From assembly GCF_000142905.1 (NCBI RefSeq), contig NW_013657635.1, forward strand, positions 251,966 to 310,545: a stretch of DNA of 58,580 nucleotides. Direction: 5' to 3'. Position 1 is the stretch's first letter. Every line of letters starts with the position of its first letter. This DNA is from Thecamonas trahens ATCC 50062. Lineage: Eukaryota; Protista; Apusomonadida. The position numbers were made by a program, and so were the translations under genes. Positions 1 to 58,580 of this stretch are shown here, in pieces. The notes under the pieces are model-generated. The model was not told where the DNA came from. It worked only from the letters and a program-made list of their open reading frames with translations, and ran no database searches.

Positions 1-1500
1 GTGGTCCAAAACTCCCGGCTCCGTCGATGTTCTCGTACCACGCAATCTTGTTGTCAGAGGATGACGCCGACGCCAGGTCCAGATCGCCATCTCCATCCAC
101 GTCAGCCGCAACTACACACCGCGCATAGCTTGCGGTAGTGCTCACCACTTGCTGCGGCCCGAAACTCCCGGCTCCGTCGATGTTCTCGTACCACGCAATC
201 TTGTTGTCAGAAGCCGACGCCGACGCCAGGTCCAGATCGCCATCTCCATCCACGTCAGTCGCAATCACGGACTGCACCCCATGCGCTGCAGTGCTCACCA
301 CTTGCTGTGGCCCAAAGCTGCCGACCCCATCGATGTTCTCGTACCACGCAATCTTGTTGTCAGATACCGACGCCGACGCCAGGTCCAGATCGCCATCTCC
401 ATCCACGTCAGCCGCAACTACACACCGCGCATAGCTTGCGGTAGTGCTCACCACCTGCTGCGACCCGAAACTCCCGGCCCCATCGGTGTTTTCATACCAT
501 GCAATCTCCCGATCAGAGAATAACGCCGACGCCAGGTCCAGGTCACTGTCTCTATCCATGTCAGCGGCAATCACAGACGACGCACCTTTCGCTGCACTGC
601 TCACCACTTGCGGCGGTCCAAAGGTCCCCGCGCCGTCGGTGTTCTCGTACCACGCAATCTTGTTGTCGTAGTACGACGCCGACGCCAGGTCCAGATCCCC
701 ATCTCCATCAATGTCAGCCGCAACTACACACTGCGCATAGCTTGCGGTAGTGCTCACCACCTTCGGCGGCCCGAAACGCCCGGCTCCATCGATGTTCTCG
801 TACCACGCAATCTTGTTGTCAGATACCGACGCCGACGCCAGGTCCAGATCGCCATCTCCATCCATGTCAGCCGCAATCACCGACTGCGCACCGCTCGCTG
901 CAATGCTCACCACCTGTTGCGGCCCAAAGCTGCCGACCCCATCGGTGTTCTCGTACCATGCAATCTTGTTGTCAGAGGATGACGCCGACACCAGGTCCAT
1001 ATCGCCATCTCCATCCACGTCTGCCGCAACTACAGACCGCGCACTGTTCGCTGTCGTACTCACCACCTGCTGCGGCCCAAAGGTCCCGACCCCATCGATG
1101 TTCTCGTACCATGCAATCTTGTTGTCAGTGGCCGAAGCCGACGCCAGGTCTAGATCCCCATCTCCATCCATGTCAGCAGCAATCACGGACTGCGCCCTGC
1201 CCGCTGCAGTACTCACCACTTGCTGCGGCCCGAAACTCCCGGCTCCGTTGATGTTCTCGTACCACGCAATCTTGTTGTCATTGGCCGATGCCGACGCCAG
1301 GTCCAGGTCACTATCTCCGTCAATATCAGCCGCAATTACAGACTGCACACCAAGCGCTGCCGTGCTCACAACTTGCTGCCCCTCGAACCCTCCCACGATA
1401 TGATTGTAGCGATACCAGCCAATCTTATGCGCATTATGAGCTGCATACACTAGGTCGAGCCAGCCATCACCATCCACGTCAGCCGCCACCACATCGATCG
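1..1500. repeat. ~10 coding tandem repeats of 153 bp (FG-GAP units)
   Basis: The WYEN-encoding motif ttctcgtaccacgcaatcttgttgtc recurs every 153 bp (about 30, 183, 336, 489, 642, 795, 948, 1101, 1254; a degenerate unit at ~1407). Confidence 0.95.
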
Positions 1501-1753
1501 GTCCATCATCGAGTGAAGTCACCACATGAGTGACTGCATCCATCTCTGCCACACACTGCGGGATGTCTGGCACCATTCTCGCCCGCACCGAGGCCGCCAA
1601 GAGGAACACCAAAAAAACCGTTCCAAGCACTGCGGTACGCGCCGCAGCACCACGTCCCACTTCTTCCCTCCAGGCGGGGAGTGGTCGTCCACGAGAGTGC
1701 AGACCCCCTGTGCGCCACATGCAAGCATGCCACACATGAATTGTCAACTCCAT
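1..1753 (-). CDS. Secreted/surface FG-GAP (VCBS-like) beta-propeller repeat protein, 3' end runs off the window
   Basis: Open minus-strand frame, absent from the ORF track because there is no stop in the window. In-frame ATGs at 1753 and 1720, a hydrophobic signal-like stretch TAVLGTVFLVFLLAASVRA, then 51-aa repeats AADVDGDGDLDLASAS..DNKIAWYENIDGAGSFGPQQVVST with the DxDGDGxxD Ca-binding FG-GAP motif. Confidence 0.9.
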   Translation of the reverse strand, partial: MELTIHVWHACMWRTGGLHSRGRPLPAWREEVGRGAAARTAVLGTVFLVFLLAASVRARMVPDIPQCVAEMDAVTHVVTSLDDGPIDVVAADVDGDGWLDLVYAAHNAHKIGWYRYNHIVGGFEGQQVVSTAALGVQSVIAADIDGDSDLDLASASANDNKIAWYENINGAGSFGPQQVVSTAAGRAQSVIAADMDGDGDLDLASASATDNKIAWYENIDGVGTFGPQQVVSTTANSARSVVAADVDGDGDMDLVSASSSDNKIAWYENTDGVGSFGPQQVVSIAASGAQSVIAADMDGDGDLDLASASVSDNKIAWYENIDGAGRFGPPKVVSTTASYAQCVVAADIDGDGDLDLASASYYDNKIAWYENTDGAGTFGPPQVVSSAAKGASSVIAADMDRDSDLDLASALFSDREIAWYENTDGAGSFGSQQVVSTTASYARCVVAADVDGDGDLDLASASVSDNKIAWYENIDGVGSFGPQQVVSTAAHGVQSVIATDVDGDGDLDLASASASDNKIAWYENIDGAGSFGPQQVVSTTASYARCVVAADVDGDGDLDLASASSSDNKIAWYENIDGAGSFGP

Positions 1754-2017
1754 GGTAGCTATGGAAGAGGGGTGTCCGTAATATGCTGCTTCCCCGACCC
1801 CCGGCTCCTTCACCCGCTCCCGGCAGTTGTCCGGGGTCAACCCAAGTCACGTCACACAATTCTGGAACGCGAACGCGACCCGCCGACAACCTCAGATGAG
1901 CCACGGGTCGACAGGCAAGGAGCCGAGACTTCTACATGTGATACACATTGCTGACTACGTACGCAGGCGCGTGTACGGTTCGTGCTGCATCTACATCGCG
2001 AATCAGGGAGCACTCCC

Positions 2018-2297
2018 TTCTTCTTGCGGCATTGGTCCTACTGGCGAGCGCGCCGGCGGGCAACAAGCGCCTTGCACCTGGCCGCACGCCTGCTCGCCAC
2101 ACTTTGGGTGCCTCAGTTGTTTCGCAAGTGCAGGCCTTTTCAGGCAGTGACCTGCTGTGAGTACACAGTGTACTCGCGCGGCAGCCACAGGCTGCAAAAA
2201 CACCTTTCACTCCATGGCTACTTGCGGCACTGGTCCTGCTGGCGAGCGCGCCGGCGGGCGGCAAGCGCCTTGCGCTGAGCCGCACGCCTCTTCGCCG
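2018..2297. repeat. Degenerate ~80-bp direct duplication of the last ~26 codons of the neighbouring gene
   Basis: 2018-2098 (cttcttgcggcattggtcctactggcgagcgcgccggcgggc...) matches 2218-2297 (ctacttgcggcactggtcctgctggcgagcgcgccggcgggc...). Confidence 0.85.
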
Positions 2298-4029
2298 CGC
2301 TCTGGGCGCGGAGACGGTTGCGGTTGGCTCTCAGCTTCTTCGCACGCTCGATCTGGCGACGACGCCGGGCATCCGTGAGCTTCTTGTTCGCCTCGATCTT
2401 CTTCAGGAGGGCGCTCTTACGAGCCGCACTGTCAGCCTTTGTCACCGTGCAGTAGCAGTACGTGACAGGCGTCGTGTCGCCCCAATGGAGCGGGTTGTAC
2501 AGGAACTGGCCCTTGTTGTCGCGGATCGCCATGCGGTACCCGGTGAACGTCCGCCACACCGTCATGCGGTGGCCGCTCGGGCACTCGGCCGTCGACGACG
2601 ACAGCGCCTGGGCGAGAGCCGCCGACGCCCGGTTCGCGATGGCGCGTGCGTAGCTGGCCCGCTGGGAATAGCCGCGCCGCTCGTAGATTGTGGCGTAGCG
2701 GGCAACTGATGACTTGATGAGGAGATGCAGGTTGTTGTTGAGGTCGTTCTGCGGGCGGTTGTTCTGATCAACGGCACCGTTGACCGGGCACACAACAAGG
2801 GTGCGGGGCCGGACCCGCATCGGCTTGACTGACGCGTACGTCGTCTTTGCTGCGTTCGGCGAGTACACCGTCACTCCACGCGGCCGCAGCACGCCGCTGC
2901 CCTGCATCAGGCCGCGCACGTAGCAGACTCGGCGAGTGCAGCGCCCCGTCAGATAGCGCTGCAGTCCAGTCGAGATCGTCACTCGCGCACCAATTGCGCG
3001 CTCGGTGGCAGCCTCGTGCTCGCGCCCAGGCTCCACCATCTCGCCGTATCGGTTCATGACCCACCGCGAAGCGGCCTCGTCAAGCTCGCCCGCGCTCGGC
3101 GGGTCGACTGCCGTCCCGTTGACGTACGTCGAGTCGTCCTCCATCTCGATGATCGACTCGCCGACCGCGTACGCACAGTTGGCGTGGTCGCAGCAGAGCC
3201 GCGCCGCAGCCTCGGCGTCGCCGTCAACCACAAGGTCGGTCACATCGAGCTCGGTCTCCTCCGGGATCGAGTCAAACGTGTTGTTGTCAAATGACGATAT
3301 GCCCGTGATCCGGAATCGCATGATCTGCGTCGAGGCCTGGCCCGGAAGCGAGAGCGAGAATGGTGCGGTCGGGTTGGTTCGGATGTTTTCCACAGAGTCT
3401 GGGCGCGGGAAGACCAGCGCCGTGTCAAAGGTAAAGTCATCGGTCACCTCGGTCTCCGCGCTCTCGCAAAGCACGCTCAGATCCGCCGTGTCGACCTCGG
3501 ACGTCCGGCCTTCGACCTCACGCGCACGCGCCCGCAGTGCCCGCGACGCATCGTCGTCCTCCGGCGGGTCGTCGACCGTGCCCACTGAGATCCCGGGCGT
3601 CACGCTTGCCGTCCGCACCGTCGACGCATACTCGGACCCGCCCGAACTTGGTCCGCATCACCGCCGGAGCGCTGGACGACGACTCGATGTTGGTGTCCTT
3701 GGCCAGCTCCGCGCAGCTACCGAGAGCGCGAAAATCGCTCCAAGAGTGAGCGCAAACAGCACGGCGCCCACGATGAGGATCCGCACCAGCCGCTTGTTCG
3801 ACTTGCGCGCATGGTGCATCTCCTGGAACGCCATCAACAGCTCGTTGATGTCGACATCGCCGTCACCGTCGCGATCGACCTCGTCCAGAATCTTGAGCAG
3901 CTCGGGCGAGAGGTTGTCCCTGTCGAGGACCAGTCCGTCGGGCTTTTCGACCGACATCGCTGACACCGCCGACGACGTAGCAGACGACGCAGCGTATGAG
4001 TACGACCCTGTCTCGGCCATAATCTGCAT
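2218..4029 (-). CDS. EF-hand + transmembrane protein with unknown Cys-containing, basic C-terminal region (two frame breaks at ~3712 and ~3646)
   Basis: ORF 3658-4029 has EF-hand DRDGDGDVDINEL and TM helix ILIVGAVLFALTLGAIFALSVAA. A shifted frame continues ELAKDTNIESSSSAPAVMRTK, then joins ORF 2218-3618. Confidence 0.7.
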
Positions 4030-4894
4030 GACGTTAGCGCGGGTGGGGTGTGCGTAAGGTGAGATATTGCCTTGCCGCAGCCATAGGTCATCTGCAGTTG
4101 CAAAAGCTCTTCTTCCAAAGGGTTGGCGCTACCGGTGGGGCCGTGGAAGCGCAAGGAAGGGAAAGAGTGTCCTACACACTCCGAGGTACACAGGCGTGTG
4201 TATGCACAAGGAGGATTGGCTGATGAGGGTACAAGTTGTGACGTACATTCATGCCGATGTGGAGTCAAGTGTACGGTGTTCAGCTGTGACATTGAGCAAC
4301 GTTTGTTGGCCTTGCTGCCATTCGTGTGGGTTTGTACTTTGGAATTGGAGACAAAGTCGGTGGCCGGTTTGGCTGAGGAGCTGTGGAACATGCACCATAT
4401 CTAGCGAGGCATACATGCCATTGTGCTGCGTACGACATACTTGCAACAAACGTGTTATTGCAGCGCAGCCAGTACCATCCCAGAGCTCTGTGGATGTTCT
4501 CTGTACAGCGACCGGGCTGTGCGGGCCAACAGCGGCCCACAGTGAAAGAAAAATTGTGCTGATTGATCCACAACTTGCCGTTTGTGGAAAAACGTTTGGA
4601 CTCGCATATTGCGAGAAGGAGAGCAAGCGGTCACTAGCCGAACCGCAAGAGCGAGCCGCAGAACATGTGAGATCCAACCAGTTTACAGGCGTTAGTGTAG
4701 TTCTGTCTGAACTGTACCCGAGTCGTGGTTTACACGCACCATGTCGCCCGAAAAAAACTGGCGAGCTGGAAGCGGCACAAATGCCCGCCCGCCTTACCCG
4801 GTGAGCGGCGACTCCGGCTGGGCGACGGCCGCGGTCGGCGCCGGCCACCGTGCAAACGAGCGACAAACACCCCACCTTCCACCCGTCACACCCC

Positions 4895-5263
4895 ATGTCG
4901 CACGCCGACGTACATGAGCTTCTGACCGAGACCAACACTCGGTTTGCCACGCTTGCTTCTGCAGTGGCGCGCGACCCGCCCACGCCGGTCCAGCCGGGCT
5001 TCTATGCAGAGACAGCCGAGGACTTTCTCCTCGCGGCCAAGGCTATGGAGACCGCCTTCCGAGCCATTGCCCGCGAGTATGGCGCCCATGCTGCAGCTCC
5101 AACCGAGGATCCTGCCCAGGCTGCTCAGCAGAAGGCCCACGGACTCAGCGATCACCTTGCCGATGCGCTGCATGCTGTCGAAGGCTGGGACAGGGTTCTT
5201 GCCGACATCGAGAGCGATCTCGTTGCCGTCTTTGCCCAGGATGCCGCCATGCCTGATCTGTGA
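4895..5263 (+). CDS. MED28: Small helical protein, probable Mediator subunit 28 (MED28)-like
   Basis: ATG at 4895 after a C/A-rich tract. FLLAAKAMETAF and WDRVLADI resemble FLDIARQTECFF and WQQVLEDI of animal MED28 as recalled, with similar spacing and length. Confidence 0.55.
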   Translation: MSHADVHELLTETNTRFATLASAVARDPPTPVQPGFYAETAEDFLLAAKAMETAFRAIAREYGAHAAAPTEDPAQAAQQKAHGLSDHLADALHAVEGWDRVLADIESDLVAVFAQDAAMPDL

Positions 5264-5331
5264 CACTCTTGCCGTGGCCCTGCCCTGGTCGCCGTCCCAT
5301 GCTGTGCCTCCCACGCCCTACCGAGTCACGT

Positions 5332-8300
5332 TTATTCCCACGAGTCAGAGTCGAGGGAGGTGAACACGCCGGTGCTGTCACCCTCGCTCGACATGTCGTC
5401 GTCCGACGCTCCCAATGTCGACGACGAGTGCCACTCGGAACTCTCGTCCGAGACAAAAGTGCTTCCGGCGTCGAGGGCGAGCCCGATGCGGACGACCTCG
5501 TCGCTGGCGAGCACGACCTCGCACGGCTGCCGGACAGACATGTCGCTGGCAAACATGCCGCGCCCGCGGACCTCCTTGATCGTGAACGCGTTGTTTGCAA
5601 GCCGGAGCCGCTGCAGCCGCGGCGCAGACTCGAGCGCGCGTGCAAGCGCCCCGGCGCCCAACACACCCACCTGCGCGCGCTCGAGCTCTAGGACACAGAG
5701 CGCACCGGCGTTGTGCAGCTCGCTGGCGATGACCACTGCTCCGGCGTCGTCGACTTTGTTGCGGCTGAGCGAGAGGCGTGCCATCGCCGAGTGGCCCGCT
5801 CCGATCGCCTCCATCAGCGCCCGCACGCCCTCGGCGCCCGAAATCCGGTTTCCGCACAGCGAGAGCCGTGTCACCAGCGAGTTGTGCCGGAGGCCGCTGG
5901 CAAGCGCCACCAGGCCCTTGTTCTGCATCCCGGTCTTGGCCATCCGCAGCATCCGCACTGGCAGAGCGTTGTTTTCCAGCGCCCGCCCCACAACTCCGGC
6001 GCCGGTGTTGCCCAGCGGGTTGCCTGACAAGTCCAGATGTGTTAGGCTCGCGTTGCCGGCCCGGACCAGCGGCTCCAGCAGGAGCTTGGTGCCAGACGAC
6101 CCGACCTTGGCCCGCGACACATCCAAGAACTCGATCACGTTGTGCTTCTCCAGAGCCCGCCCGAGCTGGCTCGCACCCTTGGCGGCCAACACGTTGCCGC
6201 CGAGCACCAGCGTCGTGATCCGTGGGCACCCGCGCTCGATGGCGTCAGCCAGCTTGGTCACGCACTTGCGCCCGAGCCCGACCCCCAGCATGTCCACCCG
6301 TTCCAGCAGCGGCGAGTTGACCAGCAACGCCGCCATGGCATCCGAGCCCTGGGAGCAGAGCGTAGAGTTGCGGATACAGAGCTGCGTCACGCTGCCGGCA
6401 CGAGCCGCCTCGCCGGCCAGCGCTTTCAACGCCGCCTTGTAAATCGGCCCGCACCCACAAGCTCCACCTCCGCCACAGAGTGCATTCGCAGCTCGACTGC
6501 TGCCCGGAACACAATCGGATGCCAAGCATGGTCTCCCACAACCACCGCCGACAGCCCGTGGTACGTGAACCGGCACGCGTTGATGTCCATTGGGTACGAC
6601 GGCAGGTGCAGCGTGTGGAGGCTCGGACATCCGCGCAGGTCGAGCGAGACAAGACTGCCCGATCGCTCCAGCCCCGCCAGCGACTGCAGACTCTGCACAT
6701 GTGCCAGCACCGCGTGCTCCAGCGCGCCCATGCTCGCGAGCACAGCCCCGGGCGCCACCGCACCCTGGCTCCACGATACATCCAAAAGCCGCAGCCGTGC
6801 GCAACCACGCGCAATCGTCTCCAGCGCTGCGTCATCCAGCCCACGCGCCCGCCGCAGGTACAGCGACTCGAGCCGCGGTGCGAGCAGCGTCACGCACTGC
6901 AGCACAGAGCCGAGCTTGCTGGGCTTGACCTCCCGCCATGGCACCCGCCGCACCGCCTGCTCTTGCAGCCGCAGATCGAGCTGCTCGAACACTTCTGGCG
7001 AGCCCGAGCACATGCCCTCGATCGCGAGTGCAACCTGCTCCTCCACCTCGTACGCAGAGTACAGAACAGAGAGCCCGTACTCGGGCGTGCAGTGCTTGGC
7101 AAAGTATGCGCCAAGATCGGCCTCGCATCCACCCACTGTGCTCACGTACATCTTGGGATGTGCGCTCGCATCAATCCCGCGCCGTCTCAGGAACGCACGT
7201 TGGCCCTCGTCGAGAACCATGCCATCCGATGCCAGAACGTGTGTGTAGTGCTTGGCCACGATCTCATAGCGCTGCAGCGCGTCCATCTCGCTCACTTCGG
7301 TCACGCTCGCGTACACCTGCCCAAGCTCCGGGAACCGCTTGGCCAGCAGCTGTGCATGAGTCAGCGTTCCCGACGTGTTCTGCCGCAGTTCGCGCTGCAA
7401 CCACAAGTACCGCTCGTACACCTGCGCCACCACCGCTTCCGAAAGCACAAACGGAACGAGAATACCGTCGCCGCCGTCGTAGAGCGACTGCAGCTGCGGA
7501 AGGGTAAACGTCTCACGGTACGCAATGTTCTGGCGGATCATGCCTTCCAGCCATGCAGAGAGCACCTGCTCCGGCCGCCGCCGCATAAAGTCCTCCTGCG
7601 CCTCGGCGTCGATCGGCGACTGCAGCTCGTCCATGCAAGAAAACTGACATCATGTACGGGTCCGAGTCGGCCTCGCCAGCATCAGCCGGACTTACCGTGA
7701 GTTCGGCGAGTCGTCTCTGTATCCGTGACACCGCGTCGAGCGCGAGCCGCTCCGTCGCGGCCGTGCCGGCTCCACTCCCGTCGCTGCTTCCGCCCTTGCC
7801 ACCGTTCACGCTGCCGTGCGATTCTGAGCCGCGGAGCGCAAAGCCCGACCGCGACCGCCCACGCCCATGCAGTGGAATCCGCGGGCAAGCACCGAACCAC
7901 CCACTAAAGTCGGTTCCCACAACCAACTGGGTGTTGCGATCCCGTGTCGAAGCGCACGCCATGTAGTTCTCCGGTTCGACCACCGACGGCTCGAGCAGCA
8001 GGTGCATGAAGAGCTGCTCCGTGTACGCCGACTTGCGCCACCCAGCGTTGGTCAGGGGCCCGGCGCACTCGGCGAGCGCCTCCCGCAGCGGCCGCGCTTC
8101 GTGTCCAACGCCGACCAACTGCACCACAGAGCTTGTCTCCATCAATCGGCAATTGTACGCTTGCGAGGCGTCGCGACGAAAGGCAAGAAGCTCAAACAGG
8201 CCCGCGCCCGACCCGCCGCCAAAAAGTGCAGGAGCATGACGCTGTACTCAAGGCCAGGCTGCCGCGGTCCTACCTTGCACACGATGTGCTGCTGTGGCGT

Positions 8301-11300
8301 GCTCGTCGAGAGCTGGCCCCCGCTCTTCGCCCGCTCATCCGAGTCGTGCGCGGCTTCGGCTTCCGAGCCTGCCGCGTTTCCGGCGACGTTGGCTTGAAAG
8401 ACCGGCGTCGCCACGGGGGCAGAGTCCCGCGAGTCGCGGTGACTGTCCATGGCTGCCAGGACCGGCGCCACCACACTGGGTGTAAACAGGCGATGGCCCG
8501 AGAGCACGCCGTGTGCAAGCACACCCTTGGCCACCACCTCGGCCTTGGCCTCCGGACTACTCGCGCGCGCAAGCTTGGCCAGTACTTCGGCGTACATGAC
8601 TTGCAGATTGGCAAGTCCGGCCTCGAGGTAGAGCAAGTGGCGCTGGAGGTGCGAGTCGTCAGGCTCAGTCGACGCCAGCGCCACAAGCGCGGCCTGCCAC
8701 TGCTGAAGTTGCTCGAGCTCCAGCTCGAGCCGTGACTCGAGGAGTGGCCACACCGAGTCAGACTGGTACGCCACCGTCATGAGGTCCGCGGGCATGTGCT
8801 GGCCCGCTGTCGACCAGTCGCGGATGGCCAACAGCGTCGGGTCCTCTGCGTACACCTTGCCGCGGGTCACGCTCGAGTACGCACTTTGCGCCGCGTGCGC
8901 GGCGTGCGCGCTTGCAATACGTTCCATGGCTGCGTCAAGCTCATCCTGCGGCGGAAAGGTGTACAGCTCAAAGCCCGAGTCAAACGGAGCACTGCACGGC
9001 TTGGTGCACGAATGGCAACAGTGGCGAATGATGCCGGCGTCGAGGAGCGCCTGCGCAAACGAGACGACCTCGGTCTGCTGGCCCGGCATGTGGGTGTCAA
9101 TCCACAGCGCAGCCTCGGAGCCGACAAACAGTCCGGGTACTTGCGGAGGTGGCGGCGGCGGGACTTGCGCGGCATGGCCGCCACAAACTTGGCCACCAAG
9201 CTCGGATCCAGCGTCATACCTTGGGCGGTTGGTGCGTCCGAGAACGCCAGGAACGGCGTGTGACAGATGAGCGCGTATACAGAGCCGCGGATGGTCGACA
9301 ACTGAGTCATGATGAACGATGGTATCGAGACGTTGGCCAACGACCGCTTGGTGATGCCGGCCACAAGCCGCGAGGTGTCGACAAACGCAATGTGCTGTCG
9401 CGTCAGCTGGCCAGACAGCGCCTCGTCGTCAGTCCGGACTGCGCCAAAGCCGAGCGACTCGGCACGCCCAATGTACTCGACGATGGTGCCGGCAAGCGGG
9501 ATGAGGTAGCCTTGGAAGAGTGAGTGATAGCCGTGGGTCTGGCAGCAGCTGAGTCGGTAGATGCCAGCGCCGCGGGTGCCCGTACCGCGTGGTGACGCCT
9601 CGTGGCCACTGTCACTTGCCGCCAGACGGGCGAGGACTCCGGGCACAATCTCGAGGGTAGCGCGCGCCGCAGCAGCACGAGCGGCCTCGCGATCGGCAAC
9701 ACGTGCCGTATTCGCCGACGCGGTGCACTCAGACGGCGGCATGTAGTGAGGCCACGAAGCCATGACGCTGTCGGCCTCGGTGCCAGCGGCGGCCTGGACG
9801 GTGGCACGGATGAGACCTGCAAAGGCGAGGACTTTGGACGACGACCGACCGACGCAGGCCGACAGGTGGCCGCGGCTGACAAGTCCGGCAATCCGCTGCG
9901 GGAACGTCATGTACGGCTCGGGCGCCGATCGCCGTGGCACACCGTAGAAGAGTGAGAGGCCGAGGAGCCAGAGCGAGGTCATGCGATACATTGACGACTT
10001 GACGTTGAGCGTGGCGTCGGGCGAGGTGCCAAAGTGGCGAGGTTGGAAGGAGGCGTTGACGGATTCGCGGATGAGCGTCAGACCGTAGACCTGGCGGACA
10101 GTGCCGGTCAGCATCGGGTGTGGCGCGTCTAGAACTTCGGCCAGCGCAGTCTGGAACTGGGCAAAGAGTTGCGGCCCGCGCTTGGGGCATCCACACAAGT
10201 AGCCGGCGTCCGGAAGCGTACCGACAAGAATGAGGTCGTCGACAAACTCGGAGCGCGGGCGGAGTTGCGCGGCGAGCTCCGCAGGCGTGCCCAGCAGTGG
10301 CGGGTCCTTGGCCAGCGGGGTGTTGCCGCCGTCATCAAAGCAGAACCCGCGCTTCCACCGTGGGTTGAGCGGATCCGGCGATGTCTCGCCAAGAGCCACA
10401 ATCTTGAGCTCGAGGAGAGCGACAAACGACTCAAAGTAGTCGCGGACTTTGGTGGCGGCGGCAGGCTCGGCTGCAGCCATGCGCTCGGCGACAAGCGACG
10501 ACCGCGCCTTTGCCGCCAGCTCGCCGGAGCGGAGCGGACGGAGTGCATCGACAACGTCGGCCACAGTCATGCCCACGTACTGCGGGAAGGCCGCCGGCTC
10601 GGCGAGCACCGACTCGGCCTCTGCGGCGAGGCAATCCGAGACTCGCGCCCGGATGGCCGAGTACGACTGCGAGACGTGAGAGGCGACGGTGGCGGCAAAG
10701 TCGGCGTTGGACGACAGCGGCTCGACAAGCATCGCAAACTCGACGTCAGAGTAGTGGCACATGGCGGCGGCAGACATTGAGCCAAGCGATAGCATGGCAT
10801 AGCCAATGTTGAATGGCGGCGGGCCCATGAGCGCGGCAGTCTCGTCAACTAAGCGGGTGAAGAGCTGTACGCGGTCCGACGTGACCTGCTCCATGATGCC
10901 AAGCGTGGAGGTAACTAGCTGCGCCGAGCTCAGCGCCATGCCAAGCTCGCCAGCGTCAATGTCGGCGTAGGCATCTGCAGCTGCCGCACGCGAGCGGGCG
11001 AGTTCGGCTTTGTGGACCTCCCACGGCATGGGCGCAGCGCAAATGCGCGGCAGCGGCGGCGGCGTGTCCAAAGACGGCGGGTCGAGAACAAGCCGCAGCG
11101 CAGCGTTGTAGCCCTCCATCACCTCGAGGGTCGTCCAACGATGACCGGGTACGCTCGAGGCGCGAAGGACGCAGACGGCACCATAAGTGGCGGTCGAGCC
11201 GCTTGCAAGGTCCGAGTCATTGTAGCGATCACAGGCCGCGAGGGCGGCCTTCCATGCCAGCGCGTACAGCTGTGCAGCCTGCTCGTAGTGGCGGGCGGCC

Positions 11301-12373
11301 ATGACGAGCGCAGCTCGAGCAAGGAGATCATCCACGAGATCTGCGAGTGGCTGGTAGTCGAGCCCAGCAGAGAGCCTATGCAGACGGCCTTCGTAGCTGG
11401 TAATGTCATAAGCGGGCGTGTAGTGGAAGACATACTCGAGCTCGTTGGAGAGGAGCGCAAGCTGCTTGGTGTAGGCAGCCGCGGCATCGCCTTCGGCCTG
11501 CTGCTCGACAGCTTGGGCGTAGCGCACAGCCGAGGCGACGTACGAGGGACGGGCGCGGCGCTGGCCGCGGAACGACGACCTCCGGCGAGCACACGACGAG
11601 AGCGGCGCCCCAGCCCGGCACGCAGGCGGGGCGACAGTGTACGAGAGGAGCTCGATGTGCGCGAGCGACGCCATCAGCTTCTCGGCGACTCGCGGCGGGA
11701 CAACCATGCCGGGGCAGTCGTCCAAGGCGCGCTCGACGAGTGCGTAAAGCGTGCGTGCGCCGTCTGGATCGAGCATGGCTCCGGGGACCAGAAGCATGTC
11801 ACCGACCTCCATAGCAGCAGAGAGAACATGGATGAACATGGCTTGTGGATCCGGAAACGACTCGGCGGCTCTGAGCATGGTCTTGAAGAGCGACTCTGCG
11901 TCGCGGACCTGACCGGCAGCAGCGAGCTTTCCCGCGACCTGGCGACCAACCCGAGCAAGGAGAAGCGCAGGATTGGCGACGGGCATGGCTTCCAGAGCCG
12001 AGGCAGGAGCATGAGCAAAGTACTCGCTCTGGACATCACAGGTAAACATAGACACCGTGAGCGAGACTGCGATGTCGACAAGGGTCATCAGAATGCCCAG
12101 GACGTCAAAGGCAGTGGCAGGAGCGAGTTGAGAAGGCGTGCCACCACCACGGGCATGGTCAACCAGAGCAGGAGAAGACGAAGCAGAAGCAGAAGGAGAC
12201 GAGAGCCGGGCGAGAAAGGCAGAGACCAAGTCACAGACCTCATACACCAATCGCAATGACGTAGTCACACGTCGCTTGGCCTCGCCAGGGCGGGCGTAGA
12301 CCTTGGACGACATGTGGGAGACAAGGGTTGCCAGGGAAGGCCGGGCTTGTGATCGTGCCAGTTGCGGTGTCAT
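5332..12373 (-). CDS. Large multidomain protein: TPR-like helices, GlnD/GlnE-type (DUF294-like) nucleotidyltransferase, DEP, PI3K/PI4K-like pseudokinase, two LRR blocks; split by four frame breaks
   Basis: ORFs 8867-12373, 8142-9089, 7513-8145, 6426-7634 and 5332-6804 join across breaks at ~9127, ~8215, ~7640 and ~6440. NTase motif LGSMSAAAMCHYSDVEFAML; DEP RKYPDC(F)VGSEAALWI...FAQALLDAGIIRH...FDSGFELYTF; RI-type LRRs such as LTHLDLSGNPLGNTGA. The ~7640 break could instead be a 52-nt intron 7644-7695 (GTAAGT...TCAG), which restores the frame. Confidence 0.75.
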
Positions 12374-13015
12374 CGATGGGAGAGGGGGGGGGGTATGTGG
12401 ATGGTGGTGGTGATCATGTTCGTGGAAATGGTAGCGATTACGCGGAGGAGACGGTGTGTGTGTGTGTATGTGTGTGTATGTGTGTATGTTATGTGTGTGC
12501 GAGAGAGAGAGGCGGGACGGGACGATGCGGGGCAGGTGGTGACAGATCGGGCGGAATCATCCGGGATGGGAGAGACTGGTGATCGATGGGGGGAGATCGG
12601 GATGTGCGATATGGGATATGGGATGGCGGTTGTGGTGGTGGTGATCATGTCCATCGACTCGGTAGTGTGTGTGCATGTGTGGGTGTGGGTGGGTGTGGGT
12701 GTGGGTGGGAGGGCGGCGGTGCGGGACGGCTGTGCTGACAGAGAGCAACACCTCACGCGGGAAGAGGGCACAGGCAGGACAACCAGAGGTGGGAAGGTGG
12801 GGACGATGGCGTCTGTGGGGTTTGCACAAGCAGGCGAATGGCGACAGAGTGACGGAGGCGGCGGTGGAAGAGAAACTGGCGCCGGCGCTGGCGCTGACGG
12901 TGGCGCTGGCGCTGGCACTGGCGGTGACGGTGGTGGTCGGGGGAAGCGGACGGGAGAGCACAGATCGGGAGTGGCAACGAGGTGGACAGGGCGGAGAAGC
13001 AGGAATGGATGGACA

Positions 13016-13900
13016 ATGGGCGCAGCGGTGAGACATCGCAAGCCGTGGAAAAAGATCTTGTATGAACAGCAGGCATATCCGGACAATCATGTGGATGAAT
13101 CGTTCCTCAATCTCCTACTCCTCAACGCCGAGCCCGTGTCGTACTCGTACGCCGAGGCGGTCGAAGGCACACTGGTACTGACGCAGAGGCTGGTCATTGT
13201 GGCCGTCTTTGTCGTCGCTTTTCTGCTCACGCTTGATGAGACCATGAGCGTGAACACGCTCATCATCATCAACGTGGCCACGCTGGTGGGTGGCTACGGG
13301 GTGTTTGTGGCGCTCACGCCGTCGTTGGCATCGGGCAGGTGGCGCAGCATGGTCCGCCACAATGCCAAGACGCTAGCGATTGTGTATCTTACCCTTCTGA
13401 TTGTCTCGCCGGTCCTGAAGACGCTGACTGACTCGTTCTCCAACGACACAATCTGGGCGCTGTCGACGCTCTTTATGCTCCTGCACATCCTCACAGCCCA
13501 CTACGAGCGGTCGGCCAATGCGCTTCCATCTGTCCAGCAGACGCCGTTTTCGTTCAACGCCGCCATTTTCGCCTCTGTCCTCCTTGTCTCGCGGCTCCCG
13601 TCGGCCATCCACGTCTTTGCGCTCATCTCGTTTGCCATCGAGATATTTGCGCTCGCGCCGCTCTTCAACCATCGACTCCACTCGTACTCGCTGCGGGCCT
13701 CGATTGCGGTGACCGTGAGCCAGGCGTGCGGAGTGACCGGACTCCTTGCCTCAACATACTCGATGTTTCTCGGCGTAGCCTTTGGCCTCTCGCTCCTCTT
13801 CATCACCTTTGTGGCCCCAGCCGGACTCCTCCTCATCCGGCGGTACAAGAACACCATCAACGGCCCGTGGGACGAGGCGCGGCCATCATTGGGCACCTGA
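13016..13900 (+). CDS. PIGC: Phosphatidylinositol N-acetylglucosaminyltransferase subunit C (PIG-C/Gpi2)
   Basis: WKKILYEQQAYPDNHVD, SPVLKTLTDSFSNDTIWA, SFNAAIFASVLLVSRL and C-terminal YKNTINGPWDEA are hallmark PIG-C motifs, with multiple TM helices. The upstream part of the listed ORF is microsatellite read-through. Confidence 0.95.
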   Translation: MGAAVRHRKPWKKILYEQQAYPDNHVDESFLNLLLLNAEPVSYSYAEAVEGTLVLTQRLVIVAVFVVAFLLTLDETMSVNTLIIINVATLVGGYGVFVALTPSLASGRWRSMVRHNAKTLAIVYLTLLIVSPVLKTLTDSFSNDTIWALSTLFMLLHILTAHYERSANALPSVQQTPFSFNAAIFASVLLVSRLPSAIHVFALISFAIEIFALAPLFNHRLHSYSLRASIAVTVSQACGVTGLLASTYSMFLGVAFGLSLLFITFVAPAGLLLIRRYKNTINGPWDEARPSLGT

Positions 13901-13947
13901 TGTAAATCCAAAGATGATCTCTATGCCCCTCGTTGACAAGAGGCCGG

Positions 13948-14020
13948 GTGACCGCCACCCAGTGACCGCCACCCAGTGACCGCCACCCAGTGACCGCCAC
14001 CCAGTGACCGCCACCGCCAC
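13948..14020. repeat. 14-bp minisatellite (GTGACCGCCACCCA) x ~5, followed by (CT)n and poly-C
   Basis: Visible directly between the PIGC stop and the nicalin start. Confidence 0.9.
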
Positions 14021-14105
14021 CACCTGTCTCTCTCTCTCTCTCTCTCTCTCCCCCCCCCCCTCCGCCCCCCAGCACCATCAGTATTCCACGAAGCTGAAAC
14101 TGAGG

Positions 14106-15972
14106 ATGAACAGAGACAAAATGACGACGATGGCGATGTCGATGACGATGATGATGGCAGTCGTTGTGGTGTTGACCTGTGTGGGAGGAGGTGCTCAAGC
14201 AGCTGGCTTTACCACTGCTGTCCACCCGCTCACCAGCTATGGCTACTCGGGTGCCAGCTATGGTAGCATTGCCAAGTCGGTCACCGGTTCCGCCACACTC
14301 TCTGCCACACCATGGTCATCCACTACCATGGCAGTCATTGTTCTGACTGAGGAGAGCCTTGCTCATGACATTGTCAATGCCCTGGTCACCTCCCCGCCCA
14401 GAGCCCTTGTCCTGGTCCTGCCATCCCCGGACGCCGCATGGGCTGCCGTACGTTACGAAGCAGAAGAAGGAGGGGAGGGGGGGGGGGGGGGGGGAGGGGA
14501 GGGAGAGAGAGGGAGGGAGGGGGTAAGGGTACCGGTGGATGGAGGGTATTGGTGGGTGGTGGGGAGCGCGGGGAGAGGGGAGAGGGGGTCATGGACCCGG
14601 CTTGCTGGTCGCACTCGCGGTGGCTCGGCTTGCTGACTGCAACCTGGTTGCGATGGCATTGTGTAACTCACCAAATCTTGCTTGCTTGGTTTGGGTTCAG
14701 GAGGTTGTGGCGGCGATGGAGACAGAGCTGATGTGGGCCAAGATTGAGTGCCCGGTGATGATGGCCTTTGCCGACGAGATCGGTGAGGAAGGCATGAAGG
14801 AGCTCGACGAGCTGACGCTGAGCGTCAAGACGTCGGCCAAGGAGATCAAGACTGGCGATGCTGCCAATGTCGAGGCGTGGCTGATCGGCTCGCAGGGCGA
14901 GCGCGCAAAGACCATTGTTGTCGCTGCCCACTATGACGCGCTGGCGGCGGCCCCGAGCCTGGCTTCGGGCTCGGACGCCAATGGCGCCGGTCTTGTGGCA
15001 CTGCTCTCGGTCGCACGCTCGTTTGGTCGGCTTTATGCGACCGAAAAGACGCGTGGGGCGTACAACGTGGTGTTTGTGGCGACCGCTGCCGGCAAGCTCG
15101 GCTTTGCCGGTGCCAAGGCCTGGCTCGCCGACGCATCGGCCATGCAGCTCCGCAACGTCGAGCTGGTGGTCTGCGTTGACGCGCTCGGTGCGCCCGGCGT
15201 CAACCTCCTCTCCACTGACGTGCCGCAGTCTGGCAAGAAGCGCGGGCCGGCGGGGTCGGCAGCTTCGGACGCGTTCGAGGCCGCGCTCGCCGAGCTCGGG
15301 GCCGGCAAGATCGAGCTCGAGCTCGACCCGGAGGCCCGGACCTACGCCTTTGAGCACGAGCGCTTTGCCCGCCGCGGCCTCGCGGCGTACACTGTCTCGT
15401 CGCACAGCGCGCCGTACAACATGCTGCGGACCAAGACAGCGGCCGTTGCCGGCGCTTACGACGCGGCCGACCGCGACGCGCTCGTTGCCAACATCCACAC
15501 TGTCACCACCGCCCTCGTCCGGGTCGTCTTTCCGCATCTCGGCCTCGCCGCCGCCGCCGACCTTGCCCGCCCCGATGCCGGCTTTGTCGACGCATGGGCC
15601 TCGTACCTTGAGGCCACGCCGCGGTTTGCGCCGCTCCTCGCCACGCCTACCGGCGCCCCGGTTGTCGCCGCCATCACCAAGGCCCTCAATTCGGCGCTGC
15701 CCGCCGCAGACGTGACCGCCTCGGACTTTAAGCTCGTCGTCCCGTACACCTTTACCGCGCCGACCGCTTCCGCCGAGCTCTCGGCCTACAAGCAGACCTC
15801 GCCCATCTACGACCTGCTCGCCTTCCTCGCCGCTGGCGCCTACGTCGTCGGCGTCTATGCATACTTTGTCGGCCCGTCGGCAGCCGTCGCCGCCGTCCTC
15901 TCGTACGTCACCTCCAAGCCGTCATCTGCTACCAAGGCCAAGACTAAGAAGTCCAAGTCCAAGAAGGAGTAA
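14106..15972 (+). CDS. NCLN: Nicalin (inactive M28 peptidase-fold ER protein); exons 14106-14447 and 14701-15972
   Basis: Signal peptide; TIVVAAHYDALAAAPSLASGSDANGAGLVALLSVARSFGRLY...YNVVFVATAAGKLGFAGAKAWL; AFEHERF; C-terminal TM helix and Lys-rich tail. Splicing the phase-0 intron joins two ORFs in frame. Confidence 0.92.
14448..14700 (+). other. Spliceosomal intron (253 nt, phase 0) in nicalin
   Basis: GTACGT donor at 14448, G-rich interior, candidate branch sites TGCTGAC/TAACTCAC, TTCAG acceptor at 14700. Exon lengths 342 and 1272 are multiples of 3. Confidence 0.85.
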
Positions 15973-16200
15973 AATCGCGACCTTGCTGCATCCTCCTCCA
16001 TATACACACCGCAAGCCCATCGCACGTGTGAATGTCTCATACACCAGCCGGCCGTCTATCGCCTGGCAGTGCGGGCCCCAGGTTTAGTTGGTCCGACAAA
16101 AGCGACGCGGCGTGGTGAGACGAGCCGGCGCCATCCCCCCTTCCCAGAGAGCGAGTTGAGGGGAAGGGGGCATAGGGACACGTAACTCTCAGGTTCCAAT

Positions 16201-16521
16201 ATGCTTGCGCGTGGGGTGTGTGCTGTTCATAGCGTGCGTGCACTGTCGTCGACGGCTGCACTCTGTGTCCGTCGTGGCAAGCATCCGCGTATGTTCCCTG
16301 TCCGTGTGGTGGCCTCGGACGGCTCCACTTTCACCATTGCCTCCACCCTGCCCATGACCACCCTCAAGCTCCATGATGACCGCTTCTCCCATCCAGAGTT
16401 CACAGAGGGTAAGGAGGTGTCTGATGCAAAGCGCGGTGGAAGAATAGGCAAGTTCATCTCTCGCTACCAGTCGTTTGACATCGATAACAATGCCGCCGCC
16501 GACGACTCTGCTGCCCAGTGA
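16201..16521 (+). CDS. Mitochondrial ribosomal protein bL31 family, with presequence
   Basis: Arg/Ser/Ala-rich N-terminus, then KHPRMFPVRVVASDGSTFTIAST...LKLHDDRFSHPEFT...GRIGKFISRY, the L31 pattern (HP..., DGST, HP.., GR..KF..RY). Confidence 0.85.
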   Translation: MLARGVCAVHSVRALSSTAALCVRRGKHPRMFPVRVVASDGSTFTIASTLPMTTLKLHDDRFSHPEFTEGKEVSDAKRGGRIGKFISRYQSFDIDNNAAADDSAAQ

Positions 16522-16736
16522 GTGTGGACGGGGAGGGGCAGGGCGGAGCAAAGGCGGGGGAGAACGGAGGCCTGTTGCTCTTCATCTGTTCGTCGATGTG
16601 GTCCTCGCCGGGATTCCTGTCCTGTAGCTGCTGGTTGCTGGTGTGCTGGCTGCTGATAAACAACACTCGTAGATCGTGCAGGACGGTGGCGCGAGAGGAG
16701 GAAGCGCAGGATGGTTGATGCAGAGGTGCAGAGCGA

Positions 16737-17687
16737 TCAGACTCCGCCGCCCGACCCGGAGCCATCGATGACGGCCACAAGACGGGCCTCGAGCTCGTCG
16801 AGGCTGATACGTGCTGCGACGTCGGCTGCGCAGGCGTCCTGGCAGATGGCCAGGAGCTGGTTGGCATCAGCCGGCACGTTGTCCGGAACAGGCAGGCGCG
16901 CGAGCGCGGCGGTGTAGGTGCCGTCGAAAGCGAGGGCGATGAAGGCGACCGAGTAGAGCGAGGCACCGAGGGCAAAAACGTCGACAGCCGGGCCGAGCAC
17001 AGATCCGGTCTCGACGTCGAACAGCTCGGGCGCCCGAAAGTGGGCGGTCGAGTGGGCGGCGGCGCGGTCCTGCTCCTCGAGGGCAACGGCGCGATCAGGG
17101 ATGTCGACGGCTACCGGGCGGACCGAGCCAAAGTCAATAAGGACCGGTCTCCAGCCGAGGTGCGCGCTCGCGTCGGCATCAAGCATGATGTTGGCCGGCT
17201 TGATGTCGCGATGGACGGCGCCAGCAGCGTGGAGGGCGGCGACGCCACGGACGACCGGCAGAAAGAGGGCAGCCAGGTCTGCAGCAGCCAGCTGCCTCTG
17301 TAGACTCTGCGGCAACTGCTCGGCGTTTCCATCGGCATGCTTCTGGACATAGTCGGCGAGCGATGCGGCGTAGCGCGGGAAAACCATGAGATACTGGTTG
17401 AGTGCCCGAGGATGGCGGCCGGCATCGATGAGCGGAGCTAGACTCTCATGATCGACCAGTCGATGGGCAGCGACTTCACCCTCAACGTCCGCCTCTGTCG
17501 TCCCTCCCTCCACCAGCGAGATGACCTTGATGGCCACTTGCTCCTCTCCTGTCGCATCGGTCCCCGCATGGACTGCCGAGTAGCCGCCGCGGGCCAGCAC
17601 CTTGCCCACCCGCCATTCGCGACCCGAGGCCAGGACCACACGCTCACGCGGGCGACTGCGCCGGAAGAGGCTCAGGATGGCACCCAT
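16737..17687 (-). CDS. STK16: Ser/Thr kinase, NAK family STK16/MPSK1-like
   Basis: N-terminal MGAILS (myristoylation-like), LARGGYSAV, VAIK, HRDIKPAN, LIDFGS, and the STK16-type activation segment EQDRAAAHSTAHFRAPELFDV. Confidence 0.85.
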   Translation of the reverse strand: MGAILSLFRRSRPRERVVLASGREWRVGKVLARGGYSAVHAGTDATGEEQVAIKVISLVEGGTTEADVEGEVAAHRLVDHESLAPLIDAGRHPRALNQYLMVFPRYAASLADYVQKHADGNAEQLPQSLQRQLAAADLAALFLPVVRGVAALHAAGAVHRDIKPANIMLDADASAHLGWRPVLIDFGSVRPVAVDIPDRAVALEEQDRAAAHSTAHFRAPELFDVETGSVLGPAVDVFALGASLYSVAFIALAFDGTYTAALARLPVPDNVPADANQLLAICQDACAADVAARISLDELEARLVAVIDGSGSGGGV

Positions 17688-17899
17688 ATATCTGCTGCGC
17701 ACGAGAGGGGTGTGGTGGGGGATGAGGTGGTCAAGCTGCTCGCTCTCTCGTCCTGGTCGCCATGCCATGCCGGCCAGCCACTCCGCACGCCTCCCCTCCC
17801 GCACCCCGCCACTCCCCCATCGCCACCACTCCCCCATCGCCACCACTCCCACACACCCATCATTCGTGGCATCAGGCAGACACCATTCGTTCGCCGCCA

Positions 17900-18172
17900 A
17901 CAGCCGGCAGCCGGCAGCCGGTGACAGATGGCCGGCAGCCGGCAGCCGGTGACAGATGGCCGGCAGCCGGCAGCCGGTGGCCGGTGACAGATGGCCGGCA
18001 GCCGGCAGCCGGTGACAGATGGCCGGCAGCTGGCAGCCGGTGACAGATGGCCGGCAGCCGGCAGCCGGTGGCCGGTGACAGATGGCCGGCAGCTGGCAGC
18101 CGGTGACAGATGGCCGGCAGCCGGCAGCCGGTGGCCGGTGGCCGGTGGCCGGTGGCCGGTGGCAGTCAGCCG
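17900..18172. repeat. Minisatellite of GCCGGCA / GCCGGTG / GCCGGTGACAGATG units between divergent genes
   Basis: GCCGGTGACAGATGGCCGGCA recurs about seven times with variable numbers of 7-mer spacers. Confidence 0.9.
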
Positions 18173-18274
18173 TTGGCCGAGTCGCCGCCACCCGCACCAC
18201 CACCACCACCACCACCACCACCATCCACACCCACCCACACACACACCCCACTCTCAAGCAGACAAGCAACGAGT

Positions 18275-21076
18275 ATGGGGTACACGAGTGCAGAAGAGGT
18301 AGTGCGTGGCATTGCTGAGCATGCACATGCGACAGGACTCCGTGTGAGGCAGAGAGTCTTTGCCGACTTTGACCGTCATCACAACGGACGCATCTCGGCC
18401 AATCAGTTTGCTCGTGGCCTGGCCATGCTCAACTGCCCGCTGGTCGACAACGAGCCTGCGGTGGTTAATCTCCTCCTCAAGGCCTATGCATACCCTGATG
18501 ATGATGATGCCATCGATTATCGTCGCTTTACAAACGCTGTCGATGACTACTACGCCACTGCTGCTCTCGAGTCCACCGGCTGCCTCCCCGACAACGTGCC
18601 GGCTGACCCGTTTGATCCCGACGCTGCCGCGAGCAGGGCGGGTGCCAAGTCGCCGCTGGCTTCGTCTAACGACCCCATGCTTGATGCCCTGGTCGATCGC
18701 GCCGCCAAGTACGCCGCCTTTCGCGGCGATCAGGTCCGTCTCTGGTTCACAGACTACGACCGCCACCGGACCGGCGAGCTGTCGGCCTCGCAGTTCCGCC
18801 GCGGCTTCCCGTTCACAGTCCCGGACGTCGAGTATCAGGCTGCAGTTCGGGCGTACGGTCGCGTGGTCCGCTCGCGGGACATTCGGGTGGCGTACCCGGC
18901 CTTTGCCGCCGACGTCCACGCCGCCATGGGCGAGATGGACGAGTTTGCCGGCCTCCGCCACCATGCCTACCCCGGGCTGGCTGGCTCGGTTGGCGTCCGC
19001 GGCGCACCCGGTCCGATGCCTTCTAGCCACCCAACGCCTGACGTCAGCGACGCGCTCGCCTTTCTCCGCAAGGAGGTGTACACCAAGCGGATCCGCATCG
19101 CCGAGCCATTCCACGACTTTGACCCGCTCCGGTCTGGCCTCATCTCGGCGGCGCAGTTCAAGTCTGCACTGGCGTGGACAGCCATTCCGCTCTCAACTGG
19201 CGCGGTGGAGGCGCTGACGGCACGGTACACATCTGCGGCGCGTGCTGCGCGCGACCCTACCCGTGCCGTCGCCTACCTCCCGTTCCTCGCCGAGATCGAG
19301 TTGGTCTTTACCCAGGAGGACCTCGAGTCGTCGCCAACCAAGGTCGTGCCGCCGCCGCCGACTTACTCGGCGCTGACCGAGAACGGCGAGGCGCGAGCAC
19401 TCGGCTCGCCGGTCCACACCTTGCCGCCGGTCATGCAGCGGCTCGCCGCCGTGGTGGCCCAACGGCGGATGAACTTGCTGCCGTTCTTTGAGGACTTTGA
19501 CGTCCACTGCTCGCGGTCGGTGACACAGAACCAGTTCCAGCGGCTGCTGGCCACCATGGGTCTCCACGTCTCGGGCTCCGAGCTGATGCAACTCATCCAC
19601 CGCTACGCCGACCGTACCGACCCGGTCCATGACATCAAGTACATGCCGTTCCTGGCGGATGTCGATCCGGCGGGTGTGTTCGAGACGTCGGAGCTCGCTG
19701 AAGACCGCTCAGCCTCGATGCAGGCGACGACGTCTGCCGATGCCGCCCGCGACGCCAACGTCACCGCCGCCCGCGACGCCTTTACTGCCGCCTACGGCGT
19801 CGACGACTCGGTCGACGGCACCCTTGCCATTGCCGCCGAGGAGGTCCGCCGCCGCCGCCTGCGCCCGCGCGACTTTTTCGTCGACCACGATCCGCTCCGC
19901 TCGGGCCTCATCACCGCTCCGCAGTTCCAGCGCTCGCTCACGGCGCTGCTCGGCGACGTCGTTGTCTCGACTGCCGCACTTGACTCCATCACCGCCGCCT
20001 TTACCACCGCCACTGCCGTCGCGCCGCAGGTTGTCGCCTACCCGGCGTTCCTCACCGCGCTCGCCGCTGCCACCGGGGCAGGGGCTGTCGCCGCCGATGC
20101 CGACGCGCAAGTTGCCGCGGCACGCGCCAAGCTCGATGCCTTTCTCGCTGCTGTCCGCAAGCGGGTCGCCCAGCGGCGCATCCTGGTCCGCCCGCTCTTC
20201 CGCGACTTTGACCGCCACTCGCGCGGGTTCATCGAGCCCAAGTGCGTCATCCAGGCCCTGGCCTCGATGGGCCTGCAATGCTCGCGGGGCCAGCTGAGCG
20301 AGCTCATGGCCGGCTTCCCGTGCAAGGCCACCGGTCACGGCTTTGACTACCTCGCCTTTGTCGACGCGGTCGATCCGCACGCCGCTGCGCCTGGTGAAGC
20401 CGTCTTTGCCGCCGCTGCCGAGTACGGCGCGGTGCGCCGGCCGGCACCCTCTCGCGTGCCCACGCCGTCGGCCGCCGCCGCAGGCCTCGACCTGCTCATG
20501 TCCAAGATCTGCAAGTGGGTCAACACGCGCCGGATCCGGCTCTCCGAGTTTGTGCGCGACCCGCGGTTCCCCACCCGCCACATGTCGGCCTCGCGCTTCA
20601 AGTCGGCGCTCTCTATGGCTGGCATCTGCCTCACCGAGCCCGAGCTCGAGCTGCTGTGCTCAGCTTACGCCGGCTCTGATGCCGAGCGGGTCAACCATGC
20701 GTTGTTCCTCGACGACGTTGACGCCACCTCGGTCGTCAAGCACCTCGAGGTCATGCCCGAAGTCGATCCGACCCAGACCATGCCCATCCTCCCCTCGGGC
20801 CCACTCGGCAAGGTCAGCGCCGCCGAACAGACCATCCTCGACCGGGTCGTCGCCCGCCTCGCCAACGCCGTCACATCGCAGCGGATGAACATCAAGCCGC
20901 AGTTTGCAGACTGCGATGGCGTCCGCTCCGGTAAGGTCACTCCGCACCAGTTCTCCGCCGTCCTCGAGACCTTCTTCAAGCTCGGCCTCGACGAGCTCGC
21001 TGTTCTTGTCAAGGCCTACACCATCGACGACGGGCGAGTCAACTACACCGCCTTCCTCAACGACATCCGCCATTGA
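18275..21076 (+). CDS. Multi-EF-hand protein (EFCAB6/CFAP115-like, probably axonemal)
   Basis: About eight repeated modules such as RIRIAEPFHDFDPLRSGLISAAQFKSAL...VAYLPFL (FxDFDxxxxGxIxxxQF). Confidence 0.8.
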   Translation: MGYTSAEEVVRGIAEHAHATGLRVRQRVFADFDRHHNGRISANQFARGLAMLNCPLVDNEPAVVNLLLKAYAYPDDDDAIDYRRFTNAVDDYYATAALESTGCLPDNVPADPFDPDAAASRAGAKSPLASSNDPMLDALVDRAAKYAAFRGDQVRLWFTDYDRHRTGELSASQFRRGFPFTVPDVEYQAAVRAYGRVVRSRDIRVAYPAFAADVHAAMGEMDEFAGLRHHAYPGLAGSVGVRGAPGPMPSSHPTPDVSDALAFLRKEVYTKRIRIAEPFHDFDPLRSGLISAAQFKSALAWTAIPLSTGAVEALTARYTSAARAARDPTRAVAYLPFLAEIELVFTQEDLESSPTKVVPPPPTYSALTENGEARALGSPVHTLPPVMQRLAAVVAQRRMNLLPFFEDFDVHCSRSVTQNQFQRLLATMGLHVSGSELMQLIHRYADRTDPVHDIKYMPFLADVDPAGVFETSELAEDRSASMQATTSADAARDANVTAARDAFTAAYGVDDSVDGTLAIAAEEVRRRRLRPRDFFVDHDPLRSGLITAPQFQRSLTALLGDVVVSTAALDSITAAFTTATAVAPQVVAYPAFLTALAAATGAGAVAADADAQVAAARAKLDAFLAAVRKRVAQRRILVRPLFRDFDRHSRGFIEPKCVIQALASMGLQCSRGQLSELMAGFPCKATGHGFDYLAFVDAVDPHAAAPGEAVFAAAAEYGAVRRPAPSRVPTPSAAAAGLDLLMSKICKWVNTRRIRLSEFVRDPRFPTRHMSASRFKSALSMAGICLTEPELELLCSAYAGSDAERVNHALFLDDVDATSVVKHLEVMPEVDPTQTMPILPSGPLGKVSAAEQTILDRVVARLANAVTSQRMNIKPQFADCDGVRSGKVTPHQFSAVLETFFKLGLDELAVLVKAYTIDDGRVNYTAFLNDIRH

Positions 21077-21241
21077 ACGCCAGCCAAAGTTAGCGTCCAC
21101 ACTCCGTCGAATCAGGACGATTACCAGCCACAAGGCCGAGGTCAGCGCGCCGTGCCCGTCACCTGTGTACTCCGCCACACGCGCCGCCACCCCTCCCGCC
21201 GCACCCCTCCACAAACACCCCACACACGCACGCAAGGTCGC

Positions 21242-22554
21242 ATGTCGGCCTCCTCATCCCCGCACTCTGCGCTCGAGTCATGCAGCGTGTTCGACGAGCT
21301 CCCCACCGAGCTCGGCGTGCTCATCTTCTCGTACCTCTCGGCGAGCGAGCTGGCATCGATGGCAGCCGTGTCGCACAGATTCCGCAGTTGGGCCAAGGAC
21401 GATCTGCTGTGGCGGAAGCTCTGCGCTGCTGATTGGGGTTGTCAGCCACATGCCCACCTCGATCAAGTCCTACCACCTGAATCAGAGCCTGTCGGCTGCT
21501 GGAAGGAGGTCTACCATGGGTGGGTGATGTTCTTTGATGGCATCCCGATGGAGTATGCTCAGGAGATGGGACGGGTGCTGCGGAGGCTTGTGGCGGCGGC
21601 AGATGCGGCGGTCCCGGGCATTGCCGACACGATCTTGCCGCCGCTCTCGCGGGATGCGAGTCGTGCCGAATGGGATGTGCTGGGAGTCTCACCGCCGATG
21701 AGCATCCGGGCCTTGTACTCGTGGCTCGGCGGACAGAACCTTGGCCGCGATGTGAAGCGGGCTCTTGAGATGTGTTTGTTGGCGGCCTCCGTGTCTACAA
21801 CTCGGTGTATGGAATGGTCATGCTGGCACAGGACCAGTTGTATCCGGTGGACATCGGCTCTGGAGTCGGGGTTGGCTTTGCGGCGTCGACCGTCGGTGGC
21901 GACATGCGGCTGTATGCCGTGGATCCGGAGGGAATGCTGGTGCGGGTGTGCAGCTCGGGCTTGATGCCGATGGTGTCGCAAGTGGGCGACGACCGCGAGG
22001 ATCCGCTGCTCTGCTGGCTCCGCACCTACGCCGAGCGGCTCGAGTCTGGCGTGTTTGGAGCCGATGAGCTGTTCTCGGCCGGCGAGCTCGGGCCTGGCGC
22101 GAGCCCGCTCGTCGCAATCTCGCACTTTCCCCAGTCGGGTGCCGGGTACTACGAGGCCACCACGCGCGGGATCACAGTAGGTGCCGCGCCGGCTCTGGTC
22201 GGGGATAGCGAGTGGGCGTACCGCATCACGGTGTTTGAGGCCGACGGCGGCGCCGAGCTGCCCAAGGCTCAGCTGACCACCCGCCGATGGGTCATCGACG
22301 GCGAGGATGGCGAGCACGACGAGGTCGAGGGGCCCGGCGTCATTGGCCTGTATCCTGTTGTGGAGGCGTCAGTCGGCCCGAGCCGGGCAAAGCCGTTTCG
22401 ATACGTTTCGCGGACTCTCCTGACCGAGTCGGAGCGCGGGACGATGGGCGGCGCGTTTAAGTTTGTGCCCGGCACCATCGATGAGCCTGCCGGCGAGCCG
22501 TTCTGGGTCCACGTGCCGACCTTTGAGTTGCGGGTCGACGACGTGCTGTTCTGA
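21242..22554 (+). CDS. F-box + SMI1/KNR4-like + ApaG (DUF525) protein, FBXO3/SKIP16-like; frame break at ~21780
   Basis: F-box FDELPTELGVLIFSYLSASELASMAAVSHRFRSWAKDDLLWRKLC; ApaG WAYRITV...QLTTRRWVI...EVEGPGVIGLYPVV...FRYVSRT...GTMGGAFKF. Confidence 0.88.
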
Positions 22555-22644
22555 GCCATTGTGTACATACACAAGCAGACATGAAGACACATCAGACATG
22601 AAGACTCGGCAGGCAAGAAGACATAGCTGACGTGCCGATCATCC

Positions 22645-22698
22645 TCCATCCCCATCCCCATCCCCATCCCCATCCCCATCCCCATCCCCATCCCTACC
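22645..22698. repeat. (CCCCAT)n microsatellite upstream of a gene start
   Basis: Seen directly. Confidence 0.9.
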
Positions 22699-22809
22699 CC
22701 CGTCCCCTTATCATCGCCAACGAACTCGGCTCCCCGTTGCCCAACGACGACCACCACGTCTCCCCTCCCCCCCCCCCTCCACCCACCCCCACCCTCCACC
22801 CACCCACCC

Positions 22810-24764
22810 ATGCCCACCCCCACCAGTCTTGCGCCCGTAGAGGGAGTCTCCTCCCAACGAATGGCGCTCTATGTCCCGGGGGCATCACGGGCACGACACC
22901 TGCGACGACTGGACAACCGTGCCTCACGCCGAGCTGCTGCCCGCGCTGCCCTGCAAGCCCATCTCAACACTCTTCCACTTCCGCTGCGACAGGGTGCGCT
23001 GGCATCGACGCCGCGTCCTCCTCCGCCCATGCTGACGGTGGATGACATCGATCTGCCGCCGCATGCTCGTCCTCTGCCTCAATCGGCTCATGCTGAGCCG
23101 TTGTATGCGCAGGCTGCTGCTCGGGCTGCTCAAGCCGCTGCTTTGGCAAAGAACCTGCTCCGTCAGCATGGTCAGGCAGAGGACGATGATGACGAGGGCA
23201 GCTCGGACGATGATCAAGCTGATGAGTTGTTGTATGATGCTGCACATCCGGCACAGGCCGTGCATGCTGTCGAGGCGCGGCGGTATAAGCGGGCCGTCCG
23301 GCGGGCGCGAAAGACCTGGCGGGAACGAGCTGCTGCTGATGGTGACATGGCCCGGGACAGACGCCGAGGCGCCACATCGCCGCCGCTGCGTGGCCTCCCG
23401 CTCGACGTCCGCCGCGCGCTTGACATCGAAACCACGGCTCGCCGACTGCGCAAGGCGCGGAAGATGAAGGCTGGGTCCGGCAAGCCGTCACCGGCCTTTG
23501 CCTCGACTGTGCCGCTGTTGGGAGAGCAAATGGCAAACGCTGCGTCCGAGGGCGGACTCATCTATGCCGTCAACATCGATGCGGTCGCTCCATCGGCGCC
23601 GTGTGTCCCCGAGTGGCGGCCCGACGATGCGGTGAAAACGACGGTCTCGCGGGCGCCCCCCCGCTCTCACCAGCGCAACTCGACGCTGCTCACGCTGCCA
23701 TCATGGCCAAGATTGACGCTCGTATTGAAGCCTCGGACATGCATGCTCGTCGGCAAGCTGCCTCGCGACTCGAGTCGCCGGTCTTTCGGCCGCCGTCGGT
23801 GGTGGCGCGCGCCGCATCAGCACCGCCGAACCCGGCGCGTCCAGACTCGGGCTCGGACTCGGGCTCTGGCTCGGACTCAGTTGTGGGCACGGAGACGCCC
23901 GCAGACTCATCAGGCTCATCCAGTCAGTCCGGCCCGGGCCCGCTGCCATCGTTCGCGCGTGCTGCCGACGCCTCGCGCCGCATCCCGGGCGCAGTCGACA
24001 TGTCGCGGAGCGTCGGGCGCGATCGTGACTTTAACTCGCTCTTCTATGCCCATCGCAAGGAGCCATATGTCGAGCGCATGTACGCGCCCAACTATGCGGC
24101 GGTCAAGGCGTCACCGGCGCCGGCGCGCGACTTTGGCCGACAGGTTGCGCGGGGCGAGCTGCAGCTCGTCGGCTCGTCGGCGCCCGACGTCCGCTACCGA
24201 CCCAAGGACCCATCGCAGATGCGATTTATGGCGCCGGCGCCCGGCGTGACCTTTGCCAACCAGACTGGTCGCGAGCGCGTGCCGCTCGAGAAGAAGGCAC
24301 GGTCGCTGTCACGGGCGTCGGCCAACGCCGCGCGCTCTCGCAGAGTCTCCAAATGGAAACGCCAGCTCCGGGCGCGCAGGCTCGGCGTGCCTGTGGAGAC
24401 ACCGGCCAGCCCGCGCGGCCGCCAACGCATGTCGACCGGCCGCGACACACTCCCGATCCCGGGCTTTGTCGACCTCTCCAAAAAGGGCCGCGCTCGGAGC
24501 GAGCCGCCGCCGGTCCTCGACCTCTCGTATGAGCCACGGTACGATGCTGTCCGCCGCCGGACACCGGGCGCGCCCATCTTTGAGCTCTCGCCGCCGCGGC
24601 GCGCCACCCCGCCGGGTGCCCGCGCCCGTGGGCCCGACAAGGCCTACGATGTAGCCCGCGGTCTCGACGCCATTCTCCCGCGCTCGCCGCAGCCGATCAT
24701 CCGCGCGCCGACCCGCGAGCCCAGGGCTCCGGGTACCTTTTTTGTCACCGAGCTCGACCCGTAG
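22810..24764 (+). CDS. Hypothetical Pro/Arg-rich protein with repeated Y-x-P...F motifs (SHIPPO/ODF3-like, possibly ciliary); frame break at ~23636
   Basis: ORF 22810 is protein-like up to DDAVK, then continues NDGLAGAPPL in ORF 23601-24764. Repeats YAPNYAAVK..RDFGRQVAR, YRPKD..VTFANQTGR, YEPRYDAVRRRTPGAPIF. The start could be 22862. Confidence 0.6.
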
Positions 24765-24774
24765 ATCCCTCGCC

Positions 24775-27700
24775 TCATGCCTTGGACCGCGGTGCGGTCG
24801 GAACAAAGACTGCGATCCGCGAGCCAATGTCAAACAGTCGCTGTCGCAGCTTGCTCTGCACCTCCTTAGCGTAGCGGTCGACCGTTGTTCGCGAGGGGAA
24901 GACTCGGACGTGGACCGGCGGGATCGAGTCCGGCTGGACCCGAAAGGCGTCAACTGTGGCAGGGTACATGAGCGCAAAGTTCCACAGCGCGGTGAGGACG
25001 TCGACCATATCGCCGGCCCGGAGCCCGTCAAGCATCATGGGAAGGGCCGAGAGCGGACGCGGGAACCACTGCGCGGCTGCCAGGATGCGCAGGAGCTGGG
25101 CGGTCTCATCGCGCAGAGCGGCTTCGGCAGCTGCGCTTGCGCTCGGACTCCGGACCTTGGCCTGCTTCGCGGCAAGGTGCCACGAGCCGACGTGCCACGC
25201 GAGGAGCGCCCGGAATACATCGAGGTAGCGGCAGAACTGGACCGGCGCCGCAGGCACAAGCGTTTCCAGCACCTCCCACACCAGCGGATTCTGGCTAAAC
25301 ATCCTCACAGTGGCAACGACGGCCTCGGATGCCGGACGCGCGGGCAGGACCTCGCGGTACTCGTCGCGCGAGGGGAGCGCCACCGCAGGCTTGACGTATG
25401 CGTACAGCGTCCGCGCCACCGCCCGCACTCGCTTGGGATCGACTGCTCCCCGCGACGAGTGCGCCAGGACCGGGAGCGTCAGCATGTCGAGCACGTACTG
25501 CCGGTTGCGGGCAAGCACTTCCTCCGAGGCGGGGGCCGGCGCGTTGCCGCCGGCGACAGCCTTGCGCCGCTTGCGCGCCCGCGAGCTCAGCATCTGTCCG
25601 CCGGTCATACCCTCGACCCGGCGCTTGCGGTTCTGTTCCAGCAGCGAGCTCGGGCGCGAGACAAAGGCCTCAAATGAGGCCGACGTGCGCTCGACAAAGG
25701 TGGTCGAGCGGGTGCTCACCACCGCTGCCAGCTGCTGTGTCAGCGGCGCCGCCAGCTCCATGCCGAGCGTCGAGACGTCGAGCTGGGCTGGAACCTCGCC
25801 TGAGGCGTTCGCCCGTGCCAGCAGCGAGAGCTGGGTGTCCGCGAGTGAGGCGTACGTCGGCGTGGCGCGGAGCAGGTTGTTGGCGAGATGCGAGAAGGCC
25901 GTGTCGACAAGGGTGATGACCAGGTGGTGGAACGAGGCCTCGGAGAAGCAGCCGAGGTGGTGCATGACCGACCGTCCTGCAGCGAGGATGTCGCGCTGAT
26001 GCTGGGCAGCGTCGGCNNNNNNNNNNNNNNNNNNNNNNNNNNNNNNNNNNNNNNNNNNNNNNNNNNNNNNNNNNNNNNNNNNNNNNNNNNNNNNNNNNNN
26101 NNNNNNNNNNNNNNNNNNNNNNNNNNNNNNNNNNNNNNNNNNNNNNNNNNNNNNNNNNNNNNNNNNNNNNNNNNNNNNNNNNNNNNNNNNNNNNNNNNNN
26201 NNNNNNNNNNNNNACTTCGAGAGCGGGAGGCCCGGGCGCGTTGCCCGCCCGGCGACAAGCCCTGCGCCGCTTGCCGCGCCCCGCGAAGCTTCAGCATCTG
26301 TCCGCCGGTCATGCCCTCGAACCCGGCGCTGCGGTCTGTTCCAGCAGCGAGCTCGGGCGCGAGACAAAGGCCTCAAATGAGGCCGACGTGCGCTCGACAA
26401 AGGTGGTCGAGCGGGTGCTCACCACCGCTGCCAGCTGCTGTGTCAGCGGCGCCGCCAGCTCCATGCCGAGCGTCGAGACGTCGAGCTGGGCTGGAACCTC
26501 GCCTGAGGCGTTCGCCCGTGCCAGCAGCGAGAGCTGGGTGTCCGCGAGTGAGGCGTACGTCGGCGTGGCGCGGAGCAGGTTGTTGGCGAGATGCGAGAAG
26601 GCCGTGTCGACAAGGGTGATGACCAGGTGGTGGAACGAGGCCTCGGAGAAGCAGCCGAGGTGGTGCATGACCGACCGTCCTGCAGCGAGGATGTCGCGCT
26701 GATGCTGGGCAGCGTCGGCATCTTGCATGCTGGCCAACATCAGCACCCAGACCTCTTCCAGCAGCGAGTGGATCGCCTCGACTGAGAGCACAAACGCGCC
26801 CGACGTCGCGGCCACGCCCGGCGCCGCGGTCTCCATTTCCGCCAGCACCTCATCCTTGGCCGAGACTGCAGCGAGCGCGGCGCCGAGGAGGCCAAGGGCC
26901 GGCGCGGCAATGCTAGGGGTCGCTCGGGCGAGCGAGACCAGCAGTCGCGTCCTGCGCAGCACCTCCTGTCCGGTGCTGAGCTCGACAAACGACGGCGAAG
27001 TGGCCACCATCCGCAGCGCGCCGAGCACCTGCTTGGCCTTGCCCTCGTCGTTTGCCTCTATCAGCGGCGGGAGCGCAGAGAGCAGCTTGTCGACGGAGCA
27101 TGCCCAGAGGCCGGCAGCGTTCGTCCCCGCTGCCGACGAGAGCAGCGACTTGAGCAGAGCATCGACCGCTGCCAGCGACGGCACCCGCTGCAAGGCGGCG
27201 GCAAGGACCTCAGCGGAGACCTTGTCCGTGCGCCGCTTGTTGCCAGTGTGGTGACGAGCACAAGGCCGGCGCCATGGTACCACGGCTGGTTCGAGGGGTG
27301 TGCAGAGCTTGCAGTCTCGAGGAGGTCGAGTAGCGGAGAGATGCAGAGCTGCGGGCAGAGGCCGCCTGCGGCGCGGACGGCGTCGACAAGCTCCCCGCTC
27401 AGCAGCGACTCGAGCGCAGGTGTGTACGCCGCAGCAAGCGCAGAGAGCCACGGCCCGAGCGAGGCGGGCGACGCCCGGGCCGAGCTTGCAACGACCGCGC
27501 CGAGCAGCTTGGCCTCGAGCGGGGCAAAGAAGTCTGCGCCAGCCGTGCTCGTGGTCAGCGCAGTGAGCGAAGCCAAGACGTCAGTCGGCGGAGTGCCAAC
27601 GGCGAGGGCGGCGAAGAGGGGTGGCGCCCAGCCGAGGTGGGCGAGCGACGCAACGAGCCAGCTCGCGAGCGCAGCGGCGACAAGGCCCTGCTCGTCGGCG

Positions 27701-28368
27701 GCAACCAGCCGGGCGAGGCGGGCGATGCGCTCCGGATCCGGGTTGTGCGGGAGCGCGGCGAGAACTTCAGCCGGGCGGGCCCGCAGCTGGCTGAGCGCCA
27801 GTGCGTCGTGGCTGGCAAGGACGTCGAGCTCGTCCGGGAGGCAGTCTGCGGCGAGCAGAGCCGGGACGAGGGCGGTTGAGAGGAGGACGAGGACGGCAGA
27901 GCCGGTTGGCGAGACAGGCATGTCGGCCCTCGGCGGCAGCAAGTCGACCATCAAACCGGCGGCGAGGCCCGCCGCAGTAGCCGGGGCCAGCGCGCCCGAG
28001 ACGATGAGCGGAGCGAGGAGAGCGGCGTCGAGCTTGGCGAGGAGGGCAGCCACCGGCGGGGCGAGCGGCCCGTGGATGATGCGAGTGAGGATGAGCTTGA
28101 GCAGAGCAGCCAGCGGATGACCACGTGCACTCTGCATGGCTTGCGGATGTGGATGAGAGCTTCCTGATGCCGATGTGGACGGAATGCGGGCAGAGAGCGC
28201 AGCCACAATGGCCGGACACGGTAGGTGGGCAAGGAGGGCGGCAGCAAGGACAGGTCCCTCGGCAATGCCATTGGCCACAGGAGGGTGCCAGGCCGATAGC
28301 TGGCGGGTGTACTCCTCCACCGCAGACGGACTCACCTTGTCTGGGAACGGAGGTGGGGTGCGGGACAT
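24775..28368 (-). CDS. INTS5: Integrator complex subunit 5-like HEAT/ARM protein; interrupted by a false gap/overlap and a frame break at ~27240
   Basis: C-terminus FSQNPLVWEVLETL...FCRYLDVFRALLAWHVGSW...AQWFPRPLSALPMMLDGLRAGDMVDVLTALWNF...VRVF...LRQRLFDIG resembles the INTS5_C region as recalled. The N-terminal half is Leu/Ala-rich and helical. Confidence 0.7.
26017..26213. other. Assembly gap (N), flanked by duplicated sequence
   Basis: 25632-26016 is identical to 26335-26719; 26214-26334 is an indel-ridden copy of ~25517-25631. Confidence 0.95.
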
Positions 28369-28945
28369 GGTGAGGGGGGGAGGGGGGGGAGGGGGGGGGG
28401 TGAGGTGGTGCGGTGCGCGGGCGGTGATCGCGCTGGCGCTGGTCGTTGCGGACTGCCAGGGGATGGGGGCGGGGCGGAGGGGGATCGGAGGCGGGCTGCA
28501 GTATCGGGCAATCGATGGAATGAGTGGAGGGGGGGGGAGGGGGGGTGGGGGATAGTGGAGGGGGTGGGGGGAGTCAACAGTGGCCACGATGGCGTGATGT
28601 GGTCAGGGCATGTGGTTGGCGAGTGATTCAGTGGATGCAGAGCGGCTGGTTGGAAAGATGAGAAGATTGGAGGGTCAGTTGAGTGTTGAGTGGCGGGGTG
28701 GCTAGATGCGTGGCAGGATGGATGGCTGTTGCCCTTGTCGCCGATGACCATCGGCTGCAACTGAGCCGTCTGGAATTGTAGATCTCAAAAATGTGTCCTT
28801 GTGATTGCTACAGGCCATGGCAGGCGGTTAGGAATCAGACCGTTTTACAAGAGGCGGAGGCAAAGTCGGAGAGCACACATCAGGAAGGTGTCTTCACGAG
28901 TTGATTATGTTGTGTGTGCGTGTGTGTGTGCGCGTGTTGATATGG

Positions 28946-29471
28946 CTCTATCGATCAGCTTAATCGATCAACTCCATCGATTGGCATCAACTCCATCGAG
29001 TCAGGATCAGCTCGATCGAGTCAGGATCAAGCACCATCGAGTCAAGATCAGCTCCATCGATCAGCTTAATCGATCAACTCCATCGATTGGCATCAACTCC
29101 ATCGAGTCAGGATCAGCTCCATCGAGTCAAGATCGGCACCATCGAGTCAGGATCAAGCACCATCGAGTCAGGATCAGCTCCATCGAGTCAAGATCGGCAC
29201 CATCGAGTCAGGATCAAGCACCATCGAGTCAGGATCAGCTCCATCGATCAGCTCGATCGATTGGCATCAGTTCCATCGAGTCAGGATCAGCTCCATCGAG
29301 TCAAGATCGGCACCATCGAGTCAAGATCGGCACCATCGAGTCAGGATCAAGCACCATCGAGTCAAGATCAGCACCATCGAGTCAAGATCGGCACCATCGA
29401 GTCAGGATCAGCTCCATCGATCAGCTCGATCGATTGGCATCAGTTCCATCGAGTCGGCATCAATCGATTGG
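28946..29471. repeat. Satellite of 20-21 bp units (CCATCGAGTCAGGATCAGCT / CCATCGAGTCAAGATCGGCA / CCATCGAGTCAGGATCAAGCA) with higher-order blocks
   Basis: Roughly 20 variant units seen directly, lying between the divergent INTS5-like and HIP1 starts. Confidence 0.95.
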
Positions 29472-29578
29472 CTGCGGTTTTGTCGCGGTGTTACTTTCGT
29501 GAACCACGCGGAGGAATGAACGACTGATGCGACCGAGGGCACTTGCGGCACACGTCACCCCCTCACCCGACCACGAGC

Positions 29579-32542
29579 ATGGAAGGACTCCCTGGAGCAG
29601 CACTCGCTGAAGGAGAGGTAGTGTCACCGCCTGGGCTTGAGAAGAGCCTTGCGACGGCAGCGAGAAAGGCAGCGGCGGCGACCAAGACGTTCCCCAAGAG
29701 GAAGCATGTGCGGAGGCTGATTCTGGCGTCGTACGAGGCAGCGTCTGGCCTGAGCATCGTGTGGCACATACTGAAGGCGCGGAAGATGAAGGAGTCTGTC
29801 GGGGTGGCGGCCAAGAGTCTTGCTGTTATTCATACCCTGTCCATCGAAGGTCATCCGCAGGTCTCGCTCGACATCTTTGCTCTCAACGATCTGCTCATCG
29901 ACATCCAGGCCTTCTTCAAGGCGCAGATCGCCTCGCCGTATGGTCCTTACTGTGAGCTCGTTGTCGAGCATGCTGCTTTTGTCCGTGACAAAGCCATCTT
30001 TATGAACCGGTTCCCCATCTTTGTTGGCTTCAAGGCTGCCGACGAGCTCCGCCGGGCACACGTCGAGTCGTTCCCGGCGCGGTACCAGGCGTACGTCGTG
30101 GCCGGCCTCATGGATCTGCTTGACCACACGGTGCGGATGCAGACGCTGCTGTTTGCCGCTCCGGCGCCCGGCGAGGCCATTCCCGAGCCGTTTATGGCCT
30201 TTGCCGAGCCGACCATCCACGATGCCTTTGTCTTCTTCTCCTACGCAAAGGCCTTTATGGTCCATCTGGTCTCGACCTCGCGCCCGCAGCCCGACGAGCT
30301 CGCCGACGTCGTCGCCTACCTCTCGGAGCGCTTTTTTGCGCTATACACCTCGCTCCGGTCGTTCTTCTATGACATGTCGACGCTTAAGCCGCTCGCCGCC
30401 ATCGTTGACATCCCGGTCCTCGGCGCCGACATGCCCATCCTCGCGCTGCCCGACTATGACGCCCGCGCGCTGGCGACTTCTTCGGCTGCCACCCCGCCGA
30501 CCACCCCGGGCGCTGCGCCGCCAGCCAACGATCCGCTCTGGCACCATGTCGTCACCAACTACGGCGGGAAGAGCAAGTCGAATCCGACGACGCCGACGTC
30601 GTCGGCTAAGAAGAAGAAGAAGGCCAAGAAGAGCGACTGGCTCTTCAGCATGCCCGAGGACGCCGTCTCGCGGCCGCCGCTCCCACTGCCCTCACCGACG
30701 GCAACACCCACAGCGACGCCCGCCGCAGCGCCGGCAGCCACCGTTGTGGCGCCGCCCGCCGACACGCTCAGCTCTTCGCGATCGACTCCGCTCCTTGACC
30801 TCGAGGCGCTCGACTGGGCCGCGGTCACCGATGTGACTGCCGAGGCTGCGCCAGCGCCTGTCGTCAACAGCAAGCCTTCCGAGGCTCCTCAACCCAGCAC
30901 ACCAGGCGATACCGCCGCGGCGGCCTTTGATTGGGTCTCGCAGGCGCTGCCGACGCTCGAGACCTCGCTTGTGCGCGTCGAGTCGGCCCCGGTGGCAGCG
31001 CCGCCTGCCACGGCGACATCCCCAGCCGCAGCAGCTGCGCCTGGAGCTCAGCCGGAAGGTGCTCCAGACTCGGACAGCCTGGAAGCAGTCCATGCACAGC
31101 TTGTCCAGTCGACGGCACTGCTGGAGAGCTCGGAAGAGCGGGCGCGGTTCGAGCAACGCGAGCTTGTTTCGGCGATTCTGGCGGGCATGCGCGAGAACAT
31201 CGACGCGGCAGCAGCGTCGCTCCCGCTACTCTCGTCGGCGCGGCCCGGGCTTGACGCAGTTCTCTCTGCGCTGCGGGAGGCGTCGGGCGCACTGCGGGCG
31301 CTGGCCTCGCTTGACAGCCACCTGCCGTATCCCGAGTATGCAGCGACGCAGCTGCAGCGGTCGGTGACGCTCTCGCGCGCGCTGACCGACCTCATGGGAG
31401 CTACCAAGACGGCGCTGGCGATGGCCGACAATGCGGGCGGACCCGAGGCGTCGCGGGCGCTGGCGGCGGTGCGTGCGTTTGCCATTGTGGCCGCCGGCGG
31501 CCTGGATGGTGCCGACGGCGCCTTGGCTACACTTGAGAAGAGTGCAGCGCTCGAAAATGCGGCGCATGTTGCGCTCGACGCGGCGCTCGCTCGCGGAGAG
31601 CAAGTCCCCGCAGTGGCGCCAGACGCGGCACCAGACTCGGGGTCTGCACTCGCGCTGGCGACCGAGTCCGAGTCGGAGTGGGAGCTGGAGACTTCGTCGT
31701 CCGACTCGGACGAGGAGATCGACGACTTGTTGGTGGCGTGGCCGGGCGGTGCGACACAGCCGGGCCGGCCGTCGTCGTTTGGCGACGAGCTCGCCGAGGT
31801 GGCGGCGCAAGTGCAGGCGATTGTGGACCGACTGCAGGCAAGCGTGGCAGCTCTAGAGGCGCGGGGACGGGCAAGCGGCGATGCGCCCGACGCGCCTGTC
31901 TTTGCAGCGTCGATGGACATTGCGCAGGGCATCGCGGCGCTGGTGAGCGCGGCGACTGAGGTACAGAAGCAAGTGGCCGAAGCCGAGGCCGAGGCCGAGC
32001 CTACGGGGGCGAGCTCGACGAACCCGTTTGCCAAGCCATCGCGATCAAGCGCTGCACAGCGGCGGTACGTGGAAAACCAGATGTACTGTGAGGGCCTCAT
32101 TTCGGCGGCTCGGCACTGCGGGAGCGCGACCGAGGCGCTTGTGGAGGCGTGCGAAGAGGTGGTGGCCGGGAGCGGCTCGGTCCACGCCGCCGAAGCGCGG
32201 GCCAAGCTGGTCAAGTCGTCGATCTGCCAGATTTTGGCTGCGTCGCGGGCCAAGACCGAGCCGGGCTCGGAGCTGCATGCCTCGCTCGGGCGCGCGAGCT
32301 CTGCGGTCGATGGCGCGGTTGCGGGCCTGCTAGTCGCGCTCCGCGCTGCGGTCGCTGCCCGAGGCCCGGGCACGCCCGAGGCTCAAGCTGGGCCGCCGAC
32401 CTCGCTCACCCGCGCCCGCATCCAGGAGATGGAGCTGCAGACTAAGATCCTCCAGCTCGAGGATGAGCTGTCTAAGACAAGGGCGCAGCTGGGTGCGCTG
32501 CGGCGGGCGCAGTACGCGGCGGCGGCGAGTGGCGACGCCTGA
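29579..32542 (+). CDS. HIP1: HIP1/Sla2-family endocytic adaptor (ANTH + talin-like I/LWEQ domain)
   Basis: ANTH FPKRKHVRRLILAS...AAKSLAVIHTLSIEGHP; I/LWEQ NQMYCEGLISAARHCG...QILAASRAK...RIQEMELQTKILQLEDELSKTRAQLGALRRAQY. Confidence 0.9.
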   Translation: MEGLPGAALAEGEVVSPPGLEKSLATAARKAAAATKTFPKRKHVRRLILASYEAASGLSIVWHILKARKMKESVGVAAKSLAVIHTLSIEGHPQVSLDIFALNDLLIDIQAFFKAQIASPYGPYCELVVEHAAFVRDKAIFMNRFPIFVGFKAADELRRAHVESFPARYQAYVVAGLMDLLDHTVRMQTLLFAAPAPGEAIPEPFMAFAEPTIHDAFVFFSYAKAFMVHLVSTSRPQPDELADVVAYLSERFFALYTSLRSFFYDMSTLKPLAAIVDIPVLGADMPILALPDYDARALATSSAATPPTTPGAAPPANDPLWHHVVTNYGGKSKSNPTTPTSSAKKKKKAKKSDWLFSMPEDAVSRPPLPLPSPTATPTATPAAAPAATVVAPPADTLSSSRSTPLLDLEALDWAAVTDVTAEAAPAPVVNSKPSEAPQPSTPGDTAAAAFDWVSQALPTLETSLVRVESAPVAAPPATATSPAAAAAPGAQPEGAPDSDSLEAVHAQLVQSTALLESSEERARFEQRELVSAILAGMRENIDAAAASLPLLSSARPGLDAVLSALREASGALRALASLDSHLPYPEYAATQLQRSVTLSRALTDLMGATKTALAMADNAGGPEASRALAAVRAFAIVAAGGLDGADGALATLEKSAALENAAHVALDAALARGEQVPAVAPDAAPDSGSALALATESESEWELETSSSDSDEEIDDLLVAWPGGATQPGRPSSFGDELAEVAAQVQAIVDRLQASVAALEARGRASGDAPDAPVFAASMDIAQGIAALVSAATEVQKQVAEAEAEAEPTGASSTNPFAKPSRSSAAQRRYVENQMYCEGLISAARHCGSATEALVEACEEVVAGSGSVHAAEARAKLVKSSICQILAASRAKTEPGSELHASLGRASSAVDGAVAGLLVALRAAVAARGPGTPEAQAGPPTSLTRARIQEMELQTKILQLEDELSKTRAQLGALRRAQYAAAASGDA

Positions 32543-32566
32543 ATGAAGCACATAGTTGCGTCCTGT

Positions 32567-35351
32567 TTACAGGTCGCCGTACGAGTACGCCGAGTACTCG
32601 GACGACGAGGCCGACGACGACGACGACGACGACGAAAAGTGAACCGAGTCGGCGCGCGGTCTTGTGCCGCAGAGTGCCGGCGCCGACGAGGCGTCGATCA
32701 GGGTGGGCGGAGGCGGCTTGGGTGGCGGGGCGCGGGAGCGGGCCTGCAGCGCCTGGCGGTGCGGAAAGGTGACGTCTGTGACGGTGACGATGGGCTTGGC
32801 CGGGGCGGCGGGTGCGGGTGCGGGGCGGAGCGGCGAGGCGTGCGGTGGCGGACGCGGCTGCTTGACCTCGAATGAGAGAACGTCTGTAAGGTGGGAGCCG
32901 TTGCGGATGGCGACGACAAAGACGCCGTGGGTGTAAAAGGCGACGTCGAGGTTCCAGACGCCGGCGCCTGTCGGGGCCGGGGCGACGTGAAGGACAAGCG
33001 GCGGCGGGTCGAGGCCAATGGGCGCGGCGCCATTAAACGACTTGAGCTGGGCGTGGACTGAGCCGCCGTCGTCAAGGGCGACCGATGACGGCGAGATGGC
33101 CTGAACAGCGACAAGCGCCTTGGCGAGGGCGGGGCGCGCAGGGTGAGGAGCGCGCGGCAGCGAGTCGAGTGCCTCGCGGCGGACCCGGAGCGGGTTGCGG
33201 CGCGAGGCAAGGAGGATGGACTCGGGCGTGGCAAGGAGCGAGCGCGGGACTGGGGCGAGGGTCGAGCCCTGGCGCTCGCGCGAGAGGGAGGCGATGGAGG
33301 CGATGGAGAGCGACGGCGAGTTGGCCGACAGCGTTGAGCCGGCGAGAGGCATGGAGACGGTGGCTGAGGCTGTGGACGAGAGGAAGACGCCGTGGAAGAA
33401 CTCGCCCTCGAGGACGGCAAACTTGGCGCTCGGCAAGGCGTACGACTGGCGGCCCTGCCCGTGGCGCTCGCCCTCGAACCACGCGCCGTCGTACTGGTCG
33501 CCGTTGGCCTGGATGAGGGTGCCCTGGCCGTGGCGCTCCCCGCAGCGGAGCGCGCCCATGTAGATGGAGCCGTCGGCGTAGTAAAAGTGCGCGGCCGGGC
33601 GGGTGGCAAGCCCCTCGGGCGTTGGATCCGGGAGCGGCTCGTCTGGGCCGACAGTCAGGGCGAGGGCGTCTGCGATGGCACGCCGGAGGGCGGCGATCCA
33701 TGTGGCCTTGGCGTCCACCGAGTCGACGTAGACAAAGAGTGAGGCCTCGCAGGTGTAGAGCTCAAACGAGAGGCTGTTGGCGGTCTGCGGGTCGAGGTCG
33801 CGGAGGTCCTCGACCCATGTGGTGACTAGCGGAAAGACGTATACGACGTCCATGGGCTTTTTCTTGGACTCTTGGTAGCCGACGAGGAGCACGTCGGAGC
33901 AGAGGACGCCGTAGAAGAGGAGCGGAGCGAGACTGGCGAGAGCGCGGCCTTGGCGATAAAAGTGCGGCCGGGCGCAAAAAGTGCGGGACGCCTGCGCGCT
34001 TGAGCGCCTCGGCGTCGCCGATGGACGACAGCGCCGAGTTGATGTTCGACGCCACCTTGGTGATGGAGGCGAGCGCAGCCGAGACCGGGCCGACATCAAG
34101 GTGCTGCTTCGGCGTGGCCTTGAGCAAGTCAGCTAGCAAGAGCCGGTACCGCGGAATGCGCTGGACCGGGAGAATGACGAGGGCGCGAAAGTTGGAGCCG
34201 CCGTGGTAGCGGCACGACTGCAGGTCAAAGGCGAAGAACTGCGGCGATGTCTTTTCAGCAGCGGCGAGGACCGAGAGCGCGAGCTCGGTGGCGGCGCAGT
34301 ACTTGGAGTATGCCGAGAAGAGCGGAACGGCCGAGACAAAGAGGTCGCCAAGAGTGGACGACGCCGACCAGTGCGTGATCCGCGCCTCGATGTCGTCGAG
34401 TAGCGCGAGATGGCCGCGGAGGAGGAGTTCAAGGTTAGCCGCCATGAGGCGGAGCTGGGTGGCGGGGATCATCTCCGGGAGCGCGTACGGGAGCGCCGGC
34501 GAGTCGCCTGCGCTCGCGTCGGCCGCCGCTAGAAGCGGGCCGTAGAGCTCCTGCGCGAGGACGGTAAGCCCGTTGACATATGTCACCTCGGTGGTGTAGA
34601 GCTCAAACGCGATGTTGTCGCGCTTGCAGATGGGCGACGGCAGCGGCAGCGGCTCGCGGACCTTTGCACGGACAACTTGGTAGTACGAGGTGTTCTTGAA
34701 GCGAAAGGCACCGGCCTCGGGCAGCGCCACGTGCAGGATCGAGTGCGAGAGCCAGTCGAGAAGCCGGACCGACATCTTGCCGAGGACGAGCCGAGTCTCA
34801 GTCGCCTCGCTGTGGTCGTCTGCCACCACAAGCTCTCCAAACGGGAGCACCACGTGGCCCACAAAGGTCGGCGGCGCCGACCCGCCATAGCCCCACAAGG
34901 TGAGCGCGATGCCGTCGCTTGCGCTGCCATCACCATCCTCAGCGAGCTGCTCGCCCTTGATGAGGGCAACGGCTGCAGCGTGCGGAAGCTCAAACTCAAG
35001 ATCGGCGCCGACGTCATGGGGTGTCCAGCTGAGTCCGAGGCCGTCGTCGAGAGGTGTCCCAAGCTGGACTTGAGTGACTGCGCGTGAGGAGCCGACGACG
35101 GTCTCGACGAAGGCGCCAGCGGGAATGTCGTCGAGCGATGTAGCCCCAAGCAGCCGGATACGGCAGCGCGCAGCGCGCGGGGTGGCGTAGGCAGAGACGG
35201 AGAGCGATGCGCGGACAGGCCTCGAGCGCAGCATGGTGTCTCGCCATGGCGGCGGCTTGGCAGCGGCCGACGTCAGAGTCCTGCCCTTGGTCGACGTCCG
35301 TCTGCGCGCTGGGTGGACGTCGAGCTCGACCACGGGGGAAGGGCTGTCCAT
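32567..35351 (-). CDS. Rho GEF: C2-like, DH, PH and MORN repeats; frame break(s) at ~33955-33980
   Basis: DH RDNIAFELYTTEVTYVNGL...LVILPVQRIPRYRLLLADLLKATP; restored PH start PGRTFIRQG; MORN YADGSIYMG..RHGQGTLIQANGDQYDGAWFEGERHGQG. Confidence 0.88.
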
Positions 35352-35779
35352 GGAGGGCGGGGAGGGAGGGGGGGCGGGGAGGGCGGGGAGGGAGGGAGGG
35401 TGGTGTGGTGGTGTGGTGTGGTGTGGTGATGCGGAGGAGTCGTGGCAATGGCATGACATAGGGCGACATGCTGATCATGATCGCCGTCGCGATCACGATC
35501 ACGATCGCACCGCGCCCTCTTCCTCCACCGCCGGCACTTTCGCCACCACCGGTACCCTCCCGTACACTCCACCCCTTCTCTCCTCCCCCCCCTCCCCCCT
35601 CCCCGACCACCCCCCTCACCACCCCTCACCATAGCCCCACCCAACCCCCATCTCCCCCACCCCACCCTACATCCCCAACCGAGTCACTCGCCACCGCGAC
35701 CGGAGGTGATCAATCCCGCAAAGCAGCAGCAGCAGTAGCAGCAAGCCCCTCCCCCTCCCCTCTCCCCTTGTCTTGCCCC

Positions 35780-38700
35780 ATGCCCGGAGCCCCCCCGCCT
35801 GGACTGGGACATGGCGGCCCGCCGCATGGTGCTGGCAGCAAGGCGCAGAAGCTGGATGCTGGAGTAGAGGCCAAGATGAAGAAGTGGCGGGCGCTGAACA
35901 AGAAGCGGTACGCGGACAAGCGCAAGTTTAGCTACCAGGCGCCCGAGAAGGCGCCGTTCCCGCCGGAGCATCTGCGCAAGGTGGTACGCGACCACGGCGA
36001 CTTGTCGAACAAGCGGTACTCGCGGGAGAAGCGGCTGTTCCTCGGCGCGCTCAAGTACCTGCCGCACGCGGTGTACAAGTTGCTGGAGAACATGCCGTTC
36101 CCGTGGGAGTCTGTCCGCGAGGTCAAGGTCCTCTACCACGTCACGGGCGCCATTACGTTTGTCAACGAGACGCCGCGAGTCATCGAGCCAGTCTTTGCCG
36201 CGCAGTGGGGCACGATGTGGGTGATGATGCGCCACGAGAAGCGCGACCGCGCCCACTTTAAGCGGCTTCGCTTCCCGCCGTTTGACGATGAAGAGCCGCC
36301 GATCGACTACTCGGACTCAATTCTTGATGTTCTTCCGCTCGATCCCATTGCGATGGAGCTGGATCCGCTGGAGGACGCGCCGGTGTACGATTGGTTCTAC
36401 GACCCGCGCCCACTTGCGGCGTCGGCGCACGTCAACGGGCCGTCGTACAAAAAGTGGAGCTCCCGCTGGACATCATGGCCACGCTCCATCGGCTCGCGTC
36501 GCAGCTGCTCTCGGACGTGACCGACCCGAACTATGGGTATCTCTTCGACCTGCCGTCGTTTGTGACCTCCAAGTCGCTCTCGGCTGTCTTGCCGGGCGGG
36601 CCCAAGTTTGAGCCGCTGTTCAACGATGACGACGCCGCCGACGAGGACTGGAACGAGTTCAACGACCTGCACAAGATCATTATTCGGCGCAACATGCGCA
36701 ACGACTACCGGGTCGCCTTTCCGCACGTGTACAACTCGCGCCCGAGGGCCATCGCCTTTCCGGCCTACCACTACCCAGCCTCGGTCTACGTGCCGCCAAC
36801 GGACCCAGACCTCCCGGCGTTTACCTACGACGCGGCGTACCACGTTATTCCGCCTGCGCGCGAGAACGGGAGCGCGGCAGCGGCCGCCGGCCTCTTTGGT
36901 GCCTCGGATCCTGAGGCGTGGGATGAGGACGACGCTGAGGCCGAAGCGCTTCTTACTGGCACCTTTGCACCAGCCGGGTGCTCAGTGGCACCGCTCCCTC
37001 TCGCGGCCGCGCTCAGTGACCTGCCGGTCGAGCCGGAGGCGACTGCGGACGCGCTGCGGCTCTACTGGGCGCCGCCGCCGTTCTCGACCCGCGCCGGGCG
37101 GACGAAGCGGGCGCTCGACGTGCCGCTCGTCTCGTCGTGGTTCAAGGAGCGGCTGAGCTCGTCCAAGTCTGTCGCCATTCGTGTCTCTTACCAAAAGCTG
37201 CTCAAGGCCTGGGTCTCGAACGCCATTGCCACGGCCAAGGCGCGTGTGCTCGACGCGAACAAGGCGGCGGCGGCGGCGGAAGCCGGCGAGGACGAGGCGA
37301 GTGGCAGCGCGAGCGCAGCGCCGGGCTCGGGCGTCTCCAAAAAGGGACTCTTTCCAACGCTCGCCAAGACCAAGTTCTTCCAGACGACCTCGCTCGACTG
37401 GGTGGAGGCCGGGCTCCAGATTGTGCGGCAGGGCTACAACGCGCTCAACCTGCTCATCCACCGTAAGGGCTGCCGCTACCTGCACCTCGACTACAACTTT
37501 ACGCTCAAGCCGGTCAAGACGCTGACAACCAAGGAGCGCAAAAGTCACGGTTCGGCAACGCGTTCCATCTCTGTCGCGAGCTGCTCAAGTTTACCAAGCT
37601 CGTGGTGGACACGCACGTCTCGTACCGCATCCGCAACATCGACGCGTTCCAGCTCGCCGACGGCCTCCACCACCTCTTTGCCAATGTGGGGCACTTGACG
37701 GGCATGTACCGGTACAAGTACCGGGTGATGAAGCAGATTCGCGAGACCAAGGCGCTCCGCAACGTCATCTACTCGCGGTTCAACACCGGAGCAGTGGGCG
37801 CCGGACCGGGAGTCGGCTTTTGGCTCCCGTCGTGGCGGGTGTGGTGCTTCTTCCTCCGCGGCGTCATTCCACTCCTCGAGCGGTGGCTCGGCAACCTGCT
37901 CGCTCGCCAGTTTGAGGGCCGCGTCAACTCGGCGAGCGTGACGCGAACCATCTCCAAGCAGCGAGTCGAGTCGCACTTTGACCTTGAGCTGCGGGCTGCG
38001 GTCATGCACGACCTGCTCGACATGATGCCTGCCGGCGTGCAGGCGTCCAAGACGCACGTGGTGATGCAGCACCTGTCCGAGGCATGGCGGGCATGGAAGG
38101 CCAACATCCCGTGGAAGGTGCCCGGCATGCCCGCGCCTATCGAGGCCATGATTCTTCGGTACGTCAAGGCCAAGGCCGACTGGTGGACCAAGGTGGCGCA
38201 CTACAACCGCGAGCGGATCAACCGCGGCGCGCCAGTGGACAAGATTGTGGCCAAGAAGAACCTTGGGCGGCTGACACGGCTGTACCTCAAGGCCGAGCAG
38301 GAGCGCCAGCACAACTACCTCAAGGACGGGCCGTACATCTCTCAGGCCGAGGCCGTCGCGCTGTACACCACCATGGTCCAGTGGCTGGCGCGGCGCAAGT
38401 TTGCGCCCATTCCGTTCCCGCCGCTCTCGTACAAGCACGACACCAAGCTTCTCATTCTCGCGCTCGAGCGGCTCAAGGAGAACTACTCGGTCAAGGCGCG
38501 GCTCAACGCGTCGCAGCGCGAGGAGCTCGGGCTCATCGAGCAGGCGTACGACAACCCACACGAGGCGCTCTCCCGGATCAAGCGGCACCTACTCTCGCTG
38601 CGGGCGTTCAAGGAGGTCGGCCTGAGGTTCATGGACATGTACACACATCTGCTGCCTATCTACGACATCGAGCCGCTGGAGAAGATTACCGACTCGTATC

Positions 38701-41700
38701 TGGACCAGTACCTCTGGTACGAGGCCGACAAGCGGGGTCTCTTCCCCAACTGGATCAAGCCGGCCGACTCGGAGCCGCTGCCTGTGCTTGTGTACAAGTT
38801 TGCGTCGGGCATCAACAACTTGACCGGCGGGTGGGAGACGGCGGACGGCGCGTCGCTGGTGGTGCTCGAGTCCAAGTTTGAGCGGATGTTTGAAAAGGTG
38901 GACCTCAACCTGCTCAACAAGCTCCTCCGGCTTGTCCTCGACCACAACCTGGCGGACTACATGACGGCTAAGAACAATGTGAATCTGGCGTTCAAGGACA
39001 TGACACACGTCAACTCGTACGGCGTGATCCGCGGCCTGCAGTTTGCGCCATTCCTCGGAGCCTTTTATGGCCTTCTCCTCGACCTCTGCGTCCTCGGACT
39101 CAACCGGGCTGAGGAGATTGTGGGTCCGCTCGCGGCGCCGCACGACTACCTCTCGTTTGGCGGCAACACGTTCCTGGAGACCAAGCACCCGATCCGGGCG
39201 TACACTCGGATTGTGGACAAGATCTACGTGGTCCTCGCCTTTACCGGCGAGCAGTCGAGTGAGCTCATCCAGCGGTATCTGACGCAGCACCCGGACCCGA
39301 ACAACGAGAACATGGTCGGGTACAACAACAAGCGAGTGTGGCCGGCGGACGCACGGATGCGGCTCAAGAAGCACGACGTCAACCTCGGGCGGGCCGTGTT
39401 CTGGGAGTTCAAAGGCCGGCTTCCGCGGTCGGTGACGACCCTCGAGTGGGACGACTCGTTTGTGTCGGTCTACTCGGGCGATAACCCGAACTTGCTCTTT
39501 GCCATGGGCGGCTTTGAGGTGCGGCTGCTGCCCAAGGTGCGTGCGCCCAAGGGCGAGCTTGTCCAGCACGACGGGGTGTGGTCGCTGCAGAACGCGGCGT
39601 CGAAGGAGATCACGGCGCAAGCGTTCCTCATGGTCGACGAGGAGTCGGTGACAGCCTTCCGCAACCGGGTGAGGCAAGTGCTGGTCAACTCGGGCGCGAC
39701 GACGTTTGCCAAGGTGGCAAACAAGTGGAACACAGCGGTGGTGGGCCTCATGACGTACTTCCGCGAGGCGGTGATCAACACGCCGGCGCTGCTCGACGTG
39801 CTGGTCAAGTGCGAGGCGCAGGTCCAGACGAGGATCAAGATCGGGCTCAACTCGAAGATGCCGACGAGGTTCCCGGTCCAGGTCTTCTACACGCCGAAGG
39901 AGCTCGGCGGGCTCGGCATGCTCTCGATGGGCCACATCCTCATTCCGGCGTCGGACCTCCGGTGGTCGCGGCAGACAGAGACCGGCGGCATCACACACTT
40001 TCGGGCCGGGCTCGACTCGGCCAAGTCGAACCCCGACGAGCGGCGGATTCCCAACCTTTACCGCTACATCCAGCCGTGGGAGTCTGAGATCCGCGACTCG
40101 GTCCGGGTGTGGGCCGAGTACGCACTCAAGCGGGCTGACGCGATTGCGCAGAACCGGCGGATCACGCTCGAGGATCTCGAAGACTCGTGGGACCGCGGCA
40201 TTCCGCGGATCAACACGCTCTTCCAGCGCGACCGGCACACGCTCGCGTTCGACAAGGGCTGGCGGGCGCGGGCGTTCTACAAGCGGTTCCAGATCCTGCG
40301 GTCGAACCCGTTCTGGTGGACCAACTCGCGGCACGACGGCAAGCTGTGGTACCTCAACAACTACCGGACCGACGTGATCCAGGCGCTCGGCGGTGTAGAA
40401 GCCATCCTCGCGCACACGCTCTTTGCGGCAACGTACTTTCCGACGTGGGAGGGCCTGTTCTGGGAGAAGTCATCTGGCTTTGAGGAGTCGATGAAGTACA
40501 AGCGGCTGACGGTGGCGCAGCGTGGCGGACTGACCAAGGTGCCGAACCGGCGGTTTGCGCTCTGGTGGTCGCCGACCATCAACCGGGCCAACGTGTACGT
40601 AGGCTACGCGGTGCAGCTCGACCTGACAGGCATCACGCTGCAGGGCAAGATCCCGACGCTCAAGATTTCGCTCATCTCGCTCTTCCGGGCGCATCTGTGG
40701 CAGAAGATTCACCAGTCGCTGGTGGTTGACCTGCTGCAGGTCTTTGACCAGGAGATGAACTCGCTGGAGATCGAGACTGTGCAGAAGGAGACCATCCACC
40801 CGCGCAAGAGCTACAAGCTCAACTCGTCGTGCTCAGACATCCTCCTCTTTGCGGCGTACAAGTGGCCGATCTCCAAGCCGTCGCTCCTCTCGCAGCTGAC
40901 GGACGTGTACGATGACATCGAGTCGGGCAAGTACTGGCTCGATGTCCAGCTCCGGTGGGGCGACTACGACCGGCATGACATTGAGCGGTACGTGCGGGCC
41001 AAGTTCCTCGACTACACTATGGACGACGTCTCGATCTACCCGTCGCCGACCGGGGTCCTCCTCGGCGTCGACCTCGCGTACAACTTCCACTCGGGCTACG
41101 GCAACTGGTTCCCGGGCGTCAAGCCGCTGGTGACGCAGGCGATGGCCAAGATCATGAAGGCCAACCCGGCGCTGTACGTCCTCCGCGAGCGTGTCCGCAA
41201 GTCGCTCCAGCTGTACTCGTCAGAGCCGACCGAGGCGTACCTCAACTCGCAGAACTACGGCGAGCTGTTCTCGGACCAGGTCATCTGGTTTGTGGACGAC
41301 ACCAACGTGTACCGGGTCACTGTCCACCGCACGTTCGAAGGCAACATCACGACCAAGCCCATCAACGGCGCCATCGTCATCTTCAACCCGCGGACCGGCC
41401 AGCTCTATCTCAAGGTCATCCACACCTCGGTGTGGGCCGGACAGAAGCGGCTCTCGCAGCTCGCGCGGTGGAAGACCGCCGAAGAGGTGGCGGCGCTCAT
41501 TCGGTCGCTGCCCGTGGAAGAGCAGCCGCGGCAAGTCATTGCCACCAAGAAGGGCCTGCTCGACCCGCTCGAGGTCCACCTGCTCGACTTTCCAACATCG
41601 TCATCAAGGGCTCGGACCTCACGCTCCCGTTCCAGGCCGCGCTCAAGATGGAGAAGTTCGGCGACCTCATTCTTCAGGCAACCGAGCCCAAGATGTGCCT

Positions 41701-43045
41701 GTTCAACCTGTACGACGACTGGCTCTCGTCGGTCTCGTCGTACACGGCGTTCTCGCGGCTCATTCTCATTCTCCGGGCGCTGCACGTCAACCCGGAGCGG
41801 GCCAAGATTATTCTCCGGCCGTCGCGGTCAGTGACGACCAAGGACAACCATGTTTGGCCGACGCTCACCGATGAGGAGTGGATCCAGGTGGAGGACCCGC
41901 TCAAGAACCTCATTCTCGCCGATTACGGAACCAAGCACGGCATCAACGTGGCGTCGCTGACGCAGTCGGAGATCCGCGACATCATTCTGGGCATGGACAT
42001 TGCGCCGCCGTCGGACGCGCGGGCCGAGGAGCTTGCCGCGCTCGACGAGTCGACGCCTGCCGGTGCCGGCCCGGCGACCGCGGTCACCACCCGAACGGTC
42101 AACGCACTCGGCGAAGAGATGAATGTGACAAGCACAACCGGATTCGAGCAGGACACGTTTGCGTCGCGGACCGATTGGCGGGTCCGGGCCATCGCCGCCG
42201 CCAACCTTCACCTACGCACCTCGAACGTGTTTGTCAACTCGCCGCAGCTCGCCGGCTCGCAGCTCACGTACGTGTTCCCCAAGAATCTGCTCAAGCACTT
42301 TGTGCGTGTCGCCGACCTGCGGACCCAGGTGGCAGCTTTCCTCTACGGCGGCTCGCCGGCCGACAACGACGCAGTCAAGGAGGTCCGCGCACTTGTCCTC
42401 GTCCCGCAGTGGGGAACTCACGCGGCGGTCACCGTCCCGCACGCGCTTCCGCTCTCGGCGCACCTCGACGGCCTCGAGCCGCTCGGCTGGATGCACACCA
42501 TGGGCGAGGAGCGCCCAGCGCTCGGCCACGGCGATGTCATCGCGCACGCGCACATGACCGCGCGGTCGGTCAAGCAGGCAGCGCAGCAAGCGGCCGAGCA
42601 CCCCGAGGGCGGGCCTGGCCTTGTCTCGACGGCGTGGGATCCAGCGACGGCGTTGGTGGTGACTCTCGCACTCACGCCGGGATCGGTCTCGCTCACAGCG
42701 TACTCGGTCTCCGAGGCTGGGCACGAGTGGGGCGCGTCGCTGCCTGAGGAGGCGCGGACAGCCGCCGACGCACCGCCCGGCTTTATGCCGAGCTTTGCTT
42801 CGCGCGGACAGATGCTGCTCTCGGACCGGTTCCTTGGCTTTTGCATGGTGCCGTCACCCGGCAGCTGGAACTACAACTTTATGGGCGTGAAGCACACCAA
42901 GCACATGTCGTACGGTCTCAAGCTCGGCAACCCGCTCCCGTTCTACGACGAGCGGCACCGGCCGTCGCACTTTATCAACTTTGCCATCGGCGGCGACGCT
43001 GCTGGCGGCATCGAGGACGTCGACGCCGAGGACGTGTTTGCGTGA
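35780..43045 (+). CDS. PRP8: Pre-mRNA splicing factor Prp8, full length, no introns; three frame breaks (~36455, ~37541, ~41592)
   Basis: [45 protein letters not shown], RNase H-like DDTNVYRV and Jab1/[12 protein letters not shown] are all present. Adding one base at each break gives [22 protein letters not shown] and LLDFPNIVIKGS. Confidence 0.98.
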
Positions 43046-43141
43046 TTGTAAATGGGTACACAACCTCTCGGCCGGCAGCAGAGAGGACATGATGGTGATG
43101 GCGTGGACGCGGCAGCAGTCGCGGTAACAGTTGGGCAGGAT

Positions 43142-46100
43142 TTAGTTGAGGCTGCCGCGGCAGGTGGCAGCGCCGCAAAGGCAGGGGATCTTGTCGTCCT
43201 CACGGGGGAACTTGTAGTCAAAGGTGACTTCCTCGCCGGCAAAGATCTTGCGGCGGGCGTAGATGACGATGCGCGGCTGGCCGTCGAGCGTGACGATCTT
43301 GGCGACGGCCGACGGGTCGCATGAGTGGTTGATGAAGCGGGCAACCGAGCCCTTGAAGGTGGCGTCAATGACGTGGTCCTTGTTGATGCGGAAGAGATAG
43401 GACGAGCCGATGCCGCGCTTCTCGTAGTCGGCCTCGCGGACTTCGGCGACAAGGGCCGGAATGACTTCGCCGACGTACTCGATAATAAACCCGCCCTCCT
43501 CGATGTCCTCCTCCGAGAAGAGACCGTACGAGTGGATGAAGGAGCGGTCGAAGCGAAGTCGCCGTTTGCGAGTAGTGAGAGTGTCGACGCCGAGACCAAA
43601 GTCAGACGGGCGGACGCCAAGGGTCGACTCGAGCGCGTGGACCATGTGGCGGGCCTTGGACCGGTTCGACCGGGTTGTGTTGCCGCCCTTCACGCCGGCA
43701 GCCGCGGCTTCTGCCGCCCCGGCAGCGGCGGCAGCCTCCAGGCGCTTGGGACCGGCGGCATCGCCCTGTCCGGACGCGGCCGCCGACCGAGGCATGTAGA
43801 TGGCGCTCTTGTCTTTGGGACCTTCCGACTTGACGTAGCCTGCCGAGCGGGCACAGCCGCCGGGTGGTGGCGGCAGGTCGACGATCTCGGGCTGGGAAAC
43901 CCGGTCTGTCGCCGCGGCATTGAGCACCGAGTCGACGTCGAACACGGCCGCAAGCTCGGGCCCACAACTCGCCATGTACGCGGCGAGGTAGCGAGTGTCC
44001 TCGGCGTCGAGGGCGCCAAAGACGGGCAAGCGGGCACGGACGGCAGAGCCAGCGGCGACTGCGCCAGCGTCGGGGCCGTCGACAGGGACAGGAGACATGC
44101 GTTCGACGCCGTGGACGCGCTTGCGCTTGCGCTTGCGCTTGCGCGGGGGTTGGCAGGCGCAGTTGGCGCGGCGTCGCTCGGCTGGGACGGGGCGCCGGTG
44201 AGGTGCTTGGCACGCTTGACGGCCGGCTGCTCCTCATCTGTCTCGTAGCCCGAGTATGAGTACATCTCGACAAAGTCGTCGTTGACGATAAAGCCACCGA
44301 CGGTGTCATCGCGGCGGCGGTGGCGGCGCGAGGCCGAAGAGCGAGCGAGCGAGCGAGCCAGCTGCTTGAGGTCGGCCTCGGCGTCGCCCGAGTCGGACTC
44401 TGACCGGAGGACGCGGCGGCGCTTCTTGCGCGGGGCGACGGTGCTGGTGTGGTCGCCGATTTCGAGCGCATCGCCAGCGGTGGCCTTGCGCCAGCGCGAG
44501 GTGCCATCGTCCGAGTAGGAGCCCGACTCGTCGTCGTCGTCGGCATCCGAGTAGGAAGCAAACGAGGCGTCGCCCTCCGAGTCGGAGAGCGGGCCGTCAT
44601 CGAGGAAGCCCTCGAGGTCGTCATCGTCCTCATCGTTGCGGCGGGTGAGCTTGCGGGTGCGCTCGGCGGCAGCGGCGCGCTCGCGGAGGATGCGAGCGCG
44701 GCGGCGCTTGACGGCGGCGGCGCGGGCGTCGACCTCCTTTCGCTGCTCGTCAGTGAGCTGGACCTGGATGGAGGCAAGTGAGGCAATAGGCAGGACGTCG
44801 CGGGCATCTGATCCGTCGAGAGCTGGCGCGGGCATGGCCGAGAGCGCTGGCGCAGCTGGCGCGCGGGCCTTGGTCTCGGACTTTTGCTCGCGAGCCGCTG
44901 CTGCTTGTGATGGGCGTACCACGAGTTGACGTGGGCAATGACCGGCTTCTCAACGGTCTGGCGCATAACAGCCGACATGACCGAGGTGTGGAGCTTGGTC
45001 TTGAGCGCAGCCAGGAGGTCTGGGGCGTGCGGGAGCGGCGGGCGGCGGCGGACCGGAGCAAGGTCGAGCTCGCCGAGCTGAGCGTCGGGCGACTTCATGT
45101 AAGGCACAAACATGGTGTGGTCGGAAGTGTTGTTGGCGGAAATGAGCGCCATTGAGTCCTCGCGACGGGCGAGACCGACAACGACGTCACCGGCTGCGGT
45201 GAAGAAGAGCCGGGCACCCGAAGAGCTCTTATCGAGCGTCTCGACCATGTGCAGAAGCGGTGTGGACTGGCTCCATGACAGTGCGCGGAGAAAGAGCATG
45301 CGCGGCGGGAGCAGAGCGCGAGCTGGCGGCGCCGACGCCGTGGCTGAAGGGAGTGGAGCCACTTCCGCGTCGGACGACTCGTCCATTGCGGTGTCATCGT
45401 CGTCGGACGGCATGGTCGCAACGTGTTGCGGAGAGGCGCGGAGATCCGAGAGTGAAAGCGACGACGAGCCTGAGTCTGAGACCTCCCCGTCTTCGTCGCC
45501 CCCGAGCTCGTTATCGGCGAGTGGCGGTGGATGAGGTGGCGGTGCTGGGCCGGGCGGGAGCGGCGGAGCGGGGGTCTCTGGCAGCGGCGCCGAGTCGGGC
45601 GGGAGCGGCGGGGCTGGGCCGGGCGGGAGCGGCGGCGCGGCGCCGAGAATGGCGGCAATACGGTCCTGGATGCCGCTAGAAGGGAGCGGGGCTTGGCCTG
45701 GCGGGAGAGGCGGGCGCGAGGCGGTGCTAGCGACGGTAGAAAAGTGCGAGTCGGGACCGGCGACGAGCGAGTGGTCGAGGCCCCGAACCGGGGCATGGGC
45801 GTCATTGGCAGCGTTGACAACGCGGGTGGTAAAGGTGCCGGTCGGGTCGAGGACGACCGAGACGTCCGGAGAGTGAAGGAGCGGGGTGTGGCGGAACATG
45901 CGGACGGCGGCGTTGGCGCCAGAATGGTCGGCGTAGGTGACGACGGCAACACCGGAGAACGTTGTTGGGTCAGCGAGGTAGGGGATCATGTTGACGCGAA
46001 CAATGTCGCCGGCACGGGCCATGTTCTGGCCGATGGCAGCCTCGGCGGTGTCGTTGGGGAGGCCAGAGACGAGGACGTCCATGGCGGTGGCGGCAGAACG

Positions 46101-46859
46101 CTGGAGGCCGCCACGACGAGCCCAACGCGGAATGGTGGGCCGATGAACAAGGCGGCGGGCGCCTTTGAGCGGATAGTGGCCGTCGCGGGGATCTGCCGGG
46201 CGCGGCGCAGCAGCAGCGGCAGTCACCTCGTCGTTGCCGGCCATGCCGTTGACGCGGAAGCGGACGATGTCACGCAGCGCGAGCGGGTAGCGAATGGAGA
46301 CCCGCTTCCAGTCGCCGCCGAGGACGGGCGAGACAAAGGTCCGCTCTGTCAGTGAGATGTCGTCCTCGTCTGGCTCGGCCTTGTAGACGCGGATGGTGCG
46401 GATGGGGACGGGATCGAGCTTGGCATTGACTTCTGCTTTGCGGACGGAGATGTCGAGCGGGATGACCGAGTGCGGGGCCTGTGGCATGTGATCGTCGTAC
46501 TCGCCACCGCCATACGGCATCATGTGCTGGTGCTGGAGTTGTTGCTGTGGAGGGAGATGGTGCGCGTGCTGGTGGTGCGGCGGCGGGTACGGCGGCGAGA
46601 GCGGATGATCCGAGCGTCCACCGGCATAGTCGTCATACCCATGCGGCGGCGAGTGCGGCGGGTGATGCGGCGGCGAGTGTGGCGGCGAGTGTGGCGGCTG
46701 GTGCGGATGGTGGTGGGGCAGTGGCGGTGGCGGCGGCGACGTCCGGCGGCGACCGCCCTCGCCGTACCCTCCGTCGCCAGAGTACGAGTACGAGTACGAG
46801 CCGGAGTAGCTGCCACTGCGACCGCGTCCGCCGCGGTGGCGGAACGACGGGCGTTGCAT
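43142..46859 (-). CDS. SET1: SET1/COMPASS histone H3K4 methyltransferase; frame breaks at ~44884 and ~44147
   Basis: RRM (VLVSGL...FSGVAVVTY), n-SET WIN-like GCARSAGY and [21 protein letters not shown]...GSSYLFRI...[10 protein letters not shown], post-[19 protein letters not shown]. Confidence 0.95.
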
Positions 46860-46994
46860 GTGGGGTGGGCGGGGGTGAAGTGTGTGTGTGTGTGTGTGGT
46901 GAGGGTTTGGGCAAGGGGAGGGAGGGGGGGGGGGATGGGCGAAAAGTGGGTACGGCGGGTGGCGGGTTGGTGGCGGGTTGGAGGTGGTGGGGAT

Positions 46995-48460
46995 TTAGGA
47001 CGATTGGGTCTTGAGAGCATCGAGGAGGAGGACTTCGACGATGGCGAGGCGTTCAGCAAGGTCATCAGAGCGGGCGACTGAGGCTGCGAGGGCAGACTCG
47101 AGCTCAGTGACTCGGGCGGCAAGGGCAGGGTCGGAGGCGGCGGGAGAAGCGGCGGGTGCGGCTGGCGTGGTGGGCGAAGAGCTGGTCGCCGATGGAGCGG
47201 CAACAGGGGCGGGGGCAGAGGCGGCGGTAGAGTCGATGACGACGCCGGTGTGGTCAGAACCGACCTCGACGATGATAGCCGAGCCGAGGCTATCGAAAAA
47301 GTCAAGACGCTCGGGCTCCATGCGATCAAAGGTGTCGCCGTGGCCAGTCTCGCCATTGGCGGCCTCGCCCCAGGTGTAGACCTGGCCGTCGGCAGTGAGA
47401 CAGGCCGAGTGCTCGGGACCCATGGCAACGTGGACGACATGGACGTTAGCGAGCGCGGCGACCCGCTTTGGAACAGCCCAGTCGCGCTCGTAGTTGTAAC
47501 CGGCAACGCGAACGCGTGGGACGAGTGGTTCGGGATTGGTCTCGGTCCCGTGGCCAAGGTTGCCCATGCGGCCGTGACCCCACGAGTAGAGCGCGCCATC
47601 GTTGGTGACGGCGGCGCCCGAGCCTTCCGAGATGGAGACCTGAGTGACAGAGACGGAGGCGAGGCGGTCGACGCGGGTGAGGACGAGGCGAGGCTCCAGG
47701 TCGCCGAGACCGAGCTTTCCACACTCGTTGTCACCACAGGTGTAGAGAGAGCCGTCGGAGCAGACAACGGCGGTGCAGCGCATCCCGCATGAGACATCAA
47801 CGGCAATCTTGCCGTCAAGAGGAACAGGCGTCGGCTCGAGGATGGTCTCTGTGGTGCCGAGACCGAGCTGTCCAAAGCCGCCAAAGCCCCAGAGAAACAG
47901 TTGGCCGTCAGCAGTGACAGCACCCGAGTGGCCAGTGCCGGCCGAGACGTCAACAACGGTGGTACCGGTGAGGGCGGCGATCTTGCGCGGGACAAACTCG
48001 TCGTTCTCCGAGCCATGGCCAAGGATGCCGTAGTCACCGGTCCCGCACGACCACACATCGCCATCGGCATCAAGAATGAGCGTGTGCTCACAGCCCATCG
48101 AGACAGCGACAACGGTGACGCCCGCCAGCGCAGTGACTTCCTTGGGCGTGGACACGCTCTCGTGGCCACCGTGGCCGAGCTGGCCCGCATCGCCATCGCC
48201 CCAGGTAAACAGACGTCCATCGTCTGTCTTGCAGCAGCAGGCAGTGAGTAGCGAGGTGGCGTGCGTGCAGGAGGAAGTAGGGGAGAAGGAGGGAGTTCCG
48301 TACCGGTGACTGCGGCGCCGTAGCCGTCGCCGAGGGAGATGGAGACGAGGCGGGTGTGCGGCAGGTGGGCAACGTGGACAGGGAGCAGCTCGTTGCGGTC
48401 GTGGCCGAGACCGAGCTGGGCGCACTCGCCCGAGCCGAACGTGTAGAGGCCGTCGGTCAT
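46995..48460 (-). CDS. RCC1-repeat beta-propeller protein with short C-terminal coiled coil; exons 48304-48460 and 46995-48223
   Basis: About seven RCC1 repeats (LYTFGSGECAQLGLG, LFTWGDGDAGQLGHG, VWSCGTGDYGILGHG...). Removing the intron joins AAVT to DDGRLFTW. Confidence 0.92.
48224..48303 (-). other. Spliceosomal intron (80 nt, phase 1) in the RCC1-repeat gene
   Basis: GTACGG donor at 48303, pyrimidine-rich body, candidate branch site TACTCAC, ACAG acceptor at 48224; restores the reading frame. Confidence 0.85.
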
Positions 48461-48463
48461 GAT

Positions 48464-48494
<31 letters not shown>

Positions 48495-49284
48495 CGGTTG
48501 AGGGGTGTGGGGTGTGGGTGGGTGGGAGGGGTGTGTGGTGGAGTGGCCGTTGTGTCGCTGGTTTGGGCCGATGATGAGGCTGAGACTGCTGCGAGCCCGG
48601 AAAGCTGTCATCACCGTCTCGATCGGGTGTGGACAACAGCCACAATGATCCGGCCAGTACATCACGATCGCGTCAGAGTCGTCAAAGGTCTCCACGGCCC
48701 AGAAAAAAAGCGATCATGTCTTCCTATGCACGCCCTCAACGTGTGTGGCGGATGTCCGACAGCTGCTCATTTGCTCGCCCCTCACACGTCGGCGTTGACA
48801 GTGGTTTGGCAGATGACGAGATAGTTGGCAAAGAAACAGACCTGGACGTTGGCTTCTCTCGAATGACGGTGATCTAGCTAGCTCCGACTTGTTGCCATTG
48901 AGTGACGAGAGCTATCGTGGAGTCCAGCAGTCGCCAATGGCATCGAAGGCAGTCTCTGCCCTGGCGTTGAGGCGCGCGGGGTTGACCCGAGCGAGGACGT
49001 GAGCGAGATCCTCCAGCGAACGACGTAGGGGCCGAGCCTCATGCCCAAATACCGGGCGATTGTGGTCGAAGAAGTGGTCGAAGGAAAGGGCTATCGTCAG
49101 CATGATCACCACCAATCGCAGCTGTTGGATGTCAATGGCCGGCGACGACTCGGCGGAGACGTTCGGTAGATTCGACGGCACACGTTCGGACAATAGAAAC
49201 AACCTGTGCGACACGGCGAAACGGAGAAGCAGCGGAGGGCACCAGCTCTCTCAAGTCTAGCAGGTGGAAAGGGCAAACGTAACC

Positions 49285-52200
49285 ATGTCCTCCGAGCGTG
49301 TGTACACACGGGAGGATGTGGAGAGGATGACGGAGGTACTGAACAAGGCCAGGAAGGAGTACTTTGCCATGTCGCTGAGGGAGAAGACCGGCGGAGTGGT
49401 GAAAAGGGAAAGCGGAAGAAAATCGTGAAGAAGCTCGAACGGATCGCCATGCAGGTGAAGGACGAGTTGTTCAAGGTGTCGGAAGCTATTGGTGCTGGCC
49501 GAGCTGTTCGGGACGTGGTTGAGGCTTGGATCTCGATGGGTCGGACTGCGGTGGTGGTGCTCCGGGATACGCTGGAGGGGGAGGGCGGAGAGGCCGGAGT
49601 GGCGAGGAGGGAGTGGTGGTGGGCAGCAAGGAATTGTGCTGCGCTGCTGAAGCGTGTGGATGACTACGCTGGGGCGAAGGAGATGGTCTGCAGTGCAGTG
49701 GAGGCGCCCAATGTCCCGGACATGGCTACTGCTGCTCTTCTGGAAATCTTGGCGGGTGTGTACCAGGCTCAGGACAAGCTGGATGAGGCTGAGGCGACAT
49801 ACAAGTGGGCGCTGGACATCAGGCAGGCCAAGCTGGGACCGGATGCACTGGACGTGGCGGCCACGCTTAACAACCTGGCGGGTGTGTACAAGGCACAGGA
49901 CAAGCTGGATGAGGCTGAGGCGACGTACATGCGGGCGCTGGACATCACGCAGGCCAAGCTGGGACCGGATGCACTGGACGTGGCGACCACGCTCAACAAC
50001 CTGGCGGGTGTGTACCAGGCGCAGGACAAGCTGGATGAGGCTGAGGCGACGTACATGCGGGCGCTGGACATCTGGCAGGCCAAGCTGGTACCGGATGCAC
50101 TGTACGTGGCGGGTACGCTCAACAACCTGGCGGGTGTGTACAAGGCACAGGACAAGCTGGATGAGGCCGAGGCGACGTACATGCGGGCGCTGGACATCAG
50201 GCAGGCCAAGCTGGGACCGGATACACTGGACGTGGAGGGTACGCTCAACAACCTGGCGGGTGTGTACAAGGCGCAGGACAAGCTGGATGAGGCCGAGGCG
50301 ACGTACATGCGGGCGCTGGACATCACGCAGGCCAAGCTGGGACCGGATGCACTGGACGTGGCGACCACGCTCAACAACCTGGCGGGTGTGTACGAGGCGC
50401 AGGACAAGCTGGATGAGGCTGAGGCGACGTACATGCGGGCGCTGGACATCACGCAGGCCAAGCTGGGACCGGATGCACTGTACGTGGCAACCACGCTCAA
50501 CAACCTGGCGGGTGTGTACGAGGCGCAGGACAAGCTGGATGAGGCTGAGGCGACGTACATGCGGGCGCTGGACATCAGGCAGGCCAAGCTGGGACCGGAT
50601 GCACTGTACGTGGCGGCCACGCTCAACAACCTGGCGGGTGTGTACAAGGCGCAGGACAAGCTGGATGAGGCCGAGGCGACGTACATGCGGGCGCTGGACA
50701 TCAGGCAGGCCAAGCTGGGACCGGATGCACTGTACGTGGCGGGTACGCTCAACAACCTGGCGGGTGTGTACCAGGCGCAGGACAAGCTGGATGAGGCTGA
50801 GGCGACGTACATGCGGGCGCTGGACATCAGGCAGGCCAAGCTGGGACCGGATGCACTGGACGTGTCGACCACGCTCAACAACCTGGCGGGTGTGTACCAG
50901 GCGCAGGACAGCTGGATGAGGCTGAGGCGACGTACATGCGGGCGCTGGACATCAGGCAGGCCAAGCNNNNNNNNNNNNNNNNNNNNNNNNNNNNNNNNNN
51001 NNNNNNNNNNNNNNNNNNNNNNNNNNNNNNNNNNNNNNNNNNNNNNNNNNNNNNNNNNNNNNNNNNNNNNNNNNNNNNNNNNNNNNNNNNNNNNNNNNNN
51101 NNNNNNNNNNNNNNNNNNNNNNNNNNNNNNNNNNNNNNNNNNNNNNNNNNNNNNNNNNNNNNNNNNNNNNNNNNNNNNNNNNNNNNNNNNNNNNNNNNNN
51201 NNNNNNNNNNNNNNNNNNNNNNNNNNNNNNNNNNNNNNNNNNNNNNCACGCTCAACAACCTGGCGGGTGTGTACCAGGCGCAGGACAAGCTGGATGAGGC
51301 TGAGGCGACGTACATGCGGGCGCTGGACATCAGGCAGGCCAAGCTGGGACCGGATGCACTGGACGTGGCGACCACGCTCAACAACCTGGCGGGTGTGTAC
51401 CAGGCGCAGGACAAGCTGGATGAGGCTGAGGCGACGTACATGCGGGCGCTGGACATCAGGCAGGCCAAGCTGGGACCGGATGCACTGTACGTGGCGGGTA
51501 CGCTCAACAACCTGGCGGGCGTGTACAAGGCGCAGGACAAGCTGGATGAGGCCGAGGCGACGTACATGCGGGCGCTGGACATCACGCAGGCCAAGCTGGG
51601 ACCGGATGCACTGTACGTGGCGGGTACGCTCAACAACCTGGCGGGTGTGTACAAGGCGCAGGACAAGCTGGATGAGGCTGAGGCGACGTACATGCGGGCG
51701 CTGGACATCACGCAGGCCAAGCTGGGACCGGATGCACTGTACGTGGCGGCCACGCTCAACAACCTGGCGGGTGTGTACAAGGCGCAGGACAAGCTGGATG
51801 AGGCCGAGGCGACGTACATGCGGGCGCTGGACATTCATATGTCGTTATCGCGCGGTAGCTTTTCCACAAGCTTCTTCCTTGCCCGTCTTCTGCACCTTGC
51901 TCTTCCCTCCTGCAACAGCAACCTCCACACTACCCGAGGTTATGCCCTTACCTTTCTTGACATCAACATCAACCTTCTTGCCACTCACGGCCGCGACCTT
52001 GCCACCTTTGACGCCATCGCCTTTGCACAAACCTGCGCTCTGATCGCCACTCACTTTGCTTGCGACCCCGACGTCATGGCGAAGCTCTGTGAAGCCATTT
52101 CTGTTCTCTCCTCTGTCGATGCGCTCCTGCCGTCAGCCATCCACATGCTTAACGCCATGCTCCCGGCCACAGACGACGACGCGGAAATCCACGCTTCGCT

Positions 52201-55200
52201 CGCCGCCTGCCACCGCCGTCTCACGCCGCCCAACTGGATTCACGCCCTTGCTCACGCTGCAGCCGCTGCCGACGACAGACTCTTCCAAACCTTGCTTGAC
52301 GACTATGTTGATACATACTGGATGGTTGACGACGATTTGCTGGCACAGTTTCACCATGCAGTCGCCACCTACCATACTCACATCATCGGCACGCTCGTCT
52401 CTGATCACAATACCTGGAACTCGCCTTCACTCGCCGTCTCTGAGTTTGCTCGCAACCGCATTCTCAACACCTTTGTCCGGCTCAACTCGATCCACGACCA
52501 GATGTTCTCCCGCTGCATTGCTGCTGCCACCGATGGCCACACTTCTGAGGCTTACTTTCCGGCCGACAAGGGTTCTCGCCTGGCACTCGCTGAGTCACTC
52601 AGATTGGCGGTGCACATTCCTACTCTCAGGGCCAGTGACTTTGATGGTGCCGGCTGGGCTTGCGATCTCCTCGCCGAGCTGGTTGATTCGACCGAGTCGG
52701 TCAAGGCTGGACCACAGAGTATGACCTCGATGGGCGATGTCACCAGCTGGCTTTCGACCACGAGTCCCGACACAGACCCAAGTTGTGCGGGGCGCTTGTT
52801 TGGTACACTCAAGAAGCTGGCGCGGACTGTTCTACCCCGAGACGAGATCCCAGTCGACGTCTGCGTTGTTGACGCATTAATTGATGACGGCTACCTCGCT
52901 GTTGCTCTTGGCCGGCATTTCACCGCCACGCGGAAAGCTCGTCTGGTTGATCGAGACGGGTTTGGCGCAAGACTCGCTACAGCTGTCGACGCTGCATTGG
53001 ACAATCGTGCAGGAGACATTGCACCGTCCACTGTCCTCGCGCCGGCGTTTCTGGCGGAGCTAGAGAGCCTTGACTGGGTCAAGTCTGACAACAATCAGTT
53101 CAAGCTGAAGGTGCCCGCCTCGGTCATCAGTGATGCGGCGCTCGACTTCCTTCCGCCACACGTTGCTGCTGTTGCTGCTGAGTGGATTCGCCTTCACGCC
53201 ACGACGCGGGCAGCTCGTCCGACGTATTCTGCGTCCTCCAACAACGGCGTGTCTGGGCGTCAGATGCTGGAGCTCCTGCGCGCACGCGCTGATGCGATAG
53301 AGGATCCCTGTGATGGGTCGGGTGTGTTCCTCGCTGCTCGCGCACCAGGTGCGCCGTCACCGTACGATGCTGCAACGTTTGGCGACCAGGGGGCGGCGTA
53401 CCTTGACAAGATCACAGCTCCGACGTTTGACTCTGCTGCGCCGGACGCGTTTCGTGCACTGGTGGACGCGATGGACTTTTCCCACTATCGCAAGCCTGAT
53501 GGCAGCTCGACCGACTCGGCCGAGTGGGAGACGGCTTGGGCCGGCTCGACCATCTGGATCGCCAACGACGCCAAGCATGTCCGGCTGACGCCAACGAGCA
53601 AGTCAAGTCGGCTGACTCGGAAGGTGGGCGCGCTAATTATGGCGGGCGCTTCGGTCGAGATTGACATGGTGGCGCGGCGGTCAGTGTATTTTTGGACATT
53701 CGCGGTGCTGCTGCGCGACGACGGGTTTGTGGGCAATGCTGTGGAGCTCTCCGGTCAGATCTACGGCGCGCTCCTCAGTTCTGGGCACATTGACAAGCGC
53801 CGTATTGTGGAGCCTGCAGCTGTCCAATACCGGAAGCACGTGGCCAACATCAACCCTGAGGCTGCCGCGGCATCTGCCCAACAGTATCGCGCGTCGCTTG
53901 AGACAATGCTGCAAAGCAGGGCAGCTGCAGCTGTACCGCATGTCAATGTTCTTACTGATTTCCTGCTGCGCAAGGTCCTACAGGAGTCACACGTGCGGCT
54001 AGACCCGGATGCACGTGAGGACGCGCTGGATCTTCTGCGCCGCGCGTTTGGGGGAACAACGACGCTACTCACAACGTTTGGGTGGGCACAGGCCGACATT
54101 GGTGGCGCAGACAGTGTCACCCGCAAGGCCGAGCTGCGTGCGGCGGCCGAGGCAGCTGCACGGCACGACCTGCGTCTGGTGCTCCCGGTGGCATCTGATA
54201 TCCAACCTGAGCTCCAGAGCGGCTCGATGCGGGAGTGGCTAGCTTGGGCATGCAAGGCATGGCGCTCCGGCGCAGAGGGCAAGGGTCTGGTGCGGGCTTC
54301 GCTCGGTCAGCTGGACAGCGCGCCGACGTGGCTCAGAGCCTGGGTGGCGGACAAGGCGCGACAGATGTACTGGGATGGCAACGAAATGGATGCTTTGCAC
54401 GAAAGTGTCGCCGGGAAACTGGCTGCTGCCCATCCTCCAGGGGATCTGGACCGCGACATTCACTCGCAGCTGATGTACGCCGCGATGTTGCTTGCCCGTA
54501 CGAAGCAATGTCAGGCTATGCTTGTGGCGACAAACATATCACCAGAGCTGCGGGAGCGGCTGGAGGCAGAGGCACAGACTCGATCGGTAGAGCTGCTCAT
54601 CAAGGTGCGATCGATTGCAGAGCACTCGCTGCTGCGCGCATTCGAGCCGCACATTCTCAAGCCGAACTACGAGAATGTGATCGGCAGCGAGAAGGACACA
54701 CACGACATCAAGTACTCACCTGTCTCGTCAGAAGCGAGTTGGAACAGGTGGCTCGTTGCGTCCAGGTTGCGCTTTGCTGGCGACACGCCGGCTGATGCAG
54801 TCACCATCGATGACAATTCACTGGCGAATGTGTACCGCGAGCTGCTGAACCATATGCGGCGGCTGATGCCCCTTGAACTCGCAGGTGGGAACCCGGCTGA
54901 CGAGTGGCTGTTCTTTGCGGCGCTGGTGTCGAACCAGGCCAAGCACGAGAACGTGGTGGGCATTGTCAAGGCTGTTGGTGATGACCTCATGCTTCAGGCT
55001 ACTCCGCGCGAGATTGGGCGGCTGTCGTTTGTGCTCAATGGCTCTGCTGCCACCAAAGAGGCTAGTGCGGCGATGTTCAACCAGATGCAAGAGGATGGCC
55101 TGATCTCGAGGAAAGGCGAGCCGATGGTCGACAGCGTACCGCCTGCTCTGACGGGATCGCCTGAGGGCCAAATGCTTGAGGCCGTGCTGGCGCGGCGCGC

Positions 55201-55624
55201 GCACCGGCCACCGGCACACGGCCCGGCGTTCGGGCGCCCTCTGGTAGCTCTGCTGCGTGCTGCTGTGGCCGGTGCCGATGCGCTGGCGCGCACCTGCTTT
55301 GCAGTTCATCGGGACTACTTTACGCTACCGCGACCTGTGGCTGGAATGCCCGCGCTGTCGGATGAGTGGACCCTGCATCCCAAGCAGCTGTCCCCGTACA
55401 TGGCCGAGTACAAGTTCGAGCTTAGTGGTGGTAAGGACGTGACTCAGCTGAGGGCCGCGGCGCGTAGGCTCCGGAAAACCCGGCCGCGATTCTCCGAAGT
55501 CGAACTCAGGGTCGTGGATGGCACGTTTGCTCGGCTTCTTGTGCAGTCGACAACGTTTGGGCTACTGCAAGACCTGTACGACGAGCTGGAATCTTGTATT
55601 GATGCCGCCGGGGCGTCGTCGTGA
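49285..55624 (+). CDS. Large protein with ~17 near-identical 42-aa TPR repeats (kinesin-light-chain/TPR_12 type) and a ~1250-aa C-terminal region with two HEPN-like modules
   Basis: Likely start MSSERVYTREDVERM at 49285, joined by a one-base break at ~49409 to KRKKIVKKLERIAMQ (alternative start 49449). Repeats LNNLAGVYxAQDKLDEAEATYMRALDIxQAKLGPDALxVAxT; open frame to TGA at 55624. Spans an N gap and a one-base loss at ~50910. Confidence 0.85.
49737..51835 (+). repeat. 126-bp coding tandem repeat array (TPR)
   Basis: 10 units before the gap and 5 after. The 280-nt gap equals 2x126 plus the 28 nt needed to finish the interrupted unit. Confidence 0.95.
50967..51246. other. Assembly gap (N) inside the TPR array
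   Basis: 280 Ns. Confidence 0.99.
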
Positions 55625-55680
55625 CGCTAGCCATAAAACGCGCTCAGGAGGGTCTCAGCGGCATCAAGACGACACCAGGT

Positions 55681-56531
55681 CAACAACTTGGGCCTCAGGT
55701 GGCAGAACTCGGATTCCGGAAAGTGGGTCTGTGGAAACGATAATGTGCAAAAGTCAGTGTGTGCATGTAGTTGGGTAGTAGTGAAATCAGATTGGGTATA
55801 GCTGGTCATGAGTGTAATGGGGCGTGTGCGGGGTCGAGCGGTCGAGGGCGTGCTCAAGCACCCAGGCCAAACAAGTCGCCGCTCAAGTGAGCCGAGGAAG
55901 ATAGGAATGGATGACGCCGAAACTGGAACTGATGATAGTGCACAGGGAGTGATGACCTCGAGTGTAATCGTGAGTTGTGTAGCTGGTAGTGGGAAGGAGC
56001 TAGGTGGTGGTGAAGGTGGGCTGATCGGGCGAGCGTGCGACGGCTGGCGGCTGGTGGTCGACAAGGCAGGGGACAGCTGAGGGGGCTGGGTCGGAACGGG
56101 GTGGATCGAGATTGGTATTGATTGGAGAATGAAAAGTCTGGCATGTGATGGTTGACGGATGGCAGTGTCGGGGTCGGGGATGAGAATGGGGGTGAGCTGG
56201 AGCGGGGAGACGAGGAGGATGAGGAGGAAGAGGAAGCCGGGTGCGCGATGAGATGGTGGTGGGCATGGCCAAGGCATGGGGGTGGAGGTTGTGGCTGGGA
56301 TGTGCAGGATGGTGGTGGAGTAGGGGGTCAGGGTGGTGGTTGGTGGTGATGGGGCGTAATGAGTATGGTAGGGGGGAATGACGGGGGTCGTGAAGTGGGT
56401 GGCGTGCCAGGCGGAAGGATGATGGGTATGGCGATTGGGCTTGAGGATTGATGTGGGTGAGTATGATACGGCTGATGGCTGTGTGTTGAGTGTGGGCGAT
56501 GAGGGAGCCGGGTACTTGGGCGGCGAGGGGG
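55681..56531. repeat. Copy 1 of a diverged ~850-bp direct repeat
   Basis: Shares collinear blocks (aactcggattccggaa, gtagtagtgaaatcagattgg, gagccgaggaagat, gggaaggagct..gtgaaggtgggct, gggtatggcgattgggcttgag) with 57128-57980. Confidence 0.85.
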
Positions 56532-57127
56532 AGGAGGGCGGGATGGATTGGGTTGAGATGGACGTCGATGGAGACGAGAGCTTGGGATTGGAAGAGGAGG
56601 CAGACCACTGAACGCTAGCCCGCCACTGCATTGAAAATCGCTCGCCCTTGCCCTCTCTTGTTCTTCCTCGTCCTGGCCAGCCCGGTGGTCTCGTCGTCTA
56701 GCTTGGTGATCGGCGGCAGGGGCGGCTGGTGATGAGCAGGCCGGCGGGGGCTGTGATGGGCAAGGCCGGAGGAGGGAGGGGAGGATTGGGTTGGAGAGCA
56801 GACTAGTAGTCATTGCTAATGATCTGGCTATCCGTATGCATAGCCTCCGATGCTCCGTCGATGGCTAGCCTGCTCTCGGTGGTGCCGGAGGTGGTCGGTC
56901 GGCGGCGGGCGGTGGTCGGCGGCGAGCAGCAGGCGGTCGGCAGCGATGCTGTTGACGGGTTGGCGTCGGCTGATGTGCGTATCGGGGCAAATGAAGTCGA
57001 TGGATATAATTGCAGGGATGATGGGTAAGTCTGGTCTGGATGTGGTGATTGTGGGTGGAGATGATAGGGAGTGGGGGTCGGAGATGGGCCCGGGAGGGGG
57101 GTCAGCAACTTCGAAGGGACACAGGGC

Positions 57128-57980
57128 CAACAAGTTGGGCCTGAGCCGGCGAAACTCGGATTCCGGAATACTGCAGCTATGGATTGGAGACTGTGCAAGG
57201 GGTAGTGTGGGCATGTAGTAGAGTAGTAGTGAAATCAGATTGGCCATATCTTGCAATGAGGTTGGTGGGGGGCATGTGCGGGGTCGGACGGTCGAGGACG
57301 TGCTCAACCGCCTAGGCAAAACAAGCCGACGCGGAAATGAGCCGAGGAAGATGGGTGTCGATGACAGCGATATTTGTACGGGTGATAGTGTGAGGTGAGT
57401 GATGACCAGTAGTGTGGTCGCGGGTTGTGTAGCTGGCAGTGGGAAGGAGCTGGGTGGCGGTGAAGGTGGGCTCATCGGGCGAGCGGGCGGCGGCTGGTGG
57501 CTGGTGGTCGGCGAGGCCGGGGCAGCAGAGGGGGCTGGGTCGTGGCTGGGTGGATCGAGATTGCTGTTGGTTGGACGATGCGCAGTCTGGCTTGTGATGG
57601 TTGACAAAATGGCGGTGTCGAGGTCGCGGACGAGGATGGGGTGAGTTGGAGCGCGGAGAGGACGACGATGAGGAGGAAGAGGAAGCCGAGTGCGCGGCGA
57701 GATGGTGGAGGGCATGACCATGACCTGTGGGTGGTGGTTGTGGCTAGGATGATAGTGATGGTAGTGGGGCAGGGGTTGGGGGTGGTGGTTGGTGGTGATT
57801 GGGCGTAATGAGTATGGTAGGGGAGGATGAGGGGGTCGTGACGTCGGTGACGGGACGGGCGAAGGGGTGGTGGGTATGGCGATTGGGCTTGAGCATTGAT
57901 AAAGGTGAGTATGATACGGCTGATGGGGGTCTGTGGGGTGTGGGCGAAAGGGGCGGCGGGTACTTGGCCGGCAGAGGGAA
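57128..57980. repeat. Copy 2 of a diverged ~850-bp direct repeat
   Basis: Collinear with 55681-56531 at an offset of ~1447 bp, with many substitutions and small indels. Confidence 0.85.
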
Positions 57981-58580
57981 GGCGGCGGACGTTAATTGAG
58001 TTGAACGTTGAATTAATTGAAGAAATGCCGGAACCAGCATCAAACGAGGCAATGACGTCCACAACAACAACCAAAGATCATACATGGCTTGCACAGCACA
58101 CGTATGAGTAAGCCAACAGGGACTGGACAAAGCTAGCAGGCAATGGGATGAACTCGGGTGACGTTCAGGTCGATGAAAGAAAGAACGCGGTTAATCGATC
58201 AGATCTGCAGATTCAACCATGACCCAGGACACAAACAGGGGTCAACACAAAATATATTGCATGCACAACTATTGACCATGGCCAACGACAACAAAGTTGA
58301 GAATCGATAGTGTAGTGAGCAAGGCCCGATGGTGAATGTGGAAGTCAAGGTCGATCAAAACAGGGAAGTCAAGAACAATTGAGGCATGACGAAAAATGAT
58401 ACAAAGCAACAAGAAGAACAAAGGCAATGATCGATGACGATGCATGTCAATTGTGGTCAACCATCAAAGGCAAAAGCAACCAAAGCAGAACATGAAGGCC
58501 GACAAAAGCAACAACAAAGCATGTGTCTTCTCCATACGGCAAAGAGCAAGGAACATGGATAGCCAACAAGAAAAAAAACA

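What the first reader, a model, noticed from the sequence alone, without database searches (positions are those of the whole stretch)
49285..55624. Candidate eukaryotic sensor-RNase: variable TPR array fused to tandem HEPN-like modules
Seen: a near-clonal TPR array joined to a long unique C-terminus with two repeats of a HEPN-like signature, and no NACHT/NB-ARC P-loop visible. Known: highly conserved, shuffling TPR/WD/ANK arrays are the recognition modules of fungal NLR/HET non-self receptors, and paired HEPN domains form composite RNase sites (Cas13, Csm6, RNase L/Ire1 KEN). Inference: one polypeptide couples a diversifiable ligand-binding solenoid directly to an intramolecular HEPN pair, which would be an undescribed innate-immune or cell-death effector in a protist.
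Basis: partly seen in the sequence, partly recalled or inferred. Interest (0 to 1): 0.82.

Follow-up and report, generated by a model that had tools for sequence, protein, structure and literature searches.

The report
TPR array fused to duplicated K-H domain
The last gene on a Thecamonas trahens chromosome arm joins a near-identical, hypervariable TPR repeat array to two copies of an undescribed helical domain that looks like a HEPN RNase fold but lacks its key arginine; the same design occurs in scattered bacteria.

Summary
The window is Thecamonas trahens ATCC 50062. The stretch is annotated as one 1927-aa 'TPR repeat protein'.

Confirmed:
- About 17 TPR_12/TPR_10 units of 126 nt, 95-97% alike, vary mainly at four codons.
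- A unique 1.2-kb-codon C-terminus follows in frame.
- There is no NTPase domain.

The 280-N gap equals 28 + 2x126 nt, so register and frame are kept. The only break is one missing A near 50910.

It occurs at chance frequency, and both His are unconserved in relatives.

The C-terminus does hold a real tandem duplication (hhalign E 1e-20 to 4.5e-26). The duplicated unit is a ~300-aa domain with no Pfam, NCBIfam, PADLOC or PDB sequence match. It has an invariant Asn-x-x-Lys-His at the end of a helix.

Twenty-five distant relatives exist. Most are bacterial, and 16 of 22 carry N-terminal TPRs, so the fusion is genuine.

Verdict: partly supported; a new variant of the repeat-sensor plus HEPN-like effector design.

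The parts
49449..49736 (+). Annotated start (ATG 49449) and short helical N-terminal cap before the repeats; no other domain
   Evidence: P0001 begins MQVKDELFKV; Pfam finds only TPR-type matches here
49737..50966 (+). TPR units 1-10 (42 aa, 126 nt each). Unit 1 is degenerate. Unit 10 carries a 1-nt deletion at about 50910 that shifts the frame.
50967..51246 (.). Assembly gap of 280 N. This equals the 28 nt that finish unit 10 plus two whole units, so repeat register and frame are kept if the size is right.
51247..51834 (+). TPR units 13-17; the last ends after helix B (…YMRALDI)
51835..52282 (+). Linker between the array and unit 1. It is in frame, C-rich, and partly helical in the model. It is poorly conserved.
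52283..54145 (+). Unit 1 of the duplicated domain (q70-690). It holds helix 1 'VDDDL' and helix 2 (52316-52603), a poorly conserved insert (about 52604-53470), then helix 3, beta elements and the closing helix (the well-conserved 'B' block, 53405-54145).
   Evidence: phmmer hits to 25 relatives; alignments A2 and A3; hhalign against unit 2; pLDDT 70-96 over q450-690
53564..53578 (+). Motif N-D-A-K-H of unit 1 (K500 at 53573-53575, H501 at 53576-53578). K and H are invariant in 18 of 18 sequences. The residue at the HEPN-Arg position is Ala.
54188..54442 (+). TPR-like helical hairpins between the two units (q705-789)
   Evidence: VIA matches to KLC TPR, CSN and HAT repeats over model residues 705-789
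54443..55345 (+). Unit 2 of the duplicated domain (q790-1090), compact. It runs helix 1 'LDRDIHSQL', helix 2 '…ELLIKVRSIAEHSLLR', helix 3 with SNQAKH, a beta-hairpin, and the closing helix '…LLRAAVAGADALARTCFAVHRDYF'.
54932..54946 (+). Motif N-Q-A-K-H of unit 2 (K956 at 54941-54943, H957 at 54944-54946). K and H are invariant in 14 of 14 sequences. Ser sits at the HEPN-Arg position.
55346..55624 (+). C-terminal tail and stop codon (55622-55624)
55655..58579 (.). Subtelomeric repeat starting 30 nt after the stop. The gene is therefore the most distal gene of this contig end.

Best explanation
This is a single gene at the subtelomere of Thecamonas trahens.

Shown:
- It encodes an N-terminal array of about 17 near-identical 42-residue TPRs. 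Variation is confined to a few codons.
- A short helical linker follows, then two tandem copies of an undescribed ~300-residue domain.
- Each copy has a long helical hairpin with conserved D-x-D…S-Q and K-x-R-x-L-D-Q…R, and a variable insert.
- A third helix then ends in an invariant N-x-x-K-H, followed by a beta-hairpin and a closing helix.
- The same TPR-plus-double-domain design occurs in rare bacterial proteins and in two other eukaryotic assemblies.

Inferred:
- The TPR array is the recognition part.
- The two domains are HEPN-derived four-helix bundles that pack against each other. They would then form one composite site from two K-H pairs, as the two HEPN domains of Cas13 do.
- Ligand binding by the TPRs would switch on cleavage of RNA (or binding of a nucleotide or RNA), without any STAND NTPase.
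For: - One ORF runs from the TPRs to the stop codon, and the public model treats it as one gene.
- The repeats and their hypervariable codons are documented.
- There are 25 distant relatives at E <= 1e-3 among 1.84 billion representatives, colinear over four blocks.
- 16 of 22 relatives have TPRs N-terminal of the blocks.
- The duplication is supported by hhalign: 99.3% / E 1e-20 for helices 1-2, E 8e-11 for helix 3 with K-H, E 3.8e-11 for the tails, and E 4.5e-26 for whole units.
- K-H is invariant in both units, and D/Q/R positions are conserved in helices 1-2.
- The topology matches the published HEPN description. [quoted passage not shown] Csx1 also has a beta-hairpin right after the motif (PMC3710099; model secondary structure).
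- The bacterial homologues are single genes. Several lie next to toxin-antitoxin pairs, a relaxase, IS elements, Fic or Abi_2.
Against: - The defining HEPN arginine is absent in every member. The residue five before His is A/S/N/G/Q/T.
- No Pfam HEPN model, NCBIfam, PADLOC or PDB sequence profile matches any of the 18 members.
- hhalign against 23 HepT sequences is not significant (E 0.09-0.39).
- The model is only moderately confident (mean pLDDT 56), and the K-H loop of unit 1 is below 50.
- Foldseek found nothing.
- Pairing of the two units, enzymatic activity and any immune role are untested.
- Unit 1 of Thecamonas has lost two helix-2 residues that are conserved elsewhere (E131N, R137N).
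- The 1-nt frameshift could be real.
Confidence: 0.42

Rival explanations
1. The duplicated domain is a non-catalytic helical scaffold or ligand-binding module unrelated to HEPN. Four-helix bundles are a common arrangement. In this reading the invariant K-H and the other polar residues bind a partner, a phosphate-bearing ligand or a nucleic acid rather than cleave RNA.
For: - There is no sequence link to any HEPN family.
- The Arg is absent.
- PMC3710099 notes that HEPN-like domains lacking the motif are probably non-catalytic binders.
Against: - About a dozen polar positions are conserved in both copies across bacteria and eukaryotes (D-x-D, S-Q, E, K, R, D-Q, R, N, K-H). This is more typical of an active site than of a scaffold.
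- HEPN chains are strongly over-represented among the top hits, and independently for both units.
- The motif sits where the HEPN motif sits, at the end of helix 3.
Confidence: 0.3
2. The locus is a decaying relic. In this reading a horizontally exchanged gene stranded at the subtelomere has been inactivated by the 1-nt deletion in TPR unit 10 and is no longer functional in Thecamonas.
For: - There is a frameshift near 50910.
- The gene lies 30 nt from the genome-wide subtelomeric repeat.
- A truncated 205-nt copy of the TPR unit with an in-frame TAG sits at another chromosome end.
- There is no paralogue of the C-terminus.
- Two conserved helix-2 residues have been lost in unit 1.
- The Coxiellaceae copy is itself fragmented.
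Against: - 4.4 kb after the gap and 1.5 kb before it are free of stops. Chance survival of 1182 codons is about e^-38 at this GC content.
- The codon-position GC pattern is that of coding sequence.
- All invariant residues are kept.
- The single indel lies 56 nt from a gap edge, where base calls are least reliable.
Confidence: 0.15
3. These are two genes wrongly joined. In this reading a TPR gene and a separate gene starting at an internal ATG (for example 52076) only share an open frame by chance across the C-rich 240-nt stretch 51835-52075.
For: - The array ends abruptly in mid-unit.
- GC skew flips at about 51850 and GC3 drops from 0.87 to 0.62-0.67.
- 80 stop-free codons have roughly a 10% chance at this composition.
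- The closest relatives, P0002 and P0004, were called without TPRs.
Against: - There is no stop codon for the TPR frame before 55622.
- 16 of 22 relatives have TPRs fused N-terminally with a comparable 100-200-aa linker, in bacteria where there are no introns.
- The array ends after helix B, which is a normal place to end.
- P0002 and P0004 come from prokaryote-style gene calls on eukaryotic assemblies.
Confidence: 0.07
4. One reading: two canonical HEPN domains whose catalytic R-x4-H motifs are RLNSIH (52478) and RSIAEH (54608).
For: Both strings fit R-x4-H and lie in the homologous helix 2 of the two units.
Against: - The motif count equals the chance expectation (8 against 8.2).
- The two His align to Leu (10 of 14) and Gln (12 of 15) in relatives, and Arg135 aligns to Lys.
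- The motif lies in helix 2, not at the end of helix 3 where HEPN has it.
Confidence: 0.03

Closest known systems
HEPN superfamily (Anantharaman et al. 2013, PMC3710099). This includes the families already known to be fused to TPRs: C6orf70/DUF4209, LA2681, DZIP3 and Swt1/Abi2 with STAND-TPR.
   Same: - A predicted two-hairpin four-helix core.
- A variable insert between helices 2 and 3.
- A conserved acidic residue in helix 2.
- A conserved Asn-x3-His at the end of helix 3.
- A beta-hairpin after the motif, as in Csx1.
- Fusion to TPR arrays.
- Occurrence in mobile or defence-like bacterial neighbourhoods.
   Different: - The arginine of R-x4-6-H is absent in all members, and an invariant Lys precedes the His instead.
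- About 100 residues (a hairpin plus helices) lie between helix 3 and helix 4.
- There is no match to any Pfam HEPN model.
Cas13 (two HEPN domains in one polypeptide) and RNase L / Ire1 (repeat or sensor domain plus KEN/HEPN RNase); from my own knowledge
   Same: The design principle is shared: two HEPN-type modules that could build one composite site, or a repeat-type sensor that directly gates an RNase without a STAND NTPase.
   Different: There is no sequence relationship. There is no crRNA-binding part, no kinase-like domain, and no evidence of activity. The sensor here is a TPR array.
Fungal NLR/HET-type receptors with highly conserved, site-hypervariable TPR/ANK/WD repeats, and the Podospora 42-residue 'nearly identical TPR-like repeats' (PDB 4y6c/4y6w)
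   Same: - 42-residue TPR_10/TPR_12 units that are 95-97% identical at the DNA level.
- Substitutions concentrated at four codons.
- 4y6c and 4y6w were recovered by the searches.
   Different: - There is no NACHT/NB-ARC domain.
- The repeats are N-terminal, not C-terminal.
- The partner domain is unknown in fungi.
- Thecamonas has separate NLR-like TPR genes of the usual orientation.
Bacterial TPR_12 'tetratricopeptide repeat proteins' P0003, P0005, P0007-P0009 and P0012-P0017 (metagenomic; a gammaproteobacterial MAG and Coxiellaceae SSA3)
   Same: They are true homologues, with N-terminal TPRs followed by the same duplicated domain. The motifs NDSKHIRLTPQ and SNxxKH are invariant.
   Different: Identity is 22-30%. 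The TPRs are not near-identical. The Thecamonas, P0002 and P0004 sequences form their own well-supported split (100/99) and share an extra C-terminal 'C-F-x-x-H-R-x-h-F-x-L-P' helix end.

Membership tests
TPR (Pfam TPR_12 / TPR_10 class) | Repeated helix-turn-helix units that match the Pfam models above their gathering scores | tested here: met
   TPR_12 scores 289 bits (cut-off 30.1) and TPR_10 scores 264 bits (cut-off 27.5)
Hypervariable near-identical repeat arrays (fungal NLR/HET type) | Very high unit-to-unit identity, with substitutions concentrated at a few codons | tested here: met
   95-97% matches; codons 10, 29, 39 and 42 each have 2-3 residues while the rest is nearly invariant
NLR / STAND receptors | A central NACHT/NB-ARC/AAA_16 P-loop NTPase | tested here: not met
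   No NTPase family appears in any part of the ORF. The upstream neighbour is an RCC1-repeat gene on the other strand.
HEPN superfamily | A four-helix up-down bundle made of two alpha-hairpins | tested here: inconclusive
HEPN superfamily | [quoted passage not shown] | tested here: met
   Unit 1 has an insert of about 290 residues and unit 2 one of about 75 residues at that place. hhalign skips it.
HEPN superfamily | An R-x4-6-H motif at the end of helix 3 | tested here: not met
   [quoted passage not shown] The Arg position is A/S/N/G/Q/T in 18 of 18 sequences for unit 1 and 14 of 14 for unit 2. Lys precedes His.
HEPN superfamily | A conserved acidic residue in helix 2 | tested here: met
   At D141, 12 of 14 have D and 2 have E. 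At position 849, 11 of 15 have D and 3 have E.
HEPN superfamily | Detectable sequence or profile similarity to a described HEPN family | tested here: not met
   No HEPN model matches any of the 18 members in Pfam. Nothing was found with PDB profiles. hhalign against HepT gives E 0.09-0.39.
HEPN superfamily | Metal-independent RNase activity from a composite site formed by two HEPN domains | not testable with these tools
   Needs biochemistry. The complex prediction gave no verdict.

The most novel reading that the evidence does not exclude
The duplicated domain is a new HEPN-derived nuclease family in which a Lys-His pair has replaced the Arg…His dyad. Two copies in one chain would form a Cas13-like composite site gated directly by a diversifying TPR sensor, with no NTPase. 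This immune-type module has moved between bacteria (including protist-associated Coxiellaceae-type lineages) and protists.
Probability: 0.22. Interest if true: 0.75.

Novelty: new variant of a known kind. Interest (0 to 1): 0.55.

Why it matters
If the K-H domain is an active HEPN-type nuclease, it adds a family with a different catalytic dyad. It also adds an NTPase-free 'repeat sensor directly gating a paired nuclease' design that bacteria and a deep-branching relative of opisthokonts share. That bears on how immune modules moved between prokaryotes and eukaryotes.

Even if the domain is not catalytic, the work defines a conserved protein family of about 25 known members that no database has named. 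It also gives precise residues to mutate: K500/H501 and K956/H957.

For the assembly, the result shows that the gap sits in register inside a collapsed repeat array. It also shows that the public gene model hides a 1-nt frameshift with an artificial intron.

Tried and rejected
- Word-based protein search with the C-terminus found only the protein itself.
- With alignment A1 the same search was swamped by TPR proteins, because N-terminal TPR columns were included. With the TPR-free A2 it again found only the protein itself.
- ESM Atlas feature searches of the whole C-terminus and of unit 2 gave no usable hit. The 'atlas' fold library was not available.
- Single-sequence AlphaFold of q1-541 was useless, with pLDDT 40.
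- Foldseek against PDB returned only generic large helical proteins, with best E 0.04.
- PDB sequence profiles found nothing beyond residual TPR-like matches.
- NCBIfam and PADLOC found nothing.
- BLASTP of the first half of the C-terminus against the second half was not significant (E 0.17). Only profile-profile comparison showed the duplication.
- hhalign of unit profiles against 23 HepT (PF01934) sequences was not significant.
- The search for related loci with A1 failed for lack of conserved columns.
- Complex prediction of unit 1 with unit 2 gave no verdict. The score was 0.00, the alignments were not used and the fold was uncertain. It is not evidence either way.
- Literature searches for Thecamonas plus HEPN and for the two assembly accessions found nothing.
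- A composition check for foreign origin was uninformative. GC3 of the C-terminus (0.67) is at the low end of, but within, the range of neighbouring genes (0.66-0.88).
Full report
Identity and gene model. A word-based search of the C-terminal 1182 residues (window 52076-55621, called q below) returned one protein. It is P0001, 1927 aa, 'TPR repeat protein [Thecamonas trahens ATCC 50062]'. Its sequence starts at ATG 49449 and runs through the repeats. It skips the region around the gap with an artificial intron ('…TTLNNLAG|DKLDEAEATY…') and ends at the stop 55622-55624. The window is contig C45:251966-310545 of a 28.7-Mb assembly, and the window end is the contig end.

The gap and the frame, tested first. 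The sequence on both sides of the 280 N is the same 126-nt repeat. The left edge stops after the first base of unit codon 33, and the right edge begins with the last base of codon 42. The missing sequence must therefore be 28 + n x 126 nt. The written 280 equals 28 + 2 x 126, so 50871 + 3 x 126 - 1 = 51248, which is the observed start of the next unit. With the stated length, register and reading frame are kept, and the ORF listing reads straight through from 50936 to 55624. Whether the true sequence is continuous cannot be shown here. The only frame break is one missing A (GAC AAG CTG in all other units, GAC AG CTG at 50907-50913), 56 nt before the gap edge. It may be a base-calling error next to a collapsed repeat, or it may be a real lesion.

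The TPR array. Tandem Repeats Finder reports 9.7 and 4.7 copies at 95% and 97% matches. Pfam gives TPR_12 (7.6e-88), TPR_10 (8.2e-81) and no NTPase. Across 14 readable units the substitutions sit mainly at codons 10 (Q/K/E), 29 (R/T/W), 39 (D/Y) and 42 (A/T/G). A few synonymous differences occur elsewhere. It is the pattern known from fungal NLR/HET repeats (my own knowledge) and from the Podospora 42-residue repeats 4y6c/4y6w, which the searches recovered. With the two hidden units the array would have about 17 units. In the rest of the genome the same unit occurs only as a 205-nt fragment. That fragment is 92% identical, contains a TAG, and abuts the subtelomeric repeat at the end of contig C16. 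Other TPR_12 genes are only 30-37% identical. They have the usual NLR-like order, with SLFN_AlbA_2, AAA_16 or DUF4062 first and the TPRs last.

In the 1262 residues after the array, R-x4-6-H occurs 8 times against 8.2 +/- 2.7 in shuffles. The two R-x4-H strings that lie in homologous places are RLNSIH (52478-52495) and RSIAEH (54608-54625). Both sit in helix 2 of the two units. In relatives their His is Leu (10 of 14) and Gln (12 of 15). The signature as described is therefore chance plus lineage-specific substitution.

What the C-terminus is. Pfam, NCBIfam and PADLOC find nothing. There is no paralogue in the genome. The codon-position GC pattern is that of coding sequence, and 1182 stop-free codons cannot be chance. 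An exhaustive phmmer search of 1.84 billion representatives found 25 relatives (E 6e-25 to 9e-4). They are colinear over four blocks: q81-175, q444-680, q790-960 and q1058-1087. None of the 18 aligned members has any Pfam domain in this region. Sixteen of 22 relatives carry TPR_12-type arrays N-terminal of the blocks. The TPR-plus-C-terminus fusion is therefore an old, conserved architecture and not an annotation accident.

Context of the relatives. The genomic contexts are bacterial. The relatives are single genes next to RelE and Gp49/HTH_37 toxin-antitoxin pairs, a MobA/TraI relaxase, IS elements, Fic and Abi_2, or next to housekeeping genes. Among 185,579 species genomes the strict motif was found in only two: a gammaproteobacterial MAG and Coxiellaceae bacterium SSA3. 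In SSA3 the gene is fragmented. A profile search hit 4 of 401 genomes of that class. The two closest relatives (P0002 and P0004, 35-36% identity) come from large eukaryote-type assemblies. For P0002 the neighbours are Ank, C2 and RasGAP genes; no informative neighbours were recorded for P0004. In a tree of the best block they form a 100/99 split with Thecamonas against 21 other rows. The Thecamonas branch is long and its composition is deviant. No root, and hence no direction of transfer, can be claimed.

Internal duplication. BLASTP of the two halves was not significant, but profile-profile comparison is clear. Helices 1-2 of the two units align at 99.3% probability, E 1e-20. The helix that carries K-H aligns at E 8e-11. 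The tails (beta elements to the closing helix) align at E 3.8e-11. Whole units align at E 4.5e-26. Each unit reads as follows:
- [ILV]-D-x-D-[IL]-x-S-Q (helix 1);
- N-x-x-x-E-L-I-I-K-[IL]-R-x-L-L-D-Q-x-x-x-R (helix 2);
- P-N…Y-F-P;
- a variable insert, about 290 aa in unit 1 and about 75 aa in unit 2;
- W-x-x-x-W-L…[x/S]-N-x-x-K-H (helix 3);
- beta strands;
- …L-L-R-x-A-x-x-G-x-x-x-L (closing helix).

W488, K500, H501 and L504 are invariant. K-H is present in 18 of 18 sequences for unit 1 and 14 of 14 for unit 2. The residue five before His is never Arg or Lys.

Comparison with the HEPN definition. [quoted passage not shown] Csx1 adds a beta-hairpin right after the motif. The unit fits this topology feature by feature, and Asn-x3-His keeps the usual R-N-x-x-x-H spacing. 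The arginine itself is missing, and no sequence method links the family to HEPN. hhalign against 23 HepT sequences gives E 0.09-0.39, although the best local path for unit 2 does place S-N-x-a-K-H on R-N-i-l-v-H. I therefore do not file it as a HEPN member. I rate 'HEPN-derived' at a little under even odds. Residues q705-789 between the units look like TPR-type hairpins.

Mechanism.
- Shown: one frame; a conserved architecture; a duplicated domain with an enzyme-like set of conserved polar residues in both copies; no NTPase.
- Inferred: the TPR array recognises a ligand, and the two units pack into a pseudo-dimer whose two K-H pairs, with the helix-2 Asp/Arg, form a nuclease or nucleotide-binding site that is switched by the TPRs.

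The attempt to test pairing gave no verdict and counts for nothing. They are weighed in their own sections.

Location. The stop codon is 30 nt from a 2-3-kb element (55655-58579). That element has more than 80 copies, nearly all within 3 kb of contig ends. The C16 copy is followed by TAGGGT/TAGG repeats. The gene is thus the most distal gene of a chromosome arm. Such a place favours repeat turnover and explains the collapsed assembly.

Verdict. The object is a member of an unnamed, mostly bacterial family: a TPR array plus a tandem 'K-H' domain. That domain is plausibly, but not demonstrably, HEPN-derived. Nothing in this work required a referred step.

Noticed in passing
window 55655-58579; L009 (C16:531000-538444) 4855-6897 and 7265-7445: The G/T-skewed tail after the gene is the genome's general subtelomeric repeat. 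It has more than 80 matches at 80-90% identity, almost all within 3 kb of contig ends. On C16 it is followed by (TAGGGT)n and (TAGG)n, which look like telomere repeats.
   Followed up: yes
L009 4661-4865 (G000:C16:535660-535864): A 205-nt fragment (1.6 units) of the same TPR repeat, 92% identical and with an in-frame TAG, lies directly against the subtelomeric repeat of another chromosome end. It may be a remnant of ectopic exchange between chromosome ends.
   Followed up: partly
window 49285-49431: A 47-codon ORF (MSSERVYTREDVERM…) starts at a good-looking ATG 164 nt upstream of the annotated start, but in another frame. It is either an upstream ORF or a second homopolymer-type frameshift in A-rich sequence that hides a longer N-terminus.
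   Followed up: partly
L060 3126-8000 (-), L061 720-4754 (+), L063 3803-7903 (-): Thecamonas has other long intron-free TPR_12/TPR_10 genes with NLR-like order. They have Schlafen AlbA_2, AAA_16 (STAND-type ATPase) or DUF4062 at the front and the TPRs at the C-terminus.
   Followed up: partly
L023/L024/L026 (G001, Coxiellaceae bacterium SSA3, C1:1796964-1798668): The Coxiellaceae homologue is split into open frames of 222, 224 and 289 aa, which looks like a pseudogene.
   Followed up: no
L012 (P0003) and P0006, P0012, P0015, P0019: In several bacterial members the second unit is as complete as the first (helices 1-2 followed at once by the NDSKH block). This shows the ancestral unit without the large insert.
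   Followed up: partly
L010 1-636 and L018 675-3164: Two bacterial homologues have a second large TPR_12-rich gene next to them, which suggests local expansion of TPR sensors.
   Followed up: no
window 46995-48695 (-): The upstream neighbour, divergently oriented, is an RCC1-repeat protein. A (CA)n/(GT)n microsatellite lies near 48470-48500 in the intergenic region.
   Followed up: no
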